Of a stretch of DNA of 64,000 nt, positions 1 to 64,000 are shown one piece after another; positions within the stretch are counted from its first letter, which is position 1; each line of letters starts with the position of its first letter. The notes beneath the pieces were generated by a model. That model was not told the DNA's origin, made no database searches, and saw only the letters and a program-made list of their open reading frames with translations. The stretch is from Lama glama. Lineage: Eukaryota. Location: assembly GCA_028534125.1 (NCBI GenBank), contig CM052828.1:60326001-60390000 (forward strand), read 5' to 3'. Made by a program: the position numbers and the translations under genes.

Positions 1-3000
1 TATGTTATTTTTTGTATGTGTTTTTCTACTGCCTGTCTAAATAGATACTGAAGTTTACATTATTTTGCAATTTTTGAATTATTTTTTGAGAGAGAGCTGA
101 GAAGGAAGTGATGGTAATTTCGTCTCTTTCTAATTCCTCCAATTTCTAGACATGATGAACAGTGGGAGTGAAAGGGTGTCCTAGCACCGGCCTGTGCAGA
201 GCATCCTCGCTGAAACAATACAGGCTATTGAGTCTCCATTTTGGATTCACGTCCCTTGTGAAGTTTTAAAATAATACATGTGTTTGGTTCCCATTGACCA
301 TCATTTGATCTCATAAGCAAGCATTTCTTATTCTCGGCCTTTCCTTTGACGTTTCTCTATCTCCAAATAAATTATGTATTTTTACCTTTACTGATTAGAA
401 AACAGTCAATTTAGCTTTTTGCATTTCTTCGGTGGCTGCCATTCATGTTCTTAGATCTGGGTTCAATATGTTATCCTCTGATTATCAGGGTCAGAAAGTA
501 ACTCTCAGCTGTGAAAGGGGAGGAAATTCTCTCTCCTTCCTTCCCTTGAAATAATTTCTAAACATTTAAACATATAATCTGGGGTTTTTTAAAGCCAGAT
601 GGTAGTGATAATGAAGGTGATAATTTATACTACTTTGTTTTCCAAAAATATTTTGTTTTTACTTTTAATTTCAGAATCGTATTTACAATTGTATAGATTT
701 AATTCTACAGTTATATAAGGAGGTCCCCACACTGAGTTCTGGGCTCATGTCGCTGGGGGATTTCCTGTGTCTCATACACTTTGTTCAAAGAGGTTGAGAA
801 GATGGTTTTCTTTTTGAATTCTTCGTTTCTGAGAACATGGTCTTGCTGCTCTTTGGATTTGAAATCAGCTTGCGTGGGGTTGGCGTTCCCAGGTCACCAC
901 TGTGCGCCTCGGAAGGCGGGGTCCCCGGCCCCCCTGCCACAGGGGCAGAGCGTGAGGGCCACTTCTGCTTGCTTATTCATCTGGAGTTTACCCTGAACAC
1001 CTGGAAGTCTATAGAATTATTTTATCTGTGTTTGAAGTTTAATCCATAAGTGCATGTTCAGCAGTGTGTAACTTTCCTTTTTTTCCTTTTTCCCAAAAGC
1101 TAGTTCTTTGAAGGTATTCTCTCCATTTTTTTACTCTTCAGGTACATAATGTTTTTCTTGTTTAAAATCTGCCGGGTCTTGTAACTTGCGCTGAGGGTAT
1201 CTTGAGCTGGAAGCTCTGTGTTGTCAATGGCGCTTGTTCTTGCTTTAATGAAGACTTCATCCTGCTGTTCTTCCTGCTTTCTCTGTGACCTTCCTTCCTC
1301 CCTCCCCTGTGCGTTCCTGCCTGACTCCTGCCTGGGTCCGTTGCTTGGGGCTGTTTCCCATCTCCTGGTGCCCACAGAATGTGTGTGTCATGGGTCGTGA
1401 CAGGGAACGCAAAGCCGTGGAGGCTGCCCGTTCACCTGCCTTTGCTCCGCCGTGGACGGGTCTCCCCTTCCTGGGGCGGGACTGTGTCCTAGACTCAACA
1501 CTACACCCTTTTCTAATTGCTCGTCTTGGTCTAGAAGGGAGACCAGGGACTGGCTGTCCTCGCCGCCCCTCCCTGGCCCCTGGGCCTGTCACAAAACTGT
1601 CCCGTCTTCCAGGGCCGGGCGGACAGCTAGCTGGGGCAGCCTGTTTTGGGCTGAGGAAGGCTGACCTGTTCCTCCTCTAAATACAGAGAGAAGCACGTGT
1701 TTGTGGATACTCTTAAGAGTAGTCCATTTTTCTTCCCTTTCCTAAAACTGCAAAATTCATCCCCTGAAATCCACGGCTCTTCCCCTCCCCTGTTCTACTA
1801 CAGTTTTTTTCATTCCAAACCGTATTGCATTTTTGGTCACGACAGCCCCAAAACGGGTGCAGAGACTGCACTAGACCCCGCTCCCAGATCCTGCCCTGTC
1901 AGCAGTGCGGGAGAAGGCAGCCTGTGTGTCGTTCTGACTCAGTAAAATGCTATTTTGGCTCCTGGCAACATTTATGAGGTTTTGTTTGTCTCCTTGGCAG
2001 GCTTGGTACCACCATAATTGTCGTAATTAATTCAAAAGAAGAAGTCCTCTAGCGGGGTGTTTCGCGGCGTCAGCCGTGCAGGGGGTGTTCTGACTCTTGC
2101 TTTGTCCTGGGGCTCTTCATCTGAAAGTTACATTCGTGTTTGTTCGGATGGTTGTCCTGGTGTTCTTGGGTGGAACGGGACCTTACCTTGGAAGGCGTGA
2201 GAAAGGGAGGGGAGCTGGAGAAGTATTCAAAATGGTGACTGGTTTTTCAGGGATAGTCCTTCCTGCCCTGTCAGCTGAGACCCTCGTGAAGCAGACGGTC
2301 TCTGCACCACACGTGGCACAACCCTTTCTTAACGCGAAGGTGAGGGGAGCAGCTCTGTGTCTAGTCCGGGAGCCACTGCTGCCCCCAGAGGACGTCTCAC
2401 CTCTTGGTTTAGGAGTCTGCTGGTTGAGAGCCCCGGCTCTGCAGGTTGCAGGAAGGAGGAGGTGAGCGTGACCTTGAGCCTGGGCCCCGAGTCCATCATT
2501 TTCCCTAAATTAGCGCCTCTCTGTGGAGCACGTGGCACAGCGCTGGCACGTGGCAGGTGCCCCAGAGCTGGTGGCTGTGTGGGCAGTCACGTTTGGGGTT
2601 CACCAGGACTCGGCTCACCGCCGTGGGGCACAGGCGGGACTGCCAGGTCTGGCCCACTTCTAGGCGGAGGCATCACACAGGCTGTGGCTTCTGGACCACA
2701 GGCTTCCCTGTCGACCAGGCCCCCCTGAGCTGTGCTCTCCATCTGCGCGGAAGGCAGCTGAGCTCAGAAGTCCGCGGCTCCACGCTCGGGGGGTTGGGGG
2801 GACACAGGGCGGGTGTCGCCGTGCAGTGGACACACTGTGTGAGTGAGACCTGGGCTTCTGGGTCACCTGGCCAGGCCGTCCCTGCCCGCTCTGGCCGCCG
2901 CACGGCGTCATCAGTGTTTCTGCCAAGCCAGTGGCGGTAAAGAGGGGGCCCCGTCTGCCTCCTCGGAGGTGGATCGCTGGTTCCTCGCCCACGAGCAGGT

Positions 3001-3524
3001 AAGTGGCACCACAGGAACCACGAGCTAAAAACAGAGTTACCTGTGTCTGTACTGGGGGGTCTGGTTCGAGCTGAAGGGTTCCAGTGTGAGCTAGCTCTAG
3101 AGGAAACAAGACTCCTGGCGGGATTTCGTCGGGGGGGGGGGCCCCAGCTGTGTCTGTGGTCTGGCACCAGGACACGAGCTTACAGGATTAGGGCCCTGGG
3201 CTCATCAGTGAGCGGGCACCCAGGGCCGAGGTGGGAGGAACTCCTCCAGGCTGGGGAGGTGCTTGGCTTTGGAAAACCTCTCGCCCTCCCTCTGCTGGGG
3301 CTCTGGCTGTGCTGTGATGGTGGCCTTGCTGGACGGGGCGTGGTGGCCTCTTTCCCCGCCCACGGTCAGTTGCCTCTCTCAGCCGGGAGCCCTTCCCGGT
3401 AGCAGGTGGGCCCGCCTGCTCTTGGCCACTTCTGTCTGTGTCTGGGGGGCGAGGGGGCTGGTCCTCAGGGCGCCCTGCCTCCTTGGGTGCTGGCTGACCC
3501 CAGCAGGCCGTTGTCTGTCTCTGA

Positions 3525-3840
3525 TCCCTTACCACAGCTGCTTTCTGGGGCTCCCGCGGCAGGAGGCTGTTCTCTCCCAGGCTGGGGCCTGGTGGTCAGC
3601 AGGCCGTGCTCCTCCACGCGTTCTAGGGCGCCCCTCCTCTCTCCGTCCAGCGTCTGGTGTTGCCGACGATCCTTGTGTCCTTGGCCCGATCTCTGCCTGT
3701 CTCCACGCAGCCCCTTCTCCCACGAGGACGCCAGTCCTGGTGGATCAGGGTCCACCCACCTCCAGAGTGACCTCCTCTTACCTAGTGTCTGCGACGACCC
3801 CAGGTCCGAATAACGTCACACTCAGAGGTGCTGGGAAGGG
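3525..3840 (-). mobile_element. MLT1-family (ERVL-MaLR) LTR fragment
   Basis: Carries degenerate antisense MLT1 hallmarks: 'gaggacgccagtcctggtggatcagggtccacccacctccagagtgacctcctctta' and 'aataacgtcacactcagaggtgctggg'. Confidence 0.7.
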
Positions 3841-4689
3841 ACCCTGACCAGCCCAGGACACTTGTTACCTGCTCTGTTCAGGCTATTGGTTTAGGCCAGG
3901 GAGCAGGAGGGCTCTCCCTGGGGACTGGCGGCCGCCGTGGGGGGCAGACTGCCGTGGGGGGCGGATGGCAGGTGGGGGTGCATGCGCACGTGCCCTCCCG
4001 TCCCCGCCTGTCCCCCCCACGCTTGCCCACAGCGCCCTCCCCGCTGTGCTGGGCTCTCTTGGGATCGCTTCCTGCTGCCCCCTCGCCGCACCACCTGGAC
4101 CAGCGAAAGCACTGATGGGAAGCAGCACGTTCTGACGGGCCAGTGTTCTGTGCTGAGGTGAGTCAGCTCCTTAGGGCAGGGAGTGGCTGGCAAACATCAG
4201 TGCCGAGGCCTGCAGCTCCCACAGGCACAGCTGCCCCCAATGTGCAGCAGCAGCAGCCAAGGCAACTGAGTCGCCCAACAGAGAAACCCCTACGTCAGGA
4301 TGACACATATATACACATAGACATATTAAAATGTATAATACCCAATAAAATTTGTATAACAAGTGATACGTTTTCCAAAATATTTCCCAAAGCACAAGGA
4401 GCTAATATGTGCAACCTTTGCTCCACTGTCAGATTTATTAATGTGACACCATCCTATTAAATGCAAAGGAAGTTTTCCGAGTCTGAAGTGTGTGTGTCTC
4501 TGTGTGTGTGTGAGAAATACGTATTTGCTCATTAATTCATTGGCTGTATCTTGCAGGTAGACAGAAACAGTGGAGGGTAAATTTGTCCAGCCACTGTTAT
4601 TTCTCTATTTATTAAATCTGAGCTACATGTAGGAATCACGTCTGACTCACTCACTTCCCCCACAATGCCCAGGAAGTAGTTTTTTCAGA

Positions 4690-4785
4690 GTGCACAGTAC
4701 ATGGAAAAGACTTAATAAACATGTAATAAACGGATAGGTGGATGAGTGGGTGGGTGGGTTGGTGAATGACGGATGAATGGATGAC
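4690..4785 (+). mobile_element. L2 3' end with (GGAT/GAAT)-like tail
   Basis: 'cttaataaacatgtaataaacggataggtggatgagtgggtggg...gaatgacggatgaatggatga' resembles the L2 terminus 'ctcaataaatatttgttgaatgaatg'. Confidence 0.45.
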
Positions 4786-5388
4786 AGCCTTTGAATTTGG
4801 ACTAATGATCTCAAAGTATGGGCAGCTTTAGGAAAATTAAGTGACGTGATGTTCTGGAAAACACTTGGAAAATTCTAAACACAGATGCATACGTTAAAGC
4901 ATTGCTGTCGGGCTTCTGGGCTGCGTTCCTTGTACTGTGTCTCTTCTCAGAAGCATCACGAAGTGCCCGTAAGATCCTTGCACCGGTGGATCTTGATTGT
5001 TGTCCACCTGGCACGCCCAAGGAGGCGCGTGGTCCAGAGACCCTTCTCCGCCCTTCGTGCTCTTCCGTTTCTTCTAGACCTGAGGACTTCTAAGGACTTG
5101 CCCCACTCATTCCCTTTTATGCCAAAGTGCTGAAGTTAACCAGGAGAAGAGTGCTTCGGAGAATCAGAACTGTGTTTAGCAACATTTGATTTCTGTTATT
5201 ATGTGTCTGACGTTTTCAGTTTCATTTAGCTCCAGATTTCCTCTGCTGCTGCTTTTTTTTTTTTTTAAGAAATCATGAGAAACTCAAGGCGATTTTGAAT
5301 GTCTAAACTATGAGCTCCAAGTAACCACATTTGTCCCTGGTTGGGGGAATGAGGGTGTTTCCTGTCCTGAAATCTGGACAGTGATTCT

Positions 5389-5602
5389 CAGTGGTGCTCA
5401 GCTTGGGGGCGGGGGATGTTCCCCCTGGGGGCAGTTTGGCAATATTTGGAGAAATTTTTGATTGTCACTAAGGAGGGGAGGGTGGCAGCCCTGGCATCTG
5501 GTGGGTGGAGGCTAGGAAGGCTGCTGAGCGTGTCACAGCCCACAGGACAGCCCTGTAGGGCAAAGAGCGGTCTGGGCCGAAGTACCAGCAGTGAGAAGCC
5601 AG
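5389..5602 (+). mobile_element. MER20 (hAT-Charlie) DNA transposon
   Basis: Colinear with the MER20 consensus: 'cagtggtgctca...gggggcagtttggcaatatttggagaaatttttgattgtcac...ctggcatctggtgggtggaggctagg...cacaggacagccc...gagaagcc'. Confidence 0.9.
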
Positions 5603-6149
5603 CCCAGACTCAGGACAAACAGCGGGGGCCTTAAAGGGCCATGCATCGCTGAAGGTTTCGAAGAGGTGGCTGCACAAAGAGCACCTCCCCCTTAAGGACA
5701 CCCGAAGACCTACCCCCCTGCCTCCCCCAGACGAGCGAAAGAACTGGCCCAGGACTGTTTGCTCATCTTCCTTAGTAACTAATTTATCCACTAAACATGG
5801 AGCCTAATGAGGCAAAGCAGAAGTAGCCTCTCGCTGCATAAAGTAGTCCGTGAAGAGCTAACCTGGGAGAGAAGAAAGCAGGAACAGCGGTTCCCACAAC
5901 CCCTTCTAAGGAGGAGGAAGGCAGGCTGTTTGGCTTCGGGTGTCACAGGTTTTCAGTTTGGAATTTTCCTACGTCCACCTGTCTCTCTCGCTGAAGAGAC
6001 CTGCCTTGACGTCTAGGAGATAACCTGCCTCAGAGTCACTGTGGTGCTCTGTGCAAGAATTTGAGTGAACTCTGGGACCTTTGTTTAGGAGGGGGAAAAA
6101 CACCACATTTTACCCCAAAATCTAAAGGACTAAATAAAATGCTGAATCG

Positions 6150-6800
6150 TAGAGAAAAGGCCTCAGAGGAGCCATTGGATGGAGAAAAGAAAGAAATTTT
6201 GCTTTAATTGGCTTTTTAATGATTCTCTATTTTTCTGTTCTGGCCTTTTTCTTTTCTTTTCTTTTCTTTTTTTTGGAAGGGGGAAAAAAACGCTTAAAAC
6301 AGAAAGGTTAATCTGACTATACATTTTAAGCTTTTAAAGGCTCCATTACAGGACTTATTATGCTAAAAGAAACATACCTGGCATGTTGCAGCTTCTAAAT
6401 GTCTCAGCGATGCATGTAATGACTCACTTAGAACACCGTGGTCAGAATTCTTTCACGTTATTTCTATGTAAATTGGATGCTTCACAATTACTATAATATG
6501 TGTGAAATTCCACTTATTATTTCTTTTAACATAGAAACTTTTATCACTTAACTCACTGGACAGAATATTTGAGCCATTTGCAATCATTAGAGCATTTCTG
6601 TTTGGTCCAACCCTTATGGAATTATACCTTGGAAAAGACAGTGAATTATATTCATTGCAAGAAAACAGCAATTTTAAATATATAAGGGGCACCGGGAAAC
6701 TTTTCATTTTAGTGCAAATTCAATATTATATCTTACTTCTTTTTACAGCAGGGTAAGCTTTTATCTTTAAGCAATTTATAAAACCCAGCATGTAATAGGA
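6150..6800. promoter_or_regulatory. AT-rich non-repetitive block, candidate conserved non-coding element
   Basis: AT-rich island in a GC-rich background with no repeat similarity recognised; several TAAT/ATTA cores. Conservation is inferred, not measured. Confidence 0.3.
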
Positions 6801-7549
6801 GAGAGGCCTGCAGAGCGCAGATCAAGCTGATGGATAAATAGACTTGGGTCAGGGTGGAGGCGGGACATCGCTGGGATTCAAGGTAATCGCTTTTTGCTCC
6901 GGGAGCATTTCCTTGTGATCTTGGTGGAGGTCCAGCAATGATCACTGCCTCCTCCCCAGTTCCAGCATGGATGGGGTCCCCCTTCCTCCTGCCCCAGCTG
7001 CCCTCAGCCCGCCCTCTCCCGGCGAACTCTGTGGAGCAGCTGGTTGGGAATGGTCCTTCCCTTGGAAGAACGTTGAATTTTTTCAAACAGATTTGGGGAA
7101 GAAACACAAAATCAGAAAAAGAGTGGTGTTATTATCTATGGACCTGATGTCTTTGGGGGGCTGAAGGGCTGTTCGGGCGCCTGACACTGCAGGCGATGTC
7201 CCCGTCGTGGTGTGTCACGCTTGGAAATGCCCTTTGTGCCTTAATCATTGGGGACGCTTCTTCCTAGGGAGGAGGAACAGCGGCTGAGTGGAGATTTGCA
7301 TGCATGTCCCCTGAGTTTTAAGACAAAGTGTATGTATGCTTGTTTTTAATACATGGTGGAGAAAATTAAAATCAGACCTTGATTAGTGCTAATTATGTAA
7401 ATAAACATCTAAATTATTGGGCACTTTTTTTTCTCTTTTTTTAATTGTGCCATTTCAGAAAGAGGCAAATCTTAAGGGGCATGGCATGATATTTATTTCC
7501 CAAATTTTATTCTCCAAACTTTAACTAACAAAGACAAGTTGATAACTTT

Positions 7550-8049
7550 NNNNNNNNNNNNNNNNNNNNNNNNNNNNNNNNNNNNNNNNNNNNNNNNNNN
7601 NNNNNNNNNNNNNNNNNNNNNNNNNNNNNNNNNNNNNNNNNNNNNNNNNNNNNNNNNNNNNNNNNNNNNNNNNNNNNNNNNNNNNNNNNNNNNNNNNNNN
7701 NNNNNNNNNNNNNNNNNNNNNNNNNNNNNNNNNNNNNNNNNNNNNNNNNNNNNNNNNNNNNNNNNNNNNNNNNNNNNNNNNNNNNNNNNNNNNNNNNNNN
7801 NNNNNNNNNNNNNNNNNNNNNNNNNNNNNNNNNNNNNNNNNNNNNNNNNNNNNNNNNNNNNNNNNNNNNNNNNNNNNNNNNNNNNNNNNNNNNNNNNNNN
7901 NNNNNNNNNNNNNNNNNNNNNNNNNNNNNNNNNNNNNNNNNNNNNNNNNNNNNNNNNNNNNNNNNNNNNNNNNNNNNNNNNNNNNNNNNNNNNNNNNNNN
8001 NNNNNNNNNNNNNNNNNNNNNNNNNNNNNNNNNNNNNNNNNNNNNNNNN
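7550..8049. other. N-run (500 N): assembly gap or masked sequence
   Basis: Seen directly; both flanks are unique AT-rich sequence. Confidence 0.99.
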
Positions 8050-9999
8050 TCATAGCGCAAGCAATAGAAAACCCAGTTCATTTTTTATTCCTTTTTTTCA
8101 GCCCGAATATTTTCAAAGACCTCCTATAGTTAACATTATAATATAGTTAGTTGCTACAAATAACCGGGGTGATTATAGGAAAACTGTCAGTGTCGGCTCA
8201 AGGCCTGAAAAGGCTGCAGCAAATGGCTTTTCTCTTTGCCATGGAGACTGGGCTCTGTTTTTCCGGTTACTCTGGAAACCGGAGCCTCCTTGTTGTTAGT
8301 CCTTTTCAGTTACTTGAGCTATTAAACCCTCCGGTTGAGACAAAAGGAGGGAGGTATGCAGACACTTCCTCGGGCAGGAAACCTCTGGGCCCAGGAGCAG
8401 AACTCAGGCTGGGGCCAGGCGGTGTCTGTTCAGCTCAGCAGGTTTTTGTCAGGGAGGCAGCCTGCCGCAGTCCCCTCCTCGTGGAAGCCGCCTCTAACCG
8501 TTAGAATCTGTCATCAGGTTGCTGCCGCGCGCCCTCCCCTCCCGCCTCCTTCCCCAGAAGATGAAGCCACCGCCGTAGGCGCCTTAGGCTGGCCTCTCAG
8601 CTCCAGAGGGCCTCTGGGTGCAGACCCACCGGCACCTTGCCGTATAAACCGGGGAAAGTGGACTCAGAACGAGGCAGTTCAGAATCTCGGAGCACAATGG
8701 GCCGCTTTATAATGCAAATGCACATCTAGAGACCGCGTGCCTTTTTGTTTGGGTTTAAGAACTCAGTTCCCAAATTGCTAATACTGTCCGCCCTGTTAGC
8801 AGATCAAATAGCGACCTAAGAAGATGGCCCGCCCTGTGTTGTCAAGTGTTCAAGGAGCAGGGGAAGAGCGATTCGGAATCTGGGGTTAGAGAATCCTGGA
8901 TTCCTTGCGAGCTAGATGGGCCCTTCCTTTTTCCTTTTTCGCTTTTTTCTCTTTCTCTCTAACTAGGAAGGCTTTCTCCTAGTAATAGTAGGTAATAGTT
9001 TACTATCACCTGCAATTGCATTCATCTCGCTTTTTGGTTAAAGTGTCCTCAAGGAAAAGAAATTCTCCCCAGAAGGAACAGTAGCCTAAATAGACCACAA
9101 ATAGCCTGCTTCTGCAGGGAGCATCCTTTCTGGCCCGAACGTGGTCAGACTAAGTTAACACTGAACACCTCAGGCCCCCTGGGGGCACACTGCGTTCAGT
9201 GGGCAAAGTATTCAACTTTGAGCTTTCACTTGAGCTGTGAGACGCGTCACCCCAAACCCCCATTACTATTTTCTCTCCATGCTGCACGTTCCTAAGGGTT
9301 AAGTCCTGGCAGCAGAGTTACACCAAAACACTTGCTTTTAGAAGTAGCAACCAAATTAATAACAATGGATGTTTGTTAACAAGAAGCAATATTAAGAAGA
9401 AAAAAAAAGAGAATGAAACGCTTTCTTTTTCGGTCACTCCCTTATTGCTGTCCAGTGGTTTTGGTTGTTTTACATCAGAGCGGTAAGCTGGCGGATTTTC
9501 CACGCAGGTGTCGGGGCCGCATATGTGCGCCCACGTGCACCAGGAGCCTCTCTGCCCTCTCAGTTCTGGCAAATTAAAACCAGCAGCGACATGCGGTTCA
9601 CAGCTAAGGGACCGTCGCAAAGCCCATCCCCTGGGCAGCGGCCCAGGTCATCTTGACTCTGCCCCGACGTTACTGGGATTCTCAAAGTCTTCTAAAACAC
9701 AGGCTTCCAGACGTCACCAACACTCCACGGAAGGCAGTATCATTTTTACCGGTCCTGTCCTATTTTCAGTCTAAATCACGCTGATTTCCCTCTGAACAGA
9801 AATAACACAGCTAAAGGATAGAGGCTTACTAGTTAAAATTCAACTCAGATTCAAAGAGAATTCAGAGCCCAAAGATACACCATTAATAAGTCACTAACAA
9901 ACAATCATGAAATTAGCTCTGGTTTTGGAAAAACACAAGTATAAGGATTCAGAGCCCCCCCCACCGCAGTTTACACGGCCATTTATCCTCTGCATGACG

Positions 10000-10135
10000 C
10001 CGTTCATTCGTCACTCGTTCAGTTTTCCCAGGGACATTTGTTTAGTGCCTACTGCGTGCTGTGCCCAGCTTTGGTGCTCGGAAGGGTTTCGTGAGCAAAA
10101 GCAGGAACATCTTCGGGAATTGTCCTTTTCAGATG
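10000..10135 (-). mobile_element. L2 3' end fragment
   Basis: 'ttcattcgtcactcgttc...acatttgtttagtgcctactgcgtgctgtgcccagc' matches the antisense L2 terminus 'cattcattc...atttattgagcacctactatgtgccaggc'. Confidence 0.65.
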
Positions 10136-11139
10136 CTGCCTGGTGACTGAGCTGCCTTCCCCACGCACCGCAAAGGGAGAGGCAGGGGGAGGAAGGGGGT
10201 GCTCCCTCCCTGGTTAGCACGCCCCCCACGGCGATGGCGTGGCGTGGAAGGAAGGCCGGGCTTGCCGCACGTTCCTTTTCGGCTCCAGCCAGGACGGGGA
10301 AGCCCCGACAGCTGCGAGGCTGGCTTTTTCTCGGTCGCTCGTTAAGTTGTAATGTTTGTGTAGCTCTGTTTCTTTTCATGACGTCCCTGCTTCATTTGGG
10401 ACAGACCAGTGTGTGAAGTGTAACTCTGGGCTCATGGCTCACTCTACACAGCCCACCTTGGTATTTTACCAGACACCAGCCTTCTGGATATTCCTTTTGT
10501 TCTGGACTTGTTATTAAAATTGTAATTGACTTTTGGCCGACTATTAGTAAATCAGTATTTTCTGTAACTTTGTCAAAGTGCATTGTTTCCCTCAGTGAAT
10601 TTGGTGGCTTCTTCAGAGATGCATATAAATTCTTAATTTGAATTTTCTATTATTGTTTGAAAATGGTTATGCAGTATGTATGTCCTCTGTGTACCATCAG
10701 ACATAACTCTAGGGGTTTGTGTATTCGAGGCTGCTGTTTTTTATAAGTTGCTGTTTAAAAGTGAATTATTGCTCCTTTGAAGCTGGAGTTTTCCAAACAG
10801 TAGCTTGTCATATATCAGCCTGAATGCCAGATTCGTGCTATAGTTTTCTATCAAGTTCTCCTTTCCTTTAAGAGCAACTGCATGGACTTGTACATGCTCA
10901 GGAACGCCTGCGACCGTCGTGGTTACCCTTGTGTGCCAAATTCTATTCAAATCTCAGATGCTCTGTAATTCTTCTCTTGATTACTCCAGCGAAACCTGAG
11001 CTTTTTTACCTGATTCGTAACAGTCACAGCCCGTAAAGCTAATTTGACAGTTAAGACTATTGAGTCCCGTAGTATTTGCGCTGTGGCTGTACCGTGATGT
11101 TCTCTAAATCTCGCTGTAATTCCGTTTTCTGCTAGTTTC

Positions 11140-11295
11140 TGTCTCATCTCTCCAAGTAGACCGTTAACTCCTTGAGGGCAAGGAGGGTGTTTTAAAGACC
11201 TGTGGGTCTCCATCCCCTCCTAGCCCTGCCCCCTGTCCCCAGTGTGTGCTGTGCTGCCCTGCTCGCAGTGGCTCCTTGATTCGCAAGTTGAACCG
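11140..11295 (+). mobile_element. L2 3' end fragment
   Basis: 'tagaccgttaactccttgagggcaagg...tgtccccagtgtgtgctgtgctgccc' resembles L2 'tagactgtaagctccttgagggcaggg...tatccccagtgcctagcacagtgcct'. Confidence 0.65.
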
Positions 11296-13014
11296 TCACC
11301 CCAGGCTGACGCGCGTTTCTGAATTGAGACCATTTCTGGGTTTAGAGGACCAGGGGCTGGGATTCTCGCCTACCCTTTCCCCATGGAGGCGTCAGAGTGA
11401 GGCGCGTGGGCCGGCATTCTGTTTCCTGTGAGACTGAGATGGCGCTCCCCTTCTGTCCCTGTGAGCATGAAAGGGGACCAGTGAGCCTGGCAGGGAAGCA
11501 GGCTCGCTGGTGCCACGCTCGAGAAGAGACCCAGAAACACAGTGACCGAGTCCCTGCGATGTCGGGGGGAAGGGGGGGCCTGGGGGGCCGGGGTGTGGCC
11601 AATGCGGGGCAGCCAGGGGCTGAGAGTCTGCCTGCCCTCCCTCTCTGCACACCCACCCCTCCCGGCTAACCCCGATGTCGAGGAGAACGTTGTACACGTC
11701 CGTCCAGCCTGCGCTTGCGCCATGGAGATGTGCAGCACGGCGAAACCTGGCACCTAGCATGAACCTGCTGGTTTGTGATGGGCAGAGGGTGGCAGATCCT
11801 GAAGATCCCTGACTTCAGTTGCATATTAAGTAATACGCTCTCTGGGACAAGGGGGCTTTTCAGAAAATACGGGCCCATTTTGTGGAGGTTTTGTTCGTAC
11901 TCATTATGTTTCTAATAGAATCCTGTGTTTTCTCCTGGCTTTATAACTTGTGCAGAATATATCAAAAAAAATACACAGACACGAATGAACAAATGTGAAA
12001 GCCACAGATGTTCAGGACTGGTCTGTATATTTTTATGCAAAGGACATTTTTGGCCAGCACAGACAGTAAACAGTCCTTTCCTTCCCCCAGCACTGTTACT
12101 TGAGTTGCTTCAGCACCAGAAATCGTGCGCGTTGATAGGCTGGCGGACGCAGTGGTTTGTTTGTTGTCTGTCTGAGCCTCAGACGGTCGCTGGGGGAAGC
12201 TTTCGGCGGGGGTTGCTTTGCTGACTCTGTTTATGTAATTTTTACTTATTTGTGGAAGGTACACAGTTTCCAAGGGCGTCTCTCAGGTCAGATATAGAAA
12301 ACATTGGATGAGAAGCGTCAAGTTAAGGTTCAAAAGGCTGTGCCCCAAGGAGCCAGCACCCCACGCACGCTGAGGTGTGTGGAAAGGTAGGATGAACTGC
12401 CCCAAGATCTTATGGGGTCTCGGTGCCTGTGGAGAATTTTTGTTGCTACAGAAAATGTAGACTTTGACCCTAAAGCATTTCCTTGGGTCTGTTTGACTTT
12501 TCTCTTCCCCAAATGCCTCTGGACTTCTTTCTCCTGACTTTCCACATCACGCTTCATCCACCACACTTGTGTGCATGTGCACATGCCCACGGAAAGAGAA
12601 AAAAGAAGGAAGGAAAATGAGAAAGAAGAAAAGCAGCTCACGTTGAGCAGGAGCTTGCCGACTGGTTGGCGAGTCTCTCAAGACAGCATTTGTGGTCCTG
12701 AAGTTTCAGAGGTGGGGCTGGTTTGCTCGGCTGCACACGAGTCTGCTGACCAAGGTGAGGACGGAGGCTGGCGTGGGCGCAGGAGGACACACCTGCTCTA
12801 CGAGTCCGGGCGCTCGCCCCCTCGGAGATCCGGCAGCTCCAGGGTTCCGCACCACGACTGAAAAATGAGGGGCGAGGAAGAGGCGGGGTGTGGTCTGAAC
12901 AAAGCCGGGGTGATGGAGATGTCTCAGTCACGGCTGTTTCCTGTCGCAGCGGCCACAGCAGTCCACGCGACGCTTTGAAAAGGACAAAGAGTCTCCTTGT
13001 GTTTACGCTTTTTA

Positions 13015-13152
13015 NNNNNNNNNNNNNNNNNNNNNNNNNNNNNNNNNNNNNNNNNNNNNNNNNNNNNNNNNNNNNNNNNNNNNNNNNNNNNNNNNNNNNN
13101 NNNNNNNNNNNNNNNNNNNNNNNNNNNNNNNNNNNNNNNNNNNNNNNNNNNN
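13015..13152. other. N-run (138 N)
   Basis: Seen directly. Confidence 0.99.
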
Positions 13153-14250
13153 TGTGTTGTAAATCGACACTGACAGCCAAATGGGGAAAATTGACAGAGC
13201 ACTGTAATCACTCCCAACATCCCCTGAAGGTATTGATCCAGAACCTCTGTAATCCCCTTCACATAACACAAGCAATTTTATGTAATACCTGTAATAAGGG
13301 CGCATTCAGGCTCAAGTAGCCGTCTGAAGCATTGTATCTAATGGCGAAGGGGCCGCCGCTGAGCGTGGAGGGAAAAGCGAGGTGCCTCCCGCCTTCTGGA
13401 GGTAACAGCCTCCGATAAGAGGGAGTTTAGGAGATAAACAGCTCCTAATGCCAAAGAAAATGAGCTATTAATTGCCGGCTTGCTAACTACGCTGTGGGAG
13501 AGGGCGCGGCGGGCAGCGTGGGGCAGGGGCCGGGCCGGGGCTGACGGACTTCTCGGGCTCCTGCTGCCCACTATCTGATGCTAATTACAACCGCGGGGAG
13601 ACGCTGACAGGCGTTTAGCGGCCGGGCCATTACATCCTTCCCAGGTGCTTTCCTGTGAAATGTTCCTCCAGTTTTACAAGCTCCTTCTCGCCCTGATGGA
13701 TTATTCCGCAGCCTTATCAAAGCTTTGCCAGCTCCTCATTAATATATAGAGCGAGCCGCACCGCCCTATATATCATTGTCTTCCTCACGGGGAGGGCTAA
13801 TCCGTCAGCCGCTATCAGCCCGTCGGCAGAAGGTGGGTAATCANNNNNNNNNNNNNNNNNNNNNNNNNNNNNNNNNNNNNNNNNNNNNNNNNNNNNNNNN
13901 NNNNNNNNNNNNNNNNNNNNNNNNNNNNNNNNNNNNNNNNNNNNNNNNNNNNNNNNNNNNNNNNNNNNNNNNNNNNNNNNNNNNNNNNNNNCTCTTTCGT
14001 TACTGTTAAACGGCCATAACATTTATCACACCGAACAAGAATGGACGTTTAACTACCATGATAAAATGGGACAGCGTCAGATTGAAAACCCAACAAGTCG
14101 TGATTACAGTGTCAGGCACTTTCCACTGGTTGAGAGAGAAAACGGGAGACAGAGCATGTGTTATAATCATTCACGCATTATTCTGCAGAATGAGAAGAAA
14201 ATAGATCTATTTTAGAAATGTCTTTCAGCGTCCTCCGAGCAAAACCGGAG
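13153..14250. promoter_or_regulatory. Candidate deeply conserved developmental enhancer (CNE)
   Basis: Unique sequence dense in homeodomain/TALE motifs: TGACAG at 13171, 13192, 13605; TAATCC/GGATTA at 13250, 13698, 13798; PBX-HOX type TGATGGAT at 13694; many further TAAT cores. Confidence 0.6.
13844..13991. other. N-run (148 N)
   Basis: Seen directly. Confidence 0.99.
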
Positions 14251-15176
14251 GAAACGGTTAACATACTCTGCTTCCCAGATCGTTTTTATCAATGAAACAA
14301 TAGGACGTTAAGTGACGGTCCTCCCATCAGGTCTTCTCCCCCAAATGTGTGTTTATTAGAGGCTGATTCAGAGGCTGCGAGAGGGAGTTCTGGGAAAGGC
14401 TTGCTCCCTGCTGAATTCTGAAATAAAGTCAGCTGAAGTCAGTCCGGCAGCTCCCTGTGCGGCTTTTCACAGGCGGCGTTTCCAGGCTGCAGTAACACCA
14501 AAGCGAGGCACCCTGTGCTTTCAGAAGTTAAGGAGCAGAGCATCTGACGCAGCCAGGCTGGTTACTGAGTTGCCTTTCCTGACGTATTTGGGGACAGGCT
14601 GTGGCGTTTGAAGTCTGAAAGAAATTTTGACAGCACCGTGGGAAAAAAAATTTAAAGGGGGCTCCACGTCCCTCCACTCGCTCCCGTGTTGACCCTTAGA
14701 GTTTCTGACCCGGAAGCTTCCCACGCACGTGGACGGCCGCTGCCGCCACCGCCACCCAGATGTCTGTGCCTCACGCCGCTGGCACCGCACGACGCCTTCT
14801 CCGTCTCTCCGTGTGGGTGGGCTGGCAGGTAACGTAGGTCATGAATTCCACAGTTAGATGTGCATCCGCAGAAGGAAAGTGTGTCTTCTGGTCTTGCTTT
14901 CGCTTCTCAGTAGAATCAGGGACCGAGGGAAAGGAACCTCATAACCCCCGTCCGCCTCCTTCTCCGCAGTTCGCCTTTCAGCTGGGGAAGAAACACACAC
15001 ACAGTGGAAAACGCCCCGCTGTGCCCCGCCTCTGTGTGTGGCCCTCGGGAGCCGGGGCGTCGGGGGAGTGAGAGCACAGTGCTCCAGCTGTGCCCGGTGC
15101 TGATGGCGTGCAAGGCTCCCGGACTGGGGTTGTTATCATCGCTGTTACTTTGCAGCTAACACCTGTCCGTTTGTAC

Positions 15177-15403
15177 CAGGGTTTCTTAGCCTCAGGCCCA
15201 TCCGCATTTGCAACAGGTAACTCTTTGGAGAGGGCAGGGGCCGTCCTCTGTGTCGTGGGACGCTTAGCAGCATCGAGGAGGTTGGCCTCTGCCCCCTGCC
15301 GGCAGCAACGCCCTCGCCCGTGTGATGGCCCACACTGCCTCTGGACATGGTCAGTGTCCTGGAGAGGGGCCTGGAGGTCGTCACCTCCAGTTGAGAACTA
15401 TTG
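15177..15403 (-). mobile_element. MER20 (hAT-Charlie) DNA transposon, near full length
   Basis: Starts 'cagggtttcttagcctc' and ends 'gttgagaactattg', matching both termini of antisense MER20; internal 'cttagcagcatc...tggcctct' and 'tctggacatgg' are also colinear. Confidence 0.8.
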
Positions 15404-16739
15404 ATTTAGGTACACTTAGCACATTGCTGACTGACGGTATTGCTCTGTGAAGCCTTCCCAGTGATTCCTGCAGTCTCCCTTCCACAGTGGGTGACTCAGT
15501 GGACGTGAGTCGGGGGCCTCTTGTGGCAAATACACAGCATTTTGAAACAACCCCTTCAGCATGTGGTTGTGAACTGGCCTGTGATCAGTGAACTTTAACA
15601 CAGCACACTTACTAATTGACTTCCAGCGCGTGTCAGCGGAGTGAACACTACCCGCATCCTTCATCTGGGTGGAAGGAAGGACAAGGCCTGCCTTACAAAG
15701 CCGCCAGTCCATCCTGGGGACGCATAGTAGGGCCCTCACTCCGGCATTGACATCCACCCTCCAAGAAGGACGTGATAAAGCGCGTGAAACCAGGACTGTT
15801 TACGTACATACACTGGTACAACCCAGGTTGAGCACACACCGCTCGGGGCGTGTGTTGATTCCAGTTTCATCGTGTGGTCACACACCTTACACATAAGCAC
15901 ACAGTCGCGGGCAGACTCTTTTGCCGTTTTGCTTGGAGAGCAGTTACTGCTTCAGAATCAGCTCTCACCATCTCTAGGAAGATGGGACGTGTTGGCCTTT
16001 ATCCTCCTGTGATCAGGTCGCTTAGCCTCCGATGATCAGACCTGCATGGCCTTTTCATTGAACAGGCTGAGATGCCCAGCTTCCTGCCCCCCCAAGTCCT
16101 GTGCACTCACCCCGCAGGTTGAGGCCTCCGCCCTGCGATCGTTCAGACTTACCCTCTGCTCCAAATGCATCTTTCTTCCGAGATGCAGGGTGTGTCTAGC
16201 AGGGCTGGGAGACAGAACCAGGAATGTGGGTTCTGCCCTCTTGGGGTCATTTCAGAGGGTGTTGGAGCCTGGCCCCAAGTCTGGCTGCAGCCCTCCCTCA
16301 GTCTTTGCCCTGACCTTGCAGCCCAGGCCCTGTGCACGCGGTGGCAGGCCATGATTGACTGAGCCCTTACGACACGGGGACCCACGTGACACAAAAACCA
16401 AGCTTCTTTCTGGTAAAGGCGCCGCACATGGTCTCTCACTACTCAGCAGACACGTGGGGGCCCTCTGGCCGGCCCAACGTGCCCGGCTCCGCGAACCCTC
16501 AAGCCCGCTCGCAGGATGGACGTGGTGTCCCTCGTCTGGCTGTGGATCCTGACTTTGGCGCCTGAGCTGCAGCTGGAAAACAGCTCATTCCAAAATCCAT
16601 TTTATTAACTTTGTTTTGTTGGCTGGAGCCGAGGGCCGTCTTAGGCCCCGAATAATCACAGTGGTGCAGTGAGGTCCGGGGCGAGAACGAGGGGCTTTCT
16701 TCTTGGCCATGCTCCTGCAGGACTGATCTGTACCCCCAG

Positions 16740-17370
16740 GCCGATTGTCACTGGCAGAAAATGAGAACCAGGAGCATTCAATGCAAAGTAATGTGTTCTG
16801 TACAATTACTGGATTAATAATTTTATTCCATTACCGTGTGGGGAGAGAGGACATCGGCCGGCAGATCTGCAATTCTAGTCTATTTCTAAGCNNNNNNNNN
16901 NNNNNNNNNNNNNNNNNNNNNNNNNNNNNNNNNNNNNNNNNNNNNNNNNNNNNNNNNNNNNNNNNNNNNNNNNNNNNNNNNNNNNNNNNNNNNNNNNNNN
17001 NNNNNNNNNNNNNNNNNNNNNNNNNNNNNNNNNNNNNNNNNNNNNNNNNNNNNNNNNNNNNNNAGAATAGCAGGCTTGAGTTTCCAGTAACGACAAAAAA
17101 AAAAAAAAAAAAAAAACTAACCACACACGGCAAATGACATTTTGCATCTTGCTGTAAATATTTTTTTTCAGAAAAATGAATAGCATCATTATTCAATGAT
17201 CAAAAATATTATTCTCTTTCCAGACCAGATGCTGTGACCACAGTGACATTTCGAAATGACAGGAGGGTTGGATTATGAGGGAGAGCCATTTACATTTGCA
17301 AATTAAGTTTCTGGCGTTGTACTTTAAATTTAAATAATTGTCTACCCCATTGGGTCTTTCAGAAAGAAAA
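16740..17370. promoter_or_regulatory. Candidate conserved non-coding element spanning an N-run
   Basis: Unique AT-rich sequence with 'ggattaataattttatt', 'atttgcaaattaag' and 'aataattgtc' on both sides of the gap; a poly(A) run at about 17095-17116. Confidence 0.45.
16892..17063. other. N-run (172 N)
   Basis: Seen directly. Confidence 0.99.
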
Positions 17371-20300
17371 AAACCCTGGTGGGTGGGGTGCTGGGTGGCG
17401 TGGGAGCTGGCACGTGCGTGGTCGACCGCACGCTCCCTGGGAGCTCCGGCGGGGCTGGCTTGGGGTAACGCGCACCCTTTCACCAGTGCCACGGAGGCAG
17501 GATGAGGAAGATGGGTGTCAAGATGAATAAGCGGGGACCGCTGGCCATCCTCCCCCATCTTCAGACAGGGGGAGGGAGGGCTTGCCAGAGATCATGCCGA
17601 GAGGGGCCTGAAATGAAGCAGTCAGGCTTTGCAACGCGATCCCCCTGTTTAAACGGCAGAGCCTCGCCCGCCACGGTCCCGCTGCACGTGGCCCGAGACC
17701 CTCTGTTGTTTGCGTGGGTCCCCCCTCCTCGTGCGGAGGGAAAAGTCATTTCTCGTGCTCGCCCAGGAGAGCCAGTGTTTCATTTTGTATTCTGAGGACG
17801 CAGATTAATCAGCCAGCCCCTACCCAGAGATGGCCATTCTGCCCAGAAATCTGCATATCTGCATATTGCTGCTCTGCCCCGAGTTTAATTTCCTACAGGA
17901 GCTGATATTAATCACCCTGTTTAAACAGAGGGGATTTGGGGTCTGTACAAATATGACATTTTTTTCATGGAACTCATGGACTGTTTTTCTTCCTTTTCTT
18001 TTTTCTTTTTTCCAATTTAAAGGGACAATAGCCTTACTGGCTTAATCCTCAATAGTTGCGGCTGTGTTTTATTTTTGCTTGACTGTTGATGGCGGTGGTG
18101 GCAGCAGTGTACCTGGACTCGGCCTCTTGGACTTGAGAACTGTGTTCGGTAGATCTGGAAGCAGAACGGCGTTTTGGCACCGGGGGCCGGGTTTGCCTGG
18201 GAGACATCCCTCTGCCTCTCAGGTGACAGCACGGAAGAACTCGCGGGGGAACAGTGGCAAAATCTGAGTAGTCCTGCTGCTCCCCAGCCGCTCGTGTGCG
18301 GGGAGCCGGGTTCACCAGCGGCTGGTGCCTCTGCCAGGAGCCTTTGGCGTTTCTTACGGCAGCGCAGCGGTGGCCCGGGCAGGAACAGGAGACAGACCCT
18401 CCGCGCCCGGAGAGACGCGCCGGGCCAGCTGGAGGGGGAGGCACGCGAAGGTTATGGACTAGATGCACCACCGTCATTAAAACAGAAGCTGCCGCCAGGC
18501 TTCTGTGTCGATCGCACCCTGGCCCCTCTAGTCCTCAGAGGCTAATGCAGATTGGCGCTTTTCCCACAGGGCCTCGTTCAAAGGCCCCAAGGATGGTGTG
18601 AGCGGGCGGCAGCAGGAAGTGTTGGAAAAGCCGGGATCTGAGGCCAAAGACGCGCGGGAGAGCCTGGCTGCCCTTGCCTCCCTCACACAGGGATTGCCTG
18701 GAGCAGACCACGCCGAAGGCAACCGGAGGCCCTGGAGGGTCCGACCGCTCTGGGTTTCCTGACCCTCAGCATCTTTGCCACTGCGACTAGCAGTGTGCGC
18801 GGGTGCGGCACCTCTTGGGCTGAGAGGAAGTTCCCCGGGAGGGGCATTCCTTTATTTCAGCCAGGTCCCACGGGGCACTTACAAAGCGGAGTTTGTGACT
18901 CTAAGCGAATACTCCCACGGGCGAGACTGCTTGCTAATTAAAGCAAAAACAAAGGACAGAATGTTCAGTTTTTCCTTGCTCAGCTGAAAAAAAAATGAGT
19001 AACTGTCTTGCGTTCCGTATTTTCTCCTTAGTTTGTTTCTGCCGCTGACTCAGAAACGGGAGGTGGTTCTGGTTGAGGGGAGTGAGGTGTTGCGAGGTGG
19101 ACCTGTGTCTGGAGGAGAGGTTCCCAGCGTGTGCGTCACGCCTCCTGAGCGCTGACGCTGCTCTGTTTTCTCTGCCCGAGTAAACCGCGAGGGCGTCACC
19201 CCAGGCGAGCAGTGGCTTAGACTGTTCATCTGTCTGTGCTGATAGCATTTTATTTGAAGTCTTAGAAGTCCCAAGTGGCTTAAAAGGGCGCTATTACGTG
19301 ACTTCACGTTTTATTGCAAAATGACTGGGTCCACCTTCATTTGCGCTGCTTTGAAGTCTTAATGCTCCTTGGCTGTCAGATCCACGCGTCCTTTCCGATT
19401 TAAACCTGGAGCAGAATCCCCTCGAAACGAGTCCCTTTCTTCTGCGGGGAGTGAGGAGCCTTTAATAACTCGTAAGAATATAGTTTTCAAGGTCGTCGTG
19501 TGGTTGTCACTGGCGCAGTACATCTTACCGGTTGGTTTATTGCCAGTGTGTCTGAAAAGAGAGTGAGAACTTAAATTACACTTTCTCTTTCCCTGCGTGT
19601 GCCTGACTGAACAGTAACGGATGTTTACTTTCCGTTAAATTCTCTGAAAGGAAGACAGATCTTCATTTCCCACCCAGTCCTGACGTGTACACACACACGC
19701 ACAGTAGAAACGCGGGAAAGTTGCAGAAGCCGTGGAGTAATCAGCACGTTCTTTCTCAGGAAAAAGTGCGTTCGGGTGAAAGCAGCCTGTCAGCCTGTGG
19801 GGACGTGTCTGCCCTCAGGACAGACAGTCGGGAGAGGTCAGCGGGGAGGTAAGCGGTGACGCTGGCTCACTGCGGCGCCAGCAGCCCCGAGACCCGGCCG
19901 TTACCGGCCATCAAGGGGGCTGTGGCCCCAGAGTGCGGAGAGCCTCTCCTGAACCCCCCAAAGGTGCTGAACCATCCCACAAGGTCACAGAAAACCCTTG
20001 GGACGACGGGGCAGAAATGATGCAGGGAGCTTACAGGGCACTAGTTCACAAAGGGTTATAAACCAAAAACTTCACTGGCTGGATGTTACACGTGTGCATG
20101 TGTGTGGTGTGCTCGTGTGTGCACGTGTGTCTCTTTAGGGTTAGAATGATGTATGCAGTCTCCTGGGAGACGCTTCTGGGGTCTTCAGCTGGGCCCTTGA
20201 CAAGAACACCCACCAGGGAAAACATCTCCCTGTGCGTCTGTAACTGGGGCCTTTGGAGGGGCGCCTCCCGCTGTCCCCGTGGGACCTGCGCTCCCTGGAA

Positions 20301-21254
20301 CCGTGGGACACGGCACCGCAGCCGTGACGCCATGGGGAACGGACTCCGTGGGTGTTCTCAGCAGGGTTGGGGCTTTCCTGGAGCCCTGGCATCCTGGTGA
20401 CAGAGCCCGGTGGGGGGAGGCCCACACTCTCGGTCAGCTGCCCTCAGCCAACACGTTTGTAGGGTCCTCACTTGCCTGGCCCAGTGGGTACAGACAAGAG
20501 AGACGGTCCTGTCATGGAGCTGCCTGACTTCCACGGCATCATTCATCCGGAGGTGCCAGGTTCAGAGGCGGCCTCCAACCAGGTCAGAGCAGCACAGCAT
20601 TCCGCCCACACCTCCAGCCCTCGCCGTGCCCGCTGTGGCGCTGAGGCTCAGGTGACCCACCTCACTTCATCTCAGACACTCGACTTCGTGGGAAAAGGAG
20701 CTGCAGCTCAGGCAGAATAGACGATTTCCTGAATTTGTCAGCAAGTGGCAGGGTGTCGATGCACACCGGGCCTGTGACGTCAGAGCCCTGCATCCTCCCA
20801 CGACCATTTTCCCTCCGTTTTATTTTGCTGTTGATAATCAAAGCAGATGCGGGAGTACAGATCCCTGGGAGGAAGCTTGACGGATGCTCTTTGCAAATTC
20901 TCACCAGACCCCCCTGCCCGGGAGGCCGTGGTAGCCCTTCTGCACCCCGGCCTCTCCATCTGTGGAGCAGAAATAAAGATTGTCCCTCCCCGACAGCGAG
21001 GGGAAGGAAGGCGAAATCTTCTCGACAGTCCGGTGGCGTGGGCGAGCCGGTGTGAGGGGAGCCCTCCTGGTGGTGCGAGCGAGGGCGCCTCGTCGGGAAG
21101 CACTGTGGGGCGCTGGCGAGGTGGAGACCACCGAGCTGTTTTTTGTTTTTATTTCCCTTTCCTGCCCTGAAGTTCTGTTGACTGTATCCAGAAGTCACGA
21201 GAGGGCCCAATGTACAGATGCTGGGGTAGGGGAGGCCGTGTCAGGAGGAAGGTG

Positions 21255-21410
21255 ACTGACGGTAAATGTCAAATACTAAATCCTATCTGGTTATTACCCG
21301 GCGCATTAGCGATGTAAGTAGCTTAACAATTACGGCTGTGATTGACTAGGTGGGAATCAAATCGTAAACATCAACTGTCAGAAGCGGTAATTATAACCCG
21401 TGAGCACCTG
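21255..21410. promoter_or_regulatory. Compact candidate enhancer (CNE-like)
   Basis: Within about 70 bp: SOX AACAAT 21325, PBX TGATTGAC 21339, FOX GTAAACA 21364, MEIS CTGTCA 21375, TAATTA 21388. Confidence 0.45.
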
Positions 21411-22317
21411 CTTCCGGGAGACTGACAGCTCCGCCTAACATCTGCCCGGTCTCACTTTCACTCTTCTCACGTGCTCTTCCCCTCTGAGTGGAGCCCCGTG
21501 AGATTCCCGCACGGAGAGCCGTGGCTCACCGTCCGCGTCACGCATTCGCACTCCTAGGGCTGCTTGTTGTCCACGGTCACGGCTCCCTGCTGACAGGCTC
21601 ACCACTGAACGGGGAGCTGAGAACCGGCGCAGAGCCAGGCAGCACAGCCGCGGTGCGTTTCCAGCAGGCGTTCCTGCCGCGCGGTGTGTTGGTAAGGCGT
21701 GGTAGTGGGCTGGGTCTGTAAGGATGTCTACATGCACTGAAGGCGGACTGGAATCTGGAACAGTGACTGCACGATCCCGCAGTGAAAGCAGGGCGGCGGG
21801 CTGGCGTCGCACGACGCGGTGTCTCACCTGGGGCCCTCGGGCTGAGCAAGATGTGCGCTGGGACCAAGGGCACCAGGGTTCCTCACCGCCCTTCCACGGG
21901 GAGTATTTGGGGAGCAGGTTGAAAAAGCCACCTGTCCTCCTCCGGCGTGGTTTGCCTACGTCTCTGGAACTGAAGGTCTAGCGTTCTTGCCCATGTACTA
22001 GGAGGGGAGGGGCAGAAGTTCATTGGAACGACTCTCTAAGCCCCTGTTCCTCAGTGTTTGGTGGACGTTGCTTTGCTGTTGAACTGTTTTCTTAGGATAA
22101 GGGCTGGGGGTGGATTTGTTCTGCCTGACAGTTCTGTAGTGACGGTGAACGCTTTAGCTGGCCACATCCACGTGTAATTCAGCTGGGGGAACAGCAGACA
22201 GGTGGGAGGGAGACGGCAGAACCGAACCGAGAGGGTGGGAGTTTTCTCAGTGGCGTCTGCATCTCTTCACTGATTTCAGTCGTGTCCCCGTCCATACCTC
22301 ATCCCTGTCATGCAGAG

Positions 22318-22740
22318 ATTCTTTCACTTTACAAGTATTTCTTGAGCATCTACTACGTGCAGGCCCTTTGCACAGCTAGACGGGCATTCCCATGGATGAG
22401 ACAGCATCGGGCACCCCAGATTTTGGACTCTCTTGGCCTAAACGCACTCTGACTGACTTAGCATGGTGCAGGCCCTGGGCGGGGGTCTTTGGGCGTCCGG
22501 CTGTGAAAAAGGAGGATGTGGTCCCTGCCTCTGTGGAGCTGACCATGTAAGGGGAAAGCCAATCATTGAACAGGTGAATGCGAGCGTGGCCAGCGCCTCC
22601 CGGGGCCAGGGGTGGGGCTGCGGGCCTCGTGGCGCTCAGAGCCCCAGCCTGACCCGCACAGCCGGGAAGCTCTGCCTGGAAAAGGAGACAGTTCGATTGA
22701 ATCCTGAAAGGTAAGTAAGAATCAGTCAGAAGAATAGCCA
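22318..22740 (-). mobile_element. L2 fragment
   Basis: 'caagtatttcttgagcatctactacgtgcaggcc', 'tggtccctgcctctgtggagctgac' and 'ctgcctggaaaaggagacagttcgattgaatcctgaaaggtaagtaagaatcagtcag' are colinear antisense L2 hallmarks. Confidence 0.75.
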
Positions 22741-24449
22741 TTTCCTCATGAATTTAGCTTCCAAAGCCTGGGTTTGTTTAAAGAAATCATATTAATCAAA
22801 CAAATAATCTTCATAGCAGTGGAGACGTTTGTATCATAATATCCAGGCCCTGTAATTGTGAATAAAATTCTGTAAGGAAAGAGACTGTATTTACAGAGAT
22901 AAAGATGAGTCCATGTGAAAAGAGAACCTCGCGCTGCGCTTCTTCCCTTTGTGAAATGGTGCCCACGGCCTCGAAGAACAAGGCTGGCGAACAACTGAAG
23001 GAAAGATTTAGGAAGTACCTCACGTAAGACGGCGTGGGTAAAGTGAGTTCCTGGCAGCGTCGGGGTGGCTGTGCTGGCACGGGATTACCCAGGGGTGGCT
23101 GTGGATTCCCAGGTCAGTCCTGATGGAAAGTAAGCCCGCAGGCTTCAGCTTGGTGCCTCTCCAAGGACTGTGATGGGGGCCTTGCCCCCATGCCTGGGCC
23201 GTCCAGGATCACACCAGGCCAGGGCGTCCCTCCCAGAAAACCTCCCTTCTCCCCGGGGAGCTCTCTGCAGGGAAGGCGGGAGGCCAGTGGTGACGGGCAG
23301 CTCCTGGACCAGGGGGCTGAGTCTCCAGGGCCGAGACTGCACGCCTCTGCTTCTTCCCCTGGAAGTGCATCTGGGCGGGAAATGGGAGACGCTTGCCCCC
23401 AGCTCAGCCAAGCTAGCGATGCCGGAAGGGGGTGTAGGGCTGGGACGTGTCTCTACTCATCTGGACGCACGACATCCCCAGAACCCCGAGCGGCTCGTGC
23501 GGGCTCACAGAAATGGATGGCTGATCAGTTTCCCAGTTCCTTCTCATTTCTGGTTCCATCCTCCGCACTTTGTTTCTGCTTCCCCGGTTACGTTCCCAGC
23601 AAGCAGTCTGTTTAACATTGCGTACGCCTGCTCACCAGACCCCGGAGGACCCGAGAGGCAGATGCACGGAGAAGAAATCGTGGCTGTGAAAGCGAACTGG
23701 GTCTCCTAAACACGGGAGGGTCGTCAGGTGTTCAAGTAGGAAACTGGACTTAGATGGCGTGAGCTGTCCAGCTCCAGGCTGCGCAGAGGGATGGCCTTAG
23801 CGAAGGCCCCGTGGAGCCCTGTGCGCGCGTCCACGCAGCTGCGTCCCTGCAGCTGCGTCCCTGCTCATTCTCCCTTCGTATTTCAGGTTCTCTTTGACCA
23901 TTGCTTCGGCATTTTGTGTGTGGCGTGGAGTTTCAGGTGTGCAGTGAGTTGAGACTCAGTGATCGGCAAAATGGCGACAGTGATCGTAAATCGGAGGGTC
24001 AGACTGGTGTTAGCAAGACGAAGCAAGCGCCCGGACGTGGCAGACGGTGCTGGGACAGGCCGTGGTGGCGGGCGTGTGCGGGGAGAAGCCCTTTCCCAGC
24101 AGCCTCTCCCTGGACACACGGACGTACTGGTGCTCTGGGGGTGACGGGTCTCACGGCAGGAGCGGGGACGCAGGACAGCCAGGCCGCTCTGACCTTCCGC
24201 TGCTGTTCCCGCCTGCGGCCTGCACACGCTCTGGCCCGTGGCTCTGCCCAGAGCTTATTCCAGGGGAAGAAGGCCAGCTCCTGGTCCCTCCCCTGGGAGG
24301 AGTGGTGTCAAAGCCCCCCGTGCAGATCTGCCCTCGGCAGAGGCCAAGGGCGGCCTGTGGACGTGTGCCCCCGGGGCCTGCAGCTCACATGCTCTGAAGC
24401 AGACGTGGCTGCTGGGGTTGAAATCCACGGAGGGTGTCCCATCGGCGTG

Positions 24450-25688
24450 GGCTGCGCGTGGGCTGCTGCCTTCAAGGATGACCGTTCCCATCGTGTTTCT
24501 TTCCAAGCTGTTTTAAGAAGTGTCTGGACGCAGTCCCACCAGTAACAAATGAGAGTGTCTGCTTCTTTGCATCCTTGCCAACGTTCGGTGGTGTTACTTT
24601 GAAAATTTTTATTCGTTTATTTTTAATCTTAGCCATTCTAATTGATGTGCAGTGGCTGGTCTCTGTGGTTTGGGTCTTCATTTACTTAATGACAAACGAT
24701 GCTGCGCGCCTTTCTATGAGCCTGTCTGCCATCGGCACGTCTTCTTTGTAAAGCGTCTGACCAGACACTGCCTTACTTTTTAACTGGGCTGTTTGTTTTT
24801 CTTATTGCTGAGTTTTAGTGTTCTTTGTACATTCTGGATAGAAGTCCTGTGTCAGATACGGATTTACCGCTACTTTCTGCCAGGTCTGTGGCTTGTACTT
24901 TCATTCTCCTAACAGTATTTTTCACAGAAGGTAAATTTTTACTTCGACGAGGTACAATTTACCAGCTTTTTGAAGTGGGTCACGCTTTTGGTATCAGGTC
25001 TAGAATCACATCACCAAACCCAGGGTCCAACAAGTTTTTTTCCTGAAAGTTTTATAGTTCTACGTTTCACAGTTAGACGTAAGATCAGTTTTGAGTTAAA
25101 GTTTTGGAGAAAGGGTGACGTGTGTGTCCAGGTCTGTTTATTTATTTATTTTCATAGGTATGTGCAACATTTCTCATCTTTCACAAATTCTTTCTCCGTT
25201 GATTGACGTTGCGTTTTGCCCGAAATCAGCTGACTGCATTTTTGTGGGTCCTTCTGTCCTGGTCTGTTGACCTGCGTGTCAGTTCTTCTTGCCACTGTGA
25301 CGATGATGGTTCCGTAACTGTGAGTCATGTGGGGGCTTCTGTGTCAGGATCGTCTTGACCATTTCTAGTTCCTTGGCCTTTCCATGTACATTTGAGAATC
25401 AGCTTGTCAATATCTATAAAAAACCAAAACAAACCTTGCTGAGATTCTGGTTGAGATGATTACAGATCAAATTCTAGAGAATCGACATCTTAACAGCAAC
25501 GAGCCTCCTGTTGCATGAACACAGTATGTCTCTCCAGTTACTTCTGTCTTCCTTGGTTTCCTGTGGCGTCTTGTTGTTTAGAGGATACAGACCCTGCATG
25601 TATTTTGTTAGATTTATGGTTAAATCTAATCCTGGTTTGGTGTTACTTTAAATAGTATTTTTTCTTTTAATTTCAAACTCTCATTGTT
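24450..25688 (-). mobile_element. Old L1 (L1M group), 3' part of ORF2
   Basis: Typical antisense L1 text: 'catccttgccaac', 'ttagccattctaattgatgtgcagtgg', 'ttctttgtacattctggatagaagtcc', 'tttgagaatcagcttgtcaatatct'. Minus-strand ORF 24472-24681 (IRMAKIKNK...NVGKDAKK) resembles the ORF2 C-terminus. Confidence 0.9.
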
Positions 25689-26338
25689 TGTTCCTCAAGA
25701 GCTCAGCTGGGCTGAACGCTGAGCTGCCAGGTGTCCGAACAGCTGGTTAAGAAAACAAGCTGAGTGGCAGAGACAGAGTCAACTTCCGTCACCTGCCGTG
25801 ACAGTGTGAGCAAGAGGCTGAGCTGGAGAAAGAGCTGGTGCCCACTCTCCATTTTGCACGTGGGATGGCACCAGCCCGGCTCCAGTGGACCAGGGCGGAC
25901 ACGGGGGCATCTCACTGCCGAGGGAGCCCGGAACGAAAGTCCCCTGTGGTTTTATGGACCAGGGGCTCGGGGGAAGCAGGGGGCAGTGCTGGGAGGGGAC
26001 AAGGGGTGACACAGCGTCAGAGCAGAGCAAGGTGTCTTGGAGATTCCCTTTCCCCCACAACAAGGAGATCCTGGCATTGGCACCTGAGGAGGCCCCACGT
26101 AAAGAGGCCCCAGATAAAGAGGGGTGCCCAGGCTGGGAATGTGGGCGTGCCTGGCAGCAGGGCTGGCCTGAGTGCTTGGAGCTGCAGTGCCCCTGGGAGA
26201 CCACGATGTGTGGGCTGCACCCCACGTCTGGGCTGGGAGGGCACTTCCCCTGTGAGGCCTGTGGTGGAGCCCCCGTCATTGCCACGGCCGGGCTGGAAGG
26301 GCTACCCGTGGCCCTGGGGCCCGGAGCTGGGCTCCTCA
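25689..26338. mobile_element. Candidate solo LTR inserted into the L1
   Basis: 650-bp GC-rich segment with TG...CA ends that interrupts otherwise colinear L1 sequence; family not recognised. Confidence 0.45.
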
Positions 26339-28550
26339 GCTGCGTGTGGGGACACAGCGTGACTCTGAGTTGTCGCCTGTGGGCTTGCTCTGCTCACTTA
26401 GTAGCTCTAGGTCGTTGGGAAGATTTTTGTTTGATTTGTATTTTGTACCTGGACAGTCACGTCATCTGCAAGTAGATCTGTTGGTCTTTCCTTTCTCTCT
26501 CCCCCCGTCGCACCGTGTCGAGCCTCCCGTGCGACGCTGAGTGGCAGCGCTGAGTGTGGACGTAGGGGCTTGTTCCGAGACTCGGGGAAGCGTTCAGCGC
26601 CTCGTCGCCCGCCGTGATCGGGTGAGCGAAGGTGGCCTCTGTCAGGTGTAGGAAGTTCACACCTGCTGCTTCTTTACCGAGAGTTCAGATTGTGAATGGA
26701 CGTTGAATTTTGTTCAGTGTTTTTCTGCGTCTCTTGAGATGATCATGTACCCTTTCATTTTTAGTCTCTAAATGTGGGGCAGTATATGGGTTGATTTTCA
26801 AATGTCGAGCGCTCCCTGAATCCTGCGAGTGAGCCCTAAGTGGCCGTGCTGTATTAGCATTTCGTGCATCACCGGGTTCTCCTTGCTGCCTGCTTTCTGC
26901 CTTTTCCATCTGTGTTTCTTTCTTTTTCCTTCTTTTACTGCATTCTCTTGGGTTAGTTGGGCATTTTTTATGAGTCCATTTAGTCTTCTCTCTTGACTAA
27001 TAATTTATACCTTTTAGGAAACATTTCAGTAGTTGCCCTAGTGTTTAAAATATAAATAGCAAATATACATTTAAGGGTTGAGTCTCCCAGTAGGTGATTT
27101 TATGCCCACTTCAGTGGCATGCGAGACCCTTGCAGCAATAGGTGACCAAGTCCTGTCTCCCCTCTTAAGCGCTGTCTCACTTCACAGATCCTATAAACAC
27201 ACAGTATGTTGCTACTGTTTCTTTCTCTTTCAACCAGGGGTTAGCAAAGCTTTCATTAAAGGTCCAGACTGTGAACATTTTAGCTTCACGGGCTCCGTGG
27301 CAGCTGCCTGCTCCCCCCGCAGAGCGCTGGGCCCGGGCTGCGCGGCAGGAGGGCCAGCCAGAGCACGGGCAGGTCTGACCGATGGCACGGCTCTCTCACC
27401 CCCACCTTTCAGACGACGTAAAACCTGAAAAATGGATTTACGTTTACCTTCATGTGCTGATTCCAAAGCTTTGTGTAGAGCCAAGTTTTAGTCTGACACA
27501 CACACACGTGTGTATATATATATGTATTTTGTTTGTTTGTTTGTTTGTTTTGTTATTGGGTCCCTCTGCTGACACTGAATTCTCTCAGTTTTGGTTCTTC
27601 CCCGAGAATGTCTTCTTTCTCCTGTATTTTTGAAATACATTTTCTCTGGGTGTAGAACTCAGGGTCAACAGTTTTTCCTCCTCTGCAACGTGAGGGTGCG
27701 GGTCCTTGGGCTCCAGTGTCCCTGTGCACGCGCAGCGCCCCCTTCCTCGAGCTGCCTTCGGGACGGCCTTCACTTCCTGTCTTCAGTGGTTTAACACGCC
27801 GCCTCAGGGGCTGGTTTGTTCCGTATTTTTCCTGTCTGGTGTCCTCTGTCTTTCTGGATCTGTGGCGTGGTGTCTGCCGTTACTTCTGGGGATTCTTGAC
27901 AGTGTCATTTCAGGCACCCCTCTGCCCACCCTCGCTCCTGTCCGCGGGTTTTGCGGTCGTGCCCGCTCTGGTGTTTGCTGTAGTCCCACGGCTCTTGGGG
28001 TCTGTTGTTTTTTATGTTTTGCCTTTCCTGTGCTTTTCCTCTTTGTACTTCGACTTGGATGATTTCTGCTGACCCGCCTTCCTGTGCAGTGAGTCTTCAG
28101 AGCCTGGGAGGAGTCCGCTGCCGAGCCTTCGAGGCCGCCCTCCTCTCTCTACAGTGGGTTGTTCATTTCTAGCCTTTCCAGGTGGTTTTTTCTTAGTCTC
28201 TCTCCTGAAATTCCCATCTGGTCTTGTGTGTGACACCCTTTTTCTATTAGAGCCTTTAACATACTAATTAGAGTTATTTTAAATTCCCTGACAGACAGTT
28301 CCAGCAGCTGTTACCTATCTGAGTCTGATTCTGATGGTGGCTCTCTCTGGGCAGTGTGTGGGTTTCCCTGGCTTTCCTGGCAAGCCTCGGGGTTTGTGTG
28401 TGAAAGCGGCTCTGCTGCACCGGCCAGCAGGGGGTGAGGTGTGGCTCTCGTGCCTGGACAAAGGTGTGCCGTTCTTTCTGCTGCACCTGCAGCGTGAGGT
28501 CTGCACCCGTCTGGCTGGGAGTCAGGTGGGTCTGTGACCTGCCACTCCCA
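26339..28550 (-). mobile_element. Continuation of the old L1 (ORF2 RT region, inter-ORF and ORF1 remnants)
   Basis: Minus-strand translation 'KTLNKIQRPFTI' (ORF 26685-26909) matches L1 ORF2 'KAFDKIQHPFMI'; 27560-28340 ('gaattctctcagttttgg', 'ttttctctgggtgtagaactc', 'ttctggatctgtgg') reads as antisense L1M ORF1 region. Confidence 0.8.
27235..27405 (-). mobile_element. MER58A (hAT-Charlie) fragment nested in L1
   Basis: 'caggggttagcaaagctttcattaaaggtccagactgtgaacattttagctt' matches the antisense MER58A end 'caggggtcggcaaactttttctgtaaagggccagatagtaaatattttaggctt'. Confidence 0.8.
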
Positions 28551-28591
28551 TAGCTGCCCGCAGTGCACTGCCGGCTTCAGACTCCTGCAGG

Positions 28592-28806
28592 GACCTCTCG
28601 GGGTGGGGAGGGGAGGCTGGCTGCGCAGAGACCTCTCGGGTGGGGAGGGGAGGCTGGCTGCGCAGAGACCTCTCGGGTGGGGAGGGGAGGCTGGCTGCGC
28701 AGAGACCTCTCGGGTGGGGAGGGGAGGCTGGCTGCGCAGAGACCTCTCGGGTGGGGAGGGGAGGCTGGCTGCGCAGAGACCTCTCGGGTGGGGAGGGGAG
28801 GCTGGC
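28592..28806. repeat. 37-bp G-rich minisatellite, about 5.8 copies
   Basis: Unit gacctctcgggtggggaggggaggctggctgcgcaga starts at 28592 (one extra G), 28630, 28667, 28704, 28741 and 28778 (partial). Confidence 0.98.
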
Positions 28807-30049
28807 CTGTTCAGTTCCTCAGCTTGGCCCTCCCTTGGCACGGTGCCTCGGATGGGGCGTCTTGGCTGCTCTCGCTCATCTCCTGTCCCTCTCCCAGCAG
28901 GGTTCTGCTGTTACTTGTGGTTTGAAGCTCCTTGGCTTGTGGTGGTGGTGGGCGGGGGTGTGGCTCCTATGGTTCTGATTGAGGCTCGTTTCTGGGCGTC
29001 ACCGTCTCCCGGGCCTCAGGGTGTCGGTTTCTCAGTTCCCCTGCCCCTGCCCTGCTCCAGTCCCGCACTCAGAACTTAAATTTAAAACCCAGGAGTAGGG
29101 CCCCCACGCAGCCTCCGTCCACCTGCAGGGCGGGGCCGCCAGTGCGCCGCGGCCTGCGGAGCTGTTGCCTGTAACGGACGGCGGGGAGGCTCGGGTGGGG
29201 TCTCTGGCTGCTGTTCCTGCCCTGGATCTTCACCAGCGGGGCCACTTCTCAGGCTCTTTCCGGTTGTTTCCATGAGCACTTGGTGGGGCTAACAGGGAAA
29301 GGACCTGCCAGACTAGGTGGCCTCCCCGAGTCTCTGCAGCCGCAGGGCTCAGCCGTGCCCCGCGCCCAGCCACCCCCGCAGACTCTCACACCGGGGTGTC
29401 TTGTCGTGTCTGCTGGAGGTGGCCGCACGTGTGCCTCTCCCTCTCCCTCTCCCGGCCAGGACTGTGTCTCCTGAAACCTTAGGCCATTGTTTGCTCTGTG
29501 ACCTCAGCTCCCTGAAGGTTTGAGCAAAGCTGTGGGTTTGAAGCAAGGCTCTTTATCACTGTACGAGTGGGGACAGCGTTCCTTCCAACTCGACACGTCC
29601 TGGGGTGGGAGCCACAAGTCTCCAGGGTCCTCCTTTTAGCAGCATGTGCAGGCGGGACCACAGGGCCCAGACCTGGGGCCCCGCGGTCCTGTGGCTCTCA
29701 GCCTTGGCGCCAGGTCAGCATCGGCGGAATGCACAGGGGTCAGGCCCAGGCTTCGGGGTTTTGTGAAGCGCCCCAGGTGGTGCCCATGTGCAGCCAGAGC
29801 CGGGAACCTGCGTCCAACCCTTCAAGAGCCTGTTGCTTGTCACCTGTGCTGGTCACACTGGGCCTCCCCGCCAAGAGAGCCCCTTCTGAACTGACGGTGG
29901 CCGCTCTGTGCTTATCCATGCAGAAGAGTGCGAACACCACCGGCCTCCTTGTCGCTTTTCCCAACACTGTGCCTCAAAATTGACTCCAGGGGGATGAAAC
30001 AGTCTTGATTTCTCTGTTTGGCTGGTGACGCTGACGCGGGCCTGCCGGC

Positions 30050-30350
30050 GGGGCTGCTAATTGGTACCCGGTGTTAGTGTGCTTTCTAGAAACAGAAATA
30101 AAATCAATCTCATGTAATCGTCACAATTTGGGGATATGTGTATTTTTTCTTTACTTCCCAATTTCCCAATCCAACCTCCTGTTACAGTTTTTCTTCTTTT
30201 CATGCAGTTGCTGTTTGGCATTGAACTCTGTCACTGTCAAAAAAGCACTGTGTTTTGGCATTTGGTTCCCTCATTCCTTTCTTAAGAGCCAACTGCTTTA
30301 CTTCATTATTGCCCCAGAGTTAGGTTCATTGAAACAGCTTGAACTAACTC
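30050..30350. promoter_or_regulatory. AT-rich CNE-like block
   Basis: 'gctaattgg', 'aataaaatcaatctcatgtaatcgtcacaatttg' and 'ctgtcactgtcaa' in unique sequence. Confidence 0.35.
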
Positions 30351-31114
30351 TTGTCTCAGAAGAAGTGTGTTCCACTAAATACTGTGTGTTTCAGACGGTG
30401 CCACTCGACATTCCCTGTCTTCCTGCTGCAGCCTCCACTCCGCCCTAAGCGTTTGGATGTTCCAAAGCCAGCCAGCGGCGGGTGGGGCCTCACCTGTCCT
30501 CCCCTCTGCACATTTGACGAGGGTGAGGCCGTCTCGTGCTTCCTGTGGGCCGTCTCCGTGGTCTTGCACAGTCTGATGGAATATGTGGAACCTCGGGATG
30601 TTCCAGGACAGTGCTTCTCATGCGCATGTGTGCCTCCGACCCCCGGGCGTCTGTTCCATCGCAGGGGGCAGGGGGTGGAGGTGGCCGGGGCCCGCGTTGC
30701 TGGCCGGCTTCCGGCGGGTGCTGGCCCTGCTGGCTCCTGGACCTCACGGGGAGCATCAGCCACAGGAACCAAACAGAATGGTCAGAAGCACATTTCATCA
30801 GTTTCTAGGACTGTTTATCCTCTTGCTTTTCAAAAACCCCAGCGCAGATTGTAAGGTTCAGATTAGCATTGTGCGATTTTCTTCCCTGACTGTATCCTGG
30901 AGATTCTCCTGTGGTTCCGGGAGGACAGGCCCAGAGCAGACATGCGGCGTCCATCACTTGAGAGGTCAGCGGGCTCTCAGGAGGGGAAGGGGGTGAGATG
31001 AGCTGGGGGGCAGGCGGAGGTCAGCCGTCAGCAGTAGCCTCCCCCCCGGCCTTTCTTAGCTTCTCTTGCAACACAGACCCGTCCCTGGGCTGGCGTCTTC
31101 CACACACATGCGTG

Positions 31115-31208
31115 GAGAAACCAAGGATTCGTGTGACTCGCTTTATTCTGATTCTTGATTTACTTCGTGGTGTAGAACGGAACCCACAACATCTCCGAGG
31201 TGGGCCTG
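31115..31208 (+). mobile_element. Tigger1 (TcMar-Tigger) 3' terminal fragment
   Basis: 'ttcgtgtgactcgctttatt...gtggtgtagaacggaacccacaacatctccgaggtgggcctg' matches the Tigger1 end 'ttcgtgtgactcgctttattg...gtggtctggaaccgaacccgcaatatctccgaggtatgcctg'. Confidence 0.9.
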
Positions 31209-31209
31209 T

Positions 31210-31702
31210 CCCCGAAAGAGCAGGAGTGAGGTTGCAGACAGGTGTCAGGACTCACAGCGGCCAGAGGACAGAAGCAAGCTGGGTGTCCATCAACAGATGA
31301 GCAGACAAAGGGTGGTGTGCCTGTACGTACGGTGGAACATCAGTCCGCCTTAGAAGCGAGTAGATTCCAGCACAGGCCGCGACATGGACGATCCTTGAAG
31401 AATCGATGCTCGGTGCAGCAAGCAGACACAGAAGGACGAATTCTGTCTGACTGCACTGATAGGAAGTACCTGGCATGGCCAGACCCAGAGACAGAACGCA
31501 GAACCGAGGTGGTGACCGCGGCGGGGGCAGGAGACGGGAGTGAGTGAGTGAGCGGCACATGACCTGGGACGGTGGAAAGTTCCGGGAGGACGGCAGGGGT
31601 GGCGGCAGAGCAACGGGAACGTACCCGGTGCTCCGGGGCCGCCCTCCTAGAGGGGTCACAGCGGTGCCTTTGTGTTACGTGTGTTTCCTACGATAAAAAT
31701 AA
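31210..31702 (+). mobile_element. L1MB-like 3' end (ORF2 tail and 3' UTR), GC-shifted
   Basis: 'gtgtccatcaacagatga', 'acatggacgatccttgaagaatcgatgctcggtg...agacacagaaggacgaattctgtctgactgcact', 'gagacagaacgcagaaccgaggtggtgacc', ending 'tgttacgtgtgtttcctacgataaaaataa'. Confidence 0.85.
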
Positions 31703-31924
31703 CGAACCAGGAGAGCTGGTGGCTGTCAGGAGGACCGTCTCCAGGTGGAATGCCCCTCTCCTACTGCACAGGCCTTTCCTGTGGGCGACTGTAATTCATC
31801 TTTTTTTTAAGGAAAACGCAGGATACAAAAGATACTAAGGTTATTTTGCTCAGATTCTGTTCTCAGATACTCTAAGAGTTGTGTCAGATGTGGGTTGTTG
31901 CTTTGCGCATGGAAAATACAAGCT

Positions 31925-32030
31925 GTGATGGAATCTCGGGTTGGAAGGGACCGTAGGAGGTCACCATCTCCTGCCCGTGTGCAGATACCGTCTCCCTTAA
32001 ATTATCCAAGGTAGACGGCAATGTGTTCTT
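31925..32030. mobile_element. Ancient MIR3/L3(CR1)-type fragment
   Basis: 'gaatctcgggttggaagggaccgtaggaggtcac' resembles the shared 'agagttggaagggaccttagaggtcatc' motif. Confidence 0.45.
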
Positions 32031-32984
32031 CTTATGAAAAGGCTCTTTTCATATCCCATTTCAATTTTAAGCATTTCACGGACATGGGAATATTCTTTAC
32101 AGATAACCTCAAACAGTCTCTCTGTCCAGAAGAACATGCACAGAGGCCCACGTGGCAGCGCCCGTCTTGGGCACGGTGGGGCTCAGAGGTGGGCAGTGAG
32201 CAGTGAGGGAAGTCATGGCTCAGTCCGGGGAGGGGCTGGCGCGGCCTCGGTTGCGTCTACGCCTCACCCTGACCCCTGAACTAGGGGGGCGCCTGGCAGC
32301 CATCTTCCAGTCGGAGTATGGACAAAATATAGGGACCGAAGATGCCTCCCAGCGTCTCCTCCCCAGGCGTGCGGCCCCACTCCCGCTCTCGCCTCTGTCC
32401 GCGCATCGTTTTCCCGCTGCTGGATGTCCTCCTGACCCCCCTCCGCCAGCCCAAGCACTTCCCCACGACCCTCCTGCTGTGCACCTTGCAAATGAGCACT
32501 GTAGTGTGGGAAGGCTCCGTGGAGTTCAGAAGTCATGGAATAAATGCACTGTTTTCTTCCCGCTGCCCCAGAGCACGCCTAGAATTTACCGAACTGACCG
32601 ATTTCGTCTTCCCTTCCAGAAAGCCCCTCGTCCGCAGGAGAGATCAGATCTCGGTGTCACGGCGGGAGCAGTCTCTAGTCGGTGAGCGTCTCCGCTGAGA
32701 GGCATTGCGAGCACACGTGCAGTTTATCAACCGTAGCACCTCAAGTTCCTGGCACGTTTCAGTTTGCCGTTTCCAAGGTTAACACCTGTCCGCATTGCAT
32801 TATCTGGTCACTGATTGAAAGTATTTATCTGGGACGAGAACTGATCCTTTGGGGAACACGGCAGTTTATCAGGTCAGTCTGTCCCTTTATTCATGGCGCC
32901 GTTGGTGACTCTTCCCTCTGGTCCGTGTATCAGTTTGCCTAGAAGGGGCCCCTTTGTGTCCTTCAGGGCAGACGGAGCAGGCGT

Positions 32985-33066
32985 TGCCCTGTAGCAAGGG
33001 AACTGGGGCTCAGGAGATCTTTTTCCCAGGTTAGCCAGGCTCAAACCCACGTCTTTGGGCTCTAAA
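32985..33066 (-). mobile_element. MIR fragment
   Basis: 'gggaactggggctcagg...agccaggctcaaacccacgtctttgggctc' resembles MIR 'gaaactgaggctcag...agccaggattcaaacccaggtctgtctgactc'. Confidence 0.45.
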
Positions 33067-36000
33067 CACATCACGTCATTGTAGACCCAATATGAGCAAG
33101 AACTCCAAGTTTAAAACAGGGCGGGGGTGCGGGGTGGCATCCTGTGGGCCGGCAGGGGAAGGAAGCCCCGTGTTCCGCCCGGGACTCCTGAGTGTGGCGC
33201 CTGCCTCTCTCCGCCTCCTGCCCCTGCTGCTCTGCTGGCGCTGACCAGCGGAGGGAAGTCCAGGGCGCTGGGTGCTGACGCAGAGGCCGAGTGGCTGCCG
33301 CGATAGCGTGCGCCGTCGTTGACCCGTTTAATCTGTCGTTATCTGCCACGTTGCGGGTTGGCTGAGAGCAACCGCATTGCCAATCTATAAAGCTGGAGTT
33401 CCTCCCTGGGTGGTAATTGACCGGACTGGTGTTTCTATTGGCGGGTTTTTTAAAACCAGGGCAAAAATGGGTTGCGTCCAAGTACAGCGTTTGGTTGTGT
33501 TAATAAATGTGATCATCAGGTTTGGGTGAACGACCGCAGGCCTCCCCCGAGGGGCCTGGGAGCCCAGCTGCCGGGTGCCCGTGGCCGCAGGGAGCCCCAG
33601 GCCGCGGTCCCAGATGCAGGGCCTGTTGTGCAGGACTGTTTCAACTCTGCCCCTGGAGTTGTTTGTTCCAAAAGAGAGTTTTACATGAAGAGTCATGTGA
33701 GAAAGACACGCTGCTTCCCTACCCCGCCTCCCCTTCGTAAGTCATGCTGGAACTCGAGCACGGGGGGGGGGGGGGCAGGAACTCCCTCCGGTCACAGAGA
33801 AGAGCCTTTCCAGGCTGGGTTGCTGGCTGACCAGTGTAAGCTTGTCCGGTTCTCAGTCACTGAAACAAATTGGGGAGGGGAGACCCATCCTTGGAGAGGC
33901 CCATCTGGGGAGGAGGCCCAGGCCCTGCTCTGACCAGCTCCAGGGACGTTTGCTCAGCTCAGGGCTCCTTGACCTCCTTCATGGGGCTCAAACAGGTCGC
34001 CCACTCGAGCAGAGGCCCCGGCCGACTGGCACCAGAAGCAGCCACACTCAGGCACGGCTCTGTCCCTGCCGCGCCAGAAAGCTGCTCTGGGGCAAGTCCT
34101 CCTGCCTCTTTCTTCCGCAGGCCTCCTCGCCACCCTGCCGGTTACCGTGAGGGCTCGAGACGGGCCCCCCGAAGCAGCGACCTCCCAGCACAGCCACACC
34201 AAGGCCAAGCGTGGTTATCCACGTGGCCACGTTTACTGTGATGTTCTTCCTCAGGCTTTGACTCTTGGAGGTCCCATTTAAAAGCAGAACACAGAGAAAG
34301 CGTGTGATGGCACTGGGTTACGTGGGAGGAGCGGGGGTCAGTTCTTTGCCCCGAGCTTGCGGGGTGGCTGAGTGACCCTGGGTGTGTAGACGTCCCCATC
34401 GGCTGAAGCCCAGTGCTGGGGCGGCAGCCCACGCAGGGACGGTGTCCTGTCCCTGGTCCTGTGAGGGCTGGGCTTAGGGCCTCTGTCACAAAACAACATA
34501 TTTGGAGACACCATGTCAGCCCAGTAGCGTCTTCGATGCCGCGGACGGGGTTCCTTCCTCCGTCTGGGGGCCTGTGGGCTGCTCTGCGCAGAGGCCCCCG
34601 AGGCAGGATCTGTGGTGCTTCTCAGGAGGCCGGGGAATAAATTCAAGGGCTTCCCTCTGCCCTCGGGGCCTTAGAGCTGCTGTAACATCCACCTGACGCT
34701 CGGGTTGGCTTCAGATGCCACGGCCCCGTCTTCTCTGTCTGCAGGATCACCCGACAGAGTAAACAGGCGGAAAGTGCTTTGCAGCTTCCAGCTCGAGGCC
34801 CTTGCTGCGACGCACGCCTTCTCGGCGGTTGCTCTCCCGTCTCTATTTCTATGACTCCCATCACCATGGAGTCTCGGGTCCCGGCAGGAACAGACTAAAA
34901 ACAGCAGCTGGGGGCGGGGGGTGTGCCCTTCCTGACTTCCGCCCCGGGAGTTCTGTTCCTCAGGGAGCAAAGTGGGAGCAGGAGTGACTCCCTCCCTCCC
35001 TCCCAGGCCCCCACGGGGGCACCGACCTTCAGACCTCGGCACCGGGCCGGTTCTGCGCCTCGTCTTACCTCCAAGAGGCGGTGCTGGTCCAGGCGGCTGC
35101 AGCCACAGCCCCACTCGGGCCTGGGCGCCTGCGGCTCCCCACCTCCGCGTGCGAGGGAGGCCAACCAGGCCAGGTGCTGTGCTGGGCCTGGGGACACGGG
35201 GAGTCACGCGCGGCCCTGTCCTCCGGGAGCGGGCAGGCTGGTCGAGGCAGAGTTGCCAGAGACAAGGGCAGTGGCCGCCGCCAGAACGTGCTGGGGCACC
35301 TGGGGGTCCCCGAGGCCGTGCGGGCGGAGTGACCCTTGGTACACACAGAAAGGCCTTTTCCATGGTGCGTGTGTGCGTTGGAATTCGGAGTTCAGCTCCC
35401 TCCTGTGGAAAGGGCCGTCTCAGCAGAACTGTCTCAGACGTGTCCTCATTTGTGAGCACGTCCTGAGCGCAGCTGGAGTTGATCCCGTGGTGAGTGGCCG
35501 GGAAGGCGGGTGCTTCAGCCGCGGTCTGATGGGCCCGACCGGGGAGCCACACCTGGGGCATCTCCAGGATGAGCCCGCAGCTGGTGGACGAACGGAACGC
35601 CATCATTTCAGAGCTAGGTGAACTGAAGGGGTCAAGGCGGAGACGCCCTGGGTCCCAGCCGCCCGTCCCCGGCGCTGCGGGCTCTGCTCCGAGGTCACGC
35701 CTGCAGGACCACCTGTACTGAGTGGCTGCCCCCTCACTCCTGCCACGCTCCCTGGGAGGGGTGTCCCCAAGTCCTCACTAGCCCTCAGAGGGTGGTGTGC
35801 TGGGCTGTGTGACCATTTACACTTTAAGACACGAGGGTTTATGAACTGGAGGAACCCGGCACCTAGAGACAGCATTTCCTTCCAGCCTCGAGGGGCTGAG
35901 GTCGCAGCTTTGTTTCCTGTTGCTCGTCGCGTGGCCGCCAGTCTCTCTCCCCCTCTGGAGAGTAGCTCCGGGCTAGGAGCACGGGGGAAGCCACAGCTTC

Positions 36001-36114
36001 CAGCCAGCGTTTCCTGGGGAGGGGTTTTGTTGAGTCCGGCCGTAGCAACCATCTGAAGAGACTTCCGGGGTGAGACTTGACCAGCTGAGCCGCGTCTGGA
36101 GGTCTCCTTGACCG

Positions 36115-36500
36115 GGACGGCTGAATGGCGTCCCCCCAGGTACACTGGAGTTCTAGCCCCCAGTGCCGTGAACAGGAGCTTAGCTGGAGGTGGGCCTGTG
36201 AGGATGCGAGGAGGGAGGGAGAGGCGTTGGGGTGGCCCTGCTCCAGCATGACGGGTGTCCGTGCCAAGAGGGGGCGTCTAAACAGAGACACGTGGAGGGA
36301 GACGGTGTGAAGACGGGCAGAAGACGGCCACCTGCCAGCCCAGGAGGGTCGGGGCCGCCAGTCCTGGGAGAGGGCCTGGCGGGTCCTCCCTCGCGGCCTC
36401 AGGGCTCAGTGCTGCTGACACCCCGGCCCCGGGCTCCAGACTCTGAGATGTACGTTCCTGTTACTGAAAGCTGCCTGCACTTCCAGTGCAGCCCGGGGGA
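36115..36500 (+). mobile_element. MLT1-family (ERVL-MaLR) LTR
   Basis: 'ggctgaatggcgtccccc', 'gggtggccctgctccagcatgacgggtgtcc', 'gtgtgaagac...gaagacggccacctgccagccc', 'ctgctgacacc...ctccagactctgagat' are colinear with MLT1B/C. Confidence 0.8.
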
Positions 36501-37659
36501 CGGATTCGCCAGCCAGTAGGCCCTGTGGCTCCAGGGTCCTGGGAAGCCCTCACGGACCCTCACCAGCCCGTCCCAGGAGTGTTTAGGGAAGAGTCTGGAG
36601 ACGGAGGAAACCTCTGGCAGGAAGGACTGCGCTGCGCTGAGCGTGTGCCGCTGGCCTCTGGGGGCGGCGGCCCTGTTCCTGCGCGAGGCCCGGGGCGGCT
36701 TCGGGGGACTTGCCGGCGGTGAGGGCGCAGGCAGGCCCCGGGCCGTGCTGTCAGTGAAGACGGAGCCGGTGCCGGCCTCCGTCTTTGCGCTTATGGTCCT
36801 CCATTGGCTCGCATGCGTCCTGTGAAAGCCTGTCGTCAGATTTGGCCACTTTCTTCCTTCCGTTCTGGCTGTGAAAGTGCTCGCTCGCCTGGACCGCTTT
36901 CGGTTTCTTTGCTTGGAAAACCCGGACGACTAGAGTTAAATCACACCATATGCCAATGCACGCGCGTAGCCGGACAGAGATTTCACAGGCAACCTAAGTG
37001 CTCTTCCCCTCGGCAGACACGACCCTGGGCTGTGGGACAATAGGTTGTCTGCCCCCAAAGGTCCAGGAAGGGCGTGGAAGAGGAGCCACGGCCCCGGGGC
37101 CGCCGCTGCAGGGAGCGCGCAGCTGTCCTCCCGGCCCGGGAAGTGCCCCGGGCCTGCCCCCTGCCGTGCTCGTGCGGCGTGGCGCTGCCGAGTCTTCCAT
37201 TCCCGCACGCGTGACCCTGGAGGACACACGTCCCGTGTCCTGGGGCGCCTTGTGGTCTCAGCACGGTCCTGCGCTCGGGAGCCACTCCTAGGCAACAGCA
37301 GGCACCGGACGTAGAAACACCGCCCCCTGGATTAGATGGGACCCCCTCCCTCCCTGAGTGGAGGGGTGTGTGGTGGGGGGACACGTGGACCACGGAGCGG
37401 AGTTTTCACCGGGAGTGGACATCAGCCCAGCTCCTTTAACAAGGATGGTCTGATTGTACCATGTCTTGCACTGAGCAGACAGACAGTAACCAGGAGACGA
37501 ACGTGTGCCCTGGGGGTGAGCCTCACGGCCTGGCGCTGCTCCGACACTCGGACGAGTGAGCGAGTGAGTGAAAGGGTGAGAGGAGACAACCGTGTTCTGG
37601 ACCCAACGCCACGGCCTGTGTGGCCCGCCAGCACAGGCCCTCCTTCCGTCTGCTGTGCA

Positions 37660-37870
37660 ACGTTTTATCTCTCGATCAATTTGTATTCCCCCAAGTCTCT
37701 ATCTATCCTGCAATAAAACAGAAAAAGGGTTCACATTCAAGCATCGCTGTGATTGTTCTGAAATGCCATTCTGTCTCTGTTAAGATTTAATTATCTGTTG
37801 CAAATGCATCTGTGAGTTAGTGTTGCCCAACTCATCTTGGAATAGAAACGATCAAATATTTGGTCGCCAG
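37660..37870. promoter_or_regulatory. AT-rich CNE-like block
   Basis: 'tcgatcaatttg', 'gtgattgttctg' and 'aagatttaattatctgttgcaaatgcatc' in unique sequence. Confidence 0.35.
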
Positions 37871-38047
37871 AAGCCAAGTGGTGATGGCTACACCAAACAC
37901 ACAGTTTTCTGCTGTGGCTCACGGCAAACAAAACAGACGGTGAATCAGAAGGGACGGGAGGGGACATGCCAGCTGAGACACACAGTGACAACTGCTGTGG
38001 GTGACTGCAAGCACTTGGTGTGCGTGTCAGCCGCTCCGCCTGGTGGA

Positions 38048-38082
38048 ACGTGTGTACGCACGTGTGTGCACGTGCACACACG
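38048..38082. repeat. Alternating purine-pyrimidine tract with a perfect 22-bp palindrome
   Basis: 38061-38082 cgtgtgtgcacgtgcacacacg is its own reverse complement. Confidence 0.95.
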
Positions 38083-41000
38083 GTCTGGCACCTGAAATCT
38101 GACTTCAGTGTCACTGTCCCCCGGAGCTGTGTTCCCGCACAGTCAGGCTTCCCAAACCCAATTGAACTTGTCTCCCTTTTGAGGAAATATTTGACTTTCT
38201 CCCCAGCTGTTCAGCACGTCTCTTTTGAAGTGATGTTCTGAATACCGAGGCTCTGCTTAATCTGGAAGTTTCACTGTTCACGCCAAGCTTGCTGCCTTTT
38301 CCAGAGTAACGCAGGTTTAGGGCGCTGTGCGGGCCCCCGCCTCCCTCCTCTCTGACTTCCTTGCGTCTCGTTAGGGTAACGTTTCTCCCGTTGCGGGGGT
38401 GACATCCTGCCAGAGTTGTTCCACCTCCAAACACGTTTTTTCCGTATCCACATGTCAGTCAGCAGCTCGTCTGAAGCTAGAAAATGACAGTCAGGAGAAT
38501 TGAATCGTTAACTGTCTCAACTCCAGACTCTAGTCGTCCTAGGGTCAGGGTGACTGCGGAACAAGTGACGGCACTTTTGGAGCTGGGACACGTCGCAGCG
38601 GCTGGTCCCCGCGGCGTCCCCGTGTGCTCCTCTTCAGGGCTCAGAACACAGGCCGACAAAGTTGTTCCTCTTGAGTGAGTTGGAAGCCATGTTTTTGTGC
38701 CACAGGCCTTGCAAACCTCACCGTCAGCTTTACTTTTTTAAACTCTTGTTAACTGTCCTGCTGAACAGCCCCGTTTCTCTGGCCCGCGGCCCCGAGCGGA
38801 CAGTCTGCTGCATGTGTGGGAGCGAGACGGGGGGGGGGGGTGCTGGAGGGGGTGCTTCATCGGCTGGCGGGTTCGGCGGGCATCCATCAGCCGGTTTCTT
38901 TTAGTTTTTGGCGGCTCCAGGCTGCAAGGACTGTCACGTTAACCTGCTCATAGAAAGTTCCTAGAAGGCAGGGTTCCGACGCCAGGCTTGGCATCTTGGA
39001 GCATCCTAGGGTGACGCCGTTCACAAGGAGACAGGCGACAAGTGCAGTGGGCAGGTGGTGCTCCAGTCAGGGCTCCGCAGGGCATGGCGATGGAGGGCGT
39101 GAGGTCTGCGAGGCCCGCGCCCCACGTGAGCGGGGTCTCTCTGCGGGTCCGGGAGCAGGGATGACGACGGCCCAGCAGGACGGGGCCGCACTGCTGGGCT
39201 TGCTGGGGGCCGAGCTCTGTGTCAGGAAGTCAGGGGCTGTGGGTTCCACAGGCTGTGGGACAGACAGGAGCCGACGCACAGATGCGGGGCCGCACCGGGT
39301 GCAGGTGGTGGGTTTCGGGGGGAGGGAACGAGGCCTGCCCCAGGAAGAGTGCTGACCCGAGGGTCGCCGTGGACAGAAGGCTCCAGTGAGCCGGCTGGGT
39401 GTGGGTGTCGGGGGCAGTAAGGAGACGGAGGCCCCGGCCCAGCCAGTCTCGTGGCCGCACCGCCTGCTCCTCCCCATCCCAGAAATGGATTCAGGGAGCT
39501 GTCCCCTCCCGCCTTTCCCCAGCCCTGCTGCTCTGAGTGTGCAGACTGTCCACTCACAGGTGGGGGTCCAGGGAGGGGTCTGGGGGCTCTGCGGTCCCGA
39601 GGCCCCAAGCTCATAAACCCCGACCCCACCCGTGGTCCTGGCCTGCCTGTTGCAGCCTGAACTGGGACCCTGCTTCGTGTCTCACTCCCAGAGGCGTGTG
39701 GGAGCCCACGGGGAGTGACTGAGCTTGACCCCTGGTGCTGGGGTTCTTCCCGGGCTGCGCAGACCCCGAGTCCCGGCCCTCCTGAGGGCGGTCCTGACAG
39801 CCTCCCCTGTGGCTCTGTGACCAGGGCCTCGGCCACTGCCTGCCTGGGCGTCTCTGCACCGGTCCCTCGACCCTGGGCTGGCCCCGCCTGGTGCTGCACC
39901 AGACGAGCTTGCACCTGGTGGCCCGGGCCTAGGACACGTCCAGGCGTCAGGCTGTGGACGTCCAGAACTTCCCAGCACCGTCGCCAGACTGGCTCTTAGA
40001 TTTGTCGCTGCCTGTTTCGGGCTTTTTCCCAGGTCAGGGCAGAGAGGGGCCGTGGGGAGGAAGGCACCCTTGGCCTCACCCCTGAAACGCCCCTTACACA
40101 GCATTCGACGCACAGGACTGAGTCTTCGGGGGACTAATTTTGCAAAAAAGAACTATTTCCAGATGTCTTCCAGTGTCTGTTTCAGGGACAACCCGCACCG
40201 GGGGGGGGGAGGGGACCGCGGTGCGTTTCCACTTGTGAGATGTGCGAGTCTTAAAAGAAGGAAGTAGACGTAGGAAGTAGGAAGGACGGAAGGCGGGACG
40301 GGAGCCCGGGAGGGCGGAAACCCGCAGTAGCAACTGAGAGATGGCAGCGCTGACAGAAACAAACAGGCGGTGAGCAGCTGCCGGCTGGCGCACGGCCCAG
40401 GCCTGGTGTGAGTGCCCTGCAGGTCCTTCCTGGGAGGAGGGAGCCGGTTCCCAGAAGCCATGGGCTTGGTGACGGGGCTTCGTGGGTCGTGGGTTTCTCT
40501 GGGGGACCGCTGAACGCTGGACAGCTTTGCTGTCCTGCCCGCAGATCTCTGCCACAGCAGAGTGTCGAGGAGCCCAGGTGTCTGGCCGGCGGCCGGCTGT
40601 TTGCTGAAGGAGGCCTTCGGAGGCCGTGAGGCCGGCAGGGACGCGGGGGCTCCCTGCTCTCCTCGTGGGCGTCGCGGGCGTGTGTGCACCTGCCTGCTCT
40701 CCTCCCGGGGAGCCTGGCCCCATCGCTGCCATCAAGACCCTGTGCCCATAAGTATTGACAGCTTGGAAAGGGCGCGATCTGTGCAGATCAAATACCGTCG
40801 AGCCCGTCACTTCCCAGCGAGGGCCTCTCAGTCGCCCCCCTCCTGAGGCCTGCCGTCTGAACGCCCTGTCTCCCTTCCTTCATTTCCATGATGCGCCGTT
40901 CGGAGGAGAGCGACTCAGCCAAGCGCGCAGGCTCAGCCGTGGGCCTGCACACCGCCCGTAAGGACGGCTGCGACCATCGTCCGGGGGTGGAGTTGCGGTC

Positions 41001-41504
41001 CCCGCGCCGCTGGGGCTGGTGTCTTTGAGCCTCTGGTAACAGTCCTGATCGTTCTCTCTGACCTCTGGGTCCCTTTCAAGGCCGCCACATGCCCTGTCAT
41101 TATTTTGGTCATGTGCACTTTCACATTTTTTACTCCTAATCTCATTATCTTTAATTTTTTTCTCCTTAATTGCATCCCCACTTCCCGAGTGGGAGCTGTC
41201 CCTTCAGAGTGACACTGACTTTCACCTCCGCCTTGTCTGCCCGCCTGTCCATCGAGCGTCATTCCAAGTGATTTCTCCGTCCTGGGCACCCTTTCCCTTC
41301 GCGCTGGGCTGGTCACTGCGCCCCCAGCAGCCTCCAGTGGGTCGCCGGTGCCCGATTTCCTTTCTGGTTGGGCCCGTGTCTTCCCCGACTCCCCCACCTC
41401 CAGTGCACAGCGAGTTACTTCCGGCTGAACGTTGTATGATGAGCAGGTGGGCCGCCTAAGTCTAGTCACTTCTGTCTCCTCTCTTCCACGTCTTCAAGAC
41501 AAAC

Positions 41505-41731
41505 CAGAACAGACTGACACTACTGTATATAAAACAGACAGACAGCAAGGCCTGACTGCACAGCGCAGGGAACTGTATTCAGTTTCTCGTGATGAGCTGT
41601 AATGGAAAAGAGTCTGTATTTGTATGTATCTGTTTGTATAACCGAATTGCTCTGCTGTACACCTGAAACTGACGTTGTTAATCAACTACACTTCAGTAAA
41701 AAATAAAATTGAAAAAGAAAAACCAACAAAA
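41505..41731 (+). mobile_element. Cetartiodactyl-type L1 3' UTR with A-rich tail
   Basis: 'actactgtatataaaacagacagacagcaagg...cagcgcagggaactgtattcag...taatggaaaaga...tgctgtacacctgaaactgac...aatcaactacacttcagtaaaaaataaa'. Confidence 0.9.
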
Positions 41732-44344
41732 ATTGATTAAGCGGCATTCTGTGCATAAGGCACTAGAGAAGTGTTCTGGGAGCATTGCAGTTGCCCGTGG
41801 TTTCCGGTCAGCAGGTGAACAAGTCCAGTCTCCCTAAGACGACTTGTAGCTGCGGCAAGAAGCACCGCTGAGCGGACGCTGCAGAAACTTGGCTCCAGCA
41901 GGTTGCCGTGTGTGCTTATGCACGCGTGTGTTTGTACTCCTCTGAGTGCCCACCTGGCAGGAGAGAGCACCAAAACAACATCATTTCTGTCCACCAGGAA
42001 ACCAGCAGACCCGTGTGCCTTACCTTTCTCGTGAAGCCCTGACTGTAAATACGTTTCCCGATCATTTCTGAAAGCACCGCCTTTCAGTTTCCCGGGTCCT
42101 TCTCTGCAGGGTCTGCAGGCGGACGGGTGGTACGTCGGCCCCTCAAAGACGCTCATTTCCTGACCACCTGTGTTGACACGAGTCCGATCCCCCTCGCCTC
42201 CCCGCTCCTGCCTGGGGAAGCGTGTGCGTGACACGGCTCTGCTCCAGCCCCTGCGCGAACGGGGAGGGACAGTCCTCGCTGCCCTCTGAGGAATGACCGC
42301 GCGCCGCTGTGCTCCAGCGTCCTGGCTGCCTCGGGGCCGCCACTCTCCAGTCGTGACAAGTTGCACAGTTGATCCTCACGCTTCCTGGAGCCTTCCTCTC
42401 GTTTCTGAGCATGGCTTTCTCGCCATTTTGGGGGGGGGGCTTTTTAAACTTTAGCATGAGATCATTTTCTCCTTCTGCTCTGCCCTGGTGCTTTTTATCG
42501 TGCGGGGATTTCTTTTTTAGCGTTCATCGTTTTTACCCTTCCTTCTTGCGTGTAACAGTGACGCTTTGCATTTATAGAGTGCTTTTCGTCTGCATGTGCT
42601 CCCCAAACTTAATTGTCTTGCCCTCCAGGCTGGCTGGGCCAGATACCCGCGGTGCCAGAGGCTGAGGCAGGGCGCCCGTGGGCCTGGCAGGCTTCTCTCT
42701 GACCCCCCAGCTCGTTCCACGTGCAGGGCCTTCTCCACGAGGGATGAGAGGACCCGTGTCCCGCACAGCACGCTCACACTGCTCACCCCGTTGAAGCTGT
42801 AATCGATTTCTTAACACCCACAGCTCAGGGCCACCGCTGGGAGATGCGTGCATCTCCGTGGAGGAGTGGGAAGTGGGGCGCACACGTGGGTGTCCCCTGT
42901 GGCTGCTGCAGGACTCAGGCCCACGGGAAGCGAGCTGCCCGGGACTGCCCCGCCGTGGGGCCCGGGGCCACCGTGCGCAGTGACCGGGCCAGCAGGCAGG
43001 CCGTCAGCCCTCCCGGTGCGGGCGGCGGCCCGCAGTCATCTCCTGAGATGGCTGAGAGTTGTTGCCACAGGACGGGGGCCCTGAGGCCCTCAGTAGCTTG
43101 TCTGACAAAAATCAGCAAAGCAACATCAGAGTCAGAAACGAGGAATGAAGAGCCTTGTGATCTGGGGCCCCGTGTTGTGTCCTTTCTCCGGGGAAACTCC
43201 CCTTAGAGAACAGCGTGTCGTCTTAAGGGAACTTGCGGCCTTCCACGCAGCGCCTGCCTCGCCCGGCCCCCAGGCCGCGTCCTCTGCACGTTTTGTCCTC
43301 AGCTCTGCTTCGTTCCTTTCTAAGCCTTGAAAATAAGTGTGACTAGATAACCAAGCCGTGGAGTAAACGGTTCCTAGTGGCCACTCATGCTGACACTTCT
43401 TGAGCTACATTAAGGGGAAAAAGGTGGATTTAGTGATCCAGGAGGCGAAACGTCGGTTCGCTGGCACTTCTGTTCCTCCGTAGAGGACAGTGATGCTGCC
43501 CCGCAGGCTGGTAACAGAGGCGGGCAGGTTCTGAAGAGCCTTGCGAATCATGAAGGAAATGTTAAATTAGAGTTACATTAATTTTATTGTGAACTGCATC
43601 TTTACCCTGACAACTTGGAAAACAGCGCCGCAGTCACAGCGCGTGTGTGGCAGGGTTGTTAGCCAGACGTCCTGCACGCCTGGCGTGGCGCGCGTGCTCC
43701 CGCACGTTAGAGCAGACGCGCGCGAGTCATGCTTCCCCAAGCTGAATTTCTGCTTTTAAAGGCATGTGACTGCTCCAGGAAACCTGACAGAATGGTAATG
43801 AGAGCGACTTTTATCAGGACGGTCATGTCTGGATGTCAGAGTGGTTTTGTAACCCAGGACAGGCACATGGTCCGCGGGCTCCTCCCAGCAGATGAACCGG
43901 CGCACGGGGCCTGTGATTAAATTGCTTGCAGAGGCTGTGAGTGCCCTGCAAAGTGTATTGATTTCCCAGAAAATAATGACGTCTTGACCTTGCCAGCGTT
44001 CAGATGGGATGAAGTCATTCTTCCCAGCCGGGGCCGTGGGAACGGTGGGCAGGGCTTCCTTCCTGCCGTGAACTTGCCAAAACTTGACTCCAAGAGGCTG
44101 ATGGACCCTGCGACTTGTTGGACAAACAAGGAATGTTGTTGATACGTTTTTCTTTTAATGACTCCTGACTGAAGTGGGATTACCTTCTCCTGTGGGTTTA
44201 GCTCTAGGACTGGGAGCCCTTGTCACTGAGTGTCCTCAGATTCTGTCCTCATTCAGGGTCTCGGTTCCCAGTGCCCCAGCGCCAGGCACTCAGCTCATCA
44301 GGATGAGTGAGGCCTTGTGCTGTAGCGGGCGATGCTGTTCCCAG

Positions 44345-44430
44345 AGCGCGTGTGCGCCCGTGTGTGCGTTGCTGTGTGTTGGCGTGTGTGCATGTGTTAG
44401 TGTGTGCACGTGTGTGTGTGTGTGTGTGTT
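44345..44430. repeat. Imperfect (TG)n/(RY)n microsatellite
   Basis: Seen directly; ends in a pure (TG)n run. Confidence 0.9.
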
Positions 44431-45010
44431 GATGCGTCGGGAACCACAGAAAGGCAGTGACAAAGCTTGCCTGTGGTTTGGGCCCAGCAGAGAAAGGAAG
44501 GGGTCATGTGACCTCTGCAGGTCCAAGAGCCGCCAAGGCTGGGCTGAGGCCTGGCCCACAGCCCCAGACTCGCGTTGGCCAGGCCGGCTCTGGTGTCGTG
44601 GGGAGAACACTGGGCCTTTGCACCCAGACACCCCCCATAAGATGTTTGCAAGCAGCTCCTCTGTGAAGCGGAGCTCAGCCCGCTGGCTGGGCCATGGTCC
44701 CCTGCCTGCGGGGTCACAGGAGGAATGGCTGCCGACTGGGGACAGAGTGCTTCCTGCTCGGTGCCCAACACCTGCTTGGTGGTGTCCTTTGTCCCCTCCA
44801 TCCACATGGTCACCCTGCTGTCGTGAGGGGCCTGTTGTCCTGGAGCAGGGGGCTGCCCATCCACAGCTGCCACGTCTGAATAAGCGATGCCCCCAGAACT
44901 CAGACCCCCGTCCTGAAGGTGTGGGTGGAGGGGGGTTCCAGAAGACCCCACGGGGCCTGCTCAGGCGGCCTTCCCGTCACTACATGGCTTCATGGAGGCC
45001 CTAGGAGTCG

Positions 45011-45409
45011 GTGTTTCCTGGCCACCATACAAAGTCTCACAAACTGGGTGGCTTAGAACAGCAGAAATGTTCTCTCTCACGGTTCTGGAAGCAGGTGTCA
45101 GCAGGGTGGGTGCTGCCCGGGGCTCCGAGGGAGGACGTTCCAGGCCTCTCCCATGGCTTCGGGTGCTCCCCAGCTCATGGAGCATCAACCCGTCTGTCTG
45201 TCCACACAGGCTCTTTGCTCCCTGCGTCTGCATCTTGTGTCTCCTGTTATGAGGACACCGGTCATGTTGGAGGAAGGGCCCCGCCTACCCCAGCGTGACC
45301 TCATCTTCACTCCCTACGTCTGCCGAGACCCTCCTTCAAATAAGGTCATGTTCTGAGGTCCAGGGGCCGGGACTCCACCTGTCTTTCAGGGACACAATTC
45401 AGCCCACAG
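45011..45409 (-). mobile_element. MLT1-family (ERVL-MaLR) solo LTR, near full length
   Basis: 'cacaaactgggtggcttagaacagcagaaatgttctctctcacggttctgga', 'ttatgaggacaccggtcatgttgga', 'gtgacctcatctt', 'caaataaggtcatgttctgaggt', 'gggacacaattcagcccaca'. Confidence 0.92.
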
Positions 45410-47029
45410 TGGTGGGCTCTCAGGTTCTCAGTTCCTGGAATTCGAGGACCCAGGTCCCAGAACGAGGTCGCCATCCTGGGTGGCCCTCACCCAGTCATTC
45501 TGGTCCAACAGAAGAGAAGACGGCGTGTCCTTGAGTTACTTGAATTGAAGTTCAGATTTGGTTTCCTTCCTCCGTAAACACTGAGACTCCGTCCTGGATG
45601 GCGGGACGCCTGCATCTAAGTGCGGCTCTGCAGCTGCAGCCCCGAGACTCTTAGTGGGGCAGTATGATCACAGACCCCCGTGGGGCCGGCTTCCTCACCT
45701 GCGGCGCCCCGAGGCCCGTGGGTGGCTGAGCTGCAGCCGCTCCCTGCCGTGTGCCTGCCGCCGTCGGGGTTGTAAGCACGCGTTTTAGATTTCAGAGTGA
45801 TAATACGTCTGTATGCTGTACACATGTCGCAGTGTCTGGGCAGCACTTTGTAATCAAACACATCGCTCTTCTGCAGTAAAATGTGTGAGTATTCGCACTT
45901 AGTAGGTAAAGACAGTAGATGGCCCCACGTCTCAGCTGAGGTCCTGCGGCCCGGGAGCTGGTGGCCTGTCACCTGCCGCCCGGCGACAGCAATGGCAGAG
46001 CTTCAGCGTCCAGAACGTCCTGAATCCAGAGGTGCAGATACTGGGCTGGGGGGCTTTGTTCGTCTCTCGATGGACCGTGGTCTCCTCGGGGCAGGAGCTG
46101 GCTGCCTCCCGGCTCCGTCTGCCCTGCGCTAAGCAAAGGCTCTGAAGCGTAAACACCCAGTCCGGGTCTGCAGGGAAGGAGGTCAGCAAACAGCGCGTGC
46201 GTGGCCTCGTCCCTTGAGGCCGCTTCCCTCTGTGTGGTTAATTTCTCCTGTTTGCTGCCAGTTCTTAGTAACTTCGTTTTCAGCAGAAGTTACTGCCTCA
46301 CGTTCTGCTCCCTGTGGAGGGCTTGAACACCCCTCTGTACATTCCTGAAAATCTGCAGACCCCTAGGTAACAAAGGTGCCCTGCGAGGTGTTGCATTTGG
46401 AAGGCCAGGCAGGCAAGCCGGGCCTCCAAGGGGCTGGGGGACAGGAAGGGGGCCAGGCGGGGCGGGGGGCAGGCCCGGCTCCCCACGGTGTCGCCGGTTG
46501 GCTGCTGCGGTGCCTGCACTGAACTTTCTTTTCCATCTCGGTTGTTCAGAGCGTTTCCCAGGGGTCCGCTGGGGGTTGCCATTCGTGGTTTAGGGCTTTC
46601 CAATCTGCGGGGCAGTGAAGACATGTCAGCGGAGATGGTGCGCCCCCGACGTGCGCGTGGCTTGTGGTGTGAAGCGGTGGGGCGAGCTCTGCTGTGCTGC
46701 AGAGGGAGCTGTCCCTGCTGCGCGGGGTCCTCGGGCCACTTCACCGAGGAAGCTGCCTTAGAGCTGGGTGTTCAGGCGGGGACGGCTTGGAAGGTCTTTC
46801 GAGGTAGAAGGAAAAGCGTGTGCCGTTCGGTGTGTTTGAAACACGGTGTGTCCATGGAGACAGGAGCTGGACAGGTCGTTCAATATTCAGGTTGCATCCA
46901 AAATCAGACACCAATGTAAAACCTACTTAAAGCTAAATAATTTTAAAGCATGTGTTATAAATTCAGTGCAGCTGCGAAGTGACACTGATGACGTGGAAAG
47001 TGTAAGATGGAGGCTCTGCCCTGACGTGG

Positions 47030-47250
47030 TGACGAGCGCAACGTGCTGGGCGATGACCGCCGGGGACCCACCTTTGCTTGGCGTCCCTCGGCTCCCTGTA
47101 TCCTCCTCACAGCTCTGGGAGTGGCGTCCTCCTCCTCCCCGACCCACAGGCGAGGATGCTGAGGTTCCAGGAGGCTAAACGACCTTCCAGAGGTCACACA
47201 GAGGGCAGTGACAAGTCAGAACTGGACCAGAGCCCTTTGGCTCTGGAACC
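47030..47250 (-). mobile_element. MIR SINE
   Basis: 'acaggcgaggatgctgaggttccaggaggctaaacgaccttccagaggtcacacag' matches the MIR core 'acagatgaggaaactgaggctcagagaggttaagtgacttgcccaaggtcacacag'. Confidence 0.7.
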
Positions 47251-50200
47251 GACACAGTCCTGGGGTGTCAGTGTCTACGCCATTCGCTGTCCCTGCAGGA
47301 GGACAAGACACGTGCACGTCTTAGGTGCAAGCACGGAAAAACAACGCTGTTTACTGCCAAATCTCATGCGTGTGCTGAGGGCCAGGAGGGGGACGAGAAC
47401 CACAGGAACCATTCCAGAGCGTGTGCCGCCTTTTCCCAGGACGGTTATTTTGGAATCGTTATCTGCTCTGTTGGTGCCGATGGGTTTTCCCAGAGCCGCA
47501 GCTGAGCACCGCACAGATGACTTTGTTAGAATGAGACCGTGCCCTTACCCAGCGGCGCTGTGTGCGTGTGTGTGCCCGTGGGCGTGGCCCGCGTGCAGAT
47601 TCGGGGGTGCTTGCGTGTGTGTGCTTGGTTGGAACGTCGCAGTAAAGTGATCACGGAAAGCGGCTCCCCTGGGGGCCGGGGTGAAAACAGCGCATGGAGA
47701 TTTCTCAGGTTGTCTTCCCGTCGCTGAGAGTTGAGCCGTGGCTGGCGGACTGCCAGCTGGCAGACAGGACCCACAGCCCTCCGCCCCTGCCTCCTGGCAC
47801 GGCCACTGGGGCGGCTTCTGGAGCGGATTAATTAGTGAGCATCTGATAAAATGAGAGGCAACATATTTCTTATTTCGGAGGTGTCACAATGATGTTAAGT
47901 TGTACTTTGCACCCCAGAACAGAGCGGCGTCAGGAGGGTTTACCCCCGTGAGACAGGGAAGTGGCCATGAGCCCAGACGCCCATCTCCGCGCCGGACGGG
48001 GTCTGTTCAAGGTGAAGACAACCAGCGGTGCTGGAGGGCATCACCTAGGAGAGGGGTCGGCGCCCAGCACACGCGCACCCAGATCTGCGAGCCTGGCGCC
48101 CGGCCGAGGGGGCTTTTCCCCTCAGATCGCAGTCTCTGCCGTGATGTTGCCTCTTATAGGTCATGCAGAGACTCACCCTGGCCGCACCTGCCGGGTTAGG
48201 TTCCAGGGCCCACCTGGTCAGAGCAGGGATTGGGGCGGGGGCACATGCCATGCTTTCCACCCCTCGAAAGACGGCCTGTTTTTCCTTCTTCTCTCTGCTC
48301 AGCCCGAGTCCAGATAAGCCTGTAGACTGCCTCTGCTTTTCCTCACGCACGCACCAATGCACGTGCCCACACGTGTGCCGGGCACAGTGTGCATCACACC
48401 AACCACGGCACACTGGCACCCACACACGCGGGCGCTCATGCAGCCCCTCCGCCAGGACTCGTGGGGATTATGGAAACGCTCACCCACTGGCAACTGAGCA
48501 CACAGAGTGAGCTGGTAAAAACGAGGGACGGATTTTTAATCTAATTGAAACGTAATTAATTCCAAGTGAAGCTCGTGTCTTATGGCGGCCAACATCGGCG
48601 GCCTGGCTCTGAACAGGAGCCCCATGGGGATGAGACTGTCTGTGTCACCTCTGCCTGTCCAGCTCGGGGCTGCAGGACGTGCTTGTCCACTGAGGAGGAG
48701 CCATCGGGGACACAGACTGGCAATCTGAGCCGCTGTTGGAGCCCCCTCCCAGCCGCCTCCACCCTAGGCGCCTTGGGGAGCCTGCCTCCAGTGCTGAGCG
48801 TCCAGGAAAGAGCCCTGCTCGACAGCACCGAGCGCTTTGGCTGCTGTGGTTTGGGTGACGGATTAAGACTCCGTCGCTCACACGTTTCCCAGAGCCTTTC
48901 AGAATCAGTGTGTATTTCTCATCCTTCGGCTCCTTGGGGGAGGCGTTCTGTCAAGAGTGTACCCGGGAGGGAGCAGAACCCGGTGCTGCCTCGTCCTGTT
49001 TGTCATCGGGCTGCCTCCCGTGCTGTCAGCGCCTGGCGTCCGGCCCCGGGCGGGCTCTGTGCGGCGTTCTGCTTTCGCCCCCTTCGTGTCTCCCTGGCCC
49101 TTTCCCACCGTTCGGTCCCTCCCGACATCCCCCTCCAGTCTCCCCAGACCTCCTCCCTCCCCCAGGCCCTGCTGATTTCAAGGTATCTCCTTGGGGCGGC
49201 TGCTCAGATGACGTGCGTCATATCCAGCAGAAACTCCTGCGGCCGCTGTCAGCGCTGTCACTGGGGAGGCGGGCGTCCAGCTCTCCTCTGTGCTCAGACG
49301 TCTCGTGTGTTTGGGGGAGCGGCCCAGTAGGAGCACAGGATGCGGGGTGCACCCCACAGCGACATGACGGGGCTGCTAAACTGGTGTGGAATGCTCCCCA
49401 GAAAGGCACCAGCATGTCGTTGTCACAGAGATGGCCACCACCATGTCCAGGGCCTGCCCGTTCCTTCCTAAGCAAAGTTGGGCAACCGTGAGCCCTGCAT
49501 GAAAACTGCCAGGGGAGGTGCCCACAGCGTGCCTGCGATGCAGCAGAGAGCAGACAGCGCCTGTGTGTGAGGGCGCGGCCGGCCTCCCGGCAGCTGGCCT
49601 CGGCCTGGGGACAGCTGGCCACTCCGACAAGCATCAAACACACGCGGCCCCTGGTTAAATAGGCCTGTCCCTGCACTGACTCTCCAAGGCACACCTGCCT
49701 GTGCGGGGCCGCCCTGTTCGCCATGGCTCTGGGGGTGGTGAGGTGGGGGCACCTGTCCCAGAAGCTGCCGGGCCTCCAGGCGCCTCCCCTCCCCCTCCCC
49801 CCTCGCCCGCCCCGCGTTGGGCCCCGGCCTCCCCTCCCCGCACTTGCTCCAGGCCCAGCCGAGCGGGAGTGACGGGGCCCCATCGGGGCTGCTCAGGCTG
49901 TCTGGGCTCACAATGGGCCCTCCTGCTGACTGGCAGTTACTTATACTCAGCCCCCCACTGAGCTACTGGTGAGCATTCTCATTCCGTGCAATTGTGAACT
50001 GCTCCCGCCTGAATGTTAACACGCAAGGTTCAGCACAGGGAGAAAAATAACGATATTTGAAACCCTTTAACATCGGATCTGCGTATAGCGAAATGATTCT
50101 GACGTCTCCGCAGAAAAGTCTTAACTGAGGGCTGGCCGAGGCGTGAGGTGGCGACGGCGTTGTGGGTCACTCCTCGGTGCTCGGCTTGGCCGGGCCACTC

Positions 50201-52032
50201 GGGGGAGGAGACGCTGGAAGAGACCCGCTCACGTTCAGAGCAGACGTCGCCGCTGTCTCGTCTTTTCTCTTCGCACTCTGAGCACAGTCAGGCGATTGCA
50301 TCAGGCGGCTCTTAAACACTTGTCGCTGGAGGGGCAGTCTGGAACCAGTTACACACGACAGATCACCCTGCGCATCGTCGTCCGGGTGTGGAACGGCTCC
50401 TGCCTTTAGTGTCGTCTCGGTGTGTAGTTTTTTTAAGGTAAATTACCCAGTACGTGAGAAAACCTGTTTTTCTTTGTCTAAAGAGATTAAGTCTTATCTT
50501 TCTGCCTTTGTAACCAACAGGCTGCAACTTACAAGTGACAGGTGTGGGGGTCAGGGCTGGACTCCTGCGTCCCTTCCGCAAAGGCCCCACCAGGGCCCCA
50601 GAGGGGGCACGGGCTTGGGGACATGCAGGGCCTGTCTTCCTAGCCTAGTCCTCGCCAAATTCTGCCTTTATTGTCTCCTGACAAAAGTGACTCCTCCAGA
50701 CCCGTTTACCAAGTCTCTCTTTCTCACCCGTCGCATCACAGCAGAGTCTGTCACCCTGCACCAGCTCCATGGGGCGTCAGCCCCCCGTCACCTGGCTGAG
50801 GTGTGAGGGTCACGTTTTTCTACCATGAAGTGACCGTCTTGCCACATATCCTCCTCGGAAGGGAGCCAGCCACACTCCAGGGAGGGGAGGCCCGTGCTGC
50901 TCCCTGAGGGTGAAGCGGCCGCACAGGTGACATGAATTCTCTCCCGCCCCTCTGCCGGGAGAGCTGTCTCGTGCCCCCGGTGTAACCATTTATCCGCTTG
51001 CTCAGTGTATCTGTGTGGACTCGCGGGCGCGGGGGCCGTCTGCTCTGCTTTCGTCCTTTTGAGAACCACCACTCAGGAACGATGTTCATGAGGTGCATAC
51101 CGTGTGCCCCAGGCTCACCTTCCACTCGCTCAGACAAGGCAGGCGGCTAGAGGCCGTGCTTACCCGCGAGCGCGTGAAGCACCTTCTGGCAGGGAAGGGG
51201 GCGCGCTGCCCCCGCCCCGTCCGCAGCGTGGAGCTCACGCGAGGGGTGTGCTCGTGGTGCTGAGCTTTTCCTCTGCCCTGGAGCTCAGTCACTTACGTGG
51301 GGTCTTTACAGCTACGTCAGTTGGAGATAAATCTGCGCCATGTTACACCATGTTGTTCAGCCGTCCGTGTATCCCAGCTGTTGTACTGAGGTTTTTTGCC
51401 AGGAAACTGAGGAGTGAACACAGCTGACAACAGGTGTCTCCCTGGAGGCCCCGTCACAGTGCAGGCGACCAGCTGCCCAGGCGCGGGCGGCTTCCCGAGA
51501 CGCGCGCTGTCACGGGCGTTTCAGAGTCACTTCACCCTTGCGTCCCAGCAGCGGTATCGGTGCATGATCTCCTCAGATGGCAGCTGTGTGAGCGCACGCG
51601 AGTCGCGGCAGGCGCAGGGCACCCGCGCTGTGGGCGTTCCCACTCACGGGTGGTGAGCCGCTCCCTGGGGTCCCCTTGCGGCGTGACCTCACCCTCCTCC
51701 TTCAGCTGCCCTGGGAGGGGCGCCGGCTGAGGACTCGGCCGTCATCGGCTTCACCCCAGGGTGAGCTGCTTCGGGGTGAGAGGCGGCGAGGGCTGACTTG
51801 CTGACGGCGCGAGCCTGAGGAGCCATCTGACTCGGGCGGCAGACGTCCCGGCGGCGGCGAGGGCGGCTTGCTGGCGCCCCGCCCAGAGGCTGGCTGTTCT
51901 GTGTGGAGCTCTGGTGCCCCACTTTCAGTGACCTGTTCCAGGTTTTGGAGGTGGCTCTCTGTTTCACGGTTACATGCCGTCTTTGACTGAGGAGAGCCGT
52001 TCTGACGGGTGTGAAGAGGAAACCGATGGTGC

Positions 52033-52579
52033 TGTCCGACCAGGGTCACCCCAGAGGAGGGAAGAGGCTCCAGTTCTTGTCATACTTGAAGGAGAAGAAT
52101 TCAGGTGGGAGACAGCGTTGTGTAGTGAACGATTTGAGAGGACTTCCTGGCAAAGGGAGAGCGCATCTCCGAGAGCCGGCGGGCTGATCCGAGGGCGGTG
52201 GCAGTGGTCTCTGTCCCTCCTCTTATGCCCTCGCTTAGAGGTGGCCTCTTGAATGACTGATGGCCCCTGTCCCTGGAACCCTCAGTCATGCCCGTCCCCC
52301 TTTCTGCATGTCCTCACCCATGATGCCCACAGGAGACCCCTGGGGAGCCTACGCCGCAATGCTGGCCATATTACAGTGAGCGCTGGGTCACGGTCAGTTA
52401 GGTCCTTGTTGCTGCTGCGCGGTTGTGGCTGTCGGGTTCTAACGGGTTTCTTGCTGGCGCTCACTTAGAGGAAGTAAAGTTGCTTTATGCTGGAGGCCGG
52501 CACACTGCCGTCTTCTGGGCCCTCCTCCCTCCCCTCCACCTTATCTGCCCAGTGCCCCCACCTGTCTAACCACCTAACA
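52033..52579 (-). mobile_element. ERV solo LTR (ERV1-like)
   Basis: The minus strand begins TGTTAGGTGGTTAGACAGG and ends ...GGTCGGACA (TG...CA), with a TATA-like CATAAGAG and a 'TGAATTCTTCT...GACAAGAAC' segment near the 3' end, as in many ERV1 LTRs. Confidence 0.65.
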
Positions 52580-54085
52580 CTAGGGATCACGTAGTTGGTC
52601 AGTCGGGGGATGAGCCAGGCTGTCGGTCATCCGAGTGGATGGTTTCCTCACAGAAGGGCAGGTCACCCCGAACTTGACGTGGTGCCTGCAATGCGCTGAC
52701 CGGCCCCAGCACCGCCTGTTCACCAGCTGATGGGTGACGTGGGTGCAGGAGTGAAGGGCCCCTGGAATGCCTAATGACCACGGTCAGTGTGCAGTCTGCG
52801 GAGGTCAGAATAAACAGAAACTTAGAACCTGTCCCACTGCTTTGCTTTCCCACAGCCTGTGCATCAGAACAATGCGACTTCACCATTTGGAACCTAAGTT
52901 AGGATCTAAGTTCCAGGTTACCCCCAGCCAGAGTGTGGCTGCCTCTCTCCTCACGTACCGTGAGCACAGTGTTGATGGTTGGCTTCCCCGGTCAGTGGCT
53001 TGGGTTCAGCATGTCCGCTGTACTTGAAAAGTTTGTATTCCTTTACATTCGGGCCAATTACGGAGAGACCAGCTAGCCAGACCATGACGTTGGGCACATC
53101 TTGTCATGTAAACTGAGGCGGCCTTTTCCTGCGCACTTTCAAGTATAATCTGGTGATCTGGTAAATTCTCCCTCCAGTGAAACCCTGATTTCAGCGAATA
53201 TAAAAGGAAGTGCAGCAGCAAGGGTGTGCTTAGAGGCCGTGCTAGGAAAGAAGAGCGTCTCTGCTCAGACTGGCACTTGGTCCTGCCCAGACTTGGTGTC
53301 CTGAGTTGTGCTGACATTAAAGATTTCAGCCTAGGCGTCTTCCCGTTCAGTGACTCGAAATTAGTGAAGATCATCCTGCCCTCACAGAGGCTTTTATTTG
53401 ATGGGAGAAGGAACAGCCGGGAAGGGCTGGAAGGCGTTCCCTGGACCTCCCAGTGACTGCTGCTCGGATGAGGGTGTTCGATTCGCAGCAGTTATGCCAA
53501 GGGCATTCTCAGCGGCCTTGGCGTAGAGAATGAGCAGAAGTGGACGTTGAAATAGAACAGAGAGTCCCATTCGCTCTGAAATCGGAGGCTTTCAGACCGT
53601 TGAGAACAGCATGAGAAGGTGCCAGAAGGGGGCAAAGCGCTGTGAGCAGGAAGGGGAGAAGGAAAAATTGAGGCGGAGGAGCTGGGCCTCGCATTAGAGG
53701 AGGGTCCAGTGAGAAAGTGAGGAGAGTTAATTACAGGAAAAACCAGACGTGGGACTAGTGTGCAGAGCTGCAGTGTGCTGCGTAGACAGAGGATCAGTGG
53801 GACCTCTGTAGGGTGGACGCGCGTGGCCGGAGGGCTGAGCAGCACCAAGGACAGCGGGAGAAGAGCCTCCCGAGGGGCTGGTGGCCCCCACGCAGCATGG
53901 CCAGCTCAGCCGACAAGTGGGCACCGGGCTGCAGGGAGGACCAGGGGTGACGGGAGAGGGGCAGCGGGAGCACCTGAGACGCAGCAGGACAGGGGTGCTC
54001 TGTGGGGGCCGGGAGCTGGAAAGGAAGGAAGAGGCTGTTGGAAACATCGAGAGACGTATGTCTACAATGAAACTGGAGGACACGG

Positions 54086-54218
54086 CGGGGCGGGGTGTGT
54101 AGCTCGTGCTAGAGCGCGTGCTTAGAATGCACAGGGTCCTGGGTTCAATCCCCAGCACTGCCTCTAAAAATAAATAAATAAATAAACCGAATTACCACCC
54201 CCCCCAAAAAACCACAAG
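54086..54218 (+). mobile_element. Camelid tRNA-derived SINE (Vic-1 type) with target-site duplication
   Basis: A-box-like 'tagctcgtgctag', body 'gagcgcgtgcttagaatgcac', B-box 'ggttcaatccc', (TAAA)n tail; perfect 13-bp TSD ctggaggacacgg at 54073-54085 and 54219-54231. Confidence 0.92.
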
Positions 54219-54242
54219 CTGGAGGACACGGTCAGGCAGGCA

Positions 54243-54394
54243 GGGGTCGAACCCAAACCCAGGGCTCAAGGACGGACAGGCGGGAGGACTGCATTTCTCT
54301 GCCCAGGAGGCTCGGCTGGGGGTCGAACCCAAACCCAGGGCTCAAGGACGGACAGGCGGGAGGACTGCATTTCTCTGCCCAGGAGGCTCGGCTG
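54243..54394. repeat. Perfect 76-bp tandem duplication (2 copies)
   Basis: 54243-54318 is identical to 54319-54394. Confidence 0.97.
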
Positions 54395-57139
54395 GTGACT
54401 AGTTTCTGCTGAAGCTCACGGCAAACATCTGACTGAAGGGTGATGGGAAGCAGGGCTGTGCCTTGGGCTGGGCTCCCCGCCGCCCGTGACATCCAGCGCC
54501 GACAGCCTCGGTCTCCGCATGTCCCCCTGCGGTGGGCAGGAGTGGGGAAGGATACTCTGCAGAGTATCCGGCCTGTGCTGCTCCGCATTCCAGAAGCTTC
54601 TACACTGCGCCACCTCTCTGTCAGCCAGGACGCCCACCATCACAGGGCAGGGGGAGCCGGAGACGCTCACTGCTCTTCTGTGGGGTTGGGGAGGAGGACC
54701 TCCAGACGTATGCTGGGGCTGGCTCTGGGCCACCCTCCCTGGCACAGAGGCCCTGTCAGGGCATCTCTCCCAGGCCATCTCCTCAGAAGGACTCTTGGAG
54801 CTTCCGAGGGTCCCCCGGAGCAGGGAAGAACACAAGGCTGTGATTGTCCTACTCGGGTGCTCCAAGCAGGCTGGAAGGGAAATGGCTTCCCTCTTCCTCT
54901 GCCCTCTGCAGGCCCTCGGTGGCCCTCAGCCACCCAGGGGGTGGGTAGCCGCCGTCCCGCCAGACCCAGCGCCTTTGCTCGGGGCCTTCACCCACGGCTT
55001 TCCAGACGCCCTCTCCTGCCGGGTGTCCCCTGGGGTCCCACACAGTAGCCCCTAGAAAACCCTGGAGACCGCAGGGATGCAGAAGCCGGAGCAGGGAAAC
55101 GTCTGTCCAGCCCGGCCCCGCCCCATTTTGTTCTCTCCCCTTTGCTTCCCACTCAGCCAAAGACCCTGCGGGGACGGGGACAGTGGCGACGGCCACTCCG
55201 AGCCCAGCCGGTGCCCCATGCGCCCCTGTGGACCCTTTGTTCCGGGTGTCGTCAGCACTGCTGTGAAGCCAAGACTGCCTCCTGAAGGGCTTCCCCGCAT
55301 CTCGTCTCTGTCGGAAGCGTGACCCTCAAACGTGAGACGGAGCAGAGATCGCAGACCCTGTGAGCCCTGTCAACCAGGTGTGACAGTGCCATCTCCTCAA
55401 ATTGCCGCTAATCTACCAGGGGCCGTGCTGTCTGCAGCCTCCCTTGCGCTGTTTGCTCCCATTCGGTTACCGCTTTCGGTTTCCTTCTGAGGTGTCACTG
55501 TTTGCCATTTAGTCAGTAAGGAGAAGCGTGCGAGGGCTTCAGGCATGCGGATCTGGGGAGCTGGGAAGAGCCGACTGGCTGTTCAGGGAGGACGGTCTTG
55601 CTGAGGGTGGTGAGAGCTGGAGAGAGAGTGCCCCTCCGTCCTGGGAACAGCCTTCTAATTATGTCGTCAGGCTTGCTGGCGAGCTCTTTCCCTGTGCCGT
55701 TGAGAAACCGTGTTCTGTGTTAAGGAGATTACCAGATTGTGATGCTGTTTGCTGATTACTTTTTATTGTTTAAAGAATTTGGATGTATTAAACCAAACAT
55801 TAAAAAGTGATTCACATGGAGCGTAATTACTGGAGATGAGGCTGGGGGACACGGGTGGGTGGGAGGGGAGGGAGGAGATGGCGTTTGGGGGCTCTCACGG
55901 GGCCAGTGGGGCACAGGCAGGGACCCCATGTCAGTGTGACAGACGCAGGTGCTGATGGATACAGCTGGAAGGGTCGGGAGCCGGGTGGCAGAGAGGTGCA
56001 GCTGTAGGTTTCTGAGTGAAACAAACATTTCCAGGTGAGAGATGTTCCTTACTGAGCAGGAGAAATGAGCCATTTGAATTGTGCGCAAACACGCTGTCCT
56101 GGTGCCCGCCCTTCCCGCTGGGAGAGAGAACCAGAGCAGCGAGTAGGGGAGCCTGCCCTGAACGGCCCCTCCCATGTGGGCTGCCAACCCCCCCAGGGCC
56201 CCCTCTGATCTCAGACCCACTTCTGGGGGAGACAGTCGGGGACCAGGGGAACAGGCTGCACACTCTCCCTGCCTGTCCATCGCTCGTGGGCACCAGTCTT
56301 CATGCCACACCGTCTACTACCTGCTAATGTAAATAATAAACAGCCCGGAGCTTTGTTTCCAGCTCCACGTGAACACAAAGGGCACAAGAGTGGGTATCGA
56401 AGGATTTCATGGCAGGTCCCATCAAGGGAGTGCACAGTGAACCATGGCTGTTTGCGCCGTTTGCCGCCCGGGAGCGGGCGGCAGTCCTGGGCCGTGTCCT
56501 GCCCGCCGGCCCACAGCCAGGCGCTCCTCAGGAGGAGCTGCAGTAGGATTTGGGTTGATTCTGACAGATCCTGCAATTGTCAAGTTTGAACTGACGCATA
56601 GGTGCTCCGGTGTCACCGCCCTGGTGTGTCTGTAAGAGCAGGAGGTGGGCCAAGGGCTTCTCCCACAGGCGACAAGCTGCAGGCTGCGAGGACGCTCGCC
56701 AGCTACTGAGCGCTCGTGGGCCGGAGGCTGCCGGGCATCAGGGAGGCGTGAATGGCGCCGTGGCAGCGTCGGTGTGGGCAGAGCTCGGCTGGGAGGCCGG
56801 GTCGGCCCCTCCTCTCTCAATCTGGGCTCCCGGAACTGCAAATAGGAGCAACCGTTTACTTTGGAGATGTTGTAAGGCTGAAAGAAGTTTTGTTTCTTTC
56901 TTTCCTTTTTTGTTTCTTGTTTTTTTTTTTGAATGGACAAGACATGCACAAAATTCGAAAGATACCAAAAAGACCCATCTCCTGATAAGTTCTTTGATTT
57001 GTCAATTTGTGAAGCCCCGCCCCCGTTCACATTTTGGAATGGGACCCGGGAATGGGACTCACTCCACATGGAACCATAAACCCAGGGAGAAGGGGGACCT
57101 GCAAGAACGTTCCCTTGTCTGGTTGTGGGGATCACCATA

Positions 57140-57715
57140 TACCGCTTAGCCGGCTGTTGTTGGGTTAGTGTACCATTTCACACAGCCTCGAATGCTGCGG
57201 TGGGTTCTCTGGACACAGGCATTTTGCACACGGGCCAGTGTATATAAGAGAGCAATCCCCTGAAGTGCAATTTGGGGGTCGAAGCGTGTATGCAGTTTTT
57301 GATCGGGAGATTGCCAAACTGCTCTGCACGGATTCTGCACTGACTCGCCCCCACCCCCAGTCCCTGGATCCGCCATCAGCACCAGCCTAGGGTTTGTCAC
57401 ACGTTTGGCCTTTGCCAGCCTGAGAGGGGAATGGTGGTGTCTCACTACAGTTTCAATCTGCGTTTCTCTTTTCATGAGGAAGATGGGGAGTTTCACGTGC
57501 GGGAGGCACTTGTGTTTCATTCCCTGAGAACCGTCTGCCCGCACCCTGCCGTCTGTTCTGCTGGTTTGGTCTTCGGCTTATTGATTCGGAGAAGTTCTTT
57601 ATCTCCCAGACAAATTAGCACCTTATAAATGAGTTCCACTGTTTTGATCCACTTAGTCATTTGTCTTTTCTCTTTGTTCCTATTCCTTTCTGTAATTCAA
57701 AAATCTCTAACTTTT
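57140..57715 (-). mobile_element. Old L1 (L1ME-like) fragment, first part
   Basis: 'gattgccaaactgctctgc', 'tttgccagcctgagagggggaatggtggtgtctcactacagtttcaatctgcgtttctct', 'ttattgattcggagaagttctttat'. Confidence 0.8.
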
Positions 57716-57719
57716 TTAT

Positions 57720-58760
57720 GTAAGGTGAGGCAAAAATTTCTTAGGCATGACACCAGAAGCATGATCCAAGGAAGAAAAAATGACAAATTGAACATAAAAA
57801 AAACTTCTGCTCTTCTAAGGCCGCTGGTAAGACAATGGAAGGACAAGTCACCGACTGAGGAGAAATATTTGCAAGTCATATATCTGATGAAGGGTTTGCA
57901 TCCAGAATACGTAAGGCGCTTTTAGAACTTAATAATAAAAAGACAATGACCCAACTTTTAAAACGGGTTAAAGCTGTGAATAGACACTTCACCAAAAAAG
58001 AGACCTAAGTGGCCAGCGAGCGTGTAACAGGCGCGCGGCTGCTCCTCGCCGGGCCGCGCGCCCACCCGCAGCGAGGCCGCGCCCGCGCCCGCGCCCGCGC
58101 CCGCCAGGACGGCTGCCCGCGGACGCGCTGCAGGACGGGTGTCGGTGAGGATGTGGGGAAACGGGAGCCCTCGCAAGGTGCGAGGAATGAGAGGTGGCGC
58201 AGCTGCCTTGGGGAACGTTTTGGCCGTTCCCCTAAGAAGTCCAGCCGCCCACCGTGTGAGCCAGCCGCCCACCGTAGGTGTCCTCCGGGGGGGGACCCGC
58301 GTGCCCGCCCAGACGCGCGCGCCCCGGGCCCTGCGGCAGCGTTGCGTCGTAGCCCCAGGTGGGAGGGGACCCAAGCGTCCCCCGGCGGCGCGTGGGCGGA
58401 CGCGTCCTGGGGCGCCGCGCTGTGCGGCGCCTGTGAGTCGGGAGGACAGAGGACCAAGCCTGTGATACACACGGCGACAGCTGCGTGAGTGAAAGCGACC
58501 AGGCAGGGCGCGCCCCGCGTGGCTCCGGTTGCTCGGCCCTCTGGAAAAGGCGACCTGCCCCTCGGTGCCAGAGAGCAGGGCGGAGCTGCTGGGGGAGCCG
58601 AGGGGGGAGCGGGAGCAGCCGGAGGGCGGGGGACCGACCCTGGGCAGAGGCCACGAGGGGACCCCGGGCGTGCCTGCGGCCCGCGGACGGCGACTGTCTC
58701 GACTGGTGACGCCGCCAGGCCGCGCGCTCCTGCATCTGGGCCTGCTGCCCGCAGCGTGCT
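57720..58760 (+). mobile_element. L1M (MC/MD-like) ORF2 3' end and 3' UTR nested in the older antisense L1
   Basis: AT-rich part 'ggcaaaaatttcttaggcatgacaccagaagcatgatcc...gagaaatatttgcaagtcatatatctgatgaaggg...gaatagacacttcaccaaaaaaga' continues colinearly into GC-converted L1 sequence ('gtgaggatgtggggaaacgggagccctc', 'gagtgaaag', 'ctggaaaaggc'). Confidence 0.88.
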
Positions 58761-58800
58761 CCCCGGCTGACTGCGCAGGAAGGGGGGCTGTACGGAGCGC
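58009..58800. promoter_or_regulatory. CpG island derived from L1 sequence
   Basis: By eye the densest CpG/GC stretch in the window, including (GCCCGC)n at about 58079-58103; it keeps L1 colinearity. Confidence 0.75.
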
Positions 58801-58939
58801 CTGACTTCTCTTTACGGACTGTGGGTCTCGTGGCGATTCTTTCCTCACTCCCACTTTGAGGAACAATCTATTTTGTGGGACGAGGCAGCGAGCCCTTAGG
58901 AATGCCGTCTCAGAGGGTTTCACTCTCCACGTGCGTGTA

Positions 58940-59750
58940 ACTCCAGCCGGGATTTGGAATAGTGTGAAGCAGAAATCCAGCTTCTTCCCCCACTTAGGCC
59001 AGCGTTCTTCATTGTAGAAATTAGTCTTTCTGTCCTTACTTGAAATGCTGTCTGTGTCACCTAGTAAATCCTGTATAAATTTGATTGTTTCTGGACTTTC
59101 CCTTTTGATGCTTTTGTCCCTTTTTGTACCGATACTGCATTTTTTTAAATTGAAGTTTAGTTAGTTTTTACAGTGTTGTGTTGGTTCCTAGTGTACAGCA
59201 TAGCGATCTAGTTTCATATATATATATATATATATGTAATTTTTCACATTGTCTTTGTTTTAGGTTAGTACGAGTTCCTGAATTTAGCTCCCGTGCGGCA
59301 CAGTAGGAATGTCACATTGTTTGGATTACTGTATATATATTTTAATGTTTAACATGGAGAGTCTATAACAAGTTCCTTACTACTTTCAATTTTCAGAGTG
59401 ATTTTCAAAGTAATTGAAAGTGAAGTTTAATTTTCAAAAACTCCTTGACTATTCTTGCTGATGACTTTTCCCTCTGAAATTTAGAATCCGTATTTTGGTT
59501 CAGCGAGTCCTCCTTGCGCCTTTCTGGAGGTGGCAGAGCGTTAGCTGCAGGCTGTCATTAATGGCACAGGTCGTCTCGCGGAGGACTGACCTCCTTGTGC
59601 TCTCGGGTCTTCCCAGCAGAGACTCTGCTTATCTCAGAACCCTTTCCACTTACTTGTCCTTTTTCACATCTTCCAGTAGTATTTTCATTTTCTTCGTATA
59701 AATCTTGTGCAGTTTCCTTTTTCAGTTAAACACGTATTTTAAGACCCAAG
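58940..59750 (-). mobile_element. Old L1 (L1ME-like) fragment, second part
   Basis: 'ttgaaatgctgtctgtgtcac', 'gtttctggactttc', 'cttgactattcttgct...tgaaatttagaatc', 'ttcttcgtataaatcttgtgca' continue the antisense L1 ORF2 seen before 57715. Confidence 0.65.
59140..59309 (-). mobile_element. Short camelid/cetartiodactyl L1 3' end with (TA)n
   Basis: 'tttttttaaattgaagtttagttagtttttacagtgttgtgttggttcctagtgtacagcatagcgat...(ta)n...cacagtagga'. Confidence 0.85.
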
Positions 59751-59816
59751 CTGCCTTGTGGAAATTTAAAATAAGATGGTTTCATCGGAGAAGTAGCAAA
59801 ATAATCACATGTCAGC

Positions 59817-60720
59817 TTTTGTTTTATTATGGAAGTAGAGTTGATTTACCACCTTACATTAGTTTCAGGTGTGGAGCGCAGTGGTTCAGTACTTCTACAG
59901 ATTATACTCCACTGAAAGTCACTACAGGGTGACGGCTGTAGTTCCCTGCGCTGCACCGTGCATCCTTGTTGCTCATCTGTTTTGCGTACAGCAGTCATGT
60001 CTATTCATCCCCCACACCGTCTAGCCCCTCCCCACGCCCCTCCCCACTGGGAACCACTGATTTGCATTCTGTGTCTGTGGGTTTGTTTTGCATATACATT
60101 AATTTGTATTATTTTCAGATTCTGCACGTAAATGATATCGTACAGTATTTGCTGTTGTCTGACTTAACTCAGTGTGATCATCTCTAGGTCCATCCATGTT
60201 GCTGCAAATGTCAATAGTTCACGCTTTTTACGGCTGAGTAGTATTCCACTGCATAAATATACCACATCTTTATCCAGTCGTCTGCTGATGGATGTTTAGG
60301 TTGCTCCCATATCTTGGCTTTTATAAATAGTGCTCTGAACATGGGGTGCATTATCTTTTTGAATTAGTATTTTTGTTTTTTCCAGGTGCAGCCCTAGTAG
60401 TGGGGTTGCTGGATCATATGGTAACTTTGTGTTTTTTTCAGGACCCTCCATACTGTTCTCCAATGTGGCTGCGCCAGCTTACACTCCCACGAGCAGAGCG
60501 GGAGGGCGCCCTTCTCCCCACACGCTCTCCAGCACGTGTTATCTGTAGGCTTCCCGACGGCGTCAACCTCAGAGGCGCGAGGTGGTGGTTCAGTGTTGAT
60601 TTGCTTTTCCCTGGTGGTCAGTGATGTTGAGCGTCTTTTCATGTGCCTGTTGGCCATCTTTGTGTCTTTGGAGAAATGCCTATTTAAGCCCTCTGCCCAT
60701 TTTTGATTTTTTTTTTTGTT
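59817..60720 (-). mobile_element. L1 (L1MA9/cetartiodactyl type) 3' end
   Basis: 'gaagtagagttgatttac...ttagtttcaggtgt', 'tctctaggtccatccatgttgctgcaaatg', 'ggctgagtagtattccact'. Minus-strand ORF 60394-60657 starts MANRHMKRRSTSL, like L1 ORF2 MANRHMKRCSTSL. Confidence 0.95.
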
Positions 60721-60731
60721 TGTTTAATCAC

Positions 60732-60820
60732 AGGTCAGTCTTGGTTTCGACATCCAGTCTGTGGCTTACTAACCAGGTCTCAGCCCGTTACTTAACCTCT
60801 CTGAGTCTCAGCTACTGTGG
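60732..60820 (+). mobile_element. MIR fragment
   Basis: 'gttacttaacctctctgagtctcag' is the MIR core motif, preceded by 'cttactaacc'. Confidence 0.6.
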
Positions 60821-63144
60821 GCCCCAAACCTCACACAGCTCTCTCCGGGCAAAGCCTGCAAGAGGCCTGGACTGCAGGGGTAGCGATTAGCAGGTGCTCA
60901 CAGGCCCCCGCCAGGGTCCGGCTGAGACCGCCTGCCCTCCCCACACCGGGGCGCCAGGACACAGGGCCTGCAGGAGGCCAGCGGCCTCCTCCACGACAGG
61001 GCCACCCCTCCAGCCCTTCCCGACGTCATGCTGTATTCTGATCCTTCAGTTCCTGGAGGCTCTGTTGGGGCAGGACGCAGAATCAGGGAGAAGCTGCTTG
61101 CCCGAGCACTGCCGTGAGACCCCGGTGTGAGCGGAGGGGGACAGTTGCTGCCAGGTGGCCTGTCCCCACGTCCCCTGACCGTCCGGGAGTAGGGCCCAAC
61201 AGGAAGAGGGGAGGCCTGGCTGTGGACAGAAGGGTGCAGCCGCGCTCGGCGGGAGCCTCCTCCCGGACGAGCAGCGTGGCTTTAGCTGCTGCGTGTAATG
61301 CGATAGTGGAGAAAGCACCACCACTGAGTCTCGGTGTTGGGGGCGGGGTGTGGCCGCGAGGAGGCCGGTGAGAACCGGCGCACAGCTGGGTGGGATCACC
61401 GCAGATGCAGGGTGTGGCCCCACAGTGGGTGCTGCGCGTGCAGACACGGACCCGGTGGCCCCGTCATCCCCTCCCTTAAGCCCTAGTGCCCACCCGCCGG
61501 TGAGAGGGGTAGGTGACAACTCAGGAGAGCACCCTGCTCCCCGCCCAAGTGCTTCAGAACCCCTGCCTGTGCCTTGTGGCGCAGTGGTTCTGGGGGGGCC
61601 TGGCGTGAGCGCAGGTTAGGGTGGGGGGACATCCTGATGCCCAGAGGAGCCAAGGTCTGTCCCGAGCCCCCTCCGGCCAGGCCAGTGCCCTGGGCCCCGC
61701 CCCTCTGCTCTCGTGTCTGGGTTCAGGTGCTCCTTTGTGGGTAAGAGCACCTCCTGGGCTAGGACATGTGCTCCGTGAGGATGGGGAGCTCTGGGGGCAC
61801 CCCTGGACTGGAGCAGAATCCCTGGGGCGTGCTGGGTGCTTAACAAAGAGCGAGGAATGAAAACCAGGGAGGGAGGGAGCACCCACCCTGGAGAAGACAG
61901 AGTCCATCTTGCGAAGCCCTGTCTTGGTGGGTGATGAGCAGTCTGTCAGCCAGACCAGGGTTCACATGCACCGACTGTGTTCTGGGACCCCAGCCTGCAG
62001 TTACAGGCAGAAGCGCTTTATCACTAAGGTACACAGTGATTCATGCTGAGAATGTAGTTAAAGTATCGTGGCAGTTTAAAAATGACACGCCATCAGGGTA
62101 ACGCAGCGGAGTGGCTCGTTGAGACTGAGCGCTTCCTGCTCGCCTGCAGCGCGGTCAGCGCATGACAGTGAGCGCTCTCGCCTGACACGTGGCTGCACAC
62201 GTGAATACACCACCTCACGTGCCACGCCTTGGACTCTGGGCAGGTGACCCTTGAAGATTGCTGTGGGACCCAGAGGTGTCTAAGGGCAGCGTCCTGAGTT
62301 CACCCTGGGTTTGAAGTCCCAGCCCCTGGAGGAGGGCAGCCTCCTCTGAACATCAGCCCTGGTCCGTCCGTCCGTGCGAAGACGTGCTGCACACCCGCTT
62401 GGCAACCTTTGCCTCTGTCCTTTTGCAGATTACACAGGTTGGGATTCTGAGACCCGAACGAGGCTCTGAGCCCTGTGCTGATGGCTGGGAGGGGTCTCAG
62501 GGACCCTTCGAGTGCAGCCGCGGAGGTAGGGGCCCAGGGGAGGGGGAGGGTTAGCCCCAGGCTCTGCCCTCCTGGTCCCCGCAGGGCAGACATGCTGGCC
62601 TGGAATCAGGGCTCGGCCGCTTCTCCACTTCGTAGGGGTCTGGGAACAACGATGTACGGTCAGTACCACCCAGAGCTCCCGACACCGACTGAGAACTTAC
62701 CCTGACCGTCCCACCACCTTGGCTGCCTCAGACTTTTCTGGGGGCTGTGTCAGGATGCGGATGCTGGCCCCTGGGGTTCTGGTCCCTGGGTCCAGCCCTC
62801 ATGGGCTCTAGGATGCCCCAGCTGCCGGTCTGGACGCCCTGGACACCTGCTGCCTCTGCGGGGTCGCACCAGCCCTCGCGCTGCTGACGCGCCGGGGCTC
62901 AGGCATCCGTCCCAGAGCCATCACTGTTATCCCTTTGTGTTAACAAGAAATAAGACAGGAAAAGAGAACAAAGACAAACCAGCAGAAAAGCCCAAGAGGA
63001 GAGTGACAGTTTGCTCAGGCGCCCACACCGGGCACTGACCTGCGGGCCTGGGTCCTCCCCTGGCACACCGAGGGCGGGCACAGGGGTTAACGCGGATCGA
63101 GACTGCCTCCCGGGCCTGAACCACCATGGCAGTGCTTCCCAGGG

Positions 63145-63497
63145 CCACGGTAGCTGCGGACACGAAGCACCACGGAGCGGGCGGCTTAACACCACCAACT
63201 GTGCTACAGAGTGGAAGCCGGAGCCCAGGCTGCTGACCCAGGCTGGGGGGCGGCAGTCCTCAGCTGGCAGACACGCAGCCTGATCCCTGCCTCCAGGTCA
63301 CGTGCGGCTTTCTTCGGGGGGAGTGTCTCCTCGGGACACCCGTGGTCACACCCGTGGCTGGAACAGGCCCAACTTGATGACCTCGTCTTAACTAACTTCA
63401 TCTGCCAACACAGCCTGTCTCCACTAAGTTCCTGCTCTGAGATTTTGGGGGCTTGGGGCTTCCACACATCCGTCTGGGAGACAGTTCAAGCCGTAAG
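63145..63497 (-). mobile_element. MLT1-family LTR
   Basis: 'caccacggagcgggcggcttaa', 'gatgacctcgtcttaactaacttcatctgc', 'ctgagattttgggggcttggggcttccacacat...ggagacagttcaagccgtaa'. Confidence 0.75.
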
Positions 63498-64000
63498 AGA
63501 GGGCATTTTGCATCACTAAGGCCTAGAACGTCCACTCAGCAGAGGCAGACCTCCTCATCCTGGGGCTCAGCCACGGCCCAGTTGCCTTCCGGTGGAAGTG
63601 CAGGCTGGCCTGACACAGGAGGAAGCCCCCCCGGCCTCTCCCCTTGCCCCAGCTCAGGCCTTCCCAGGGCTTCCTTCTTATCGGCCAAGCCTCCTGGAAG
63701 CCATAGCCAAGGGAGCCTGGGAGACGTAGTCCCCTGGGTCCAGACACAGCGGTGACAGGACCTGACCCTCCAGCAGAGGCTCAGACAGGTCCTTCCCACC
63801 TAAATTCCCCATCAGCCTCTGGGCTAATGCTGGCCAACACTTGCACGCCGAGCCTTCAGCTCCTGAATCCCATGCAGTTCCAGGTGGCACTGGAGGAGGC
63901 CCCTGACGGACAGTCCCGGGAGCTGAGCCCAGCCCAGAGCTGCCCCTGAACGTCTTCCTCAGCCAGCCACTCGGCCGGCCTATGCGATGCCCTGCGTCCC

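What the first reader, a model, noticed from the sequence alone, without database searches (positions are those of the whole stretch)
57720..58800. An old L1 rewritten into a CpG island: probable fossil of a strong GC-biased gene conversion hotspot
Seen: one continuous + strand L1 is ordinary AT-rich sequence up to about 58008, then becomes extremely GC/CpG-rich while staying colinear with L1. Against the remembered L1M consensus most changes are A/T to G/C: ATGGCCAATAAGCACATG to GTGGCCAGCGAGCGTGTA (58009); CCCAAATGTCCATCAACAGGTGAATGGATAAAC to CCCAAGCGTCCCCCGGCGGCGCGTGGGCGGAC (about 58370); TGTATGATTCCATTT to CGCGTGGCTCCGGTT (about 58516); AGTGACAGAAAGCAGATCAG to GGTGCCAGAGAGCAGGGCGG (about 58564). 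Established: gBGC at long-lived recombination hotspots fixes weak-to-strong substitutions over tracts of roughly 1 kb and produces 'GC peaks', best known in PRDM9-less canids. Inference: a stable hotspot created a de novo orphan CpG island from AT-rich retroelement DNA, with an internal unconverted control in the same element. Such an island could keep attracting recombination or act as a lineage-specific promoter or enhancer.
Basis: partly seen in the sequence, partly recalled or inferred. Interest (0 to 1): 0.8.

Follow-up and report, generated by a model that had tools for sequence, protein, structure and literature searches.

The report
L1 fossil turned into CpG island
Half of an old L1 retrotransposon fragment has had most of its A/T bases replaced by G/C and now reads as a strong CpG island. 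[quoted passage not shown]

Summary
**Observation: mostly real.**
- 58009-58800 is 75.4% GC with CpG o/e 0.92, the strongest island in the window. The 289 bp just upstream are 37% GC.
- An independent L1 ORF2 copy in the same window (59820-60725, minus strand) aligns without a break across the boundary.
- L1 ancestry is significant for 58009-58289 (z about 10-13) and for 58290-58430 (colinear test, p = 0.002).
- L1 ancestry is not shown for 58431-58567 and is marginal for 58568-58800.

**Substitution pattern in the verified 422 bp.**
- 129 reference-A/T sites are G/C, against 19 the other way. In the AT-rich part the counts are 11 against 8.
- Transitions and transversions both contribute, and both strands are affected.
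- The regime changes within about 20 bp, near 58003-58018.

**Interpretation: partly supported.** Faster W-to-S change together with suppressed S-to-W change fits a fixation bias such as gBGC, with a time-averaged B of roughly 3-4. Recombination, methylation, PRDM9 status and outgroups could not be tested. The whole window is GC-rich (56%, CpG o/e 0.59), so this is a peak on a high regional background.

**Novelty.** "BGC islands" and dog "GC peaks" are already described. Unchecked first-reader notes report the same thing on other DNA of this genome.

The parts
57720..58008 (+). AT-rich 5' part of the + strand L1 ORF2 fragment. This is the unconverted internal control: GC 37%, CpG o/e 0.50.
   Evidence: Only L1 ORF2p hits in the PDB for 57898-58005 (residues 1051-1084). 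DNA alignment to the in-window L1 from 57934 and to the older minus-strand L1 from 57789. Composition.
58009..58430 (+). GC/CpG-rich stretch of demonstrated L1 ORF2 ancestry: GC 77%, CpG o/e 1.02, 64 CpG.
   Evidence: Continuous alignment across the boundary to L1 copy 60657-60240. W>S 129 against S>W 19. Change point at 58003-58018.
58431..58800 (+). Rest of the CpG island (GC 73.5%, o/e 0.80). L1 ORF2 tail / 3'UTR ancestry is plausible from length and position but not demonstrated.
   Evidence: Colinear tests give z = -0.5 for 58431-58567 and z = 1.7-2.2 for 58568-58800. Local tests are not significant. The best ungapped block, 58568-58607, falls on the G-rich tract of the reference L1, but that tract is low-complexity.
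58077..58104 (.). Perfect (CCGCGC)x4.7 microsatellite inside the converted L1, in the 94%-GC bin.
   Evidence: Tandem Repeats Finder.
58801..58980 (.). Right shoulder of the peak. GC is 52% and falls to 32-36% beyond 59000.
59820..60725 (-). Independent, better preserved L1 ORF2 C-terminus plus 3' end, used as the in-window reference. It carries its own smaller GC-enriched patch at 60450-60600 (60% GC).
   Evidence: PDB L1 ORF2p residues 1070-1163 at E = 4.6e-22 and 1197-1237 at E = 1.2e-9. Composition.
56905..57719 (-). Older minus-strand L1 ORF2 C-terminus lying head-to-head with the + copy. It is moderately GC-enriched (53%) at 56950-57550 and AT-rich (32-36%) next to the junction.
   Evidence: Top PDB hits are L1 ORF2p residues 1097-1180, weak at E = 0.15. 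It aligns to the + copy (z = 5.6) and to the reference copy (z = 5.2). T-rich tail at 56887-56931.

Best explanation
**What it is.** A 5'-truncated, old, sense-oriented L1 ORF2 fragment was neutral AT-rich DNA when it inserted.

**What happened.** From about 58009 rightwards, a fixation bias favouring G/C over A/T alleles has acted on it for a long time. The best candidate is GC-biased gene conversion during meiotic recombination, concentrated in a zone of about 0.8 kb. Roughly 60-75% of the original A/T sites are replaced, existing G/C sites are kept, and many new CpGs were created.

**What it is now.** The result meets the CpG-island criteria. Its CpG o/e of about 0.9-1.0 suggests it is hypomethylated in the germline, or under a drive strong enough to offset CpG decay.

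**Setting.** The zone sits in a regionally GC/CpG-rich, probably highly recombining, stretch of chromosome.

**Shown:** the L1 ancestry to 58430, the direction and spectrum of change, and the sharp boundary.

**Inferred:** that recombination is the agent, the methylation state, and any feedback in which a CpG island attracts PRDM9-independent breaks that add further GC.
For: 1. The same colinear L1 switches regime within about 20 bp. The W>S fraction per reference W site is 0.23-0.24 left of 58013 and 0.63-0.83 right of it.
2. W>S against S>W is 129:19 in 58009-58430, compared with 11:8 in the AT-rich part.
3. All four W>S types occur: A>G 28, A>C 21, T>C 9, T>G 6. This excludes one-strand A-to-I editing, and APOBEC editing runs in the wrong direction.
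4. Two shifts point the same way (inference).
   - W>S is about 3.9x faster than in the control after log correction.
   - S>W is about 0.22x the control. That reduction is not limited to CpG sites.
   - A fixation bias predicts both shifts. The standard gBGC fixation formula gives B of about 2.6-3.8.
5. Of 34 island CpGs with an aligned reference dinucleotide, 4 sit on a reference CpG and 14 on CA/TG. The other 16 sit on other dinucleotides, so they are de novo rather than merely preserved.
6. The setting is regional and patchy: window GC 56% and CpG o/e 0.59, with other L1 pieces nearby at 52-60% GC.
7. A relative's orthologue of the neighbouring L1 ORF (P0001, 88% identical) shows a lineage difference. 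It has A/T where the window has G/C at 10 inferred sites, against 1 the other way. Few of these are in CpG context.
8. The sequence is real. 16 DNA data sets from 4 closely related organisms and several studies hold 87-97% of the sampled words of 56500-60500.
9. This kind of feature is documented: 'biased gene conversion islands' (PMC8286816), dog GC peaks (PMC4053742), and GC* peaks at PRDM9-independent hotspots in most placentals (bioRxiv 10.1101/2023.11.17.567540).
Against: - There is no direct evidence of recombination, of allele-frequency skew or of methylation state.
- Ancestral states come from one in-window L1 copy of another subfamily, not from a consensus or an outgroup. Changes on the reference lineage are therefore mixed in.
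- The left edge is sharper (about 20 bp) than a simple decay from a hotspot centre would give.
- GC drops by about 20 points exactly at 58800. I read that position as the element's 3' end. A drop there could mean that part of the GC-richness belongs to the inserted DNA rather than to the position.
- A>S (62%) exceeds T>S (38%), p = 0.02. That is a mild strand asymmetry which pure gBGC does not predict.
- 370 bp of the island cannot be tied to L1.
Confidence: 0.62

Rival explanations
1. Composite origin. Only 58009 to about 58430 is converted L1. The remaining 370 bp (58431-58800) would be unrelated GC-rich DNA, such as a transplanted CpG-island piece, a GC-rich duplication or expanded simple sequence, that replaced the L1 tail. 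In that case the 'one continuous L1' picture is half right.
For: No significant alignment of 58431-58567 to either in-window L1. The GC step falls exactly at 58800. The putative target-site duplication is not significant (p = 0.10). Unchecked note s1-858438 reports a CpG-island cassette inside an L1 elsewhere in this genome.
Against: - With 75% of W sites replaced, detection against a different L1 subfamily is expected to fail.
- The length from ORF2p residue about 1085 at 58005 to 58800 fits the ORF2 tail (about 570 bp) plus a short 3'UTR.
- Small colinear seeds exist at 58347, 58451, 58486 and 58568.
- 58568-58800 is marginally above shuffles.
Confidence: 0.15
2. A germline-hypomethylated, transcription-factor-bound promoter or enhancer island. 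Local mutation or repair bias without meiotic recombination would have raised GC, with loss of CpG decay and perhaps selection for function adding to it.
For: - CpG o/e is 0.92-1.02, higher than the 'BGC island' class described as methylated and fast-deaminating (PMC8286816).
- The edges are sharp, like a chromatin domain.
- GC skew is positive (+0.09).
- RNA runs from reproductive tissue hold 16% of the words of 56500-60500. Where in the stretch those words lie is unknown.
Against: - Hypomethylation protects existing CpGs but does not turn 63-75% of A/T sites into G/C or create CpGs from AA/AC/AG.
- Selection on more than 100 individual sites is implausible.
- No homologue of any island ORF was found, and there is no Rfam family.
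- This rival is compatible with gBGC rather than exclusive of it, because hypomethylated islands are the default PRDM9-independent break sites.
Confidence: 0.13
3. The GC-rich state was inherited. On this reading the inserted or duplicated DNA was already GC-converted at a source locus and was moved here, so the position has no special property.
For: The extreme GC ends at the presumed element end, 58800. The element is younger than the L1 it seems to sit in, yet it is far more converted than that L1's adjoining flanks.
Against: - The left boundary lies inside the element, and the AT-rich valley spans the junction with the neighbouring L1 (57551-58008).
- The right flank outside the element is also raised (52%) compared with 32% further on.
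- No second copy exists in the window.
Confidence: 0.06
4. Assembly or sequencing artefact, for example a chimeric join at 58008.
For: The compositional switch is abrupt.
Against: The L1 alignment runs through the switch without a gap. Independent data sets from four related organisms hold 87-97% of the words of the 4-kb stretch.
Confidence: 0.02

Closest known systems
'Biased gene conversion islands', one of the CpG-island-like classes modelled in primates (summarised in PMC8286816, its reference 16)
   Same: CpG-island-like composition produced by W>S fixation bias rather than by selection. These islands often lie in GC-rich, highly recombining regions.
   Different: That class is described as highly methylated with rapid deamination. 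Here CpG o/e is about 0.9-1.0, which points to hypomethylation or a very strong drive. This case is also visibly written over a retrotransposon that carries an internal control.
Dog 'GC peaks' at PRDM9-independent recombination hotspots (definition and discussion in PMC4053742)
   Same: Peaks of very high GC about 1 kb long that overlap CpG islands and are attributed to gBGC at stable hotspots.
   Different: This species is not shown to lack PRDM9. The formal criterion (500 bp at least 1.5x the 10-kb background) is not met (1.34x), because the background is itself 57% GC.
GC* peaks at hypomethylated, promoter-like default hotspots in most placental mammals (Joseph et al., bioRxiv 10.1101/2023.11.17.567540)
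   Same: Offers a mechanism that does not need PRDM9 loss: breaks at hypomethylated CpG-rich sites leave sharp peaks of equilibrium GC.
   Different: That work concerns conserved promoter-like sites. Here the site would have arisen de novo in transposon DNA. No camelid was named in that paper's text or in its one held supplement.
CpG islands brought in by retrotransposition (PMC4509998)
   Same: A CpG island associated with LINE-derived DNA.
   Different: Judging from that paper's abstract, the island arrives with the retrotransposed DNA. Here the island lies in the normally AT-rich ORF2 3' region and arose by substitution after insertion.

Membership tests
LINE-1 (L1) ORF2 3' fragment | Sequence homology to the L1 ORF2 C-terminal region, in sense orientation and colinear | tested here: met
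   57898-58005 matches ORF2p 1051-1084 (weak E). 57934-58289 aligns to a firm in-window L1 at z = 18. 58290-58430 passes the colinear test at p = 0.002.
LINE-1 (L1) ORF2 3' fragment | Continuation to the L1 3' end with a poly(A) remnant and target-site duplication | tested here: inconclusive
   58431-58800 is not significantly L1. The candidate duplication 57707-57729 / 58801-58825 gives p = 0.10. No A-rich tail is left.
CpG island (sequence criteria) | At least 500 bp, GC at least 55%, CpG o/e at least 0.65 | tested here: met
   792 bp, GC 75.4%, o/e 0.92. CpG density is the highest of 48 relaxed-criteria stretches in the window, at 10.6 per 100 bp.
CpG island (functional sense) | Unmethylated in the germline; H3K4me3 or TSS activity | not testable with these tools
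No methylation data were available.
gBGC tract / BGC island | Excess of W>S over S>W substitutions relative to the ancestral sequence, clustered over about 1 kb | tested here: met
   129 against 19 in 58009-58430, compared with 11 against 8 in the adjoining control. Change point at 58003-58018.
gBGC tract / BGC island | The bias acts on all W>S types and both strands, and also lowers S>W (a fixation bias, not a mutation bias) | tested here: met
   A>G 28, A>C 21, T>C 9, T>G 6. S>W per site is 0.095 against 0.36 in the control. There is a mild A>T asymmetry (p = 0.02).
gBGC tract / BGC island | Coincides with elevated recombination; derived G/C alleles skewed to high frequency | not testable with these tools
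   No LD map, DMC1 data or polymorphism data were reachable.
Dog-type GC peak | GC of a 500-bp window at least 1.5x that of the surrounding 10 kb (PMC4053742) | tested here: not met
   The best ratio is 1.34 (0.764 / 0.569) at 58530.

The most novel reading that the evidence does not exclude
This genome, apparently a camelid, may use stable CpG-island-type (PRDM9-independent) hotspots heavily, in a dog-like manner. That would repeatedly manufacture new CpG islands out of AT-rich L1 fossils. Their edges would be sharp to within about 20 bp and would record the width of the break or conversion zone at near base-pair resolution. Several unchecked first-reader notes on other pieces of the same genome describe the same pattern.
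Probability: 0.2. Interest if true: 0.55.

Novelty: new member of a known kind. Interest (0 to 1): 0.35.

Why it matters
This is a clean natural experiment. One neutral element with a known AT-rich starting state is split by a boundary of about 20 bp into an untouched half and a half driven to 77% GC with CpG o/e near 1.

It shows how far a fixation bias can take junk DNA towards a CpG island without selection. It also gives a rough time-averaged strength, B of about 3-4.

If the pattern recurs genome-wide in this lineage, it bears on two questions: how much recombination in non-canid mammals uses CpG-island-type hotspots, and how orphan CpG islands are born. In itself the phenomenon is already described.

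Tried and rejected
**Searches that gave nothing usable**
- Pfam on seven stop-free translations of 57701-58801: nothing usable.
- PDB sequence search of the GC-rich ORF 58009-58485: no hit. Protein-level memory of L1 is erased there.
- Representative-library search with the old L1 ORF 57149-57577(-): only an orthologue (P0001) and three low-complexity false hits, which Pfam showed to be unrelated.
- The search for homologous proteins with the 321-aa and 160-aa island ORFs: no hit, so no orthologous ORFs and no gene. With the old L1 ORF it returned only P0001.
- Rfam on 57897-61000: nothing.
- Literature on PRDM9 in camelids: nothing useful.

There are therefore no read-level variants and no RNA placement.
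Three local scripts still read that stretch: two alignments and one base-composition count. Later alignments start at 57897 or stop at 57857.

**Analyses that failed or were inconclusive**
- blastn of the window against itself found no other copy.
- The older minus-strand L1 is too decayed to serve as a reference for the GC-rich part (z = 0.2).
- Three kinds of free local alignment of 58290-58830 were not above shuffles or control GC-rich segments: W>S-aware, log-odds-trained and ungapped-diagonal.
- My reading that the + L1 is nested in the minus-strand L1 was not confirmed. That reading has the host resuming at about 58820, with a target-site duplication.
  - The duplication gives p = 0.10.
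  - The host-right alignment is not significant.
  - The PDB search of 58780-59160(-) found no L1.

- I did not scan metagenome, viral or bacterial-genome collections for L1 copies. Such contigs could be human contamination that I could not recognise.
- No L1 consensus was built.

Full report
**1. What is in the sequence**

The window as a whole is unusual for a mammal: GC is 55-56% and CpG o/e is 0.59-0.60. A relaxed CpG-island caller marks 48 stretches in it.

Against that background, 58009-58800 still stands out:
- It is 792 bp, GC 75.4%, with 103 CpG, o/e 0.92 and GC skew +0.09.
- Its CpG density is the highest in the window (10.6 per 100 bp over 57891-58973).
- Immediately to the left, 57720-58008 is 37.4% GC with o/e 0.50.
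- In 50-bp bins GC goes 0.36, 0.68, 0.94 across 57950-58099.
- On the right it falls from 0.74 to 0.52 at 58800, and to 0.34-0.36 by 59000.
- A perfect (CCGCGC)x4.7 microsatellite lies at 58077-58104.

**2. Is it L1?**

I therefore used solved L1 ORF2p structures as a coordinate system and L1 copies inside the window as DNA references.

The references:
- A minus-strand copy at 59820-60725 is firmly L1. It matches ORF2p residues 1070-1163 at E = 4.6e-22 and 1197-1237 at E = 1.2e-9.
- The AT-rich part of the finding (57898-58005) hits only L1 ORF2p, at residues 1051-1084 (E = 0.25 for 36 aa).
- An older minus-strand copy at 56905-57719 hits ORF2p 1097-1180 weakly (E = 0.15, top four hits all L1).

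DNA alignment of the + copy to the 59820-60725 reference, judged against 50-bp block shuffles that keep local composition:
- 57934-58289 aligns with 60728-60382 in one piece, with no gap at the compositional switch, at z = 18.
- The GC-rich part alone gives z = 12.6 (58094-58289).

Beyond 58289, free local alignment fails under three schemes:
- plain scoring;
- W>S-tolerant scoring;
- scoring trained on the verified part.

Other GC-rich segments of the window score just as well in those tests.

A test that uses the colinearity prior (global alignment to the predicted partner segment) gives:
- z = 10.3 for the positive control 58009-58289;
- z = 3.1-4.2 (p = 0.002) for 58290-58430;
- z = -0.5 for 58431-58567;
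- z = 1.7-2.2 for 58568-58800.

Antisense, shifted and unrelated-segment controls lie at z = 0.1-0.6.

L1 ancestry is therefore shown for 58009-58430, which is 422 of the 792 bp. For the rest it is only plausible:
- The length fits about 190 remaining ORF2 codons plus a short 3'UTR.
- Small colinear seeds are present.
- The best ungapped block falls on the G-rich tract that follows ORF2 in the reference.

**3. Direction of change**

Only plain-scored alignments were used, to avoid circularity.

| Segment | Ref W, + copy S | Ref S, + copy W | Note |
|---|---|---|---|
| 58009-58289 | 64 | 18 | p = 3e-7 |
| 58290-58430 | 65 | 1 | 75% of reference W sites replaced |
| 57934-58008 (control) | 11 | 8 | |

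- Per site, W>S is 0.63 in the GC-rich part against 0.22 in the control. S>W is 0.095 against 0.36.
- The spectrum is A>G 28, A>C 21, T>C 9, T>G 6. Transitions and transversions both occur and both strands are hit. A sites are hit somewhat more than T sites (62% against 38%, p = 0.02).
- Of 34 island CpGs with an aligned reference dinucleotide, 4 sit on a reference CpG and 14 on CA/TG. The other 16 sit on other dinucleotides, so they are new.
- A maximum-likelihood single change point for W>S falls at 58003-58018 (log-likelihood gain 13.9).

Caveat: the reference is one copy of a different subfamily. It is itself GC-enriched at 60450-60600, which makes the counts for about 58094-58250 conservative.

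**4. Mechanism**

- Editing is excluded by direction (APOBEC) or by spectrum (ADAR would give A>G on one strand only).
- Germline hypomethylation alone preserves CpGs but cannot replace most A/T sites.
- Selection on more than 100 sites is implausible.
- A fixation bias predicts both observed shifts. After log correction W>S is about 3.9x faster and S>W is about 0.22x the control.
- With the standard gBGC fixation terms, B/(1-e^-B) and B/(e^B-1), these give B of about 3.8 and 2.6. This is my inference and it is rough, because the control has only 71 aligned sites.
- That is hotspot-level gBGC sustained for a long time.

The CpG o/e of about 1 suggests the island is now hypomethylated. That would fit the published picture in which hypomethylated CpG-rich sites are default, PRDM9-independent break sites with sharp GC* peaks in most placentals (bioRxiv 10.1101/2023.11.17.567540). 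Short conversion tracts confined to a chromatin-defined zone could explain the very sharp left edge. This last step is inference.

**5. Context**

The peak is not an island in ordinary DNA.
- The L1-rich patch 56905-60725 outside the island is patchy. GC is 53% at 56950-57550, 36% in a valley at 57551-58008 that spans the junction of two L1 copies, 52% at 58801-58980, 32% at 59000-59500, and 60% at 60450-60600.
- A predicted protein from another assembly (P0001, 109 aa, 88% identical) is the orthologue of the old L1 ORF at 57149-57475.
- At inferred differing nucleotides the window has G/C and the relative A/T 10 times, against 1 the other way. Most are outside CpG context.
- The two lineages therefore differ in process at this locus. 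The direction cannot be polarised without an outgroup.

The sequence is reproducible. 16 DNA data sets of about 2.1 Gb, from four closely related coded organisms and several studies, hold 87-97% of the sampled words of 56500-60500. This also means the GC-rich state predates their very recent divergence.

With the high GC, this suggests a distal chromosomal position. That is untested.

**6. Comparison with what is known**

- 'Biased gene conversion islands' are a recognised class of CpG-island-like sequence (PMC8286816).
- Dog GC peaks of about 1 kb at hotspots, overlapping CpG islands and possibly caused by gBGC, are described in PMC4053742.
- By that paper's criterion this peak reaches only 1.34x its 10-kb background, not 1.5x.
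- L1-associated CpG islands that arrive by retrotransposition (PMC4509998; abstract seen) are a different thing.
- First-reader notes on other pieces of this genome describe the same 'L1 rewritten to CpG island' pattern (s1-862768, s1-859332, s1-857495, s1-862009). They are unchecked and are not evidence, but they suggest a census is worthwhile.

**7. Limits**

- I did not fetch L1 copies from metagenome, viral or bacterial collections, because human contamination could not be recognised.
- The nested-insertion reading and the target-site duplication remain unconfirmed.

**Verdict**

This is a real and rather extreme example of a known process. The gBGC reading is the best available explanation, but the agent itself (recombination) is untested.

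Noticed in passing
window 1-64000: The whole 64-kb window is GC 56% with CpG o/e 0.59, far above typical mammalian bulk DNA. 48 stretches pass relaxed CpG-island criteria. This suggests a regional high-recombination (possibly distal chromosomal) regime.
   Followed up: partly
window 60450-60600 (minus-strand L1 59820-60725): A second, better preserved L1 ORF2 copy carries its own 150-bp GC-enriched patch (60% GC, CpG o/e 0.80). The patch falls in the same ORF2 segment that is converted in the finding, so some matches between the two copies may be parallel W>S changes.
   Followed up: partly
window 57149-57475 (-) and protein P0001: A Logan-assembly protein 88% identical to this decayed L1 ORF is the orthologue from a relative. 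At 10 inferred sites the window has G/C and the relative A/T, against 1 the other way (binomial p of about 0.01). This is a lineage difference in base-composition drive next to the island.
   Followed up: partly
window 56905-57719 (-), 58801-59140 (-): The + L1 seems to sit inside an older minus-strand L1 that resumes to its right, with a possible 17-19-bp target-site duplication (57707-57729 / 58801-58825). All differences in that duplication are A/T on the left and G/C on the right. None of this reached significance.
   Followed up: yes
window 57958-58923 (-): A 321-aa open reading frame spans the island on the minus strand, and three more ORFs of 155-167 aa overlap it. None has a homologue, so they look like stop-codon-poor GC-rich DNA rather than genes.
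   Followed up: yes
window 58232-58274: The motif CCAGCCGCCCACCGT occurs twice, 20 bp apart. Both copies align without a gap to different parts of the L1 reference, so the repeat seems to have arisen by convergent W>S change and not by duplication.
   Followed up: no
window 59100-59340: Another AT-rich fragment resembles, from memory, the antisense 3' end of the younger L1 type, with an (AT)10 microsatellite at 59216-59235. The patch 56900-60725 is a cluster of at least three or four L1 pieces.
   Followed up: no
window 56500-60500: Two RNA-seq runs labelled reproductive system hold 16% of the sampled words of this 4-kb stretch. Which part is transcribed could not be determined.
   Followed up: no
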